From Scyliorhinus canicula (lineage: Eukaryota), in the NCBI RefSeq assembly GCF_902713615.1, contig NC_052149.1, positions 239,108,823 through 239,172,822 of the forward strand: DNA of 64,000 nt, read 5' to 3'. This document shows, in pieces, positions 1 to 64,000 of this stretch (within the stretch, counting starts at the first letter, position 1; each line of letters begins with the position of its first letter). The translations under genes were made by a program, and so were the position numbers. A model generated the notes under the pieces. It saw only the letters and a list, made by a program, of their open reading frames with translations, was not told where the DNA came from and did not search any database.

Positions 1-1408
1 AACACTAAGGGCTATTTTGGACACTAAGGGCAATTTATCATGGCCAATCCACCTAACCTTTTGTTGGATTTGAAACCAGCCATCACGCATACAAACAGTA
101 TTCTCCAGCTTGAATCTAACGATAGGTTTTAACCTTCAAGGCACAGGAACAATAAATTAAACACACTTAAAACTATAGTTTATTTCTAATGTTTAGCAAT
201 AAAATATTAATCCCTTGAATCGACTTTTCTTTTCCTAACAGCATGAAATCCTTTGGTTCCTGCGTCACACTGATTATCATCCAACCTTTCCTCAATTTTT
301 GACCAATTCACTCTGCAAAACACAGCAGGGATTTGGGAGTACATATCAGATATTATGATACAGGATGCCGTTGGATGAGTTCTTGATAAAATGGCCTTGC
401 CTTTGATATTGTTCGCCATTCCCATCTTATTAATCATGGCACCATCCTGTTTTCGATGAAATCCTTCCTTATGTCAGAAGAATTATAATAAAGCCTTGTA
501 TTTAACTCAATGATTGCTTTCATTCTATCATATGGGACTTTCTGGGTGATGATAATCAATAACATTCTTGATTAATTGTTTTGTCAGTTACCAATTAAAT
601 TACATCTGGATATCTTGCATTGCCAATTTCTTCCCCTCAGAATTTATTCGAACAGAAGTTTCAAAGATGAATCCCCAGAGTTATCCTGAGCTGGTTTCAA
701 AGGAGCTAGCAATGCATTGGCCAGGAAATCCTTCCGAGCACATTTCTGGAGGTTGAGCAAGAGAGGTTCGAAGGAAATTTCAGCCATCAAGTCCTTGGAA
801 TCAATGACGATGCAAGATCCAACAGGACACAGCGGACAGGATTCTCCAGTCTCGATTGTGGCAGGACTTGTCGTGAGTGAGAACGGAGAACGGAAAATCC
901 CGGATGTAAGTGAAGATGGAGGATTTCAGCCTATGAGTGAGCATTAAGTCATCCAGACTGTATGTCTGCTAAATCGGCAATTAAGAGGCTGTAAAAGGTG
1001 AGATAATTATAATTTGAACCGTGAACTTGTTTATAGAATGATGTCTAACGGGACAATGTTGTGCTTGCTGGAGATTTGCTGGAGAGAAGATATTTATGAG
1101 GGATTGCAGCCAGCCCGAGCTAAGCAGATGATGGAAGGACATAGTGGGTTCAGGTGATGTAAGCAAGGTTGGTTAATCAGAGTTAGCAGCAGCTATAGAC
1201 AGTAAGTTTTTCCTTGTGTTTAAGAATTGTTTAAGAGATCATTGTAAATTAAAGTTTGTTTCAACATAACAATACTTCTGGGTCAGAGCCATCATTCCCG
1301 GGGTGCAGTATCCTTTTCTCAGTTTTACAAATTAAGAAAAGTGTTTGGGATTCTTGGGCTGGATGCTCTGTTTTTGGGACAATGTCCCCACACCGTCATA
1401 AAAACTGT

Positions 1409-2549
1409 GGGGTGGAATTCACCGCTCCCGATAAAAATCGGGATGGCCGTCGTGAAATCAGCCGAATTTCACTACGGCCTCGGGGCCCGCTCCCCACACC
1501 TAATTCACCCCCACCCGGGGGGCTAGGAGCTGGCCTCCGTCTTTCCCGGACACGACCTCGTTGCGCCGGAAATGACGCGCAAAACGGCGCATTTGTGTAG
1601 TCATCCGCGCATGCGCGGGATGCCGGTTCCAACCCGTTCATGCGCGGATGACTTCATCGCTCAGACGGCGCGAACCGCGCATGCGCGATGCCCGTCTTTC
1701 TCCTCAGCCACCCAGCAAGACGTGGCGGCTTAATCTTGCCGGACGGCGGAGGGGAAGGAGTGCATCCATTTTGGACGCTGGCCCGACGATCGGTGGGCAC
1801 CGATCGCGAGCCTGACCCCTCCCGAGCACAGTCGTTGTGCTCCCGTGCCAATCGGGCCCCTAGATGCCCCAAACGGGCATCTGGCGCCCGTTTCACGAAT
1901 GCAGCGACCAGGTGTGGTTGCTGCCGTGGTGAAACGGGCGTGAAGGACCGGCCGCTCGGCCCATCGGGCTCGGAGAATCGCCGTTCGCCGTAAAAAAGGT
2001 CACATATTCACAGCCCTGCAGGGGGCTAGCAGTGACCCATTGGGCACCTCGCAGCTTTTGCTGCAGATTTGGGCCCCTGCACTTCTGAGTCAGATGCTGC
2101 GCATGAGCATGGCAGCGGCCTCTCGTGGCCGTGACGTGCTCCATGGCGGACTCAGACCGTGGAGCTGCTCCCTCCAAATAGTGCCCCCGATTGGCCGCGT
2201 GACAGATCCGGGCAGCCCACCCAAAATTACCCCGGTCCCGTATAAGGCCCCCTCTGCCCTCCGATCGGCCTGCCCCGACCAGGGCAGTCACGGGCTGAGT
2301 CTGCAGCCGCCTCGCTAGGATCCCAACTGGCAGCACTTCGGCCGGTCGGCGGCAGAGAATGGCGGAGCGGGCGTCCAGCAATGGCAGCAGGTAAGGGATA
2401 CGCGGTGCGGTGTACTCGGAGAGAACACCAATTTTCCGGGCCCGCAGAATCGGGGAACCGGCTCCGGTCCCGGTTCCATATGGGAAACGGGAGTCTCCGC
2501 CCCAGCGCTGGCCACGTATTCAGCGTTGGGGTGCAGAGAATCCAGCCCC
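1409..2549. mobile_element. Composite Harbinger-type MITE(s)
   Basis: GGGGTGGAATTC...GAGAATCCAGCCCC. Internal motifs are shared with 27796-28520. Confidence 0.7.
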
Positions 2550-2605
2550 ATGTCCGGTATTCTATCAAATGTTGGGGGTTAATCTGGGATTTTAACACTC
2601 TCTGT

Positions 2606-2786
2606 GGGATTATTCAGTCCAACAGCCGTGTTTTCCTGTGTGCCTTCACCAACAGCGGGATCCTCCATACTTACAGCCGGCCAATGGGGTTTCCCATTGT
2701 GGCCGCCCCAACGCCGTCAGAATACCTGCGGGCGTGGGTGTGCTGCAGGCGGGCGGAGAATCCCGCTGACGGAGAATTCCGCCCCA
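2606..2786. mobile_element. Short Harbinger-type MITE
   Basis: Ends in GGAGAATTCCGCCCC. Confidence 0.6.
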
Positions 2787-2857
2787 TATCCTGAAAAATA
2801 AAATAAAATCATTGTATTCAGTATTGATAATTTAACTTGAACCGGAATCCCTCACTA

Positions 2858-3170
2858 TACATAGATACATAGAAGATAGGAGGAGGAAGAGGCCTTTTGG
2901 CCCTTCGAGCCTGCTCCGCCATTCATCACCATCATGGCTGATCATTCACCTGAAGAGCCTCATCCTGCTTTCTCCCTTAGCCTTTATCCCATTCTCCCCA
3001 AGTGCTATATCCAGCCGCCTCTTGAATATATTCAATGTTTTAGCATCAACTACTTCCTGTGGTAATGAATTCCAGGCTCACCATTCTTTGTGTGAAGAAA
3101 TGTTTCCTTATATGTGTCCCCTGGTTCTGGACACACCCATCATTGGGAACATCTTTCCCGCATCTACCCT
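2858..3170 (-). mobile_element. CR1 3' end
   Basis: catagatacatagaag tail and gagcctgctccgccattca 3' UTR. Confidence 0.75.
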
Positions 3171-3372
3171 TCTGGAGGATTGGCTCCCAGATTTTCATCC
3201 CCCTTTGTGTGAGGGATTAGTTCCTGCCTTCTGTCCTGAAAGGCTGAGCTCTAACTTCAAGGATATCCCTGATTGGGAAAAATAGGAATTTGTTTCACTC
3301 TCTGCGCTCCATCGAGTAATTTGATCATCTTTAGCACCTGACTGATCTCTTCAATCTTCCGATCTCAAAGAA

Positions 3373-3723
3373 GGGGCAGCACGGTAGCATGGTGGTTAGC
3401 ATAAATGCTTCACAGCTCCAGGGTCCCAGGTTCGATTCCCGGCTGGGTCACTGTCTGTGTGGAGTCTGCACGTCCCTCCCCGTGTGTGCGTGGGTTTCCT
3501 CCGGGTGCTCCGGTTTCCTCCCACAGTCCAAAGATGTTCGGGTTAGGTGGATTGGCCATGCTAAATTGCCCGTAGTGTCCTAAAAAGTAAGGTTAAGGGG
3601 GGGGTTGTTGGGTTACGGGTATAGGGTGGATACGTGGGTTTGAGTAGGGTGATCATTGCTCGGCACAACATCGAGGGCCGAAGGGCCTGTTCTGTGCTGT
3701 ACTGTTCTATGTTCTATGTTCTA
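3373..3723 (+). mobile_element. HE1-type SINE (tRNA head, V-domain, CR1-type tail)
   Basis: gggcagcacggtagc A-box, ggttcgattcc B-box, gggtttcctccgggtgctccggtttcctcccacagtccaaag core, (ttctatg)n tail. Confidence 0.95.
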
Positions 3724-4151
3724 AGTACAAGACTTGCCTGTTCTCATCACTTAACCCTTTTCAGCCCAAATACCATTCCAGGCACTACTGTGCTCACTGA
3801 CCTGCCCTGGCTCCTGGTTAAGCATTGCTTGTTTTCAATTCCCTCCATGGCCTTGCCCCTCACTACCTCTGTGTCCTCCTTCACCCTCCAACCCTCCAAA
3901 GTATCTGTCCTCACCTGAATAGTCATTTGGTCGGACAGAACCTGGATTACTGAGAGACGTGTCAAAACTTTCTGTCTTGCACTCATGAGCATAATTTGCA
4001 AGAATGTGGGAAAAACAGCAATTAATACCGTACAAGAAGAGAGCGCTGATTTACTGGCAAGTGGACTCCGTGGAGAATACACCAGTTGATGGTGAATGAA
4101 GGTTAACTGCCAAGCATTTGAAATTTAAGCCAGGCAGCTTGATCCTGATTA

Positions 4152-4489
4152 GTGGCAGTGCTGTAGCACAGTTACTTCACAGCTCCAGGGACCCAGGTTC
4201 AATTCACGGCTTGGGTCACTGTCTGTGCGGAGTCTGCACGATCTCCCCGTGTCTGCGTGGGTCTCCTCCGGGTGCTCCGGTTTCCTCCCACAGTCCAAAG
4301 ATGTGCAGGATAGATGGATTGGCCATGATATATTGACCTCAGTGTCCAAAAACAGGTTAGCTGTGGCTACTGGGTTACGGGGATAGGGTGGAAGTGTGGT
4401 CTTAAGTGGGGTGCTCTTTCCAAGGGCCAGTGCAGACTCGATGGGCCGAATGGCCTCCTTCTGCACTGTAAATTCTATGATCTATGATT
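4152..4489 (+). mobile_element. HE1-type SINE
   Basis: Same core, with tail cactgtaaattctatga. Confidence 0.95.
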
Positions 4490-4671
4490 GGTCAAGGTAT
4501 GCCCTGAAGAATGAGTGAACAAATGGCTTTCACTCATTTTGTTTAGCTGAAACAGGAGCAATGTATACACAAAAACAAATTACTGCAGACGCTGGATAGT
4601 GAAACAAAAACAGAAACTACTGGTCAATCTCAGCAGGTCTGACAGCAGCTTTGGAGAGAGAAGGGAGCTAA

Positions 4672-5181
4672 GGGCCGGGATTCTTCAAAATGGCGGCTAA
4701 GTGTTGACGCCAGTGTAAACACCGGAGTGTTTATCACCGGCATCAACGGACCTCTTGGCCCAGAGATTCCGTGGCCCACAGGGGGTCAGCACGCCGCCGC
4801 CGGCACGAATCTTTTTGGCCACCCCCAGATCGCGCGGGCATGGCCGTTGTGGAGGGACCCCCCCCCCCACCAGAGACTGATCCCCCTGCCCCCCACCAGG
4901 ACGGCCACCACAGCCACGACGCTGAGCTCTCGCTGGGTGGAACCATACGTGAACCACGCCGGCGGGAACTCAGTCAGTCGACCGCGGAGAATCACCGCAG
5001 GGGAATCTTTCAACGGCCCTCGACCACCTCCGCGTCGACCCCGCGCGCGCGCGACTGGTGCCGATTCTCTGGTTGCCGGAGGTTTACGTCCCGCCGTCGG
5101 ACCTGATTGTGAGTCTGACGCCCCATTCTCCACCCCCACGCCAAGCACCATTTCGCCGCGGAGGCTGAATGAATCCCAGCC
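4672..5181. mobile_element. Harbinger-type MITE
   Basis: GGGCCGGGATTC...GAATCCCAGCC. Confidence 0.75.
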
Positions 5182-5619
5182 AATGTTTCAAATCTGGCTC
5201 TTTGTCATAACTGGAAAGAACTGGAAATGGGGTCAGATTTCTACTCTTGTTGTGGGGGGGGGGGGGGGTGGGGTGGAGCGGTGAGGCAGGATAGGGAGCC
5301 AGTGATAGGTGGAGATTGACAGGGAAGTCATGGCATAAAGACATACGGAATGTAAATGGGAGTGATTAAGGCTATGAAGATATGAAGAGTGCTGATAAAG
5401 GCACAGAAAGAGATTAGAATGTGTGAATGGCAAAACAAAGTTGAGTGGTGTCTCAAAGTTTAAAATTTAAGGCAGGCAGCTTGACCCTGACTGATCAAGC
5501 ATGCCCTGAGGAATGAGTCACAAAATGGCTGTTACTCACTTTATTTAGCTGAAACAGGTGCAATGTGTGAACACAGATTACTGCCGAGACTGGAATCTGA
5601 AACAAAAGTAAACTTCGAC

Positions 5620-5830
5620 ACGCAGCTCATCTTTGTTCTGCCATTGTGTGCGGCTGACTGGGAGATGCCGGACGGGTCACTCGTGCAGCCCTGAAACCAG
5701 CCGCTGGCGTAGGTGTTCAGAGAGGCAGTGACTTTCAGGGAGACAGGCAATGTTTGATCTCCCAGTCCACGGGGTCACAACTTTTGCATAACCTGGCAGA
5801 AGTGCTCCACCATGCAGTCTCCTCCGGTAC
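5620..5830 (-). pseudogene. PIF/Harbinger transposase fossil (N-terminal HTH region)
   Basis: PVSLKVTASLNTYASGWFQGCTSDPSGISQSAAH matches the HARBI1-type pattern xxxxKVTxALxFYAxGSFQ...GISQS. Confidence 0.8.
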
Positions 5831-8730
5831 TGGACCTCGATGGGGTGGGAGGGGATTCTCGGCTCCCTGCCGACAGTTACGGAGTTCCCGAAGCAGCAGG
5901 GAATCCTGATTCGTGTAAAAGTCAGACGCTGATCCCGTCGTGATGCTCCAGTCCCCCGCTGGAGGCAGCATCAAGGTTCGCGCCCCCGGAGGAGGCTGAG
6001 GAAGGACCTCAGGCGATGATGGCCAGAGCCCGAATGGGGGGCTGGGTTAGGGCTGTCCTGATAGCCTCTTGCCTTGGGAAGGACCAGGACTAGGGTGGCC
6101 AGATATGTCCCCCCCATGGGGTGTGAGACCATCTCACTTGTGCCCTGCCAGCGGGAATCACCGTGTTGATCGCTCCTTTCATGAGCAGGTCATGAAGGCA
6201 TTATGGCCGGATGGTGCAGGAGAATGATGCCGAGTTGCAGTGAGGATAGAGCGATGCTCTATATATCTCCTGTGATTGTCTGTCTCTAACCTCACACAAA
6301 CCTGAGCGTGACCTGCCAGTAAACAGGGTAACCTGTGGGCAATGTGATACTGATTGACACATCTCAGCTGTTTGGTTGGGGGTCTGGGTGTTTGTCACCA
6401 TCTATCAGCATCGTCATAGAGGGAGGGGGAAGCCATTGAGCTGCAATCCTCTCTGAGCAGATGGAGGATGTGCCAGAGTTGTGTGGGGGGTGGGGGGTGG
6501 GCTGAGCATGCTGCATTGAAATGTAGGGAGACACTGTGAGGGTCCTCAACATAACTTTTAGTACATTTAATGATGCTAACACTGCTGGTTAATTTCTACT
6601 GGTGCCTAAATTAACCCGCACCCACCCTGTGACAATCTTTACTTGGCTTTTTTTTTACCCTACACCGGGGTCCCCCGGGGTTTCTGACTTTTCTCGCCAT
6701 ATTGTTTAAGACTTTGTGAAAAAAGTGTGACGGGGCGGGTCCTGCTCCGCCTTGCTGGCGGGCCGCCTCACTGCCGGGAAACTCGGCTTTTAAAAGATCC
6801 AGGCCCCATATATACCCCCCCCCCCGCCCCTGCCATGTAACAACCCTCATCTCCATGGAAACACCCGCACCACGTAACTCCCCTCCCCACCCCCATGGCA
6901 GCCTCGCCACCACGTAACTCACCCCACACCCATCTCCATGGAAACCGCCCAACCACAGAACACCGAGCACACACCCAGCATCTCCCCCATGTAATTCACC
7001 TGGCACTGCCCCAATGACTACTCTGGCACTGCCCAGATACTGCCCAGTGCCAGGGGGCAGTGCTAGGCTTCTACCTGTGCATGACTCTTGACCCTCTCCC
7101 CTCTCAGGGTTGTCCACACCAATGCGTCTCCAGTGGGTTCTGTCCGCATGGTGCACACCATGGTGAACCTGACGTGAATGCTTATTCAGGAGGATGCGAA
7201 TAGTGATCCCGATTTTAAAAGCTTTCATTGGTGGGAGGCAGGGTCAATTGAGAGGAGAAGTCTTGCTGGTGTAAAAGCTGTTTTGCGTCACCCACTCAAA
7301 TCTCCAGCCTCTCCGCCATTCCCGCCGCTTGAAAACAGGGGCGGGAGATTCCCCATTTGTCCGTGTCAAAGCTCGATTGAGAAAACACAATCACAGCAGT
7401 TCATTGGAGAAGATTGTTTGTCAAGCCACAAAATATTTCCAAGAATTGCAAGACGTTCAGCTTATTTTCACAGCCTCTTTGCAATAAATTTAAACATATC
7501 CTCACATCACTTTTCATGGCGTGATCTCAAATTTTGCATTGTAACAATTTTGTGAATTATGTTCCGGCCAAGTGGTGGAACAAGAACTAAATATTCACTC
7601 GCTAGTTGATGTCATAACGTCATTTGCTAATACTTTTCCAAATGGACAATTGCTGAGCTGACAATGTGGCTCCAGCTGGTCACATGTTGACTGCCAACAG
7701 TTTTAAAGTAACAAAGGCTTCAAACACTTCAAATATCTGCAATGTGACACACCTGGCACAGCAGAAACATTCCGACACAGCCAACACAATTGCCCAGCAG
7801 GCCGTCAGTCTGCGCCAGCCAACTTCAGAGACCTTCGCAGATCCGAATCTCCAATACTGTCACTAATGGTCGTAGCATTAACTGTCCGAACGCAATGATT
7901 CAACAAGAGAGCCTCGTTTAACAACCCCAAACTTGTGTCGCCAAGAACAAATGGAATCCTGACTCCAGTTAAACAGCACAATATTCCAATCATGCTAATA
8001 TGCCTCCCTTGTCCCACATCGAACCGCCCCCATCCTCACCCCTCAAGCTGCTCCGTTATATTATCCACTCTAATTGAAATTGAGCAGTCACTCTATTGAC
8101 CTCCACATGAAGGGAACTCCAGGCAACAGCCTGTGCTGTCTACGGTCAAGCTGGTGGCAGCAGAAGGAACCTTGGTTCTCCTCAAAAATGAAATGAAATG
8201 AAAATGAAAATCGCCTATTGTCACAAGTAGGCTTCAAATGAAGTTACTGTGAAAAGCCCCTGGTCGCCACATTCCGGCGCCTGTTCGGGGAGGCTGGTAC
8301 GGGAAAAAACCTGCCAACTGCTGAAACTTTGGATCTTGTTCCTCCAAGAATCGCTCCATGTACCCTCTCCCGACATGGAAGTCTTGGCCTGGAAAGACAG
8401 ATCACTCGATCACAAGTCAAACTTCACCTCTTGAAGAACATTCCAGTTGAGTCCTGATTTTGGATTCTGGAGAAACATAAAACATGAGCTGGCGTTTTAC
8501 TGTGGTCATACCCTGAACCATCTTCTTTTTTCTTTATACCCTGTTTGTTGTGCGAGTGTAAAGGGGTGGACTTTGCGCAAACCCGGCTTGCATGTGTGTG
8601 TGAGTGCGTGTCAAAATAAACCAACCCTTTTTAATTTCAACTTACCTCGAGTTTGCTGTGCAAGTTGTTCACAGAACATTGCAACACTCCAAATGTGAGA
8701 GTTGGGGAAAACATGCCACCATTTATTAAT

Positions 8731-9035
8731 GGGCAGCACTGTTGCTTCACAGCGCCAGGGTCCCAGGTTCGATTCCCGGCTTGGGTAACTGTGTGGAGTC
8801 TGCACGTTCTCCCCGTGTCTGCGTGGGTTTCCTCCGGGTGCTCCGGTTTCCTCCCACAGTCCAAAGATGTGCAAGTTAGGTGGATTGCCCATGATAAATT
8901 GCCCTAAGTGTCCAAAATGATTGGGTGGGGTTACTGGGTTACGGGGATAGGGTGGAGGGTGCTCTTTCCGAGGGCCGGTGCAGACTCAATAGGCCGAATG
9001 GCCTCCTTCTGCACTGTAAATTCTATGATTCTATT
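8731..9035 (+). mobile_element. HE1-type SINE
   Basis: Same core and tail. Confidence 0.95.
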
Positions 9036-9399
9036 CCATGATTAAGGGAGGGAAATCAGAATTTTTAAAAATGGACAGCAGGAAGTGTGGAAATCAGGGT
9101 AGTTTAAATTGACCTCCTTCCTGACTGTAACAAGTACCTTCAAAGTTTACTGAAGATATAAGTTATTTTTGTTGTATTGCTGAATCTGTGCTGCTTTTCA
9201 TCCAAGACCAATAAATCCATCCTGAGGTTCAGTGAGTTGTAATCAGCGATTTCTACAACTGGAACATAACTATCACCCCTTGATAAAACATTCCATTCAC
9301 TTTTTAAATTATTTTTTGGACCAGTTGACTGGTTTTACTCTGGCCCCTCGTGGTCAGGTTCGATTGCATCCTCATGTTTCTCAAATAAGGATATTTTTA

Positions 9400-9640
9400 T
9401 TCTTTAAAAGTTAACCCATATTTCTGAACCTCTTGTCAGTTCGTCCCTGCAGATCTGTTTTTCATGTTGCCCTCATTCCAACGGCGTCAACAATTTTAAG
9501 GTTGTTTAAGATTTTTCCATTGCAAAGTCAATGTGGTCGATGACATTGTCCACACTTTATTACTGCTTCTCGCACTAGATCAAATAAATCAGGTGACAGT
9601 GTGTATCCTGTCTCACCCTGACTGTTGATCTTAAAACATT
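9400..9640 (-). mobile_element. Ancient RTE-like RT fragment
   Basis: Frameshifted (V)RQ/GYTLSPDLFDLVREAVI resembles the RT motif GVRQGxxLSPxLF. Confidence 0.5.
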
Positions 9641-9779
9641 CTGTTAGTTTGCCCATCCACTCTCACACCTTTCAGGGATTTGTTATCGATATTTTCTGTC
9701 AGTCTGACACGTTTTGCAGGATTATCACACATCCCCAGCTCAAGTCGTGTCTGTCTTTGCCACCCAATGTCAGATGCCA

Positions 9780-9962
9780 GGGGCTGTTTAACAAACTGGG
9801 CTAAATCACTGGCTTTGAAAGCAGACCAAGGCAGGCCAGCAGCACGGTTCAATTCCTGTAACAGCCTCCCCGAACAGGCGCCGGAATGTGGCGACTAGGG
9901 GCTTTTCACAGTAACTTCATTGAAGCCTACTCGTGACAATAAATGATTTTCATTTCATTTCA
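9780..9962 (+). mobile_element. Short (~180 bp) tRNA-derived SINE with (CATTT)n tail; copies at 30848-31025, 36400-36573, 49165-49337, and minus fragments at 8186-8303 and 15171-15237
   Basis: Shared sequence aaagcagaccaaggcaggccagcagcacggttcaattcc...ccgaacaggcgccggaatgtggcgactaggggcttttcacagtaacttcatt. Confidence 0.9.
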
Positions 9963-10729
9963 ATTATAAGAAGTCGTTGTAACGATAGCCGCTACGTTCC
10001 ATAAATTTCTCTGAACTCCGTCTTATTCTGAACCTAGAATTAAGGCCTGGTCTTAAACTAACCTATTCTTTGTGCAGTACCATCTTTTAATTCCCTTGCA
10101 ACCCTCAGAGATAATTGTGAAAGATTCCACAGCACTATTCAAAAAAGAGCAGGGAATTTCTTCTTGGCCAAAATTCCCATTGCAGATTATCTGTTGATTA
10201 TCGCATTGTAACTCATGGGATCCTGTGGTGTACAAATTGGCTGCTGTGTGTTATTTAACTTTACAACAGTGACCCCACTTCCATAGCACTGAATTGGTTG
10301 TAAAATATTCTGGAACATTCTGAGATAATGAAAGGTGCCACATAAATGGGAATCCTTCCTCTCCTTGTGCAAGTCTTTTTAGTAAGTTGCAATTGTCTGT
10401 AATTGTTACATCTGTTCTCAGCTCCTTTATGAAGATTTGTGTTTTCATCGCCATCGCTAAGCCTTTAGATATAATGCAGCGGATTTCACTGGAAGCAGTG
10501 AAGGGGCGGTGTTTATTGCTGACTGTGTTGAGAATTGTGAACATCCCCAGCGCATTAACTGCAGCAAAAATGTCAACTTTTGGCTACAAAACGGCCAACC
10601 GACAAAGGAATCGGTGAGGCTTTGCATGAGTCATGTTCTGAGAGAGGCCATAGCTCCTGATAACCTCACAAGCTGAAATCATGCTCAGTGAGGTCAATAT
10701 TCGCTCAAAGACAGGTAAATCTCTTTATC

Positions 10730-10945
10730 ATGGTTTTAAACACTACAAATGCTGTGAATCACTTCTAACAACTTTTAAAAGCTTTTATAAACATACTGTT
10801 ATAAACTTAAATATTTTAAGTACTTCAATTGTTTTTAAAGTTATTAACTTTTAAATGTCTTTGGACACTTTTATAAACTTTTGAAAGCTGCTATAAACAT
10901 TTAAGAACTTTTATACACTTCTATAAACTTCAGAAACTCTACAAC
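10730..10945. repeat. AT-rich degenerate minisatellite (ataaactt-like units)
   Basis: Recurrent tataaactt and aacttttaaa units. Confidence 0.6.
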
Positions 10946-10979
10946 AATTTCACATCCTCTGGTCCTGCTGCGGAAGGAT

Positions 10980-11260
10980 CACCTCTTGGCACAGCCAGAT
11001 AGTGAAGGACATAGCAAGCTGATTCTGCAGCAAATCTTCTCCGGTGCCTATTGCAGAGAGCCACCTGAGCGATCCAGGCGTCTGAATTACATCCACAGGA
11101 GTTCTGTAGTCTGCTTTACGAGGGAGTGTGTGGAGCTGTGAGCAGCATTGTATGTCTGCTCGGCACATGCCTGGGAGTGACAGACTGGCATCAGCAGCCA
11201 TTGTTTTAAGTGAGGGGCCCTTATTCCCCAGCAACCATCCCTGCAGACGTCCTGGATGCA
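10980..11260 (-). pseudogene. PIF/Harbinger transposase fossil (DDE catalytic region)
   Basis: LQGWLLGNKG / QWLLMPVCHSQACAEQTYNAAHSST...FRRLDRSGGSLQ, with stops and a frameshift. Confidence 0.85.
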
Positions 11261-11843
11261 GTCGTTGTTGTGGTTGACAGTCCCACCCTCTCCCCAAACC
11301 CGTCACCTGCGAGGTGCCAAGCCCTACATTGACCTCTACCCACCCCATCTCGTGTCTGCATCTCCTTCCAGTAAAAAATGCAGTATCGTTTTGACCACTT
11401 TGTGAGCATTTCACGCAGCCCTGTCAGGCTTCAGCATCCCTCCCCTCTGTCTTCCGTTTCTCTTCATCCTCATCCATCTTCTTGCACCTCTGCATGCGGT
11501 CATTCAACCTCGCCATACCCACCCCACCTCCACCCAGCTCCGGGACACCCCCTCGCCCCAATCCCCTCCCCGACAGCCCTTCTTCCACATTGTCTTTGTC
11601 AGCCAGGCACCTCACCCTTGGTTAAACCTTGGTTCGTTGGAGTCCATGGATTCACAGCACAGAGCTGGAGCACATGAACCGGTCAGTGACATTCAGCAAG
11701 AAAGGAACAACACAGCACTGTGGCAGGTTGGCTATGTATGCTGTACTCACTTCAAAGTCTCAAGTGATCTGAGGTCCACTTTGTTCACCCCAGTCTTTTT
11801 TAATGGGTTTGACACCGATATTATTTCCCGCTGGTGTGACACA

Positions 11844-12417
11844 TGTCATGTGACAGTACCTTTAAGAAATGGGTGTTTGTCAAATAGCTGCAGTGATGTC
11901 TGTGTGGGTAGGCTGAGCTGTGACTCTGCTTTTAGTTTTGCTTTGAGCAAAAAGCTGGTGTGTGTCAGTGTGTTTTAGTTTCATTTTCAGAGTGGAGAGC
12001 TGCAGTGAAAGCAAGCAGATGTGTATTTATATCTCGAGAAGGTAAATAATGTTCATTTGGGTGATTTCAAAGCAATACCTCTTTCTGTAGAGAATTTAAA
12101 CCTGCTGTCTTTCTGGTAAAAAGGGTCTTTTGGACTTATGAATGTTGTTAGGAAAATTATGAAGGGTTACTTACAGAATATTTTATCTGTGGGGATTATT
12201 GGTCTTGATAGTTATTAAGATGTTTACTATGTGTTTACAAAGTGTTAACTGGATTCAAAAATAAACAAGGTTTTGTTTTAAAAGTACTTTAGATCTCTGT
12301 TGCAGTACACTTGTAACTTAGGCCCTTGTGCTCCCCATAACCAAACTCTATTAAACATTGTGGGTCAGGTGAACTCCATGATATACTTTGGGGTTCTCTA
12401 AGCCCTAGTCCATAACA
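11844..12417 (+). mobile_element. Solo LTR (Gypsy-like)
   Basis: TGTCATG...CATAACA termini, 4-bp TSD CACA, internal AATAAA and ATTAAA. Confidence 0.8.
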
Positions 12418-12999
12418 CACACGATTGGAAGGGCTGACGTGATTCCGGTAAGCCGGATAAATTCAAACGGCCTTTACACCACCAGCCAGGAAGAGAGCCA
12501 ATCCATCATTGGGAGAATTTCAAACTCTCTTTCTGCCAGTGGGTTTCTGACGATTTGGCTCCCGTGGGATTCTCCTCTCTGGCTGGCAGCCAACCCGCCA
12601 TGGGCTAGACGGGCGAATTCTACCCGGTCTGTCTATAAAATAAATTCAGACCTCATTTCACACGGGTAGCACACGATTTCTGATTAGAGCTCCTCCTCAA
12701 AGCCAGCATGATTGAAGTGTGTAAATGTTTAGCTTGTTCAGTAACTTTTCTTGTGAGCCAACATTAAACGTTACTATATTTAAAATTACTCACATTGGGA
12801 GTGATTCTGGGACCTCACTGTCCGGCTGCCCGTGAGAAAATTGGTGCGGTCTCAAAATTCAGAGAGAATCGAAAAACACTCCAGCGTGATTGCGATTTCC
12901 AATTTCACCCCCCGCCCCGCTCTGGCGGAGTGGTGTCAATAAGGCTACAGAAGCCCGGGAACCTCATTTTAATACATTAGCATGTCATCACCGAGCACT

Positions 13000-13133
13000 N
13001 NNNNNNNNNNNNNNNNNNNNNNNNNNNNNNNNNNNNNNNNNNNNNNNNNNNNNNNNNNNNNNNNNNNNNNNNNNNNNNNNNNNNNNNNNNNNNNNNNNNN
13101 NNNNNNNNNNNNNNNNNNNNNNNNNNNNNNNNN
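13000..13133. other. Assembly gap (134 N)
   Basis: Run of N. Confidence 1.
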
Positions 13134-13949
13134 ATTCACTGGAAGCTAGCAGGACGTCTCACTGGCGTCATTTACAATAGGCCTACAAGAGCAGGAACCT
13201 GGCGGCCTCACCTCCAAGGGGGATATCGGAGGTGAGCACTGAGGCAGCCATAGTTCTCCAGGGTCTTCACTGCTCAGGGTGCACCAAGGAGGATGGGGGC
13301 ACGCAGATCGGTTCAACCCGAGGCCGGGGCTGGAAATCTGTCTCTCAATCTCAGGGACAATGTCTTACCGTCCATTCACTTTGGGGCGCCCTTGCTTTGA
13401 GGGGATCTGGAGGCTGGCATGCAGGCATCAATTCCTGAGTCCAACCTGCTGAGCCTGTGACCAAATCACCACTGAGGGAGTGCCCGTCCATAGCGGGAGC
13501 TGGAAAGTGGGTGGGAGGAGGTGAACACCGAGGGTCTGCTCTGGGAAAGACTGTTAGGCACCTGGTTGGTGTTCCATGAGAGGCCAGGCTGTAAGGGCAG
13601 GGTGCTGACTCAGGAATAGGTTGCATCCCAGCCTCTTGAGGAATGAAGATCCTCTCACTTTGGGAAGCACAAGTGAACAATAAGTAGAAGCCCCACACTC
13701 AGGCAGTACTGAGCGGACCAAGGGATTGAGCTCTGTGGAATTTCTATTCAACTTTTCATGTGAAGTTTGCCTGTCAGGAATTAGTGTGTAGGGCTGTGAA
13801 ATTGGGGAATGAGGGTGTCCTCTTGTTATGATAATTTCCGCCTACATTCTAATCAACTGTGCCTCGGCATCCTGATATGCCAACTCTCTCTTCATTGACA
13901 AGTCAATGCTGAAGTTCACTGTCACTGATTGGAATCCTAAGCATCACCT

Positions 13950-14245
13950 GGTGTGGGGAGGAGTGGGGAGGGAGGATGACCTTCTCGTGAATCTACTCCT
14001 GGGCCTAGCTAAACTTACCACAAACAGGTCCAGGCAGCAGGTCATCCGACCCGACTGTCTGCCTCTCTACCACGGTTACAGATAGGTCTACAGGAGTCCC
14101 CGGAGAGTGAGTATGGAGTGCCCACGGGCACCATGGGTGCCTTCCGTGCCCGGTGGGCGCCGCAGGGTGTGGGGTTCTTTATTGACCCCTTGAAGCACAC
14201 TTCAGTTTGATGTTTTAATCTTCATTTTCTCTTTGTTTTTTGTTT
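13950..14245 (+). mobile_element. Tx1-clade LINE 3' end
   Basis: EDDLLVNLLLGLAKL...RPDCLPLYHGY...GAFRARWAPQG, followed by a T-rich tail. Confidence 0.7.
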
Positions 14246-14735
14246 AAGAGGCTCAAACGTCTGTGAGAAATCCGGCCAAGACCATTGACAGCACCGGAAC
14301 TGACACTTTGCCATCTGGTCAGATTGCGCCCAATGTCTCTACCTTGCTGCAGCTGTGAGCGGAGTTTATACAAAACTAAGGTAAAGTTGCAGGTTGCTCA
14401 CAAAATTAAATTAGCTGACAATTAATTACATGAATATTTTTGTGTTGCATAAATCAAAGATGACGTTACCGTCAGTTGTTTTGGAGTGAATCATGGTATG
14501 CTGTTCCTCCTGACACGGGATATATTTAATTTAGAATTTATGGTTCTGCTTGAGTTTGTTGTTGTTTTTACGTATTAATCTGTACTCATTCTAAATGGCT
14601 CAAAATAATTTGATTAACAGGAAACATTTGAATGGTGCACCAGTTTAAAAGTTAGTCAAATGTTAACACAAATTGTTGTAAATGTTTTGTACAAAGCAGC
14701 TGAAATGGATCTTGCTGAGCAGAACTGCCTCAAGT

Positions 14736-15076
14736 GGGTAGCACGGTATCACAGTGGTTAGCACCGTTGCTTCCCAGCTCCAGGGTCCCAGGTTCGAAGC
14801 CCGGCTTGGGTCACTGTCTGTGTGGCGTTTGCACGTTGTCTGCGTGGCTTTCCTCCGGGTGCTCCGGTTTCCTCCCACAGTCCAAAGATGTGCAAGTTAG
14901 GTGGATTGGCCATGCTAAATTGCTCTTAGTGTCCAAAAAGGTTAGGTGGGGTTACTGGGTTACGGAGATAGGGTGGAGGTGTGGGCTTAGGTGGGGTGCT
15001 CTTTCCAACGGCCCGTGCAGACTCGAAGGGTCGAATGGCATCCTTCTTCACTGTAAACTCTATGATTCTATGATTA
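14736..15076 (+). mobile_element. HE1-type SINE
   Basis: Same core and tail. Confidence 0.95.
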
Positions 15077-15454
15077 TTATTAAATATCTTGCAACGGGTC
15101 TGTGCTGCCGAAAATAAAATGTCCCAAGTTTCACTTTCTATCTGCACTTTTGTTGTATGATTTCATAGAGAAATGAAAAATTAAATGAAAATCGCTTATT
15201 GTCACAAGTAGGCTTCAATAAAGTTACTGTGAAAAGCGAATGATTACAGCACGAAGGGGTCCCATTGGGCCCATTGTGTCTGTTCTGGTTCTTTGAAGGA
15301 GCAATTCACTCGAGCCTGTACAGTGATGTTAACATCAGGAATATTGGACAGATATAACCGCCAATGAAATATGATGCAGTGTCACATGACTAAGAGACAG
15401 ATCTGGCGGGAAGCAGGAGTACAGCCACATGTAGAGTTACTGAGATCATTTGAG

Positions 15455-15815
15455 ACCATAAGGCCACAAGACATCAGAGCAGAATTAGTCCATTCGGTCC
15501 ATCGAGTCTGCATGGCCGTTCAATCATGGCTGATATTTTTCTCATCCCCATTCTCCTGCCTTCTCCCCATAACCCCTGATCCCCTTATTAATCAAGAACC
15601 TATCTACCTCTGTCTTAAAGACACTCAGTAATTGGCCTCCACAGCCTTCTGCGGCAAAGAGTTCCACAGATTCACCACCCTCTAACTGAAGAAATTCCTC
15701 CTCATCTCAGCTTTAAAGGATCGTCCCTTCAGTCTGAGGCTATGGCCTCAGGTTCTAGTTTTTCCTACAAGTGGGAACATCCTCTCCACGTTCTCTCTAT
15801 CTCGACCTCTCAGTA
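15455..15815 (-). mobile_element. CR1 3' end
   Basis: Closely matches the reverse complement of 29470-29790. Confidence 0.85.
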
Positions 15816-18800
15816 TTATGCATATATCTGCAAATAAACAAGAATAGTTCTTCCTCATAACAGTCTTTGGCAAAATTCTTAGCAGAACAGGCAAACGTCA
15901 ACGAATCCCAATCTAGACCCCAAATGCAAGACAAGGCAACCATTCTCCCGCTTTCACCATAGTGCCCTCTCATTCTTCTTTTTCAGATAATTCCCTCTTG
16001 AATGTCTCAGTTGAACCTACCTCCCCACAGTCTTCTTCTGCAGACATCCATGTTGAGGCCCTCCATTTCATAAATTTTTGGCGAGCTCTCATCAGCGGGT
16101 GAAGGTTCAATTCTTGCTCCAGGGCAAAGTTGTGCAAAGCCCAACACATCGGAAGACCATAAGACACAGGAGCACCAGACGGCCATTTGGCCCGTCGGGT
16201 CTGTGCCACCATTCTGTGAGTTCATGACTGATCTGATCTGATGTGATGATCCTCAACTTCACTTTCCCCGTAACCCAAACAGGCCACCACAATCCTTGAC
16301 AATTTAACAAGGCTGCACTCTAACCTGACAAACACTGGAAACCCCGATAGCATCTTGATGGTCCTGCCTGTTAGCAAGATACAGGGCTGGATTGTTCCAT
16401 CGCCTGCCGCAAGAACGGGCGAGACGCCAACAATGGAGAAATCCATTGACCTCGGGCGGGATTCTCCGCTCGCCAGGCGACTGCGGTCAGAGAATCCCGC
16501 AACACAGGTTTATAAAAGTTCAAATACTCCTGACTCTATCTTTCTCCCTGACAACAGTTTGAGATTAAGCCAGTCAGTTGGCAACCTTGGTGTCATATGT
16601 AATCCTGACACGGTCCTCCAACATCAGGCACATTGCCCAACTCTGCCACTGTTTCAGCTCTTCATCTGCTGAAACCCTCCTTCATGCCTCCGATACCTCT
16701 GCACTTGACGATGCCACCACAGTCTTGGCTGGTTTCCAACATTTGGAAGACCTCCTTAAACTTGAGGTCACCCAAAACTCAACTGTGCATGTTTAAACTC
16801 ACGGCAAGTCCCATTCTCAATCCCCAATGTGTTCGCTGATTGAAACCAGTTCCCAGTCAAACAAATGTCTCGTTTTTAAAATTCAATGGCCTCCTTGTGC
16901 ACTGTAAATTCTATAATTCCCTGATTGCTGATGTTTTTGTTGTTGGTGTGGTGAGTGCTGCGTGCAACTGGCACGTCACCACGGGTTAAACACGCTGGGA
17001 GTCAAGGATGTTCAACTGCACCTTGAGCGCCAGTGGAATATGTGGGTGTCAGGATTAGGTTGAGGTGAGATTGGGCCGTGTGGGAGGGGCCTGCACAGCT
17101 GCGGCTCCGAGATGGAGAATGGCTCTGATACAGGGGACAAGTCACACATTGATGGACAGATCATTTCTACCACAAAGTTCTGGACATGACACCATCCTCT
17201 GGCTTATCCTCCATTTCTGTTGAGGACCCTGCTGGGGTGCGGTGGGAGGGGGAGGGGGGGGGGGAGGGGGGGGGCGGTGATACCATCTCTGGACTCACGC
17301 GGCCCCCTGATCCCAGTGTTCCAGGGCCCAGGCATCTTTGAAAATTTTCTTTCCGTCCAGATACAGAAAGGGAAGGAAACAGCAACAGCAGCCTCCAGGC
17401 ATCTGCAGCCACCAGCAGGAGCAAACAGCAAACACATCCTGCAGCTGGGAACTGCTCTCACAGCTAACAAGGCTAATTCCTTATTCCAATAGCCTGCAGC
17501 TGTGCATCTAGTAGCTGGTCACAGACAAATGATTTGAAGATGAATGTCATCACTGAAGGCACAGCGGGGCTCTGTCCTGGAAGTGTTTAGTGGGAGAGAC
17601 AGGCTGCAGGATGTCCACATTATTTAAAGATGGCTTGAAGTCCTCACAGATGCAAAGGCCCTCACCCCTCCCCCCACCCCTATGAGCCCAGGTGCGATCC
17701 CCAATCTGGAATACTTCAGCCCACCCACCCTCCACATGAACAAGCTCAACCTCGTGGAGGCCATTGCATTCAACTTAAATCTCACTAATAAGATTAAAAT
17801 GAATGCAAATGAGGGTTAATGACATGCTGGCCGTTTTGACCATGATCTGGAACTCGCCATCTGGAGCGCGCTGGGTGAACTGGTTGGCACCCGGGTCGAA
17901 TCTCGATTTTGGCCTTTCCCGCTATTTACCCGGCGCGCCCAAAATCGGGCCAGACACAATGCGGTGGTTGGATCGCACCCAACACCTCAGAAGATATCAG
18001 GAATACAATCAAACTCACGGCTGATAATTAATGCCAGCCGCTGTAATATCTAATTTATGTTGGATTCAGTGAGAAACACACAGAACAGAAAAACGTTACG
18101 TCATAAACAGATCCCATGGAGGAGACGGATACAGGAGGACCTTCAAATAAGCTTGCCGAGGAGGAAGGACCAACTCAATCGTGAACACTAGCTTCACACT
18201 AAGGTATTCATAGCATAATGATAAGTAGTTCATTCCATAAATGAGCGCAGAAACATTTCCGATGAGTCTGCATGCTAGAGTTGGACTACTTCGAACCAAT
18301 TGGGAGTATTTACCCTGAAACATTTTGAGGTTAAGTACAACGTCAGGCAGTTTTGCATAGTTACACAGGGTCTTCAATGCAGTAAAAACCCCCATGTGCA
18401 CTTCACAGGGGCATTATCAAATAACATTTCAAACTTTCTGTTATGACATAAAAGTGGCTCATTGTTTTAACAAATTGGAACTGATTTGCATCTCCTAATT
18501 AGATGATGACAAGCAGATTGTGATCTGCTGCGCCGGCTGTTGACAACATCCAGGGGGAATCGTTAATTGAACAACGTGGGAGGTTGTTGGGGGGGGGGGG
18601 GAGGGGACATCCTAGGAGGATTTGAAGAGCAGTTTGGCATCTTCACAGCTGATAGGTTTCTCGGTGCATTCGCATCGGGAGCTGCCTTTCACTTGCTTCC
18701 ACTTCCCACTGCTCTGGCACCTAGCTCTTCACATATTTCCTTTCCTCTTCTTCCCGACTGACAACGGACAGCAGACACAACGGGAGCACAACTTAAAAGC

Positions 18801-19859
18801 TGCACCGGGCTTTTCTGCAAGGCCACATCAACTTCCAGTTGGAGGCCAGATTTATTTACAGATGTGACATGGCGCCACTGTGGGATACTTCGGATCACAA
18901 ACCCACAAAGTTGAGTCACTTGACCTCTGATAGTGGGTGCGCTGTACCAGATTGAGGCTCAAACATTGTGAACAAGCAACATCAGAGCTGGCGACATTTG
19001 CAATCTCTGTTAACTACTTATTGATTCCGCACTGTTGTTTAACATGTACAGTTTACCTGGGTGAAAAAGAGATAAAAGTGGATTCAACATTGCAGAATGT
19101 TCTAATTCAATTACTTACAGATTTCGGGATCTTTAGGATCCTGGAGACACCTGAAACTGACGATCTGAAATCGACTCGGACCAGCCACGTGTGAGCAGCT
19201 GCCGGAGCTGCAGTCCCCGGCCTGGGGATTCCCCTACACCAGCTGCCAGGGACCAGGAAAACACCCTAGAAGCCAGGGCCTTCACTCTACAAGCTCCCGG
19301 AGACCTGGAAAACACCACAGAAGCCGGGACCTCCACTCTGCTGCTCTCCATCAACCAGACCAGCATCGCAGCAGCGGCAGCCCTCCAACCCCGTCCCCAG
19401 CTTCCAACCCCACTGACCCGGAGAGGTCCGACCCCCTGCAGACCCCAAGTACTCCTTCCACTCCCCCCCCCTCTACAGTCGCCCCACACTCCTAAAAATC
19501 AACTTCCACAGCCTAACAATCACTAATATTGCTCTTTAAAATTTACTCTGAAGCAAGACCGCGGTCTGGAAAGGACCCTGCGCACCCCAACACACGGACC
19601 CGGCCATCGCCTCATCCGCAACCGCGATCCCAGAGACGTCATCCACTTAGCAGCCTTCACCCCATCCATGCCGGAGCATGGTCTGGGCATCCACCAACCT
19701 GTGAAGACAAACCCCAGCCCGACAGCGACCCGGAACGCTCGGCCGCGCAGACCGACCGACCGACGCAGGAACCGCAAGCAAAGCAACAAATCCTCCATCC
19801 ACACACCGACCAGAATGAATAACCTCATTGGACACAACTATTCCCTTAACACTGCAAAC

Positions 19860-20385
19860 TCTCACCGTCTCCCAGGCTCGAAAAGAAACAGTCACTCCAG
19901 GAAACGTGGAAAACATGCAGGCCTGCAGGTGAGAGTGAAACAAAGCAGCCCCAAAACCCCTCTGCCCAGCTTACTCCGAGCTAATGTCCAATCTCTAGAA
20001 AACAAGCTAGACAAACTTAAAGCCAGACTCACTTTTCAAAGAGGACTCGGGGACTGCCGTGAGCTCTGCTTCACGGAGACATGGCTCACTCCTGCTTCAC
20101 CGGACTGTGCCCTACACCCAGAGGGCTTCTCAATCCACCGAATGGACCGTAAGGCAGCCTCAGGCAAGGCTAGGGGAGGTGGGGTCTGCCTCCTAATCAA
20201 CACCTCCTGGTGCCTCGATGTAGCAACACTGGCAGGTTTCTGCTCCCCGGACCTAGAATACCTGACGCTAAAATGCTGCCCCTTCTACCTTCCGCAGGAG
20301 TTCAGCTCCGTTATCTTGATGGCAGTTTGCATCCCACCCCATGTGAACGTAATAATCGCACTGGACAAAATATTCACCACCACCA
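19860..20385 (+). mobile_element. Rex1/Babar-type LINE endonuclease fragment (5' leader from about 19150)
   Basis: RKRGKHAG...PLPSLLRANVQSLENKLDKL...LCFTETWL...DR...GKARGGGVCLLINTSWC...CCPFYLPQEFSSVILMAVCIPP. Confidence 0.85.
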
Positions 20386-20929
20386 AAGTCCCAAAATTGG
20401 GAAACGAGATTCTCTTTGGCACGATCTCATTTCCTGATTTTCCCTGCCCGTCGCCGGTGATGTAACAAGGCTGTTAAAGGGTTTGAACACCGTTTCCATA
20501 AATGTTAATACATTAATGTATTATTAAAGGACTTCCCAACCAAATGATCCATGCACGCCGGCAAGTTGGGGGGGGGGGGGGGGGGGGGGGGGGGTTGGGG
20601 AGAGGGGGGAGAGTTCCCCCTAATACTGGTATGATTGTGTAGGGGGGGGGGCAGAGGGCCACAGATACCTCCAAGGTGGGGGAGGTGCTTTTGGGGAGTC
20701 CTCCTGGGGTCAACCTTTGAAGAGGGCACCCTGATCACTGTGGAGTCGGCCTTGCCGACTCGGCCAGGTTCCACCCCACCAGAGGGAGGGAGTACGTCTG
20801 TGCACTGAGTTCCAAAAAGTCTGGCCTGAAACCTCGACTGTGCGTTTGGAGAGATACTGGCCTGCTTCCTGTCAGAGCCTGACACTCTGCCAACAATTGG
20901 TATAATTTCGCTCATTGGTGCCGTGGGGA

Positions 20930-21200
20930 TCAGAGAACAATGAGAGCGCAGTCAAAGGTTCCCGACATTTGTGGAAACCTGCAATCTGGGCACATCCGGT
21001 GGCTGTTTCCTGCTGGTGAGCCTGATGCCAATGGAAATGGATGGGGCTTTGACCCCTTGCAAAGAGTGCATCCATCACCCCCTTGTTACATTTATCAGCG
21101 GAAGGAGGCCAGAGAGATGCTGCAAAGATCACCTGAGGAGACCTGAAAGGAATCAGTCGGCGAAACGTTGAGGCTGGCTGTGACTTCAAAGCCACAGGAA
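20930..21200 (-). pseudogene. PIF/Harbinger transposase fossil
   Basis: DKCNKGVMDALFARGQSPIHF...HQQETATGCAQIAGF matches the region upstream of the GAIDC motif. Confidence 0.75.
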
Positions 21201-21570
21201 ATGGGTGCCCTCCAAATCCATGCCAACTCCTGAAGGTTTCACACAGAAGCCACCGTGTCCCTGAACAGGCAAAGTCATCGACATTGGTTCTCGCTGGTCT
21301 GCAGGAAGGTCAGCCACCGACTGTAGGCTCTAACTCACAGAAGCCGCCTCTGAGCGGCTGCTCTCTGGGGTCCCTCCTGTGGCAGCAGAGCAGATCCGAT
21401 CACCCCTTTCCTCTTCGTTCTTCTGCTGCTGCCTGTGGAGAGTCTGAGGCCTCTGTTAACATCTTCTCTTGTTTCATTGCACGAGGAGAATGATAATCAG
21501 TTCCACAGGCTCCACCTCACTCCCCCACCACTCACTGCTATGGTAAAACAGAGAGAGAGAGAGAGAGAGA

Positions 21571-21906
21571 ACATAGAACATATAGAACAGTACAGCACAG
21601 AACAGGCCCTTCGGCCCTCGATGTTGTGCCAAGCAATGATCACCCTACTTAAACCCACGTAACCCGTATACCCGTAACCCAACAATCCCCCCATTAACCT
21701 TACACTACGGGCAATTTAGCATGGCCAATCCACCTAACCCGCACATCTTTGGACTGTGGGAGGAAACCGGAGCACCCGGAGGAAACCCACACACACACGG
21801 GGAGGACGTGCAGACTCCACACAGACAGTGACCCAGCCGGGAATCGAACCTGAGACCCTGGAGCTGTGAAGCATTGATGCTAACCACCATGCTACCGTGC
21901 TGCCCC
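21571..21906 (-). mobile_element. HE1-type SINE next to a (GA)n microsatellite
   Basis: Closely matches the reverse complement of 3373-3723. Confidence 0.95.
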
Positions 21907-22209
21907 TCAATGTACCGTGAGAACATTGAGGAATTGCCTCGAAGTGTTGACCATTCGCCGATTGACCCCGAGCAGCAGTGGCTCGATGGTCATTCATTGA
22001 CTGCTGTGCTGGCCACCACACGCAGGGCCTTCCCTTACGGTGTCCCAGAATGGACAGGACCCCATACTGCCCTTTCCCCACTCAGCCTGACCCAGTTGTC
22101 ACAGATTGACAACACTCCTGTCTCCTGAGCTCTGATGTGAGGCACAGGCATTTGCCCAATGGGTCACTGTAAGGCCCTGCGCGCTGCCGTGTCAAGTGGA
22201 GGAGGGGGA

Positions 22210-22514
22210 GGGCAGCACGGTAACATAGTGGTTAGCACTATGGCTTCAGAACGCCAGGGTCCCAGGTTCGATTCCTGGCTTGGGTCACTGTCGGTGCAAG
22301 TCTGCACGTTCTCCCTGTTTCTGCATGGGTTTCCTCCGGGTGCTCCGGTTTCCTCCCACAACTCCCGAAATACGTGCTGTTATAGGTGAATTGGACATTG
22401 TGAATTCTCCCTCTGTGTACCCGAACAGGCGCTGGAATGTGACTACTGGCGGCTTTTCACAGTAACTTCATTGCAGTGTTAATGTAAGCCTACTTGTGAC
22501 AACAAAGATTATTC
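22210..22514 (+). mobile_element. HE1-head SINE with an alternative 3' tail
   Basis: HE1 head and core followed by gaacaggcg.tggaatgtg...gcttttcacagtaacttcatt...gcctacttgtgaca. Confidence 0.85.
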
Positions 22515-23713
22515 AAAAAATACATTTTAAAAAAAATGTAATTATAATGATGCCCCAGTGCCGGGTGCTCTGTTTACTTTTCCCTCCTTCAGGAAGGGTG
22601 TGTGCGTCACCCTCTCAGTAAATTGTGAAGGGAAACCATGGTGCTCACAGAATGGGGAGGCTAGCGAGCAAAGGGTTAACTGCTGATCGGTAATGAACAG
22701 CATTCGCACACATCAGTGCTGAGTTAGTGGGTATAATTGACTCAATTGTCAGACTGAAGGAATGTGAATAGTTTAGTGGCTCAGTGGTCTGATGAGCAAC
22801 AGGATGTTCACCGCTGTCACGCCTCTCAGAGTTGAAGTGCTCAGTCATGAATCGAGCCCCCAATCTCCCACCCGGCCACCTTGGAGGATCCTTCAGACCA
22901 TGTCTGCTGGACACTCACCCAACCCAGTAGCTCAGGCTTCCTTTCCCAGTGTCAGCAAGAAGATTTCAGCCTCAGGATTTAAACTTGGCTTCATCCCCTC
23001 TTGGACGAAGCCTCAACAGCCCTGTCAGTTCAGACCCCAACTGCCCCCCCCCTCCCCCCCTCCCCCCCATATCCCCTGACCCAGATGCCTTGGTGATGGG
23101 ACCCCTGCAGACACTGCAACCCCCAAACCAGGGAACGCATAGCTGGTCCCCCCCCCCAACCCAGATACTCCACGGTACCCGTGCCCCATTGCCTGGTCGT
23201 CCCTCCCTCCATACCCCTCCCTGGTACCCTGGGTAGCAATGCCCGGTCACGCCTTTAGCCGTCCCCCAGATAACCCAACTGCCAAAACCGCGTCCCCCCC
23301 CCCCCCCCACTCCCCCACTCCCCCATTAACCTTTCAAGTGCCCTCTCTCCCCTGAGACTCTCCGATGGCCCGTGGCGAACTCCGCGATCATCTCTGAATT
23401 CGCCCGGAGGTGCGCTCGCCGCTTTCACAGTTTTTAAAACCAGGTTGTGAATGGTGCCAACGTGATGTCATGCCACCGTGGGTGGACCCTCCAGTCTTGG
23501 GGGGGGTGGTGCTGCCAGGCCGGCTATTAGAGATATCCAAACGAATGCAAATGGAGTTCCTGACCAGATCCCCATCCCATCATTGGCAGGGGCTCAGGGG
23601 CAACCCATCCATGAAATCCCATCGCCCTTCTTCCCGTTTCTGGCCTCTCGTCATATTGACAAGTGCCACTTAGGAATCCACAAGGGTACAGCTTGTTCGC
23701 AGTAAGTGCTCAC

Positions 23714-23776
23714 CTCTCTTTGGAGAAGTGTGTTATTGATGTCTTTGTTACACTCAGCAATTCAATGCAATTACTC
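23714..23776 (-). CDS. Candidate coding exon (63 bp, symmetric phase 2 to 2)
   Basis: Acceptor gttattttttacAG, donor GAG|GTGAGC. Only the phase-2 frame is open (SNCIELLSVTKTSITHFSKE). Confidence 0.45.
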
Positions 23777-24544
23777 CTGTAAAAAATAACATTGTGCCAA
23801 TCACCTTTCAACATTTGAATGTTGAATTTCGGTGCAAAAAGCTGATTAAAGCAAAATTGCAGAAGCCAAGTGCTTCGATCAGCTGAACCTGCTCCTTTTT
23901 AATAAGAAACTTGGGCATTAATCCACTGTAGTTAGTCGTAAATAATTCAGTCTGTTGTAATGTGTAATCCATTTGAATATATGTATCTCCAGCTCTCCTG
24001 AGGTCCAGTTGTTTGAGGGTGTGATTTGAGACTCCTTCCTGCGGTCACAAGAGGCAGGAATCTATAATTAGATGGGGCCCTGGGCTGTGAAGAATGATAA
24101 TACATCAGGGCTCCTGCTTCTGAACACTCTCTGGTAAATCCCGAAAGGAATGGTCTGGGGAATGGCCAACCGTGCGTGTCTCAACTCATGTAGGGTGATG
24201 AATAGCCTTTTGGGAAAGGCAGCAGAGAGCTATTCAACCCCATCGGGAGTCAACAACTTAGGGATAGAAAGGCAGCTCCCAGCCTGGACCCTTGTGATTC
24301 CTGTTGAGTTTGTTTATCTCAATCGGAACAGCTTTAGTGATGCTCAGAAGCGAAGAACATACATTGCAGAAGGAGGCCATTCGGCCCATCGAGTTTATTT
24401 GTGGCAGGTTTTTCAGGGAATTTCCCAGCACTATCCAATGACATTTAGCCACTTTTCTTTGGGCCCTGGGGAATTTCTCAGCTGCTCAGCCCACACCTAG
24501 AATGTTTTTCAGAATTAGGGAGCTGAACGCTGACATCTGAATAG

Positions 24545-25108
24545 AACCTTAGTTAGGCCACACTTGGGGTACAGTGTTCAATTCTGGTCGCCACTCTACC
24601 AGAAGGATGTGGAGGCTTTAGAGAAGGTGCAGAAGAGATTTACCAGGATGTTGCCTGGTATGGAGGGCATTAGCTATGAGAAGAGGTTGAATAAACTCAG
24701 TTTGTTCTCACTGGAACGACGGAGGCTGAGGGGTGACCTGATAGAGGTCTATTGAATTATGAGGGGCACAGACAGAGTGGACAGTCAGATACTTTTTCCC
24801 AGAGTAGAGGGGTCAAATACTAAAGGGCATAGGTTTGAGGTGCGAGGGGCAAGGTTTAGAGGAGATGTACGAGGCAGGCTTTTTACACAGAGGGTAGTGG
24901 GTGCCTGGAACGCGCTGCCGGAGGAGGTGGTGGAAGCAGGGACGATAGCGACGTTTAAGGGGCATCTTGACAAATACATGAATAGGATGGGAATAGAGGG
25001 AAACGGACTCCGGAAGTGCAGAAGATTTTAGTTTAGGTGGGCAGCATGGTCGGCACAGGCTTGGAGGGCCGAAGGGCCTGTTCCTGTGCTGTACTTATCT
25101 TTGTTCTT
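24545..25108 (+). mobile_element. CR1 3' end
   Basis: [30 protein letters not shown]...RGDLIEVY, then a 3' UTR ending gggcctgttcctgtgctgtac. Confidence 0.9.
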
Positions 25109-25109
25109 T

Positions 25110-25390
25110 AAGTCTGCACCGACCCACTTAAGGCCTCACTTCCACCCTATCCCCGTAACCCAATAACCCCTCCTCAGCTTTTTGGTCACTAAGGGCAATT
25201 TATCATGGCCAATCCACCTAATCTGCACATCTTTGGGCTGTGGGAGGAAACTGGAGCACCCGGAGGAAACCCACCCAAACACGGGGAGAACGTGCAGACT
25301 CCGCACAGAGAGTGACCCAGTGGGGAATCGAACCGGGGACTCTGGCGCTGTGAAGCCACAGTGCTAGCCACTTGTGCTGACGTGCTGCCC
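25110..25390 (-). mobile_element. HE1-type SINE
   Basis: Core on the minus strand. Confidence 0.9.
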
Positions 25391-25469
25391 TCAAGTGAGG
25401 GTCTTTCAGCCCCTTCAACCTGGTGTATGTTAACGCCATTGACATTCCAAGGCTTGGACATCCTTACGG

Positions 25470-25815
25470 GAGGTGGTGACGTAGTGGTTTTGTCCCTGGA
25501 CTGGTAAACCAGAAACCCAGAGTAATGCTCCGGGGACCTGGGTTCAAATCCCGCCACTGCAGGTGGTGAAATTTGAATTCAATAAAAAATAAAATCTGGC
25601 ATTAAAAGTCTCAAGATAACCATGAAACCATTGTCATAAAAACCCATCGAATGACCTTTCGGGAAGGAAATTTGCCGTCCTTACCCGGTCTTGCCGACAT
25701 GCGACTCCAGCCCCACAGCAATGTGATTGGCTCTTAACTGCCCCCTCAAGGGCAATTAGAGATGGGCAATAAATGCTGGCACAGCCTGCGACGCTCACGT
25801 CCAAATAAAAAAAAG
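25470..25815 (+). mobile_element. Third tRNA-derived SINE family (other copies at about 36790-37040, 27670-27795, and minus-strand 29000-29900 split by CR1)
   Basis: gtagtgg A-box, ggttcaaatcc B-box, ggaaggaaat.tgccgtcctt core, gggcaataaatgctgg tail. Confidence 0.8.
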
Positions 25816-25873
25816 GAATCCCCATGGACCATAATTCTATGAAGCTCTGTCTTGTGATGAATAACTAGATCAT

Positions 25874-26916
25874 GTGTCGTAATGCTATAGAGGTAATGTT
25901 TAGTTTTAGTTCTGGGACGATTGTTGCTGTGACTACAATGCAGGGCCTTAGAGATTGCCCCAACACCTGAAAGATAAAATGTAGTTCAGAAGGCTACTTA
26001 TGGTTGTTTAATAGAGTCAAAATCGAAGAGATGGAGCCATAAAAGCGCAAGTTGGGCTGAATTCACTGGAGAAGTGGAGATTAGGTGTGTACACTGTTTC
26101 CAAGGAAGTGCAGTCCAGAGAGATGTTTTACTTTCGGAGTTGGAACTAAATTAGCTTTCAACAGGCTCCGAAAGCTATTATCTTATCTCTGTTATCTTAT
26201 ATCTATTGTCTGCCATTATCAAAATGGATGGGGTTTAAGAAGATTCTGTGGTTTCAATTTATCTGTGCGTTTTCTGGGAAAGAGGATGGTTGCAGTTTGG
26301 ACCTTGTGTAGTTTGCAGCTCACAGAGAGGTCCTGGGAGCTATTTATTGCTCGGTGAACCTGGGAGACTGGAGTTTGGAGAAACCAAGGGGCAGCGCCCC
26401 CTTAGTGAAACTAGTGGTCAGCAAAAGAGTTGGATGTGAGAGGGTAAGGAAAGGCAGGAGTGCAGCGTTGTGAATCCCATTGAACACCATTTCAGCACAA
26501 GAGGCCGAACCAACTGGAGCTGAGCTGCCATTGAATCATTCCAAATTTGAGTAACTGTTGAGGAATTCCAAGGCTGGATATCCATAATGGAAGGGTCCTT
26601 TGTGAGGGTGACAAAGTTTTAATGACGGTGGCCATTGATGACTGGGTGGGTCACTGAGAAATCCAGGGAATCTGCCGTGATCACATCTGTCATTTAATGT
26701 GCAGTGTGGTGTGTTTGACGATAATTTATCTGTTGATTCATATTTACCTCATGTTCACTCTGAATGTTAGAGTTTGAGGTAGCTATTGTGAATTGTTTTA
26801 CCTTTCTAACTTTATAGAGTTAAGCTAATTTTGTTTGTTTAACATTGTAGAATTGTGTGGCTTTGTTCTCCACGTAGGTTACTGCGGTTTCAAACTTTGC
26901 CCACTTCAAACAAACT
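25874..26916 (+). mobile_element. Probable LTR remnant (similar remnants at about 950-1405 and 29960-30560)
   Basis: TGT start and LTR-like composition only. Interrupted by a MITE. Confidence 0.35.
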
Positions 26917-27091
26917 GGGCGGGATTCTCCGGTCGTCGACACCGAAATCGCGTTCAGCGAACAGTCGAAGAATCTGAGCTCTCGACCAAATTGGGGGCGG
27001 CGCCGCTTTCGCGATGCCCCGCCCCCTCCAAAGTGGCGCACTCAGAGAGTATGGCGCGCCACATATCGATGGCCTCAGGACATTGCCTGAG

Positions 27092-27136
<45 letters not shown>

Positions 27137-27498
27137 CTCCACCTCGACCGGCCGAGTTCCCGACGACTTTGGTGAAGTGTGGTCCCACCCGTCGGGAACT
27201 CGGCGAGGTGGCTGCGGACTCAGTCCAGAGCCGCCACAGTCGGGGGAGGGCTGATGCCTGGACAGGGGGGACATTATTCGGGGCTGGGGGGCAATGTGGA
27301 GAGGTGGTCTGAGGCACGCGAGCCAGCTGGAGGGGAGGACTATTTCACAGGCTGGGTCCACGAGTGCCGGACGCCGTGTAGCACGGCGCAGCCGCTGCAG
27401 GCCAATTCTCGGCAATTCTCTGGGGCGCATCGGCAGCTAGCGCTGGGTGCTCTACACTGCCGGCCTGCTAGCCCCCACCAACACGGAGAATCGTGGCC
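26917..27498. mobile_element. Harbinger-type MITE with a long poly-C tract
   Basis: GGGCGGGATTCTCC...GGAGAATCGTGGCC. Confidence 0.75.
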
Positions 27499-27795
27499 GT
27501 TTTGCACCATTTTATCTGGGGTAGCCGAAGCCAGAAGGACTGAGCTCTCCCCCTTGTTCTGGACTCTCTAACCTCAGGAAATTGTTTTTGTCTATCAGTC
27601 CTTACTGCTAAGCATTTTAAATATCTCAATCAGATTGTCCTTTAATGTTTGATAAAGGAAAAGCAGAGAAGTGGTTATGTTACCAGATTAATGAGCCAGA
27701 GCTTCAATGAATGATTCAGAGACAATCCTATCATGGCAGTGTAGGAATTTAAATTCAGTTAATTAAATAAATCTGGAGCTAGTATCAGTAATGGT

Positions 27796-28520
27796 GGGCG
27801 AAATTCTCCCAAAACGGGAGAAATCGTCAAACTGCCGTAAAACCCGGGCGGGTTTTACGGCATCGCGCCCCTTCCCGACGGGGGACCGATTCTGGTCCCC
27901 CGTCGGGGCTAGCAGCCCGACGTCGGAGGCCCCGACAAGTCGGGCTTAACGAAAATCGTTAAGCCCGCTTGTCGGACTTAGCGCCGGCTGACGCGTCATA
28001 TGACGTCAGCCGCGCATGCGCAGGTGGGAAGACTCCACCCGCGCATGCGCGGGTGACGTCATCGCGTTTTTGCGCGAAACCCGCGCATGCGCGGTCCGGG
28101 TTGCCCCTCAGCCGCCCCGCGTATTGATACTGCGGGGCGGCGGAAGGACAAATAGTGCGCGGGCATCGGGCCCGCTGCCCGCGATCGGTGGGCACCGATC
28201 GCGGGCCCATGGCACCCTTGGCACGGCCGTGGTACTGCCGTGCCAATCGGTGCCATGGTTATTTTTTTCCAGGTGGTCACGACGTTTTTACGAATGGCAG
28301 GACCAGGTGTGTTTGCCGTTCGTAAAAGGTCGTAAAGGGCTGGGACTTCGGCCCTTCTAACAGCTGTGAATCGCTGCCGGCCGTAAAAAAACGGCGGCAG
28401 CGATTCGTGTCGGGATTTCGGCGGGGGGGGGGGGGGGAGAATAGCGGGAGGGCGTCAAAAAAGTCGGGAAGGCCCTCCCGCTATTCTCCCACCCGTCGTG
28501 GGGGGGGGAGAATTTCGCCC
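27796..28520. mobile_element. Young Harbinger-type MITE
   Basis: Perfect 15-bp TIR GGGCGAAATTCTCCC. Very CpG-rich. Flanking triplets are GGT and GCT. Confidence 0.85.
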
Positions 28521-29215
28521 GCTAACTGTGATAACAGTGAATAAGAAAATTGGAAAAGAAAAAGACCCATCCAGGTTCTGAAATTGCTTACTCACCAACA
28601 CCACGTTCTTTGATGCATTGTTTGGGTTGTGCCTGAATCACTTGTCACCTGACCTCATTACAGATTACACCCTATGGACAAACCAGTTTGTTTCAAGATG
28701 TGAGGTGTGAGTGACTGGCCTTGATGTCAAGGCAGCGTTTGGCCGTGTCAAGAAGATCCAGATTAAATTGAAGTCAATGAGAATCAGGGGGAAACCTCTC
28801 CATTGGCTGGAGTCATACCAATCAGAACGGCCAAAAGACGTAGGCACAGCAGTAGACCATTCAGCCCATCGAGTCTGCTCTGCCATTCATGACAGATCTG
28901 ATGTGATAACCATGTCAGACTATAAGACGTAGGGAAGATGGCTCGGGTTGTTGAAGATCAGGGCATCTCTGCTGGACGTCCTCAAGGTTTAATTTTCTTT
29001 TCTTTATTCTTTCATGGGACATTCACTGGAAACTATAAATTTGTTGCCCATCCCTAATTGCCCTGGAACTGAGTGGCTTTCTCAGCCATTTCAGGGCAGT
29101 TAAGAGTAACCACATTGTTGTTGGTCTGGAGTCACATGTCTGCCAGACCAGGTAAGGATGGCAGATGTCCTTCCCTAAAGGAGACTAGTGGACCAGATGG
29201 GTTTTTACAACAATT

Positions 29216-29800
29216 GATGAGGCTGCATAAGGCTCTAGTCAGACCCCATTTGGAGTATTGTGAGCAGTTTTGGGCCCGTATCTAAGGAAGGATGTGCTGG
29301 CCTTGGAAAGGGTCCAGAGGAGGTTCACAAGAATGATCCCTGGAATGAAGAGCTTGTCGTATGAGGAACGGTTGAGGACTCTGAGTCTGTACTGGTTGGT
29401 TTAGAAGGACAAGGGGGATCTTATTGAAACTTACAGGATACTGAGAGGACTGGATAGAGTGGATGTGGAGAGGATGTTTCCACTTGTAGGAAAAACTAGA
29501 ACCAGAGGACACTATCTCGGACTCGAGGGACGATCCTTTAAAACAGAGATGAGGAGGAATTTCTTCAGCCAGAGGGTGGTTAATCTGTGGAACTCTTTGC
29601 CGCAGAAGGCTGTGGAGGCCAATTCACTGAGTGTCTTTAAGAAAGAGATGGATAGGTTCTTGATTAATAAGGGGATCAGGGGTTATGGGGAGAAGGCAGG
29701 AGAATGGGGATGAGAAAATATCTGCCATGAGAGAATGGCGGAGCAGATTTGACGGGCCGACTGGCCTAATTCTGCTCCAATGTCCTATGGTTTTATGGTC
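29216..29800 (+). mobile_element. CR1 3' end inserted into a minus-strand SINE
   Basis: LVRPHLEYCEQFW and FFSQRVVNLWNSLP. SINE pieces flank it at about 29000-29215 and 29800-29900. Confidence 0.9.
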
Positions 29801-30644
29801 TGATGATGGTTTCATGGTCACCAATACTGAGGCTCACTCCATATTCCAGATTCATTAACTAAATTCAAATTCCCCCAGATGTTGTCAAAGGATTTGAACA
29901 CACGTCATTTGCTGTCTCTCTGGATTAGTGTTGCTGACTGACTTCTATCTTTATCACTATTAATAACCACAGTGTGCGAGTGTGTTCCATGTATTGGACA
30001 AATGACCACATAACAAGTCTTTAGTATAATCACAGTTTATTATTGAACATAGGATTGGTTCTATACTTAATAAATTACATCCTACTACACATCAGACTAT
30101 ATCTAGCAGTTTCAATGACCTTTACTTAACTTCCAAGTGACTGGCTCTGTGCAGGTTAGATAAGGACTTTATCTGGTTCTCCACGTGTGACAGTTGAAGA
30201 TCGTCTGGTGTGTCTAGGCTGAGTGTCACCTTTCAGGTGGAGATCGGGGGTCCTTGAACTTGGCTGGTCGATGTGCTGCAGTTGGTGGGACAGAGGCTGG
30301 TCCCAAAAGATGCAGAATGTTGGTCATGCAGCTCTTCTTATCCCCCGATCCTTCCCGCTCTTTTGGGCGGTCACAGGTAGGAATCCAATGGATCGATAGG
30401 ATTTCAATCACCCTAATCTATTCTGGCCAATTAGGGGCGGATATCTTGACAGCTGGGCAGGTCCTAGTTGTTATTGTCTAAGGCACGTGGGCACTCCCAA
30501 ACAACGCAAATAGGCACCCCCAAATCTGCTACTAATGTTAAGTTTCATTATGAATCACATTGTCCTGGGGAGACCTGTGAGTGGCCTCCTGAAGGTGCGA
30601 GTTTCTCGACAAGTCTGAGTTGTTGTTTGCAATATACACAAGTT

Positions 30645-31025
30645 GGGCAGCACGGTGGCGCAGTGGTTAGCACTGCTGCCTCACAGCGCCGAGGTCCCAG
30701 GCTTGATCCTGGCTCTGGGTCACTGTTCGTGTGCAGTTTGCACATCCCCCCCCGTGTTTGCGTGGGTTTCGCCTCCACAACCCAAAGATGTGCAGGGTCG
30801 GTGGATTGGCCGCGCTAAATTGGCCCATGGTACCATTGCGCTAAATAGGGGCTGTTTAGCTCACTGGGCTAAATCGCTGGCTTTTAAAGCAGACCAAGGC
30901 AAGCCAGCAGCACGGTTCGATTCCCGTAACAGCCTCCCCGAACAGGCTCAGGAATGTGGCGACTAGGGGCTTTTCACAGTAACTTCATTTGAAGCCTACT
31001 CTTGACAATTAGCAATTTTCATTTT
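30645..31025 (+). mobile_element. Truncated HE1 SINE followed by a short tRNA SINE
   Basis: HE1 head at 30645-30822, second SINE at 30848-31025. Confidence 0.85.
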
Positions 31026-31156
31026 TTTTTTAATTTATTGTTTAAAAAACAAGCAACATACACAAGTTGTGTCCTGTCTGTGTCCCAACCTGACCACAAT
31101 TCCCATCATCCCTTGCGGGCGGCCATTTTAAATGGCCACAACAGCCTAGTGACATT

Positions 31157-31331
31157 GGGCAGGATCTTCCAACCCAATCAGAGGTGACCACCCACGACAG
31201 ATTCCCTGGCGGTAGGATGGAGGAACCAGGCAAAACACCGCAGACATCAGTGGGGTCAGAAGATCCTGCTGGTGGTGAATGGTAAACCGTGCCCACCAGG
31301 GGGCGGGATGGGAGTGCTGAAAATCCCGCCC
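31157..31331. mobile_element. Short Harbinger-type MITE
   Basis: GGGCAGGAT...AAATCCCGCCC with TSD ATT. Confidence 0.75.
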
Positions 31332-33280
31332 ATTACAACTGTGCCGCCATATTCCTATAATTGCTCAGGGTACTGCCCTGGGCTCCACTATTATCAGTTG
31401 TGTCATCAATGACTTTTACTCCAATTCTTGGTTGTATCACAATGTATGTGTATAAGGCTCCTGTTGGCTAAAGGTTATGGAGACCTGACGTATTAGTACA
31501 GTACTGAGTGCTACATTATTGATGCGGCTGTTTTTCAGATGATGACCTGATACTGATGCTCCACCCTAGGGGATGGTAAACACCTCTTGACACGATTGAA
31601 AAATCAGCAGGATACCATCCTCTGAGCTGGCCAGCTATCCTTCTCAAATATGGCTAGCAAAAAACACATTGGTTGGCCACATATCTCCTTTGCCCATTGT
31701 GGAGTCTTGCTGTGCGTACGTTGACGGCCTTTGTCAGTAACGGATGCAAAGCAATCTCTTGACTGGTAAGCACTTTGGGATGGTAAATTTTACGACAGGC
31801 CGCCATTCAAATGCTAACCTACTGTCTGACTGAACAAAAGTGTCTCGCAAATTTCCGTCTTAATCAGGGTGAATTTCGCCAAGGTTTTCTTTCACCAGAG
31901 TGTGGTGAGAACTTGGAGCTCGCTACCAGATGAATGTGGTTGAGGAGAGTAATACTGCTCTTATTTAACAGGAAGCCAGTTAAGCACACGAGGGGGAAAG
32001 TTACAGGCAGACTGAGATGAAGTAAATAAAGTTGGAGCAGGCGTGTGTTGGACCAAATGGCCTTTTCCAGGACTGTACATTCTGTTCAAGAATTAGCGCT
32101 TGATAATAACCCCATTAGACTCCATTTCAGTTATTTATCAATGTAACTTTTAATGAAACTTGTTATGTAATTGAAATGTCCTCAGGCATCAGTGAAGTGA
32201 AGTCGAGATACGGTCCTCGTGATGTTCAGAACCGCTGAGCTATTTGTTTCAGTCCTCATTAACTGCCAGTATAAACATGCTTTCAAAGTGAATGTTTACC
32301 ATGGGCCAATCGCTGCCAAAGAACACAATAAAAAAATAACAGTTTACTTGTTGCTGGGTGTGGGATGTCTAATATTTGACTGTTGCAGGGTGTGGCTGGG
32401 GTGGTCGCTACACAAGAACAGTTTCACAGAAATAGCTTTCTGCTGCCCAGGGGTGAAAGGTCAAGCCGGCACAGACGTGAACTGCGACAGATCACTGCAG
32501 CTCTGTGTTCTCAAGCACGGAATTTGAAAGTTCTGATTTGCACCTGTAATTGGACAAATGTCCTGACTTTCACCACAGGCATGGGAGGAGAACTTGCGAT
32601 TCTTAAGCGACTGGTGAAATATGTTGGAATCACAGTTGCTACATCAATAAATTCAGCAGCATGGCAAGCTCCCAGAAACAGCAATCATTGAATCATCGAT
32701 CGATACAGCACAGAGGGAAACCTGTCCCTCTGCTGAATCTTTGGTAGACCTATCCAATTAGTCCCACATCTTTACACTTTCCCCACAGCACAGGAGCTTT
32801 CCCTCGTGAATTCCTCCAATTCCCTGTTGGAAGTTACAGTTGAACCTGCTTTCAGACAGTGCATTCCATTCCACAGAGTAAAGAAATGTCGCCTTTGTTT
32901 CTATTCCTGGCCTTCATTTGCTAAATGTTCTGCCACTGGAAACATTTACCCTTATTTATGCTGTATACACATTAAGCTCCTCTGTCAAATTTCTGTTCCA
33001 GCGATAACAATCACAGTTTTTCCAGCTTTGCTGATGTGTTCTCCATTTGAAGCTGTTAAATTTATTTAACGAAGCATATGTGCTGTTCGAGCATGCACAA
33101 TGGAGAGCGCACAAAAACACTGATTAAGGATTGTGTTGCAGCAATCTACCCAAGTATTTATATCGAAGTATCACATCGACAATGGGGATGATTCCCACCC
33201 GCGCAAATATGAAAAATTGCTTCCAGGATTCCAGACCAGGAATGTGTTTGGATTGTCAGAGAGAGACCTTTCTTCAGACA

Positions 33281-33483
33281 TGATGTGGAGATGCTGGCGT
33301 TGGACTGGGGTGAACACAGTAAGAAGTCTTACAACACCAGGTTAAAGTCCAACAGGTTTGTTTCAAATCACTAGATTTCGGAGCACTGCTCCTTCCTCAC
33401 CTGAGGAAGGAGCTGCGCTCCGAAAGCTAGTGATTTGAAACAAACCTGTTGGACTTTAACCTGGTGTTGCAAGACTTCTTACT
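33281..33483. mobile_element. Penelope-derived fold-back element
   Basis: Inverted arms of about 80 bp spanning 33318-33483. TSD TTCTTCAGACA at 33270-33280 and 33484-33494. Contains a hammerhead core typical of Penelope-like terminal repeats. Confidence 0.75.
33397..33433 (+). ncRNA. Minimal type I hammerhead ribozyme motif
   Basis: tcac-CTGAGGA-a-ggagc-tgc-gctcc-GAAA-gc-TA-gtga: CUGANGA core, 5-bp stem II, GAAA, palindromic AGCU stem III, NUH triplet CUA, stem I tcac/gtga. Confidence 0.65.
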
Positions 33484-34419
33484 TTCTTCAGACACAATGC
33501 GATTCTGGTTCCCTGGTCATGCAAACACTGCCCAGTCCACCAAGACAGCAATGGCTATGCCCACTGTACACACATTGTCACGCGCTCTGAGTCAACCGCT
33601 GCCTCTCTGCATTGGCAGAAGTAGCTGTGATGTCTCAGAGGCAGGCTTTTGCAATTGCAAAAAAGTAGAAGGTCTTACTTTTTCACGATTGAGGTGAAGG
33701 ATTGGCAGATATTTCAGAGACGCTTACACCTATGCAAGACAACCGCAACTCAGCAAAAATACGCAACATTCACGCCCAGGAAGAAATGGCAGTTAACTCT
33801 GCAGTGTTGTCTTTCATTTTGCTTTTAATATCTGAAACAATTGTCTACCGACACCCTAAACAAGCAGCAAACAAGACAACTGATCCATTTTTGCACTTAG
33901 CAACCAACATGACTTTTGTGATCAGGAAATAAAAATATAAATATTCAAAGGTTTGCTGTCCAGTCGACTATGCTGAAAGGCACTGGGGAAGACAAAAAGC
34001 TGCTGCAGCTGGACTTAGGAAGATCACTATCACCCCCAGGGTCCAGAGCTGCTGAAATCGAAGCTGCCATGAGGAATGACCAAACACCAAGTCCAACTTC
34101 TGTGAACATTGTTCATTACTGTTCACGGGCCACCTGAAAAGCAACACCAGCAGCCTCGCGGATTTGTGACACCAGAAAGACAAGGCAACCAGACATTTGT
34201 GACATTGGCTGCTTGGAGACAGATGTTCTGATCAATGCTGAAGCATCTCCCAATGCCACGGGAGATAAAATGTTCAGAAAACCTCAGTATCACCCCATTC
34301 TCCGCAAACCCGGGAATACACGCCAATCTCCTCTGCGCTCTCTCTCAACCCTTGGCACCTTTCTTCAAAGTGTGGTGTCAAACGTTGAACACACAGTTGT
34401 ATCACTTATCCACATTTGG

Positions 34420-35610
34420 AACACAGGAACAGGAGGAGGCCATCCAGCCCATCGAGCCTGCTCCGCCATTCAATATGATCACGGCTGATCAGCCACTTCA
34501 ACGCCTTTTACGCCCACTGCCCCGAAACCCTTGACATCACTGTTAATCAGACATCTATGAATCTATCCATCTCTGCTTTAAATCTCAGCAGCTGACCTTA
34601 CACAGCCTCTGGGGTAGAGAATCCCAAAGATTCACAACCCTCTGTGTGAAGAAATTTCTCCTCATCTCGGTCCGAAGTGCCGTTATTTTGAAATTGCGTC
34701 CCCTGGTTCCAGGCTCCCTAACGAAGAGAAACACCTTGGCCGGATTCTGTGATCCCTCACCGGGTCGGAGAATCGGCAGGGGTGCACGAGATTCGGGCCA
34801 CACCACTCCGCGCTGGCCCGTCGATTCTCCAGCGCCGATTTTCGGGCCCCCGCAGCATTGCCGTCGAGCCAGTCGGGGGCCGTTGAAAGCGACCCCCCCC
34901 CCCGCAATTCTTCGGGCCTCGATGGGCCGAGTGCCCGCCACGTTCGGCCAAGTCCTGCCGGTGTGGGTTATGCATCGTCCCACCCGGTGGGACCTCATAG
35001 TTCTGGCTGCGGGTGCCGTCCTGGTGGGGGGCGGGGGGATCCGACCCTGGGGGGAACCAGCACGGTGGCCTGGCCCGCGATCGGGGCCTACCCATCAGCG
35101 GGTGGGCTAGTTCCGTGGGGCCTATGTTCCTCCGCGCCGGGCCCGTGTAGGGCTCCGTCATATTGCCCAGGGGCCTGCGCGGAGACAGAAACCCAGGCGC
35201 ATGCGCGGACTCGCACCGGCCGTGGCGCACTGGCATTCGTGTGCCGGAGCTGCGGACACCACTCCGGCGCCGTACTAGCCCCCTCGGAAGGGGTGAATAC
35301 CTCACAGTTGAGGCTCGCGCTGCTTTTCACGCCGGCGTCAGAACTTGGCCGCGGGTTTGGAGAATCCCGGCCCTTACCTGCATCCACCCTGTCAGTGCTT
35401 TGCGGGTTTCAATGAGATCATCTCTCATTCTACAGAATACAGGCCCAGTTTGCCCAGTGTCTCTTCATCACACAGTCCCGCCATCCCTGGAACGAGTCTG
35501 GTGAATGTTCATTGCGCTCCCTCCATGGTAATAATATCCTTTCTGAGGCAAAGGGACCAAAACTGCTCATAGTGCTCCAGGTGGGGCCCAATCAAACAAG
35601 GCCTCACTAC
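34420..35610 (-). mobile_element. CR1 3' fragment split by a MITE
   Basis: RTEMRRNFFTQRVVNLWDSLP. The CR1 sequence resumes after 35375. Confidence 0.8.
34738..35372. mobile_element. Harbinger-type MITE
   Basis: TIR GGCCGG(G)ATTCT. 3-bp TSD CTT. Removing it restores the CR1 sequence. Confidence 0.85.
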
Positions 35611-37649
35611 TCCTGCACTCAAATGCCACCTGCTGATTTTACACGTTTGTTCTGACTTCCTGGCATCTGGTACTTTCACCTCATCACTTACTCCATTTCC
35701 AAATTTTGGAAACTTGCAAACTGCAAAATTAAGCCCTGGAGGTTAACATTATACACATTCCCTTTCCTTCCTTTTGAACAGTCCAGCATTCATCATCACT
35801 GTCTTCCTCTGTCCCTTAACCAATTACATACCCACATTTGCCAGCTTGCCTTTAATCCAATGGACTGTAATTCTGCTAACAAGTTAATTATGCAGCACTT
35901 CATCAAAGCCCTTTTGAAATTTCATGCACATAACATTACCCTTGTCACTCATGTTCTTCTCACCATCAAAGAACTCAATCGAGTTAGTCAAATGTGATTT
36001 GCCTTTAACAAATCTGTGATGACCTTAATTTATTATCTCATACTTTGAGAAGTGCAGTGCTGGACCATTATCTTTAAATGTTTCCTCAGCACTAAAATTA
36101 GTCTTACTGGCCTATAATCGCTGACTTTCCCTTTTCCCAACAGGGTTTGCTATCCTCCAGCATCATCCCCACATGTCAAAGGACGAATTAAACAACCAGA
36201 TTGTCGGCTTTCAGTCCGGCTGAGGGATAAATGTTGAACAGGAAACTGGGGTTGGGGGGGATGGGGGGAGGGTGGATAGCACTCTGGGATTGTCTCTGTC
36301 CAGCTGGAAGGACAGGCAAGGGCTGGGTTTAGCGGTTTATCTGAGAGATGACACGTCCCAAAGTGCGGCACTTACTCAGTGCTGCATTGGATTCAGTACT
36401 GTTTAGGGGCTAATTCGCTGCCTTTGAAAGCAGACCAAGTCAGGCCAGCAGCACGGTTCAATTCCCATAGCAGCCTCCCCGAACAGGCGGCGGAGTGTGG
36501 CGACTAGGGGCTTTTCACAGTAACTTCATTTGAAGCCTACTTGTGACAATAAGCGATTTTCATTTCATTTCATTACTTGTCATAAAGTGTTGGCTATAAT
36601 CCGGGGGTATTATTAAGATATTCGTAGTCTTAGGTAGTTCAACAGTAAGTATTTATTCACCACTGAAAAGTATATACATCGATACCACCAACTGTCCTGG
36701 TTTGAGACAATTCACACCTCTTCAACCTGTGATTATCCCTCTCTCCTGTTGCTCTGTCCGGTAACCCAGATAGCAACAGCCAATACCTGCCACAGCAGAT
36801 GGTGAAATAAAAAGTCTAATGATGACCATGAAACCATTGTCGATTGTTGTAAAAACCCATCTGGTTCGCTAATGTCCTTTGGGGAAGGAAATCTGCCGTC
36901 CTTGCCCGGTCTGGCCTACATGTGATTCCAGACCCGCAGCAATGTGGTTGGCTCTCAAATGTGCTCTGAAATGGAGGGTTGTTAGGGACAGAAAATAAAT
37001 TCTGGCCCACCCAATGGCTCACATGTCCTGTAAAATTAATTTTTTAAAGATTGTTTACCCTCAACCCGTCTGGAAAAATAATCCGCTCTGCTAGGGAATA
37101 ATTTGCAGTTGAGGATAAACAAATCAATGTCCAACCTGTCCCATAGCCTGATTGGGAACGGTGTGGGGGATAAAGGGCACCCTATTCCCTCATTCCCTCC
37201 AGCATGCACACTGGACGGTTCACTATCAGGCCCTCACTTTCCCTGGAAATGACTAGCACTGACAGATTGGACCCGTGTCATGCAAACATACGAACATATG
37301 AACAAGGAGCAGGAGTAGGCCATTCAGCCCCTCAAGCCTATTCCGCCATTTACTAAGATCACGGCTGATCTGATAATAACCTCAAATCGGAATCCTGCCC
37401 AACCCCATAACCTACCACCCCCTTTGTTTACCAAGAATCTACACACTTTCTGCCCTAAACGTATTCAAAAACTCTTTATCGACGACAGTAAGGCTTTTTC
37501 ATTGTTTGAACCAAGCTTTCACAGTAACATCACTTGGTCTGTGTCGTGGCCACCCTTGTTGGCAGTACCAGTGGCTGTGGGCTCACACTCCTCCTCTTGT
37601 CTGTGTTCCCGATCTTTTGGAGTTTACTTGTGATCACCTGTAGGTGTCT

Positions 37650-37875
37650 CCTTGTTGATCTGGAACGCGCCGCCTGGGAAGGTGGTAGAGGCGGGTTGCT
37701 TCACATCCTTTAAAAAGTACCTGGGTGAGCATTTGGCACGTCAGAACATTCAAGGCTATGGGTGGGACAAGTGCTGGCGAGTGGGATTAGGCGGGCAGGT
37801 CAGGTGTTTTTCATTCGTCGGTGCAGACTCGATTGGCCGAAGGGCCTGTGCTGTTTTATTCTGTGATTCTGTGAA
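37650..37875 (+). mobile_element. CR1 3' end (related copy at about 41790-42000)
   Basis: WNAPPGKVVEAGCFTSFKKYL followed by a ctgtgattctgtga tail. Confidence 0.75.
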
Positions 37876-38714
37876 TCTGAGTGTCCTTTAAGCTCCACAA
37901 TCAGGTTGACAACCTATTTGGTTGGAAGAGTTACTGTGGCTCTGGAAAGTGTGCTGGCCTAGTTTGGTGAACCTCATGAGACATAGATGGAATTTCTGGA
38001 TTCTGGGAAGCCTGTGGATGAAGCATGTGACCAGAATGTCCGTTTGGAACAGGATCCCTTTGATCCTAGTGAATGCTTCCTCTTGATGTGTGTCCCAGCA
38101 CCATGCCCTGTCTTTCTTCAGCAGATATCGCGAAGGTTCATTGACTTGTGCCAGGTTTGGTCAGAATCTTGCCAACCCTCCCTGAATCTCAGGAGGTGCA
38201 GAATTGAGGAGGGGGTTGGGAACTCGCGGATAGGCCCTGATTCCTGGGGTCGGCAGTGATGTCTTTATTGTTAACACTGTGTCCCAGGAGCCAAGTTCCT
38301 GACCCGGGGAACTTTTACTGTCAAGCAGCGTCAGGTCTGCTTCCTGGATGCGTCGGAACCCATATAGAGGGTGGGAGATTGCTGCCAATCTTCCACTATT
38401 CGAAGGGATTGCACCGCAAGTTCCAGATCCATTTTTGTCCAATGTTTCAGATCTCTGTGAAGCAAATGCAGGGGCAGAGGGAATTGGGAATGGTGGGAAA
38501 GCATGGGCAAGTCCCAGGACCTCCCTGTTGGTCTATCCATGTGCCTGACCAAAGGCAATGTCCACTGCCCCAGGTTTGTCACAGCCTGAGGTGGTGGTGG
38601 TGGGAGTGCGAGTTGGAGGGCGGGCGGGGATGGGCGCTGGTTCGGGCATGGGAGTGGGTGTCTCTCTAGCTGCCTGCCTCTGTTCCATGGTCCCCTCTTG
38701 TTGCTCGTTCTGGG

Positions 38715-39623
38715 TGAGTGTGCTTAACACTCAATTTGGCTCTGTTTCGTTACTTAGCTTTGGAGTCGCCAGGTATCGTTAAGATACCGCCACAAGTTTC
38801 AAGGTCAAGTTCAAAACAATAAAACCATACACCAATTAGTAAGTTCAAACAAGACACGTTTATTATATTACAGTAATCTACTAATCATGCATATAAACTA
38901 TAAGACTAGGCTAATCCTACCACTACTAGGCCAAATACTTATCTGGATAAGGGGACTGCCGGATCAGGGAACAATGGCTTCTAGCTTTGTCCTGGGTCCG
39001 CAGGCTTCCAGTAGTTATCGACTAAAGGGGGTCAGGAGTGTCTTCTCTCGCAGCGTGCGCTGTGACTTACTTGCTGGCGGCTGCTGTCCAGGCCTCTCCT
39101 CCTCAAGGTTCTTCTGCTGCAACGGTGTTCTGCTGGGAGGGCTGGCTGGTCAAGGAGAGGCTGGCAGAGAGAGAGAGAGCTGGGGTTGGGGTCTCTGTTT
39201 TATACCTCTCTCAGGGTCTGGGCAGACCCTCTATTCACTCGCAATCAATTGGGTCTCTTCCCAATCGATTGATTTGAATTCCCCAATAACGGGGCAGTCC
39301 CTCGATCCCTGGGCGGTTCTTGGGACTTATTGTTTTGGACATCCTTTGGCGCCGAGAAGTCTGGCCTTCCATTCAATGTATCGATTTGTGTTTAACTTGT
39401 TTCCATTGTGCCTGGGGATGGCCCGGTATTGCCTCATTAGTATGTTAACTGGTTTCTTTTCACAGTGCTGTCTGGTTTCAGCAACAGCCAAACTGGTTTC
39501 TGCAGTAGTCCAGATATACAAGCGCTTTGCAAGCTGCTTGCTTTTTACAACCTGTCCATTTTCCCTGCATTCCTTGCAATCTTCCATTTTGCGTTGGGCA
39601 GTGGTCACCCCAGGTGTGCATCA
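38715..39623 (-). mobile_element. Probable solo LTR
   Basis: TG...CA ends. Minus-strand TATA (ttttata) and polyA (tttatt) signals. No clear TSD. Confidence 0.5.
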
Positions 39624-39879
39624 GGAGAAGAAAGGTGCAGAATCCGACAGGCCTCCTAGGCCTGTGACTAGGAGAAACTTTATTTAAAGTGTTAAAATCT
39701 TTGATTTAGTTTCCTATTAGCTTGGGTCCTTTAAAAAGGGGAACAATTCATTGATGAACTTGGGGCATCCCAAACACTCCGTACTGTTTCACTGCAAGAA
39801 AATCTTGAAGAAAACTGAAGCTTGCCCCCCCCCCCCCCCCCCCCCCCACTCCCACCTCCCACCTCCCAATGTGGAGCAG

Positions 39880-40090
39880 GCCGCATTCTCAATGAACACA
39901 ATACACTAAATTGAACGAAGTATAAGTTCATTGCAACTTCACCTGGGAGGTTATTCGGAGCCATGAACCCGGGAGGGAAGGAGGTGAAAGGGTGGATGTT
40001 GCATCTCCTGTGCCTGAGTGGGGAGATGCCGAGGGAGGGGGTGGGATTGTTGGGAGCGATGAACCAGGGTATCATCGCGGGAATGGTCTC
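39880..40090 (-). mobile_element. Penelope-like coding remnant
   Basis: Resembles, from recall only, the region of shark Penelope elements leading into the GIY-YIG domain. Highly degenerate. Confidence 0.35.
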
Positions 40091-40798
40091 CACGTAGTTA
40101 TAATTGAGTTCATGTAAACTCCTCATGAGTTAATTCAAAACCTTGACAGCCAACGAAGGGACTTGGTCTGGATTTAACCACACGTCTCAGATGTACAAGG
40201 TAATTTTGGATTCATTATCACTTCAGAGAAACTGAAGCTGCTCATCTTCTGTGCTGTGAGACAAAGAGCTATTTTAAATCCCCTCTGATCTTTCTGTGTT
40301 GGCACAGTAAAGTGTGAACAGGAAGCAACACTCAAAGGATCTACAGAAGCCCACGGAAAAGGCCTTGTCACCAGCCTACTGGCTGTCACATAAATGCCAG
40401 CCAATCGTGTGACGCAGGCAATCCGCTTTCTGAATTCACTGTTTACAGGCAAATATCAGTGCCACTCGCTTCTCCTTCCTCGGCAGCTCCAATTTACAAC
40501 ACAACTCTCCCGACTGCCCTGTTCCTGCTGATTGAACAACAACAACAACTGCACTTACATAGAACCTCAAACATAACCAACCACCCGAAAGTGTTTCATA
40601 GGAGCAGAATTAGGCAAAGAAAATGAACACCATGCCCCATGGGGAGATGTTATGACTGGTCATCAAACGCAGGGTCTCAGAGGTCGGTTTTCAGAAGCCT
40701 TATAATGGAGGAGAGAGGGTTACGGGGGAGGCAGAGAGGGGGGGGGGGGAGCGAGGGAGAGAATACTAGACTTTAGGGTCCAGATGGCCAAAGACATG

Positions 40799-41469
40799 GG
40801 GCTGGATTGACCGTTTTTGAGCCTACGCGCGGAGGATCTGTGGCGTTTTATGTCAATAAAGTCAGCGGGGCCCTCTCACCGATCCTGCGACCGAGGGGCC
40901 AGCAGCTGCAGTGCATAAAACTCCCGCTCCCACGATAAAAACACCTGGAGAATTGCCGGGTCTGTGGCCGCACATATGCACAGCGATGACCTGCAGCGGC
41001 CGCGGCGTAAAACATGGCGCCGGCCGTGTGCGGACCCGACCTACCAAATACTGCCCCTCTGGTCACCCCGGGGCCACCCCCCACCAGCCCCGCAACCAGT
41101 CTATCGAGCCGTCGCGGAAGCCCCCCCCCCCCCCCCTCACCCCACCCCCACCCCGGCCAACAGCACAGCTCCCGTCCGACTGTGGCAGCGCTGGACACAG
41201 TCTGCAGCCGCCAGGGCGGGTGCCCGACCTCTGAAACCCACATGTCAACTGCATGGTCAGGAACTCGGCCAATTGGGGGCGGAGCATTGGGGATGGGCCG
41301 TCAGCTGCCGTGCTAAGGACGTGCGGCTTGCGACGCGCGACGCAATGATGCCATTTTGGAGGGGGCGGAGCATACAATATCTGCGCCAAACAGACGTCGG
41401 CGTCAAAAGGAATTCTACGCCCAACCGCCGATTATGAAATCAGTGTCGGGGAACGGTGAATCCCCACCC
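40799..41469. mobile_element. Harbinger-type MITE
   Basis: GGGCTGGATT...GAATCCCCACCC with TSD ATG. Confidence 0.75.
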
Positions 41470-42466
41470 ATGGTCGCCAAACATTTGAGTGAGCCACTGG
41501 GATTTTAAGGAGGCCAAAGTTGGAGAAATGCTAAGTTTTCGAAGTGTTGTAGAGCTGGAGAAGGATAGAGAGGCGTTTAGAGATTTTGAGAGGATTTAGA
41601 CAGGTGTTGAGGCCATAGCGGGAATAGAACTCAAGGTATGAGGAGTTAATACGGAGGCGCTGTCAGACTGGGACCCGATTTTGGTCAGTGAGCGTAGTGT
41701 TGATGGCTGAATGGGACTCCAGTGTCACCAGGAATTCACGTGGTAGGTTTATGAGGTCAGAAGTTCCTACCAATAACACTAAGCACTGCCTGAGATGGTG
41801 GCGGTGACAAGTTGCCTCACAGCCTTTAAAAAGTACCTGGGTGAGCACTTTGCATGTCAGAAGATTCAAGGCTCTGGGCCAGGTGCTGGTCAATGGGATT
41901 GGGTAAGTACGTCAGGTGTGCTTCACATGTCAGTGCGCACTCGATGGGACGAAGGGCCTCTTCTGAACTGTGTGATTCTGTGATCCTGTGATGCTGTGAT
42001 ATCGCCCGTTTCAGTCAGTGATGAAGAACTTGTGGCGCGGGACCCAAATGAAGCCCATCTGGGTTCCGAGTGTGGCCCACGATACACCATGTTGACTGTT
42101 GTCCACGTGCAGCATTGCCATGTTCCGCTGGTTTCTGACTGTTTAGCTTTCTGCTACCGATCGGGCTAAAGTGATTCACATGTAAAGCAAGGGACAAGTG
42201 AAGTGAGGTGTGAGCTGATTGCTCACAACATTGCCTGTGAGATCCGTGCGCTCCCTCTGCCCCCAAAGTTTAAATACTTATTTTGTTTTAACCGTTTGAA
42301 GTTGACGATAGATCTAGCAATGCATAAATGATGAAGCATTTTTTATAACTCGTTGTGAAATATTTGGCGTGTATTAAATGTGTTTAAGATTATTCATGGA
42401 ATCATGATGAATAAATAACGCTCATTTCAGCCTTTCGACCCACAAAGATGAAGGAGCCCCACTCAC

Positions 42467-42530
42467 CAGCCTAGATTTATCGTCACTAGTCTTATTTTCA
42501 GGGACATTAGTCAAAAGCTCTCCTGTACCG
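42467..42530 (-). CDS. Candidate coding exon (64 bp, phase 2 to 0)
   Basis: Acceptor gattactgttttgtAG, donor CTG|GTGAGT. Only the phase-2 frame is open (GTGELLTNVPENKTSDDKSRL), which matches the phase-2 end of the 49924-50098 exon. Confidence 0.5.
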
Positions 42531-42631
42531 CTACAAAACAGTAATCTGCCTCTCTCTTTTCTAGTTAAGGCTCTTCTATTAGGTTGTATTTGGTCACCTT
42601 TTTGTAAAATTTTGGCCAATTTTACAATTGG

Positions 42632-42901
42632 GGTCCATTTGGCCCATCGAGTCTGCACCAACCCTGCAAAGCCCAGTTCCCTGCCCTTTCCCCCTAACCC
42701 CACCTAACCTTTCGGACACACTTAGGGGCAATTTATCATGGCCAATCCACCTAACCTGCACTTGTTTGGACTTGTGGAAGGAAACCGGAGCACCCGGAGG
42801 AAACCCACGGGGAGAACGTGCAGACTCCACACAGTCACCTGAGATTGGAATTAAACCCGGGTGAGGCATCTGTGCTAACCACTGTTGCCACCTTGCTGCC
42901 C
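42632..42901 (-). mobile_element. HE1-type SINE
   Basis: Core on the minus strand. Confidence 0.9.
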
Positions 42902-44333
42902 ATCTGAAGACTCTGGGATATTTCACTCTGTTGAAGGCACGAGGATGCTATATAAATACAAGTTGTTGTGCTTGAATGTGGGAGACAGAAAAAACAGCCT
43001 TGATTTCATTTACAGCTGAATTTCAAAAACGCAGGAATGATTTGAGTAAAACTATTTTTAAGTTGTCTCCTTGCAATGATGAGAACAGTTAAGGAAATTC
43101 ACACAAACAGAGATGTTTCTCTGGAGATTTTGATGACAGCACTGGTGTGCAGGTCACTGGCGTGCTAATTGCATTTGTGTACAACTCAATCAGGAAAGAC
43201 AGTTCGGGGGTCAGTCAAAAGGGACGGCACCGGGTCAAGGAATGAATTGTCTACAAATTGTTTTCATTTTGTTTTACGGTTCAATGGGAAGGGTTACCTT
43301 TTCCACGATGCTTCCCTGAGATCACCTCCTGATTCAGTTCTTTCTGTCCTCGTCCAGTGTTGATTCGAATCCTCACCACGAGCCCCTGGCTAATGCACCC
43401 TTGACATCTGCTGATGGGTTTTTCAGATCAGGAACTCCGACTGGTGCAAGGGACCAAGATTTGCATAAACTATCGACATGTCAAATGAATCCAGTATATC
43501 ACTTCTCCCCTATCCAAACAGTGGATCTGATCCTTTCGCTGAGGAGATTAGCTGTTAAGGCAACAACAACAGCAAACTGCATTTATATAACATCTTTAAC
43601 ATATTGAATTGGCTAAAGGTGCTTCAAGCACATTTTGATCAGTGCAATTAATGCTATATTTCGAGAAGGAATGCAATTGCTGATGCGACAAAGCTCTGAG
43701 AAAGACAAAGGTTTTAAGCGAACCTTGAATGAAAAGAGAGACATAGAGAGGCAGAGAGGGAAATCTGGAGCGTATGGCCCAGGCACCTCATGGCTGCCAA
43801 TGGGGGGGGGGGGGGGGGTGATGAAAATTGAGGATGCAGAAAAAGTTAAAATGGGAAAATCGCAGAGATTTCGGAGGGTTGTGGGGCTGAAGGGGGCTAC
43901 AAGGGGAGCCTATTTTCATTTTACACATCATCTTCCTCAAACCCGTGCTCGAAGATTCTGGAACATCATGACTATTTAAAAATCAATTATGACTTGCCGT
44001 GGGTTTTATTTTATATCTACCCGACGGGGTCTCAGGTTAATTTCCCATCTTAAAGGCGGCACTTCCGACAGTGCAGCCCTTCATCCCTACGGCATGAGAG
44101 AATCATTGATGCAAGTCCCCAAGTCCGGGAGTGAAACGAGAACCCAAAACGTAACAATTCAGAAGCAGGAGAGTCACTGACTGAGACTGCACAAAGTCAG
44201 ACCTCTGCATCGGAAGATTGAAATTACAAATTTATTTTATTGTTTCATGTTACATCTTTGTCTGCTTGTGGATTGTGTCAACCTTTCCTGCCGTCATTCA
44301 CATTAACGTTGGGAAATGCTCTTGTGAGGGTTA

Positions 44334-44678
44334 TCATAGAATTTACAGTGCAAAAGGAGGCCATTCGGCCCATCGAGTCTGCACCAGCTCTTGGAAAGAG
44401 CAGCCTACCCAAGGTCAACACCTCCACCCTATACCCATAACCCAGTAACCCCACCCAACACTAAGGGCAATTTTGGACACTAAGGGCAATTTATCATGGC
44501 CAATCCACCTAACCTGCACATCTTTGGACTGTGGGGGAAAACCGGAGCACCCGGAGGAAACCCACGCAGACACGGGGAGGATGTGCAGACTCCGCACAGA
44601 CAGTGACCCAAGCCGGGAATCGAACCTGGGACCCTGGAGCTGTGAAGCAATTGTGCTGTCCACAATGCTACCGTGCTG
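44334..44678 (-). mobile_element. HE1-type SINE
   Basis: Full length on the minus strand. A matching fragment is at 1-58. Confidence 0.95.
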
Positions 44679-46364
44679 CATTGTAATAACTCCTTACTCC
44701 CAATGGAGGTGCTGTGGTGCCGTTATTGACAAGAGGATTTGATGTGTTCCCACAATTGTTACCATTGTAGATGGGAGAAAAATAGCAATTAAAATAAATA
44801 TCCTAGGACATGCGAATGGAAACTGAAGCACATTTGAATGCGTTTGTCCACTACTCTGTTTCACCTGAAAGGTTCACACACTTGGTCCTGATCCCCACCT
44901 TCAACAGTATGGGTAACCCACTATCATACAGAGGGGTGTCTACACAGAGAACATTATTGTTCAGTCCAGCTCTCTTTTCCTATCTACTGTAATTGTGGTT
45001 GACTGCTCCTCTTTGATCTGGATCTTTGCCATCTTTTACTACAGAGCTAGTTAGTTGGCACCATGGTTAAAATTGCATGTACACCCTGATGATTTGACAT
45101 CCTTCTTAAATTGTGGTGCCGCAGAGTTGGATGCAATACACAAACTGGGTCTAAACCAGGGATATTTAAATATTGAGCATAATCCTCTCGTTGTTGCACT
45201 CTCTATTCCTCTATTTGCAATGCCCCAGGATCTCACAGGCTATTTTAACAGCTTAATCAATCTATCCTGTCACCTTCAAGGATTTGAAAACATGAATCTC
45301 TCGGTCCCTCTGTTCTGCAAACCTTTTAAAACTGTGCCTTTCGGTATTAATTTCCTCCCCCGACTCCTCTTTCCAAAGTGCATTTCACTGCTATCCGTAG
45401 AACTTTCTGGTACTGAATGACTTGTTGAAGTTGCCAACAGAATACTTCAAAAGTAATCCATTTGCTTTGATGAACATTGATTTTTTTCTCTCTCCTCATT
45501 CCTCTGTGAGGAGCCTTGGGGTATTTTTTCCATGTTAAAGGTTCTGCATCTATACAACCGCATGTTGGTTCTGAGGTGCTCTGTGAGTCTCTTTCGAACA
45601 TAAATACAGCAGAAAGTGAGGTTGTAATTGACTCTCTTGGTTTATTATATGATCGTATGACAAGTTTGGTGCACCCTTGTGACAAGCTCCCAATCACAAT
45701 GCACATTGAGGTTGGCGGTTTTGACAGCGGTGATTGACTTCATTGTCTGCAATAAATCATAACCAAATATCGAAAAACGGATCAATAATTGTTGACACAT
45801 TCCTTCCTGTCGTCTCCCACTATTTTCCCACAGATTATAGATCGCAAATTCAGTCAATCATCTGTAGGCCTTTCAAACTCGTGTCACCAAAATGCGTGCT
45901 AAAATAAATCTCAATATCGTCAAAGGTACGTTGTCAATGTTTTCTTTCAAAAGGCTTGCCGGGCAAACATTTCCATGTGCGAATGAGAGCCTAAGCTGTC
46001 AGATGCAGTGCAAAAGTAGAGCAATTTTCTCTGCCCCCCTTGTCCTGAATGTCCTTTTCTGAGGTGGCGTGAGTTCAAAGAAAATATTTTCAGCAGCGCA
46101 GCCTGCATTAGGACTCTGGCTCACCAAATGATGGCGCATTATTTTTGGACGTTCTTTTTTCTCCAGTTTTCTTTCTCCTGCCGTCTTCCTCCCCTGGAGT
46201 CGACCATTTTTATTCTGGCACAGTTCCAAGTTTGCTGGAGTCGTCCAACGGTGGTTGAATTGGGCAGCTGTCTCGCCTGGGCTCAGAGGGTGATGGCTTC
46301 AGGGGTTTATCCAGCGAGGCTGGCGTTTCAGTGCAGTTTGGAAAGAAGGTGCTAAACGTTAGAC

Positions 46365-46760
46365 TGAGGTCCCGTTTGCCATTTCTGGTGGACAGCAAAG
46401 ATCCCCTGCAACTATTTGGAAGATTTCCCAAAACCAGACAATGGTAGAGTCTATGCTTCACTAAAACCTCCTCTCTCATCTTTTCTCATCTAATATCATC
46501 AACATAACCTGGTATTCCTTTCTCCCTCCAATGAAGAGTAAATAACTATTCCCGGTGCCCTGGCCAATATTTATCATTCAATCAACATCACTAAAACAGA
46601 CTGTTTGGTCAGTACACTATTACTGTTTGTGGGAGTGTTCTGTACACCAGTTGGTTGCCGTGTTGCCGAAATTATGACATTGACTCCACTTCAAAAATAC
46701 TTCATTAACTGTGAAGCAATTTGGTAAATCCTGAGTTTGTCACAGGTGCCGTACACTTAG
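46365..46760 (+). mobile_element. Ancient DeuSINE-like element (other copies at about 10120-10350 plus and 52535-52800 minus)
   Basis: ctggccaatatttat...tcaatcaacatcactaaaacaga...tgtttgtggga...acttcaaaa.tacttcatt resembles the Deu-domain SINE core. Confidence 0.7.
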
Positions 46761-46996
46761 CTGCCTTTAGTTTTCAAGTTGCCCCTCATCAATGGTAAAT
46801 TGCCTATTATTATCATTAAAAGTTCTCAGATGCTGTCTACCCAAGTTTCAAGGTATATTTCCAATGGCGAAAGACTCTTTCCCACACGTTTTAACTGTTT
46901 TACTGAAGAAGGCAGCATGGTTGTGTCCAGTTCAGTCATCATCTAAGATCCTCCACAATGCATCCTTTCCTGGATGGATGTCATAAAGTGATCAAA

Positions 46997-47587
46997 GGTG
47001 GGATTGTCTGATCCTGAAGCTAAGTATTGACGCCATCGTAAACACCGTCGCATTTCACGATCCCCAGGAGCAGCGATTTCGAGCCCCTCAGGAGGCCAGG
47101 ACGGCACTGGAGCGACCCACACCGCTCCAGCTGCCGATACCGGCGTCAAATGGGCGCCGCGGGTCTGCGAATGCGTGCATGCGCACTGTGACCGGTGCAC
47201 ATGGACGGTACCTTCCTTCTCCGCGCCGGCCCCGATGGAACATGCGTAGGGCAACAGGGGCCGGCGCGGAGCAAAAGAGGCCCCCAGCGCGAGAGGCCGG
47301 TCCGCCGATCGGTAGGCTCCGATTGCGGGCTAAGCCACAACAGAGGCCCCCCGGGGCTGGACCCCCCCCCCCCCACCACCACCATCCCCCCCCCCACCAC
47401 CACCACCACCATCCCCCACCACCACCATCCCCCCCCCCCCACCACCACCACCAGGCCGCCCCGGAAGGATGCACGCCGAGGTCCCGCCGGGTAACGGGGT
47501 AAGACCACATGTGGACGGCGCCAGTGGCGCCAATTCTCCACTCTCCGGCGATTCTCCGGCCCGGCGTGCGCTGAGAGAATCTCGCCC
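46997..47587. mobile_element. Harbinger-type MITE with an expanded C/CCA tract
   Basis: GGTGGGATT...GAGAATCTCGCCC. Confidence 0.7.
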
Positions 47588-47999
47588 CAGGTGTGGGAAA
47601 ACAGTGATTGGTTACACTGATTTGTTTGGGCCCTTGTTCCGCACTGTAACCAATCACTTTTCGTCGATGTACCATTTGTCAATGTACTTTGTCCATTATT
47701 CTTTTTGACTACGATGTACGCACTGTATACGTTTCTTCGGCCTCATAAAAATACTTTTCACTGTACTTCGGTACATGTGACAATAAATCAAATTTTTAAA
47801 AAACACAGCAGTTTATTCCTTTTCCTAACCCAGGGACATTAAGACGATTGTATCTGATAAGTAGACTTTGAATCAAACTGGTAACCTGGTTCATCTACTT
47901 TAATATTGCCCACAACAGTGTATCTAACCACTGAGCCATGGTGGTGCTTTCGACTTGACATCATCCAAAACTCTGCTGCCTCAGTCTGAAAGCATGGCC

Positions 48000-48390
48000 A
48001 TTCCCATTCCCCTCTCACCCCAGAGCATGATGACTTACTTGGCTCTAGGTCAAGCAATGTCTAGATTTTAAAAATTCTCATCCCTGTTTTCAAATCCCTC
48101 CATGGCATTGCACCTCCCTATCTCTGTGATATCCTCCAGCTCCGTCATCGTCCTCCGATTTAGCTGAGCTCCTCTACTTCTGGCCCTCTTTCCATTGCCA
48201 AATTTAACCATTCCACCATTGTTGTTCGTACCTTCAGATATCTCAATCCCAAACTCTGGAATTCCTTCCCTCAACCTCTCCACCCCAGTGCTTCACCTTC
48301 CTCCTTTGTGACATTCCTAAGACCCAACGTTTGGTCACCTGACCAAATATCTCTTTGTGTGTCTCAGTGTCACACTTAGTTCTATAATTT
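48000..48390 (+). mobile_element. L2-like LINE 3' fragment (others at about 3740-3910, 16520-16890, and minus-strand 63270-63800)
   Basis: attttaaaaattctcatccctgttttcaaatccctccatggcattgcacctccctatctc...ctctggaattcc reads as FKILxxxFKSLHGxAPxYL...LWNS. Confidence 0.7.
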
Positions 48391-48501
48391 CAAAGCAAAA
48401 TACCATATGGAAGCTGGAAATCTGAAAACAAACCACAACGATAATGCTGGGAGTACCCAGCACCTTTGGCGAGACTGTTACAGGGATGTGGCTTTTTTTT
48501 G

Positions 48502-48656
48502 GTGCGGGATTTTCCAGCCGTTCAGCCGACGGGAGTATCTGGTCCCGCCACCAGCAGCGGAATGTGTGTGAACAGGACCAGAGGATCCCGACGCCGGCCT
48601 ATGGCAGCCGCCTCCATCGCCACAAAACATGGCCGCGGGGATGGAACATCCTGCCC
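48502..48656. mobile_element. Short Harbinger-type MITE (similar ones at 48847-49043 and 16384-16500)
   Basis: GTGCGGGATTTTCC...GGAACATCCTGCCC with TSD TTG. Confidence 0.65.
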
Positions 48657-49923
48657 TTGATTTCTGTTTCTTTCTTTTTCTGGTTGGATCACAAACTGAT
48701 GGAAACTGAAATCCTCTTCAGACCATGGAGGACCGTCAGATGGCGACAATATAAAACTTCTATTCCACCAAGTGGGATGAAAAAAGAAAGGACTTAACCC
48801 CCCAAGGAGTTTGAAGGACCCCCATCTCCTGTTGGCTCTACACATTGGGCAGGATTCTCTGTCCGTTTGCGCCGGCGGTATTTTACGCTCCTGCCGATGG
48901 CCCACCCCTCGCTGCGGCAAGAGGTTCATTCAACGGGAAACCCCATTGACAACAGCGAGACCAGAAGATCCCATCAGCAGCCACTGGCAAGCCACCTCCT
49001 GCCACTGCGGAACACGTCATGAAGACGGAAGAAAATCCCACCCTCTGTCTTTGTCGAAAAGTTCAGAAACCAAAAGTGTGAGACTACTCCATCGGAGTGC
49101 ATGCCTCCAACCAAATCACTTCAATATCACCCACTCTGCAGAAAACATATCACATCTAGCACAGGGCTGAAGAGCTGGCTTTTATAGCAGACCATGGCAG
49201 GCCAGCAGCACGGTTCAAGTCCCGTACCAGCCTCCCCAAACAGGCGCCGGAATGTGGCGACTAGGGGCTTTTCACAGTAACTACATTTGAAGCCTGCTTG
49301 TGACAATAAGCGATTTTCATTTCATTTCATTTCATTTAAGTACGATGCAGTTCCACTTCCACACCAGCCACTGAACTCAAACTCCAGGACAGGTGACTCC
49401 AGCCAATTATTCAGGTCAGGATGACCTTTAAGAGCTCATTTTTAAAACAATTTTTATTTGTTTGAAAATGATTCTGCCAAATGTTTCTTGGGACATTTCA
49501 TCAGGTTAAAGGTGCTAGATAAATATAGGTTGTTGTTGAGTATCTCAAATGTCTCAATTGTGGAATGATGCAAATTATAGGTACTCAGGATGTATCAAGT
49601 CAGCATCAACGATGACTCAGTCTACTTTTGAGTTATGACTTGCCAGTGACATAAACACCCAAAACCTCCCTCACTCCAACTCACTCCCAATGGTTCAAAC
49701 CAAGCAGATTGCCTGAATCTTTCAAAACAATTGCTCCCAACATATGTACAATGACGTGAAGACATCTAGTCAAGCAACACCCTCATCCCACAAGACAAAA
49801 ATGTGTAATGGTTCAAGATGTGTTACAGTTAAAGTTCATGGCAATTACCCTGGTCACTTGTGGGACTCTTGATGTATTGTGTTGGGCTGTGAATCATTTA
49901 TCTCCTGTTCAGAGGTTACTTAC

Positions 49924-50098
49924 CCCAGGCACGATTCATCGACTCGCACTGGATCACTGAAGAAGGAGGATGAACTCAAGACTTCTTTTGAGAGCCGAGG
50001 AGATGGTATATTAGCTTTTTGGTCACCGTTTGTACTCCTACTGTGGTTAACAGCACTCAGATGCAACATGGTACCTCTCCATTGTTCATCCCGATGTT
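49924..50098 (-). CDS. Candidate internal coding exon (175 bp, phase 1 to 2) of an unidentified host gene
   Basis: Minus strand: pyrimidine tract ttctgtcttcttttcccttgctctgctctctcataAG, donor GG|GTAAGT. Only one frame is open: (E)HRDEQWRGTMLHLSAVNHSRSTNGDQKANIPSPRLSKEVLSSSSFFSDPVRVDESCL(G). Lies in repeat-free sequence. Confidence 0.6.
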
Positions 50099-50399
50099 CT
50101 TATGAGAGAGCAGAGCAAGGGAAAAGAAGACAGAATTGTTTAACAACAGAAATGAATATAAATTAATTCTCTCCTTCCAACAACAGTATTGTGAAAATTG
50201 TTACTGATAATGACCTTTGGAATGGACAATGTATTGTTCTAAATTTCAGAATCCCGATATTGTGCAGGGAAGGAACAGCTAACTGACTATAATCATGGGA
50301 TATCTAACTGCCACTGCTCTAAATGCATTTTATAATCACTGGTAACTAGCACATTTCCCCTGTTAGCTCAGTGGGGAAAAGCAGTGTGTGACTCAGTCA

Positions 50400-51205
50400 G
50401 ACCAGCAAGGGAACAGAAAAAATGTCAATGATTATTGTTTGAACGGGTGTAAATTGAGAGAAGTGGTTACTCAGTGTCCTCGTGCATCAGTCGCTGAAAG
50501 TAAGCGCGCAGGTGCAGCAGGCAGTAAAGAAGGCAAATGGTATGTTGGCCTTTATAGCGAGAGGATTTGAGTAAAGGAAGGTAGAGTTGTCACAGTCTCA
50601 GATGACCATTGGCTGATTTCCCCTTTGAGGGGGAGAGCTGACTGGTGGTGATTTAACCTGAGGATCACCACACCTCAGGCAAGGGGCAAGCTTGATGAGG
50701 CGGGGCCTTCGTGAATAACCTAGGCGAGAATGCGAAATGAACCCAGGCTGATGACCTTACTCTGCATCATAAAGCAGCTGTCTAGCTAAGTGAGCTAAAC
50801 TGGTCGTGGAGTATAGGGATAGCGATGTTTTACTACAATTGTACAATTCCCTGTTATCGGAGGAAGGATGTTTTTCGTATGGAGGGAGTGCAGCGAAGGT
50901 TTACCAGGCTGATTCCTGGGATGGCGGGACTGTCATATGAGGAGAGACAAAGTCGTTTCGGATTATATTCATTGGAGTTTAGACGAGTGAGAGGGGATCT
51001 CATAGAAACATATAAATTTCTAACAGGATTAGACCAGGTAGATTCAGAAAGAATGTTCCCGATGGTGGGCAAGTCCAGAACTGGGGATCATAGGTTGAGG
51101 ATAAGGGGTAAACCTTTTAGGACTGAGGTGAGGAAAAATTTCTTCACCCAGGGAGTGGTGAAGCTGTGCAATTCACCACCGCAAGAAGCAGTTGAGGCAA
51201 AAACA
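50400..51205 (+). mobile_element. CR1 3' ORF2 fragment, interrupted by a SINE at about 50575-50805
   Basis: [22 protein letters not shown]...RGDLIETYK...NFFTQGVV. Confidence 0.85.
50575..50805 (-). mobile_element. tRNA-headed SINE of a further family
   Basis: Minus strand begins gtttagctcacttagctagacag (A-box-like) and has a ggttca B-box-like motif. It interrupts CR1 coding sequence. Confidence 0.55.
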
Positions 51206-52230
51206 TAATCACAGAATAATGCAGCGCAGAAAAGGCCCTTCGGCCCATTAACTCTGCACCGATACATGAAAGACACTTGACCTGCCCACCTAATCCCATT
51301 TGCCAGCATTTGGCCCATAGGCTTGAATGTTATGCCGTGCCAAGTGTTCATCACGTACTTGTTAAAGGATGTGAGGCAACCCGCCTCTACCACCCTCCCA
51401 GGCAGCGCGTTCCAGCCTCTACCACCCTCCCAGGCAGTGTGTTCCTGACCGTCACCACCCTCCCAGGCAGTGCGTTCCAGATTGTCACCACCCTCTGGGT
51501 AAAAAATATTTTCCTCATATCTCCCTTAAACCCCCTGCCCCTCATCATTAAATTGTGTCCCCTCGTAACTGACCCTTCAGCTAAGGGGAACAGCTGCTCC
51601 CTACCCACCCTCTCCATGCCTCTCATAACCTTGCCCACCTCGATCAGGTCACCCCTCCAGCGAAAACAACCCAAGCCTATCCAACCTCTTTTCATTTTTT
51701 GTTTAAATTTTTTTATTGCCATTTTTCAAAATTATGTACATTTGCCATTTGTTTTCATTCATTATACAATGTAGAAAAAAGGCTTTGTTCTACTTTTCTA
51801 TGTTTTATTTACATACTGTTGCCGCCTAGTTCCCCCACACCCACCTGCCCCCCTCAGCCAACCTTTCTCTAGCCCCTCCCACTGTCCACTGTCCTCCCCC
51901 CACTGTTGTTCTCCCTGGTCGATCCAGGGGGGGAGGGTGCTCCCCTTTCTACTTGTTCTCCCCCCCCCTTTTCTTTCTTCCCTCTGTCAGCTTCCGCTGT
52001 GTTCTTTTTGTGGTGACGGGGGGTTGCCCCTCTCTTGTGTTATCTCACTTTGTCCAACCTCCCTTCGCAGCTTAAGTGTTCCATCCCAGGCAACATTCTG
52101 GTGAATCTCCTCTGCACCCCCTCCCTGGTGCAATCACATCCTTCCTATAATGTGGTGACCAGAATTGCACACAGTACTCCAGCTGTGGCCTCACCAAAGT
52201 TCTATACAACTTCAACAAAACATTGTGCAA
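51206..52230 (-). mobile_element. CR1 3' fragment with an internal tandem triplication and a nested insertion
   Basis: RGDLIEV...REQLFPLAEGS...FFTQRVVTIWNALP and [25 protein letters not shown]. Confidence 0.85.
51689..52052 (-). mobile_element. 5'-truncated L1-type 3' tail inserted into CR1
   Basis: Minus strand has a G-rich body, AATAAA and an A-rich end. TSD TCCAACCTC at 51680-51688 and 52053-52061. Confidence 0.65.
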
Positions 52231-53129
52231 TTTAGTTCGTGGGACTAATGGGATCAAGGGATGTGTGGGGAAGGCAGAATCAGAGTATTGAACTTGATGA
52301 TCAACCATGATCATAATGAATGGTGGAGCAGGCTCGATGGGCCGAATGGCCTCCTCCTGCTTCTATTCCCTGCGATTCTCTGTGTGATGAGGATTGGCCA
52401 CTTGGCTCATGGAAGTTCATGGAACTGACATTTACACAGGGTCGTTAATGACGTCAGGACATTCCAATGTATTTTACTGCCAACTCCATGCCTTTCGCCT
52501 GTTGCTATGGTTTCTGAATTGTTGATTTTGTACACAAAAACAGCAACCTATTAAATGACCAGATAATTTTATCTTTAATGATGCTCGTTGAGGGATAAAT
52601 ATTGGTCAGGATGTTGGGGAGTACTCACTTGCCGTTGTTCAAAATAGTGCCGTTGGATATTTTATATTCATTTGAAATAGCAAGCGGCTCAAACAAAATG
52701 CCCAGTACTTCTGACAGTGCAGCACTCACTCAGTACTGGATTAGGAGAGTCAACACTCTCTGGTTTGCAATTTGAACTCTCAACCTTCGGTTTCAGAGAA
52801 GACGATGCACAATGCTGGCAATGCTCTGCAGTGTTAGCAATTGACCATGTTAATACATTCGTACAAGACTGCAGGTGAAACATCACCATGTCTCCCTCAG
52901 ACCTCCTCACTGCGCTTCTGATCTATAACTCTCTTCTCTGCCCTGTTCACATTCAAGCCAGAGTCCCCTCCATGCAAAGCTTCTTCCTCACAATTGCAAT
53001 CATTGAATTGTTCCAACAAAGAAAGGAGCCAGTGTTCCCATAGGGTATTATTTTTCTGAGTACTGTGCTGTACTTTTCTTTGTTCTTTTGTTTGTATCTC
53101 AAGGCAAGTAGAGATTATTTCATTACAGA

Positions 53130-53620
53130 CCTGACTTGTGCCTTGTAGATGATGGACAGGCTTTGCGGGAGTCATGGCGTGAGTTACTCATCGTAGATTT
53201 CCTCACCTCTGACCTGCCTGGTAGCCACAGTATTAATATGATTTGTATAGTTCAGTTTCTGATCAATGGTAACCCAAAGGTTATTGTTTGTGGGGGATTC
53301 TGTGATGTTAATGCCATTGAACGTGAGGGGGTGGTGGTTAGATTCTCTCTTATAGGAGATGGTCATTGCCTGGCACTTGTGTGGCGCGAATGTAACTTGC
53401 TACTTGTCAGCCCAAGCCTGGGTATTGTTCAGGTCTTGCTGCATTTGGACACGGACTGCTTCATTATCTGAGGAGTCGCAAATGATGCTGAACATTGTGC
53501 AGTCATCAGCGAACATCCTCGCATCTGACCTTGTGATGGAAGGGATTGATGAAACAGCTGAAGATGGTTGGGTCTAGGACACTACCCTGAGGAACTCCTG
53601 CAGTGATGTCCTGGAGCTGA
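53130..53620 (-). mobile_element. LINE (CR1/L2 group) RT thumb fragment
   Basis: ORF 53184-53366 reads HPLTFNGINITESP...LWVTIDQKLNYTNHINTVA. Confidence 0.7.
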
Positions 53621-53639
53621 GATGGTGTTTTATCAAGAG

Positions 53640-54575
53640 GGAGATTGAAGTAGTTGATTTGGAGATGAGTGGTGCTGAATCTTAATAAAGGGAACTATGA
53701 AGATTTGAGGTGTGAGTTGGCCTTGATTGATTGGGGAGAGTTACTGAAAGGGATGACAGTGAATAGACAATGGCAGACATTCAAGGAATGCATGGGGGAA
53801 CTGCAGCAACTGTTCATTCCTTTCTGGCAGAAAAGCAAAGGGGGTAAGTGGATCAATCCATGACTTACAAAGAAAATTAGAAATAGTATCCAATCCAAGG
53901 AAGAAACATACAGATTTTCCAAGAAAAATAATTGGTCTGAGGATTGGGAGCAGTTTAGCATTCAGCAAAGAAGGACAAAGGGATTGATTAAGAAGGGGAA
54001 AGTACAGTACGAAAGGAAGCTTGCAAGGAACATAAAGACTGACACTAAGAGTTTGTATAGATATGTGACGAAAAAGAGATTGGTTGAGAGAAATGTCAGC
54101 CCCCTACAGACAGAAACAGGGAAATGAGTAAGAAGGGACAAAGAAATGGCTGAGCAATTGAATACAATTTGGTTCTGTCTTCATAAAAGAGGACACAAAT
54201 CAGACACCAAAAATGATGGAAAATGAAAGGATTAGTGAGAGGGAAGAACTGAGGGAGATCAACATGGCTGAGGAACTGAACAGGTTTTTTGGGTCAGTCT
54301 TCACAGTGGAAGACACAAATAACATGCCAGTGACTGATGACAGGTGAGGACCTTGAGAGGATTGTTATCACTAAGGAGGTAATGATGGGCAAGCTAATGG
54401 GGCTAAAGGTAGACAAGTCTCCTGGCCCTGATGGAATGCATCCCAGGGTACTAAAAGAAATTGCTATGGAAATTGCAAATGCACTCGTGATAATTTACCA
54501 AAATTCACGCGACTCTGGGGTGGTTCCGCCGGATTGGAAATTAGCAAACATGACACCACTGTTTAAAAAAGGTCT
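53640..54575 (+). mobile_element. CR1 ORF2 fragment (APE-RT linker and start of RT)
   Basis: LNLNKGNYEDLRCELALIDW, KSPGPDGMHPRVLKE, PPDWKLANMTPLFKKG. Confidence 0.85.
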
Positions 54576-54899
54576 GTTAAAAAAAGGCTTCTTGATACAA
54601 CCCACAGCTTTTTGCACAGACAATGGAATGCTCGGTACTGATCACTGAAAGGTCATTTATTCAGGTACATTGTGATTACTTCTTGGTTCTTGATCATTAA
54701 AAATTTAAGTTGTATAAAATGAAACCACCATATGAAAAACCATTTGTTTCCAACTATATTCTTACCAGCTTTGAAAGCAACTGGAAATAATAAGCCAAGA
54801 CGTGATAAAGAGATTAAAGTTTGACCCATTGGCCTGATTTTCAAAGTGTGATTAAGTCACGCAGGTGATTTAATTTTTGAATGCAGGAGGTGCACTTAG

Positions 54900-57800
54900 T
54901 GTCAAACCGGTGGCATTTAGCACCTCCAGGAGCCCGCAGCAAAAGCAGGTGGCAGCCATATTGGAGACTGCAGCTGGCTTGCTAGTTTGAGCAGCAGTGA
55001 GGAAAATAAAAGTAGTTTAAGGGATTTGCATTTGTTTTGGTAAACATTAGAAATAAGGCACAGTTTCAAGAGGGTTTAATTTAATGTTTCTGAGCCTGGA
55101 AGAATAAAGGCTGTAGTTGGATTCATGCTGGACAAAGGTGTCTGTATATGTGGGGGTCGGTTAAGTTCCTGCTGTGTTTCCATGGTGCTTACCTTTTCAG
55201 TGGCAGCGGCAGAGTTCAGACCTGGGAAGAGAACCCAAGGCTCAGGGGAGTACAAAAGGCAGGTAAGGTAAGGCCAAATTCACTTACCAATCGGCAGGGT
55301 AAAAGTACGGAGGCATTCTGAGTTCACAGTTCAGAAAGTGACATGGGACCAACGAGAGCAGATGATTGGTGAGTAAGTCCTGGTGGGTATTTTAAAATTA
55401 TATTAAATTGTAAGTCATTATTTAAGCAAGAGCAGTGATTATTTGAATTATTTTATTTTTTTAAAGAAGGGTTTAAATTTGAAGGTTTTAGACATGGCAG
55501 GAGAAATCAAAGCCTTAGTATGCTCCTCCTGCTCTATGTGGGAAACTGGACACATTTCCAGTGCCCAGGGACCTTCATATGTGCAGGAAGGATGTCCAGC
55601 TGCAGTTTCTGAAAGCTCAGGTTTCAGAGCAAGAATGGCGGCTGGGGGAGCTGTGTAGCATCTGTGAGGCTCAGAGCATCATGGATAGCACTCGAGGAGT
55701 GCAGACAGAGCCAAGCCGCTGACACCACAAGAAGCCAGGTCCATATAGGAGGCTGAACAAGAGCAAGAGCATTCGTAATGGGAAATTCTATTGTCAGGGA
55801 AACAGAGAGGCGCTACTGTGCCCATCAAGGTGACTCGAGGGTGGTGTGTTGCCTCTCTGGTGCCAGGGTCCAGGATGTCGCTGAATGGCTGCAAGGCAGC
55901 AGTAAGGGGGAGGGTGACAAGGCAGGTGTCATGCTACATGTTGGTAGCAATGACATCGGTAGAAAGAGGGATGAGGTCTTGCATCAAGGATTCAGGGAGC
56001 TCGGCAGTCAAGTAGATAGCAAGACATCTGGTACTGTAATCTCTGGATTACTCCAAGAGCCAAATGCTAGCGAGAACAGAAATAGGAGAATAACGCAGAT
56101 GAATGGTTTAAGAGTTGGTTCCAGAGGGAGGGTTTTAGATTCCTGGGACCATTTCTGAGGAAGCTGGAATGTGCACAAATGAGACCGTCTATTTGCTAGT
56201 GCTGTTGGGAGGAGTTTAAACCAATTCGGCTGGGGAAGAGGGACACTTACTGTTAGCGCAATAGCGACATAGAATAACACATTTTAAGCAATCAAGTCAG
56301 AGGGAATACAGCAGTATAAAGTTTCAAGGGAGTAAGTCCAGGCTGAATGGCCTCCACTTTAATGGCAGGCATATTATGGGTAAAATGGATGAGTTAAAGG
56401 TGTGGGTGGACACGTGGAATTGTGACATAGCAGCCATCACAGAGACATAGTTGAAGGAGGGGCAGGATTGGCAGTTCAACAATCTGGAATCTTCTGGCGA
56501 GACACGGGAGGGAGTAAAAGAGGGGGCGGCATTGCATTATTAGTTAAGGAGTCAGTTACTGCAGCAGCGATAGATGATATATTAGAGGGGCATCAAATGA
56601 AGCATCGTAGGTAGGGCTTAGGAATAAAAAAGGGACATCCACATTGCTTATTATAGATGCCCAGATAGTCAGCGGGAAATTGAGGAGCAAATATGTGCAC
56701 AATTCACAGAGGTATGTAAAAATAATAACAATCGGGTAATTGTACTAGGTGATTTCAACTTTCCTAACATTAATTGGAATAGTCTTGGTGTGAAGGGCTC
56801 AGGTGGAATCGATTTCTTAAAATATACGCAGGAGAATTTTTTTGGTCAATATATAGAGATCCAATAGGGATAGAGCAGTGCTGGACCTAATTCTGGGGAA
56901 CGAAGCTTGACGGGTGGTTGAGGGGATGGTGGGGAGCATTTTAGTGATAGTGACCACAGCTTGTTATGGACAAAGAAATTGACAAGTTGCAAAGAAAAAA
57001 GTTTTGGATTGGGGGAGAGCAGTAAAATAGTAAAATAAGGCCGGATCTGGCCAAGGTACGCTGGGAACAGTCACTTGTGGGGAAATCTGCAGAAGAGCAG
57101 TGGGGAGCATTCAAAAAGGAAATGGGGAGGGTGCAGGCCCAACCTGTCCCCTCGCGGGTGAAAGGAAGGAGCAACAAAGCCCAGAGATATTCAGGGTAAG
57201 ATGAAAAGGAAAAAGAGAGGCTTTTAGCGAGCACAAGGTGAGCAAAACATTAGAGGCATTCGTGGAGTACAGAAAGGGCAGGGTGGAGCTTAAGAAAGCA
57301 ATTAAAAGAGCAAAGAGAGGGCATGAGAAAGCTCTGGCTGGTAAAAGTAGGGAAAATCCCAAGTTATTCTATCAGTGTATCAATGGGAAGAGGATAACCA
57401 GGAAAAGAGTTGGGGCCATTAGGGACCAATGGGGAAAGCTGTGGGTGGAGCCAGAGGACATTGGTAGGGTGTTGAACAAATACTTCACATGTCTTCACCC
57501 AAGAGATTGAGGAGGTAAATATGGAACTCAAGGAGTGAGGCTATGATATTTTTGAGCAAATTGACACAGGGAGTGACAAGGTATTACATAGAAGATCCAG
57601 TGCAGAAGGGGCCCATCAAGTCTGCACCGACCCACTTAAGCCCTCACTTTCACCTCATCCCAAAAACCCAATAACCCCTCCTGACCTTTTTGGTCAATCA
57701 GGGCAATTTATCCTGGCCAATCCACCTAACCTGCACATCTTTGGACTGTGGGAGGAAACTGGAGCACCCGGAGGAAACCCACGCAGACACGGGGAGAACA

Positions 57801-59238
57801 TGCAGACTCCGCACAGACAGTGACTCAGCGGGAAAATCGAACCTGGGACCCTGGCGCTGTGAATCCACAGTGCTATCCACTTGTGCTACCGTGCTGCCCC
57901 TTGGAGGGGTTGGCAGGCTTAAAAGTGGATAGGTCTCCAGATCCAGATGAATTGTGTTCCGGGTGCTGTGGGAAGCGAAGGAAATGATTGCAGGGGCTAT
58001 AACCCAATTTTTTTATTCCAATCTGGCCACGAGGTAGGTGCCAGAGGACTGGAGAACACTAGTATGGTTCCACTGCTTAAGAAGTGTTGTTGAAATAAGC
58101 CAGGGAACTATAGACCAGTGAGTCTCACTTCAGGGTTAGGAAAACTATTGGAAACAATTCTGAAGGAGAGATTCTACCCCGACTTGGAGAAGCAAGGTTT
58201 GATCAAGTCAGCATGGCTTTGTCAGAGGGAGGTTATGCCGAACAAAATTGTTTTCATTTTTTGAGAAGGTCACCAGGTGTGTAGATAAGGGTAGTTCAGT
58301 TGATGTTATTTATATAGAAAAATGCACATGGGATACAGGATAATTTGATTAGGTGGATTCAAAATTGTCTTAGTTGTAGAAAACAGAGAATGATGACAGA
58401 TGGCTGCTTTAGTGACTAGAAGCCAGTGATGTACCACAGGGATCTGTGCTGTGCCCCCTATTATTTGTCATTCATATAAACACCATAGATGATTATGTGT
58501 GGGGTAGAATCAATAAGCTTGGGGATTACACAAAGATTGGCTGGGTGATTAATAGTGAGGTTGAGTGTCTTGGGGTACAGATGGTGAAATGGACAGATAA
58601 GTGGCATATGGAATTTAACCATGAAAAGTGTGAGGTGATACACTTTGGAAGGAGTAATTTGACAAGGAAGTATTCAATGAAATGCATGACACTAGTAATT
58701 TCTGAGGAACAAAGGGACCTTGGCGTGTTTGCCCATAGATCTCTGAAGAGGGGATGGCTGTTTAATAGAGTGGTGAAAAAGTCATATGGGACACTTTCCT
58801 TTATCAATCGGAGAAAAGATTACAAAATCTGGGAAGTCATGTTGGACTTGTGTAGAACTTTGATGAGGCTACAGCTGGAATACTGTGCGCATCTCTGGTC
58901 ACCACATTATAGTAAGGATGTGCTTGCACTGGAGGGGGTGCAGAGGAGATTCACCACAATTTTGCTTTAGATTGAACACTTAAGCTATGAAGAGAGGTTG
59001 GATAGGCTTGGATTGAATTCGCTGGAGCAGAGAAGACTGAGGAGCGACCTGATTGAGGTGTACAGGGTTATGAGGGGCAGGGACAGGGTCGATAGGGAGC
59101 AGCTATTCCCCTTCGTTGAAGAGTCAGTTACGAGGAGACCAAGATTCAAGGTGAGGGGAAGGAGGTTTAAGGGGGATATTTTTTACCCAGAGGGTGGTGA
59201 TAGTCTGGAATGCACTGCCTGGGAGGATAGTAGAGGCC
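54900..59238 (+). mobile_element. Near full-length degenerate CR1 LINE (ORF1 zinc finger and SGNH esterase; ORF2 APE-RT)
   Basis: LVCSSCSMWE near 55515. Esterase-like GNSIVR...CCLSGARVQDV...HVGSNDIG at 55778-56158. APE motifs (ITET, GDFNFPNINW) at 56330-56950. RT and thumb motifs (LCPLLFVIHIN, LEYCAHLWSPHY, RRLRSDLIEVY). Many stops and frameshifts. Split by a HE1 SINE. Confidence 0.9.
57587..57900 (-). mobile_element. HE1-type SINE nested in CR1
   Basis: Core on the minus strand. It interrupts ORF2. Confidence 0.9.
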
Positions 59239-59239
59239 A

Positions 59240-60326
59240 GTTAAGGCATTGATAAATAAGAGGCCGAAGCCTATGGGTGTTCCTTAGCAACTAGTGTCTT
59301 GTAAGGTCGAGAAACTTTTAAGAGTTAGTTTAGCTAATTTGGTTGCAGTTAGAGTTTGGTTGTGCGAGAGAAAGTAACTCATACAGCTCTGCGAGAAGTG
59401 GTTTGTTGGAAGGCGAGAGAGGAACCATCTCTCTCTGCTTTTCGAGAAGAAAAGCCTTATCATGGAGTATTGGTTATGAAAACAAGTGCACAGATCCTTA
59501 CAGCAGCTAGGTAAGGAAACTAGAGAAAAGAAGAGAAGTTTCCAAGAAGTCTGCAGTTAAAGATACTAAAACAGAGAACTGCTCAGTAAAGACAGATCAA
59601 GCTGAGAAGAGATCTGAGATGCCAGAAAGATATCTGCAGTGATTTTCAGGTTTGTGAGATTTTGTTGCAACCTGTGGAACGTGGGTTGAAATAGCTATCA
59701 GAATATGTGGCTGATTCTTGGATTTTGTTCAAAAGCAGTTAAAACAAAGGAAACATAAAAGGGGTTGTGCAAATTCTTGGACTGTATTCACTTTTAAAAG
59801 TTGAGCAAAGCTTTGGGTTAAAAAAGTAATTTGCAGATCCTTGACTGGATTTCAGAATGCAGACCGTTAAGGAAAAGCTTAATTACGAGAGAAAATCTTA
59901 ACGTGCGCTTTTCAGGTCAGAGTTTGGAAACTCTCATGCGACAATCATCTGGGAGAACTCTGAGGAGACAATCATTGACTTGGAGTTCAGAGTGAAGTGT
60001 GTAATGGCCCACAGTCACTTTGTGTGATGAAAAGGGAATTTGCGTTAATGAGACCATTGTCGATTAGAATGTCCTTTGTAATCTGTATTAATCCTGAAGC
60101 CTGTGTGTATTTGTTAAGCCCAGTAGGGAGTAAAGGAATATTGTATTATAATCCATTTTTTATATATTTAATAGATTTTTTTCTTGTTGTTGAAACTACT
60201 TAGCGGTCCTGTAGCTCTGTTTGTCCATATTTTTAAACAAATTAAAGTTTCCATTATTCCCGTCCAGTTATAATTTCAAATGGGAGGTCCTAAGATGGCC
60301 AGCAGTGTTTACATGGGGTCATCACG
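59240..60326 (+). mobile_element. Probable LTR abutting the CR1 3' end
   Basis: LTR-like composition ending ggggtcatcac. GTTAAGG recurs at both ends. Confidence 0.45.
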
Positions 60327-60371
60327 TTAAGGTACAGTGCTGAACCTCCTGTTAATTGGTCAATCCGAAGA

Positions 60372-60713
60372 ACAATAGAACACCTACAGTGCAGAAGGAG
60401 GCCATTCGGCCTGCCGAGTCTGTACTGACCCTCTGAAAGAGCACTCTGCCGAGGCCCACTCCCCCGCCTTTTCCCAGTAACCCCATAACGCCGCCTAACT
60501 TGCATATCTTTGTACACTAAGGGGAAATTTAGCATGGCCAATCCACCTAACCTGCACATCTTTGGGCTGAGAGAGGAAACCGGAGCACCCGGAGGAAACC
60601 CACGCAGACACGGGGAGAAAGTGCAATCTCCACACAGTCACCCGAGACCGGAGTCGAACCAGAGTCCCTGGCGCTGTGAGACAGCAGGGCTAACCACTGT
60701 GCCACCGTGCTGC
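60372..60713 (-). mobile_element. HE1-type SINE
   Basis: Core on the minus strand. Confidence 0.9.
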
Positions 60714-61020
60714 CTGTTCAGTTTTCCGCAAAGACAGATGAACTTCCGACAATTAATCCAACGATTGGGCAGTAGCATGTTTAAATCCTTCCATGTGATT
60801 TGGTCATCATTGGCTAGGCCAGCATCTGTTGGCTATCCCTAATCGCTCTTGAGAAGGTGTTGGTGAGCCGCCATCTTGAACCGCTTGGGCCGGTATATGT
60901 AAAGTTCTTTTGGGAAGGGAGTTTTCGTATTTTGATCCATGGACCAGAATGTCTAGATCATTTTACCTCGCATTCACAACTGCCCAGGTCGGTTAAAAAG
61001 CTCCTTAACAAGCAGAGTGG

Positions 61021-62821
61021 GGACTTCCGGTGACGGCGGGCGGGAGGCAGCCGCGCATTGGAAGGGTCCCGTTCGGGAACGGCATTTTCGGGGTTTAACA
61101 CCCGGTTCCAGGGGCAACGGAGGCGGCAAAAGCAGGGAGTAGGCACAGCGAAGGGAAATATTGAAAACAAGTAAAATAAACAGCCTTGAAAAAAGCAACT
61201 GGAAGTCCGTCGGGGAGTGGAAAGGTCACCGCGGGGACGGCAAGAAAAGTGGAGGCTGGGGCACCGGGGAGGCCGCATTGCTCACGGCTGAAGAAATGAC
61301 GAAGGTGATAGCTGAGGAACTCGAAAGGCAGTTCACAAAACACATGGAGGCGATGAGGAAGGAGATGGGGCGGTATTGAAAGTGCTGGTGGAGGAGGCGA
61401 TTGCCCCGGTGAGGGCGGCGGTATTGAGCGCAGTGGCGGAGGTGTGGGAGCAAGGTGAGGTGCTGAAGGAAGTGGAAGAGACATTATCGCAGCTCAGTGA
61501 TCCACTCACCTCGATGGGGAAGGAGATGCAGAAGGTGACAGAGATTAACAAGGACCTGCGAGCCAAAATGGATGACTTGGAAAACAGATCCAGGCGACAG
61601 AATCTGAGGATTGTGGGTCTGCCCAAAGAGTGGAAGGCCCGAGGCCGACTGAGTATTTTGCCGCGTTGTTGGCGAACCTATTGGGGAGAGGAATGATCCC
61701 TCCCATATGAACTGGATCGGGCTCATCGGTCGTGGAGGCCTGTACCAAAGGAGAGTGAGCCGCCAAGAGTAGTGAATCTGTGTTTTCGTAGGTACAGTTT
61801 GAAGGAGAAGGTCCTGTGCTGGGCAAAGCAGAAGTGGGTGGTGCAGTGGGCTGGAGCTGGTATACGCATATATCAGGACTTTACGGTGGAGCTGGCAAGG
61901 AGGCGGGCTGCCTTCAGCTGGGTGAAGAAGGCACTGTACAACAGCAAGGTGCAGTGTGGAATAGTATATCCAGCTAAGTTGAGGGTGACCTACAAATCCA
62001 AAGACTTTTATTTCGGGATGGCGGAAGCAGCGGAGGAGTTTGCGAAGGCAGAAGGACTGTGGCTGAATTGAAAAATGGTCATATGCCGATGTAACCTTCA
62101 TGTAACTGTATTTTTTCACTGCGTGCTGGTGTATGTACTAAATGAGCCAACCTTGTATATACTTGGACAAGGGAAGAGATGGGACTTCCACTTGCAATGA
62201 TGGTTCTTTGGGGTTTGGGTGTGTATGCGGGGTTGCGTGCTAAAGGGGATTTCTTGGTTTTCCTGGGACCGGGCAAAGGGGAAGGAGACCTGGTCGGGGG
62301 CCTCCATGCTGGCCAGTTTAAGGCGGCCAGTGAACGGGAGTGAGGTGGGGGGAGGGGCTGCGGCCCCGGCAGAACAGGTTCCGATGAATCTAGCCGGGGT
62401 GGAAAGTTGGGGGGAAGGAACAGAGGTTAGAGGGAGGAGTTTTGTCAGAGGAAGTGGAGGGGAGGAGTCGGGGAGGGGGTGGTTCCAATTCATGGGTGTC
62501 ATTTACGGTACTCTTTTGGGGATTGGATGGCATCGAATGTTAGGGGGAGGGGTGGGGGGGTGGACTCTATAGGTCAATGGTGACCTTAGGCCATTCCTGA
62601 TTCCGTTTTCTTTTTTTTCCTTTGTTTGTCCCACCGTGGGAGGGTTTGTTTTATTTGATGCTTATATTGTCAGGTGGGCCGTTGTTTGGGGTGGTGAGAG
62701 GATGGGATCGTTGTTGTTGATAAGGGGGTTGACTTTGTATTTGTTACCGTTTACTGCGTGTTGGCGGGGTGTAAATTCTGAAGAAAATGTGAAAATGGAG
62801 AATAAAAATATTTTACAAAAA
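61021..62821 (+). mobile_element. L1-clade non-LTR element with ORF1 only (HAL1-like or internally deleted L1)
   Basis: 5' end GGACTTCCGG. Frameshifted L1 ORF1 at 61161-62071 (coiled coil, DDLENRSRRQNLRIVGLP, IRIYQDFT, YPAKLRVTY). About 750 bp G-rich tail, AATAAA at 62801 and a short A tail. TSD AC[A/G]AGCAGAGTGG at 61008-61020 and 62823-62835. Confidence 0.85.
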
Positions 62822-62914
62822 TACGAGCAGAGTGGGCTGTTAATTGGTGGCAAGCTGGTTGGGGGTGGGTAGGTGGGTGGGGTGGTGGATTTATGAAGAG
62901 AATTTTGGAGCATA

Positions 62915-63254
62915 GGAGCGTCACGGTAGCACAGTGATTAGCACTGTTGCTTCACAGCTCCGGCGTCCCAGGTTCGATTCCCTGCTGGGTCACTCTCTGT
63001 GCGGAGTCTGCACGTTCTCCCCGTGTCTGCGTGGCTTTCCTCCGGGTGCTCCGGTTTCCTCCCGCAGTCCAAAGATGTGCTGGTCTGGTGAATTGGCTGC
63101 GCTAAATGTCCCCTCAGTGTCCAAAAAGGTTAGGTGAGGTTGGGTTACGGGGATAGGGTGGAGGGGTGGGCTGAAGTAGGGTGCTCTATCCAAGGGCCAG
63201 TGCAGATTCGATGGGCTGAATGGCCTCCTTCTGCACTGTAAATTCTATGACTCT
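62915..63254 (+). mobile_element. HE1-type SINE
   Basis: Core and tail present. Confidence 0.9.
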
Positions 63255-63366
63255 ATAAATAAGGCCCCGACAGCTGAAGACACAGCCTTCAATGGTGGTT
63301 GGGAATGCCGAAGAGCAGAGAATTGGAGGAGTGCGGATATGAAGGAGGGTCATGAGGCAAGAGGGA

Positions 63367-63618
63367 TGTTATAACCTGCCTGCCTACCATTGGCTGGGGA
63401 CTAATGACAATCCCACAATCCTGTGGGAGTATGAACTTCCCCAATGAGGGGGGCGGAGAAATCATTAGCAGACTCCCTGCCAGTTTGGAACCAGCAGGGA
63501 GAGAGGAGTCAGCTGCAAGGGAAGTTGCTGCTATTGTATATATAAATGTTATTGTAAATAAATGTTATTTCTTTGTATCCTGAAGACTCGTGCTGGATTC
63601 TTCGTGGCCCTCACAAAA
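63367..63618 (+). mobile_element. Short solo LTR inside an L2-like fragment
   Basis: TGTTAT start, TATATA, AATAAA, ACAAAA end. GGGA-like flanks. Confidence 0.6.
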
Positions 63619-64000
63619 AGGGGATTTCAGAAATAGGGAGGGGCAAAGTGATGGAGGGGTTTGGAAACAAGGCTGAGAATTTAAACGCAAAGTTCTTGCT
63701 GAGCCAGGAGCCATGGCAACGCAGACAACCAGTGATAGGTTTACCGGGAGATAGTTTCTTTGATGCAAGTTCAGATACTGGTGGCAGAGGGTTTTGAAGG
63801 AACAGAATATTTGAGAAGAATAAATTTAAGAAGCATATTTAAATGCAACCCATTGTTTTGCTGACATAAATCATCAGCAGAGGGCTTGGTAATAGTGAAA
63901 ACAATGTGCTCCCATGAGAGATACAAAGATCATGCAATAAGGAAATGTACGGCATCCCACGCTCTGATTTATTGTTGCTTCATGACTAACGGCCTATATA

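What the first reader, a model, noticed from the sequence alone, without database searches (positions are those of the whole stretch)
61008..62835. ORF1-only L1 element bounded by a TSD: possible shark HAL1-like family
Seen: an L1-type 5' end, a complete but frameshifted ORF1, about 750 bp of G-rich sequence in which I see no endonuclease or RT motif, AATAAA, an A tail and a 13-bp TSD with one mismatch, all within 1.8 kb. Established: 'half-L1' (HAL1) elements encoding only ORF1p are described in mammals. Inference: this may be an independently evolved non-autonomous ORF1-only family in cartilaginous fish.
Basis: partly seen in the sequence, partly recalled or inferred. Interest (0 to 1): 0.7.

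Follow-up and report, generated by a model that had tools for sequence, protein, structure and literature searches.

The report
Dead ORF1-only L1 retroposon copy
This is a decayed 1.8-kb jumping-gene copy in a shark genome that keeps the RNA-binding gene (ORF1) of an L1 element and has no copying-enzyme gene (ORF2). It resembles the mammalian "half-L1" parasites of L1, but whether it belongs to a repeated family could not be tested here.

Summary
A 1,801-nt unit (61022-62822, + strand) lies between two copies of a 14-nt target-site duplication that match at 13 of 14 positions. These are the only two matches in 64 kb, where 0.01 is expected by chance.

The unit has three parts:
- **5' UTR:** 227 nt, CpG-rich.
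- **ORF1:** complete in extent but broken. It is homologous to L1 ORF1p and 61-75% identical to three Scyliorhinus torazame proteins.
- **Tail:** 751 nt, G-rich. I found no endonuclease or reverse-transcriptase similarity in it. It ends in AATAAA and a short A-rich stretch.

Six loci that carry more distant ORF1 relatives (about 38-46% identical where measured) all have ORF2 544-707 nt after ORF1. ORF2 is therefore truly missing here.

I could not run the decisive test, which asks whether other copies share the same ORF1-to-tail junction, each with its own duplication. The scan has noted this structure before on other DNA of the same genome: at least 14 notes, seven of them 1,824-1,873 nt long, and two followed up as a small multi-copy family. 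Those notes are leads, not my evidence.

Best reading (0.68): a dead copy of a HAL1-like, ORF1-only L1 derivative that was mobilised in trans. It is a known kind of element in a new lineage, of modest interest.

The parts
61008..61021 (.). 5' copy of the target-site duplication (ACAAGCAGAGTGGG)
   Evidence: Matches 62823-62836 at 13 of 14 positions. These are the only two matches in the window; 0.01 is expected by chance.
61022..61248 (+). 5' untranslated leader, 227 nt, CpG-rich. It starts GACTTCCGG, which contains an ETS-like ACTTCCGG motif. Presumed internal promoter.
   Evidence: It lies between the TSD and the codon aligned to the start Met of the S. torazame ORF1 proteins. CpG o/e is 1.12 against 0.50 for the window. 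The promoter role is inferred, not tested.
61249..62071 (+). L1-type ORF1, complete in extent but dead. The start position reads GTG. There are four frame breaks, near 61266-61270, 61366-61376, 61622-61627 and 61690-61705. The stop is TGA at 62069-62071.
   Evidence: Three-frame translation. tblastn and blastp give 75.5%, 64.6% and 61.5% identity to S. torazame P0152, P0003 and P0151. PDB L1 ORF1p hits at E 7e-5. 843 relatives.
61586..61624 (+). Conserved stretch RSRRQNLRIVGLP within ORF1. I take it, from my own knowledge, to mark the start of the ORF1p RNA-recognition domain.
   Evidence: Coordinates. The same stretch is seen in P0002, P0003, P0152 and P0007.
62072..62822 (+). Non-coding G-rich tail (3' UTR-like), 751 nt, with no ORF2.
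   Evidence: G 35.7%, C 13.8%. Pfam blank. ORF2 tblastn blank at E<=10 against the window. No tandem repeats. No Rfam family.
62801..62806 (+). Polyadenylation signal AATAAA, followed by a short interrupted A-rich end that runs to 62822.
   Evidence: and the sequence.
62823..62836 (.). 3' copy of the target-site duplication (ACGAGCAGAGTGGG)

Best explanation
This is a dead copy of a non-autonomous, ORF1-only derivative of a Scyliorhinus L1 lineage, a 'half-L1' or HAL1-like retroposon. The proposed life cycle is as follows. An RNA of about 1.8 kb is transcribed from a promoter in the CpG-rich 227-nt leader and polyadenylated after AATAAA at 62801. It encodes only ORF1p (coiled coil, RRM and C-terminal domain), which coats its own RNA. 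The endonuclease and reverse transcriptase (ORF2p) come in trans from autonomous L1s of the same genome. ORF2p nicks the target, primes on the A-rich 3' end and copies the whole RNA, which leaves a 14-bp target-site duplication.

Shown here: the whole unit lies between the two TSD copies; ORF1 is L1-type and complete in extent; ORF2 is absent; the loci of more distant relatives have ORF2.

Inferred: transcription from the leader, trans-mobilisation, and that the 1.8-kb form is the unit that was copied (family membership). This copy is itself inert: the start codon is lost and there are four frame breaks. The tail is about the length of the ORF1-ORF2 spacer of relatives (544-707 nt) plus a short 3' end, so the founder probably arose by clean loss of ORF2. 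This last point is inference.
For: - The TSD is statistically sound and encloses exactly leader + ORF1 + tail + AATAAA.
- ORF1 is homologous to L1 ORF1p (843 hits). It is complete from the aligned Met to the aligned C-terminus.
- The tail shows no ORF2 signal by Pfam or by tblastn with L1 ORF2 from L002 and L003. ORF1, which is the same age, is still easy to recognise, so an ORF2 remnant of that age should be visible too.
- The relatives' loci that I could inspect all have ORF1, then a 544-707 nt spacer, then an EN+RT ORF2.
- The ORF1 lineage is present at three loci of the sister species S. torazame.
- Leads only: at least 14 notes of this scan describe the same layout at other loci of this genome. 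Seven are 1,824-1,873 nt long, against 1,828 nt here. One note gives 'about 740 nt UTR'. Two follow-ups call it a small multi-copy family.
Against: - I saw no second copy myself. There is none in the 64-kb window, none in the protein collections from this species, and the by-sequence look-up was blank (which the operators say means nothing).
- A TSD-bounded unit would look the same after a single post-insertion deletion of ORF2.
- This copy is broken, so it gives no evidence that ORF1 is kept by selection.
- A weak match of tail 62591-62740 to ORF2 residues 835-885 of L003 (25.4 bits; 3 of 300 shuffles reach it) could be an ORF2 relic, though a 3-sequence profile does not support it.
Confidence: 0.68

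Rival explanations
1. A one-off event. A full-length L1 of this lineage inserted here, or was being copied here, and this single copy lost ORF2 by an internal deletion. There would then be no ORF1-only family.
For: Nothing I could run separates this from the family reading. The TSD would still bound the element. Relatives have a long ORF1-ORF2 spacer (544-707 nt), so a deletion from the spacer to the 3' UTR would leave exactly this layout. There is no second copy in the window.
Against: Both breakpoints would have to fall in non-coding sequence, so that no recognisable ORF2 codon remains. Notes of this scan report the same layout and nearly the same length at many other loci; I did not check these.
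Confidence: 0.15
2. A processed retrocopy of the mRNA of a host gene that was itself domesticated from L1 ORF1 (an L1TD1-like gene). L1 would have copied it like any processed pseudogene, so it would not be a self-propagating element.
For: The layout of leader, ORF, 3' UTR, AATAAA, A-rich end and TSD is also that of a processed pseudogene. In S. torazame, relatives are annotated as 'uncharacterized protein' gene models.
Against: The S. torazame models are truncated or spliced onto unrelated exons and differ by 20-40% from one another. That pattern suggests decayed repeats rather than one conserved gene. No intron-bearing parent gene is known.
Confidence: 0.08
3. A chimeric retrocopy. Reverse transcription began on an unrelated polyadenylated RNA (the tail) and switched template to an L1 RNA just after ORF1.
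For: The tail has no detectable similarity to ORF2 or to the spacers of relatives. Its composition changes at the ORF1 stop: GC drops to 0.44 and then rises to 0.62.
Against: No similarity to any other sequence could be shown either. A switch exactly after the ORF1 stop would be a coincidence. Spacer DNA is not expected to be conserved between L1s whose ORF1s are only about 40% identical.
Confidence: 0.05

Closest known systems
HAL1 (half-L1) elements of mammals (Smit 1999; Bao & Jurka 2010, as cited in PMC5753468)
   Same: A non-autonomous L1 derivative that encodes only ORF1p and is presumed to use L1 ORF2p in trans. PMC5753468 states that HAL1s arose independently several times. PMC4161310 lists HAL1 among elements likely mobilised by L1. 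This element has the same hallmarks: ORF1 only, AATAAA, an A-rich end and a TSD.
   Different: The lineage differs. The nearest ORF1 relatives are Scyliorhinus proteins (61-75%) and other non-mammalian L1s (49% or less), while human and mouse ORF1p match only at E about 1e-4. It would therefore be a separate origin in cartilaginous fish. My paper searches found no shark or fish HAL1. Repbase and Dfam could not be consulted.
ORF1-only telomeric Jockey-clade retrotransposons of Drosophila (HeT-A type)
   Same: LINE derivatives that keep the Gag-like ORF1, have lost ORF2 repeatedly, and depend on ORF2 proteins of other elements (PMC13534243).
   Different: They belong to a different LINE clade (Jockey, not L1), target telomeres and have a host-beneficial role. 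Nothing suggests targeting or benefit here.
L1TD1, a host gene domesticated from L1 ORF1 in mammals (PMC4161310)
   Same: An ORF1-derived coding sequence that persists without ORF2.
   Different: L1TD1 is a single conserved host gene. This locus is a TSD-bounded, frame-broken insertion.

Membership tests
L1-clade ORF1p (Transposase_22-type: coiled coil + RRM + CTD) | RRM and C-terminal domain homologous to L1 ORF1p | tested here: met
   phmmer of the 122-aa C-terminal piece against PDB finds 2ldy, 2ykp, 2yko and 2jrb (L1 ORF1p) at E 7e-5 to 4e-4, aligned over residues 18-108. There are 843 relatives at E<=1e-3. Several relatives found with P0003 carry PF02994.
L1-clade ORF1p (Transposase_22-type: coiled coil + RRM + CTD) | Direct Pfam PF02994 match of this copy | tested here: inconclusive
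   No PF02994 hit for any of the frame-separated pieces, even at E<=10. The pieces are short (26-122 aa) and diverged, so the HMM's silence is not decisive.
L1-clade ORF1p (Transposase_22-type: coiled coil + RRM + CTD) | N-terminal coiled coil | tested here: inconclusive
   The 81-aa piece at 61382-61624 gives only weak sub-threshold hits, several of them to families I know as coiled-coil proteins (DUF1664, SlyX, ATG16, YabA; E 0.003-0.04). No coiled-coil predictor was run.
HAL1-like (ORF1-only, non-autonomous L1 derivative) | ORF1 present, ORF2 (EN and RT) absent between the element's ends | tested here: met
   ORF1 spans 61249-62071. The 751-nt tail gives no Pfam, tblastn or PDB signal for EN or RT. 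One weak, unsupported match to a post-RT stretch is recorded.
HAL1-like (ORF1-only, non-autonomous L1 derivative) | L1-type insertion hallmarks: TSD, polyadenylation signal, A-rich 3' end | tested here: met
   14-nt TSD matching at 13 of 14 (expected 0.01). AATAAA at 62801. The A-rich end is short and interrupted.
HAL1-like (ORF1-only, non-autonomous L1 derivative) | Several copies share the same ORF1-to-tail junction, each with its own TSD | not testable with these tools
There is no second copy in the window. Only unchecked notes of the scan speak to this point.
HAL1-like (ORF1-only, non-autonomous L1 derivative) | An autonomous L1 partner in the same genome that supplies ORF2p | not tested
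   The window holds only CR1-like LINE remains. A note of the scan (s1-243575) reports a young 7.3-kb L1 elsewhere in this genome; I did not check it.
Mammalian HAL1 families (Repbase HAL1, HAL1B and others) by descent | ORF1 nested within mammalian L1/HAL1 lineages | tested here: not met
   The closest relatives are Scyliorhinus proteins (61-75%) and other non-mammalian sequences (49% or less). Human and mouse ORF1p match only at E about 1e-4. It is the same kind of element, not the same family.

The most novel reading that the evidence does not exclude
Catsharks carry their own HAL1-like family that arose independently. It would be an ORF1-only parasite of L1, shared by Scyliorhinus species, with master copies whose ORF1 is kept open by selection and which were active recently. 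That would make loss of ORF2 with retention of ORF1 a recurrent L1 strategy across jawed vertebrates, not a mammalian oddity. The 751-nt tail would be the parent L1's inter-ORF spacer joined to its 3' end.
Probability: 0.45. Interest if true: 0.5.

Novelty: new member of a known kind. Interest (0 to 1): 0.32.

Why it matters
In the papers I could consult, ORF1-only L1 derivatives (HAL1) are described from mammals, where they arose several times. A separate origin in cartilaginous fish would show that an RNA which brings its own ORF1p but borrows ORF2p is a recurrent, stable way to parasitise L1. It would also give a second, very distant system in which to ask why ORF1 is kept. This particular locus is a dead copy and adds one dated insertion to that picture. 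Its worth lies in the family, which the scan has already met at other loci.

Tried and rejected
- **Other copies in the window.** blastn of the element against the window finds only itself.
- **Word-index protein search.** The 122-aa piece found nothing, because the length filter of 67-213 aa hides full-length ORF1p.
- **Exhaustive protein search.** It found relatives, but none from this species.
- **S. torazame loci.** The same happened for ENA sample ERZ26222911.
- **Findings look-up by sequence.** Blank.
- **ORF2 relic in the tail.**
  - A single weak match to L003 ORF2 residues 835-885 scores 25.4 bits, and 3 of 300 shuffles reach it.
  - A 3-sequence HMM does not back it (-1.2 bits), nor does phmmer against PDB.
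  - I treat it as chance but record it.
- **Spacer similarity.** Spacer DNA of L002 and L003 against the tail gives only short chance matches.
- **G-quadruplex enrichment.** The tail has one canonical motif (62543-62560), no more than shuffles give (152 of 1000 shuffles reach it).
- **Other scans.** Rfam, TRF and the bacterial promoter/terminator scan show nothing relevant.
- **Literature.** I found no paper on shark or fish HAL1. Bao & Jurka 2010 is not held.
- **Not attempted.** The third word-index search and the metagenome and viral scans were not spent, because those collections showed no DNA or proteins from this species.

Full report
**What is there**

The stretch 61008-62836 holds a 1,801-nt insertion (61022-62822, + strand) between two copies of a 14-nt direct repeat. 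The repeat reads ACAAGCAGAGTGGG at 61008-61021 and ACGAGCAGAGTGGG at 62823-62836. A search of the whole 64-kb window on both strands with up to one mismatch finds only these two sites. Shuffles give 0.01 on average, and none of 100 gives two. The target-site duplication is therefore real.

**The coding part**

Three-frame translation, together with tblastn and blastp against the nearest relatives, shows one L1-type ORF1 from 61249 to the TGA at 62069-62071.

- It is complete in extent. Its first codon aligns with the start Met of the Scyliorhinus torazame proteins, but here it reads GTG. Its last residues align with the C-termini of P0001 and P0002.
- It is broken by four frame changes, near 61266-61270, 61366-61376, 61622-61627 and 61690-61705. 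I read the pieces separately and mended nothing.
- The 122-aa C-terminal piece matches solved human and mouse L1 ORF1p structures (2ldy, 2ykp, 2yko, 2jrb; E 7e-5 to 4e-4).
- An exhaustive HMMER search gives 843 relatives at E<=1e-3. Relatives found with P0003 are named 'L1 transposable element RRM domain-containing protein' or carry PF02994.
- Pfam itself is silent on the short pieces. This also shows that a blank Pfam result is weak evidence for sequence of this age.
- The best relatives are three 'uncharacterized protein' models of S. torazame: P0152 at 75.5%, P0003 at 64.6% and P0151 at 61.5% identity over the aligned pieces. They lie at three loci on two chromosomes. Everything else is 49% identical or less.

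**The non-coding parts**

- The leader, 61022-61248, is 227 nt. Its CpG o/e is 1.12, against 0.64 for ORF1, 0.59 for the tail and 0.50 for the window. It begins with an ETS-like ACTTCCGG. A promoter role is my inference.
- The tail, 62072-62822, is 751 nt, with G 35.7% and C 13.8% and a strong positive GC skew.
- The tail has no tandem repeats, no Rfam family and no Pfam hit on any stop-free segment of 42 aa or more in six frames.
- tblastn with two natural L1 ORF2 proteins taken from Logan loci L002 and L003 finds nothing in the tail at E<=10 against the window.
- AATAAA lies at 62801. It is followed by a short, interrupted A-rich end rather than a clean poly(A).
- ORF1 of the same insertion is still easy to recognise, so an ORF2 remnant of equal age should be visible. 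I conclude that ORF2 is absent, not decayed.
- One caveat remains. With very permissive settings, tail 62591-62740 aligns to ORF2 residues 835-885 of L003 (33% over 51 aa; 3 of 300 shuffles reach the score). That stretch corresponds to human ORF2p 829-880. A three-sequence profile (L002, L003, L004) scores -1.2 bits, and PDB phmmer finds nothing. I read the match as chance.

**What relatives look like**

At every locus of a non-Scyliorhinus ORF1 relative that I could inspect (ORF1 about 38-46% identical to this copy where measured), ORF1 is followed by ORF2 after a long spacer:

| Locus | ORF1-ORF2 spacer |
|---|---|
| ENA contig with P0002 (ORF2 of 1,275 aa, Exo_endo_phos + RVT_1) | 571 nt |
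| ENA contig with P0001 | 590 nt |
| ENA contig with P0169 | 567 nt |
| L002 | 544 nt |
| L003 | 707 nt |
| L004 | up to 696 nt |

The 751-nt tail is about one such spacer plus a short 3' end, which suggests a clean loss of ORF2 in the founder. Spacer DNA of L002 and L003 shows no similarity to the tail, as expected at this distance. The idea therefore remains inference.

**Family or one-off?**

This is the crux, and I could not test it.

- The window has no second copy.
- The protein collections hold no relative from this species.

A TSD-bounded unit looks the same whether the 1.8-kb RNA was the thing copied or a full-length insertion later lost ORF2.

The scan's own notes say that the same layout was seen at 14 or more places in this genome. 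Seven of these have lengths of 1,824-1,873 nt, against 1,828 nt here. One is described with 'about 740 nt UTR'. Two follow-ups conclude that it is a small multi-copy family in the small-spotted catshark that is also present in a sister species. Another note reports a young 7.3-kb L1 in this genome. These are unchecked AI notes. I confirmed only one point, that the ORF1 lineage exists in S. torazame. The notes raise my odds for the family reading, but they are not my evidence.

**Mechanism (best reading, 0.68)**

This is a dead copy of an ORF1-only L1 derivative. It would be transcribed from its leader and polyadenylated at 62801. Its RNA would be coated by its own ORF1p and copied into the genome by ORF2p borrowed from autonomous L1s, leaving the 14-bp duplication.

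Rivals:
- a one-off internal deletion (0.15);
- a processed retrocopy of a domesticated ORF1-derived host gene (0.08);
- a template-switch chimera (0.05).

**Comparison with what is known**

- Mammalian HAL1 is defined as a non-autonomous L1 derivative that encodes only ORF1p and arose independently several times (PMC5753468). It is thought to use the L1 machinery (PMC4161310).
- In Drosophila, ORF1-only telomeric Jockey elements lost ORF2 repeatedly and rely on other elements' ORF2p (PMC13534243).
- This element works like these but is not a member of the mammalian HAL1 families by descent.
- My paper searches found no shark or fish HAL1. Repbase and Dfam could not be consulted, and Bao & Jurka 2010 is not held.

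**Verdict**

This is a new member of a known kind, and the scan has already found it on other DNA of the same genome. This copy is inert, so interest is modest.

Noticed in passing
window 60385-60637 and 62997-63240: Two copies of one SINE-like repeat in inverted orientation bracket the element. The arms are 129 nt (86% complementary) and 99 nt (78% complementary), about 2.4-2.7 kb apart. ARAGORN finds no tRNA in them.
   Followed up: partly
window 54337-58970: Remains of a different LINE on the + strand, which I judge CR1-like from the residues alone. They comprise an ORF matching the RT region of L1 ORF2 (54337-54648; tblastn E 3e-6 to L002 ORF2), an ORF at 55778-56158 with a GSND motif that looks like an esterase-type ORF1, and a further RT-like ORF at 58446-58970. 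It is not an L1, so the window offers no L1 ORF2 source.
   Followed up: partly
window 62863-62888: A short (GGGT)n / GGGTGGGGAGGT microsatellite lies 27 nt 3' of the target-site duplication.
   Followed up: no
window 62591-62740: A stop-free stretch of the tail aligns weakly to a post-RT part of L1 ORF2 (L003 residues 835-885; 3 of 300 shuffles reach the score). A small profile and PDB phmmer do not support it.
   Followed up: yes
relatives: ENA ERZ26222911 contigs, L002, L003, L004: L1s related to this ORF1 consistently have an unusually long ORF1-ORF2 spacer of 544-707 nt.
   Followed up: partly
ENA ERZ26222911, 10.5-kb contig carrying P0002: A full L1 (ORF1 plus a 1,275-aa ORF2) shares a contig with OmpA/DUF4398-type gene calls at 9043-10349. 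This is an odd mix and the contig may be chimeric.
   Followed up: no
window 13000-13133: A run of 134 N.
   Followed up: no
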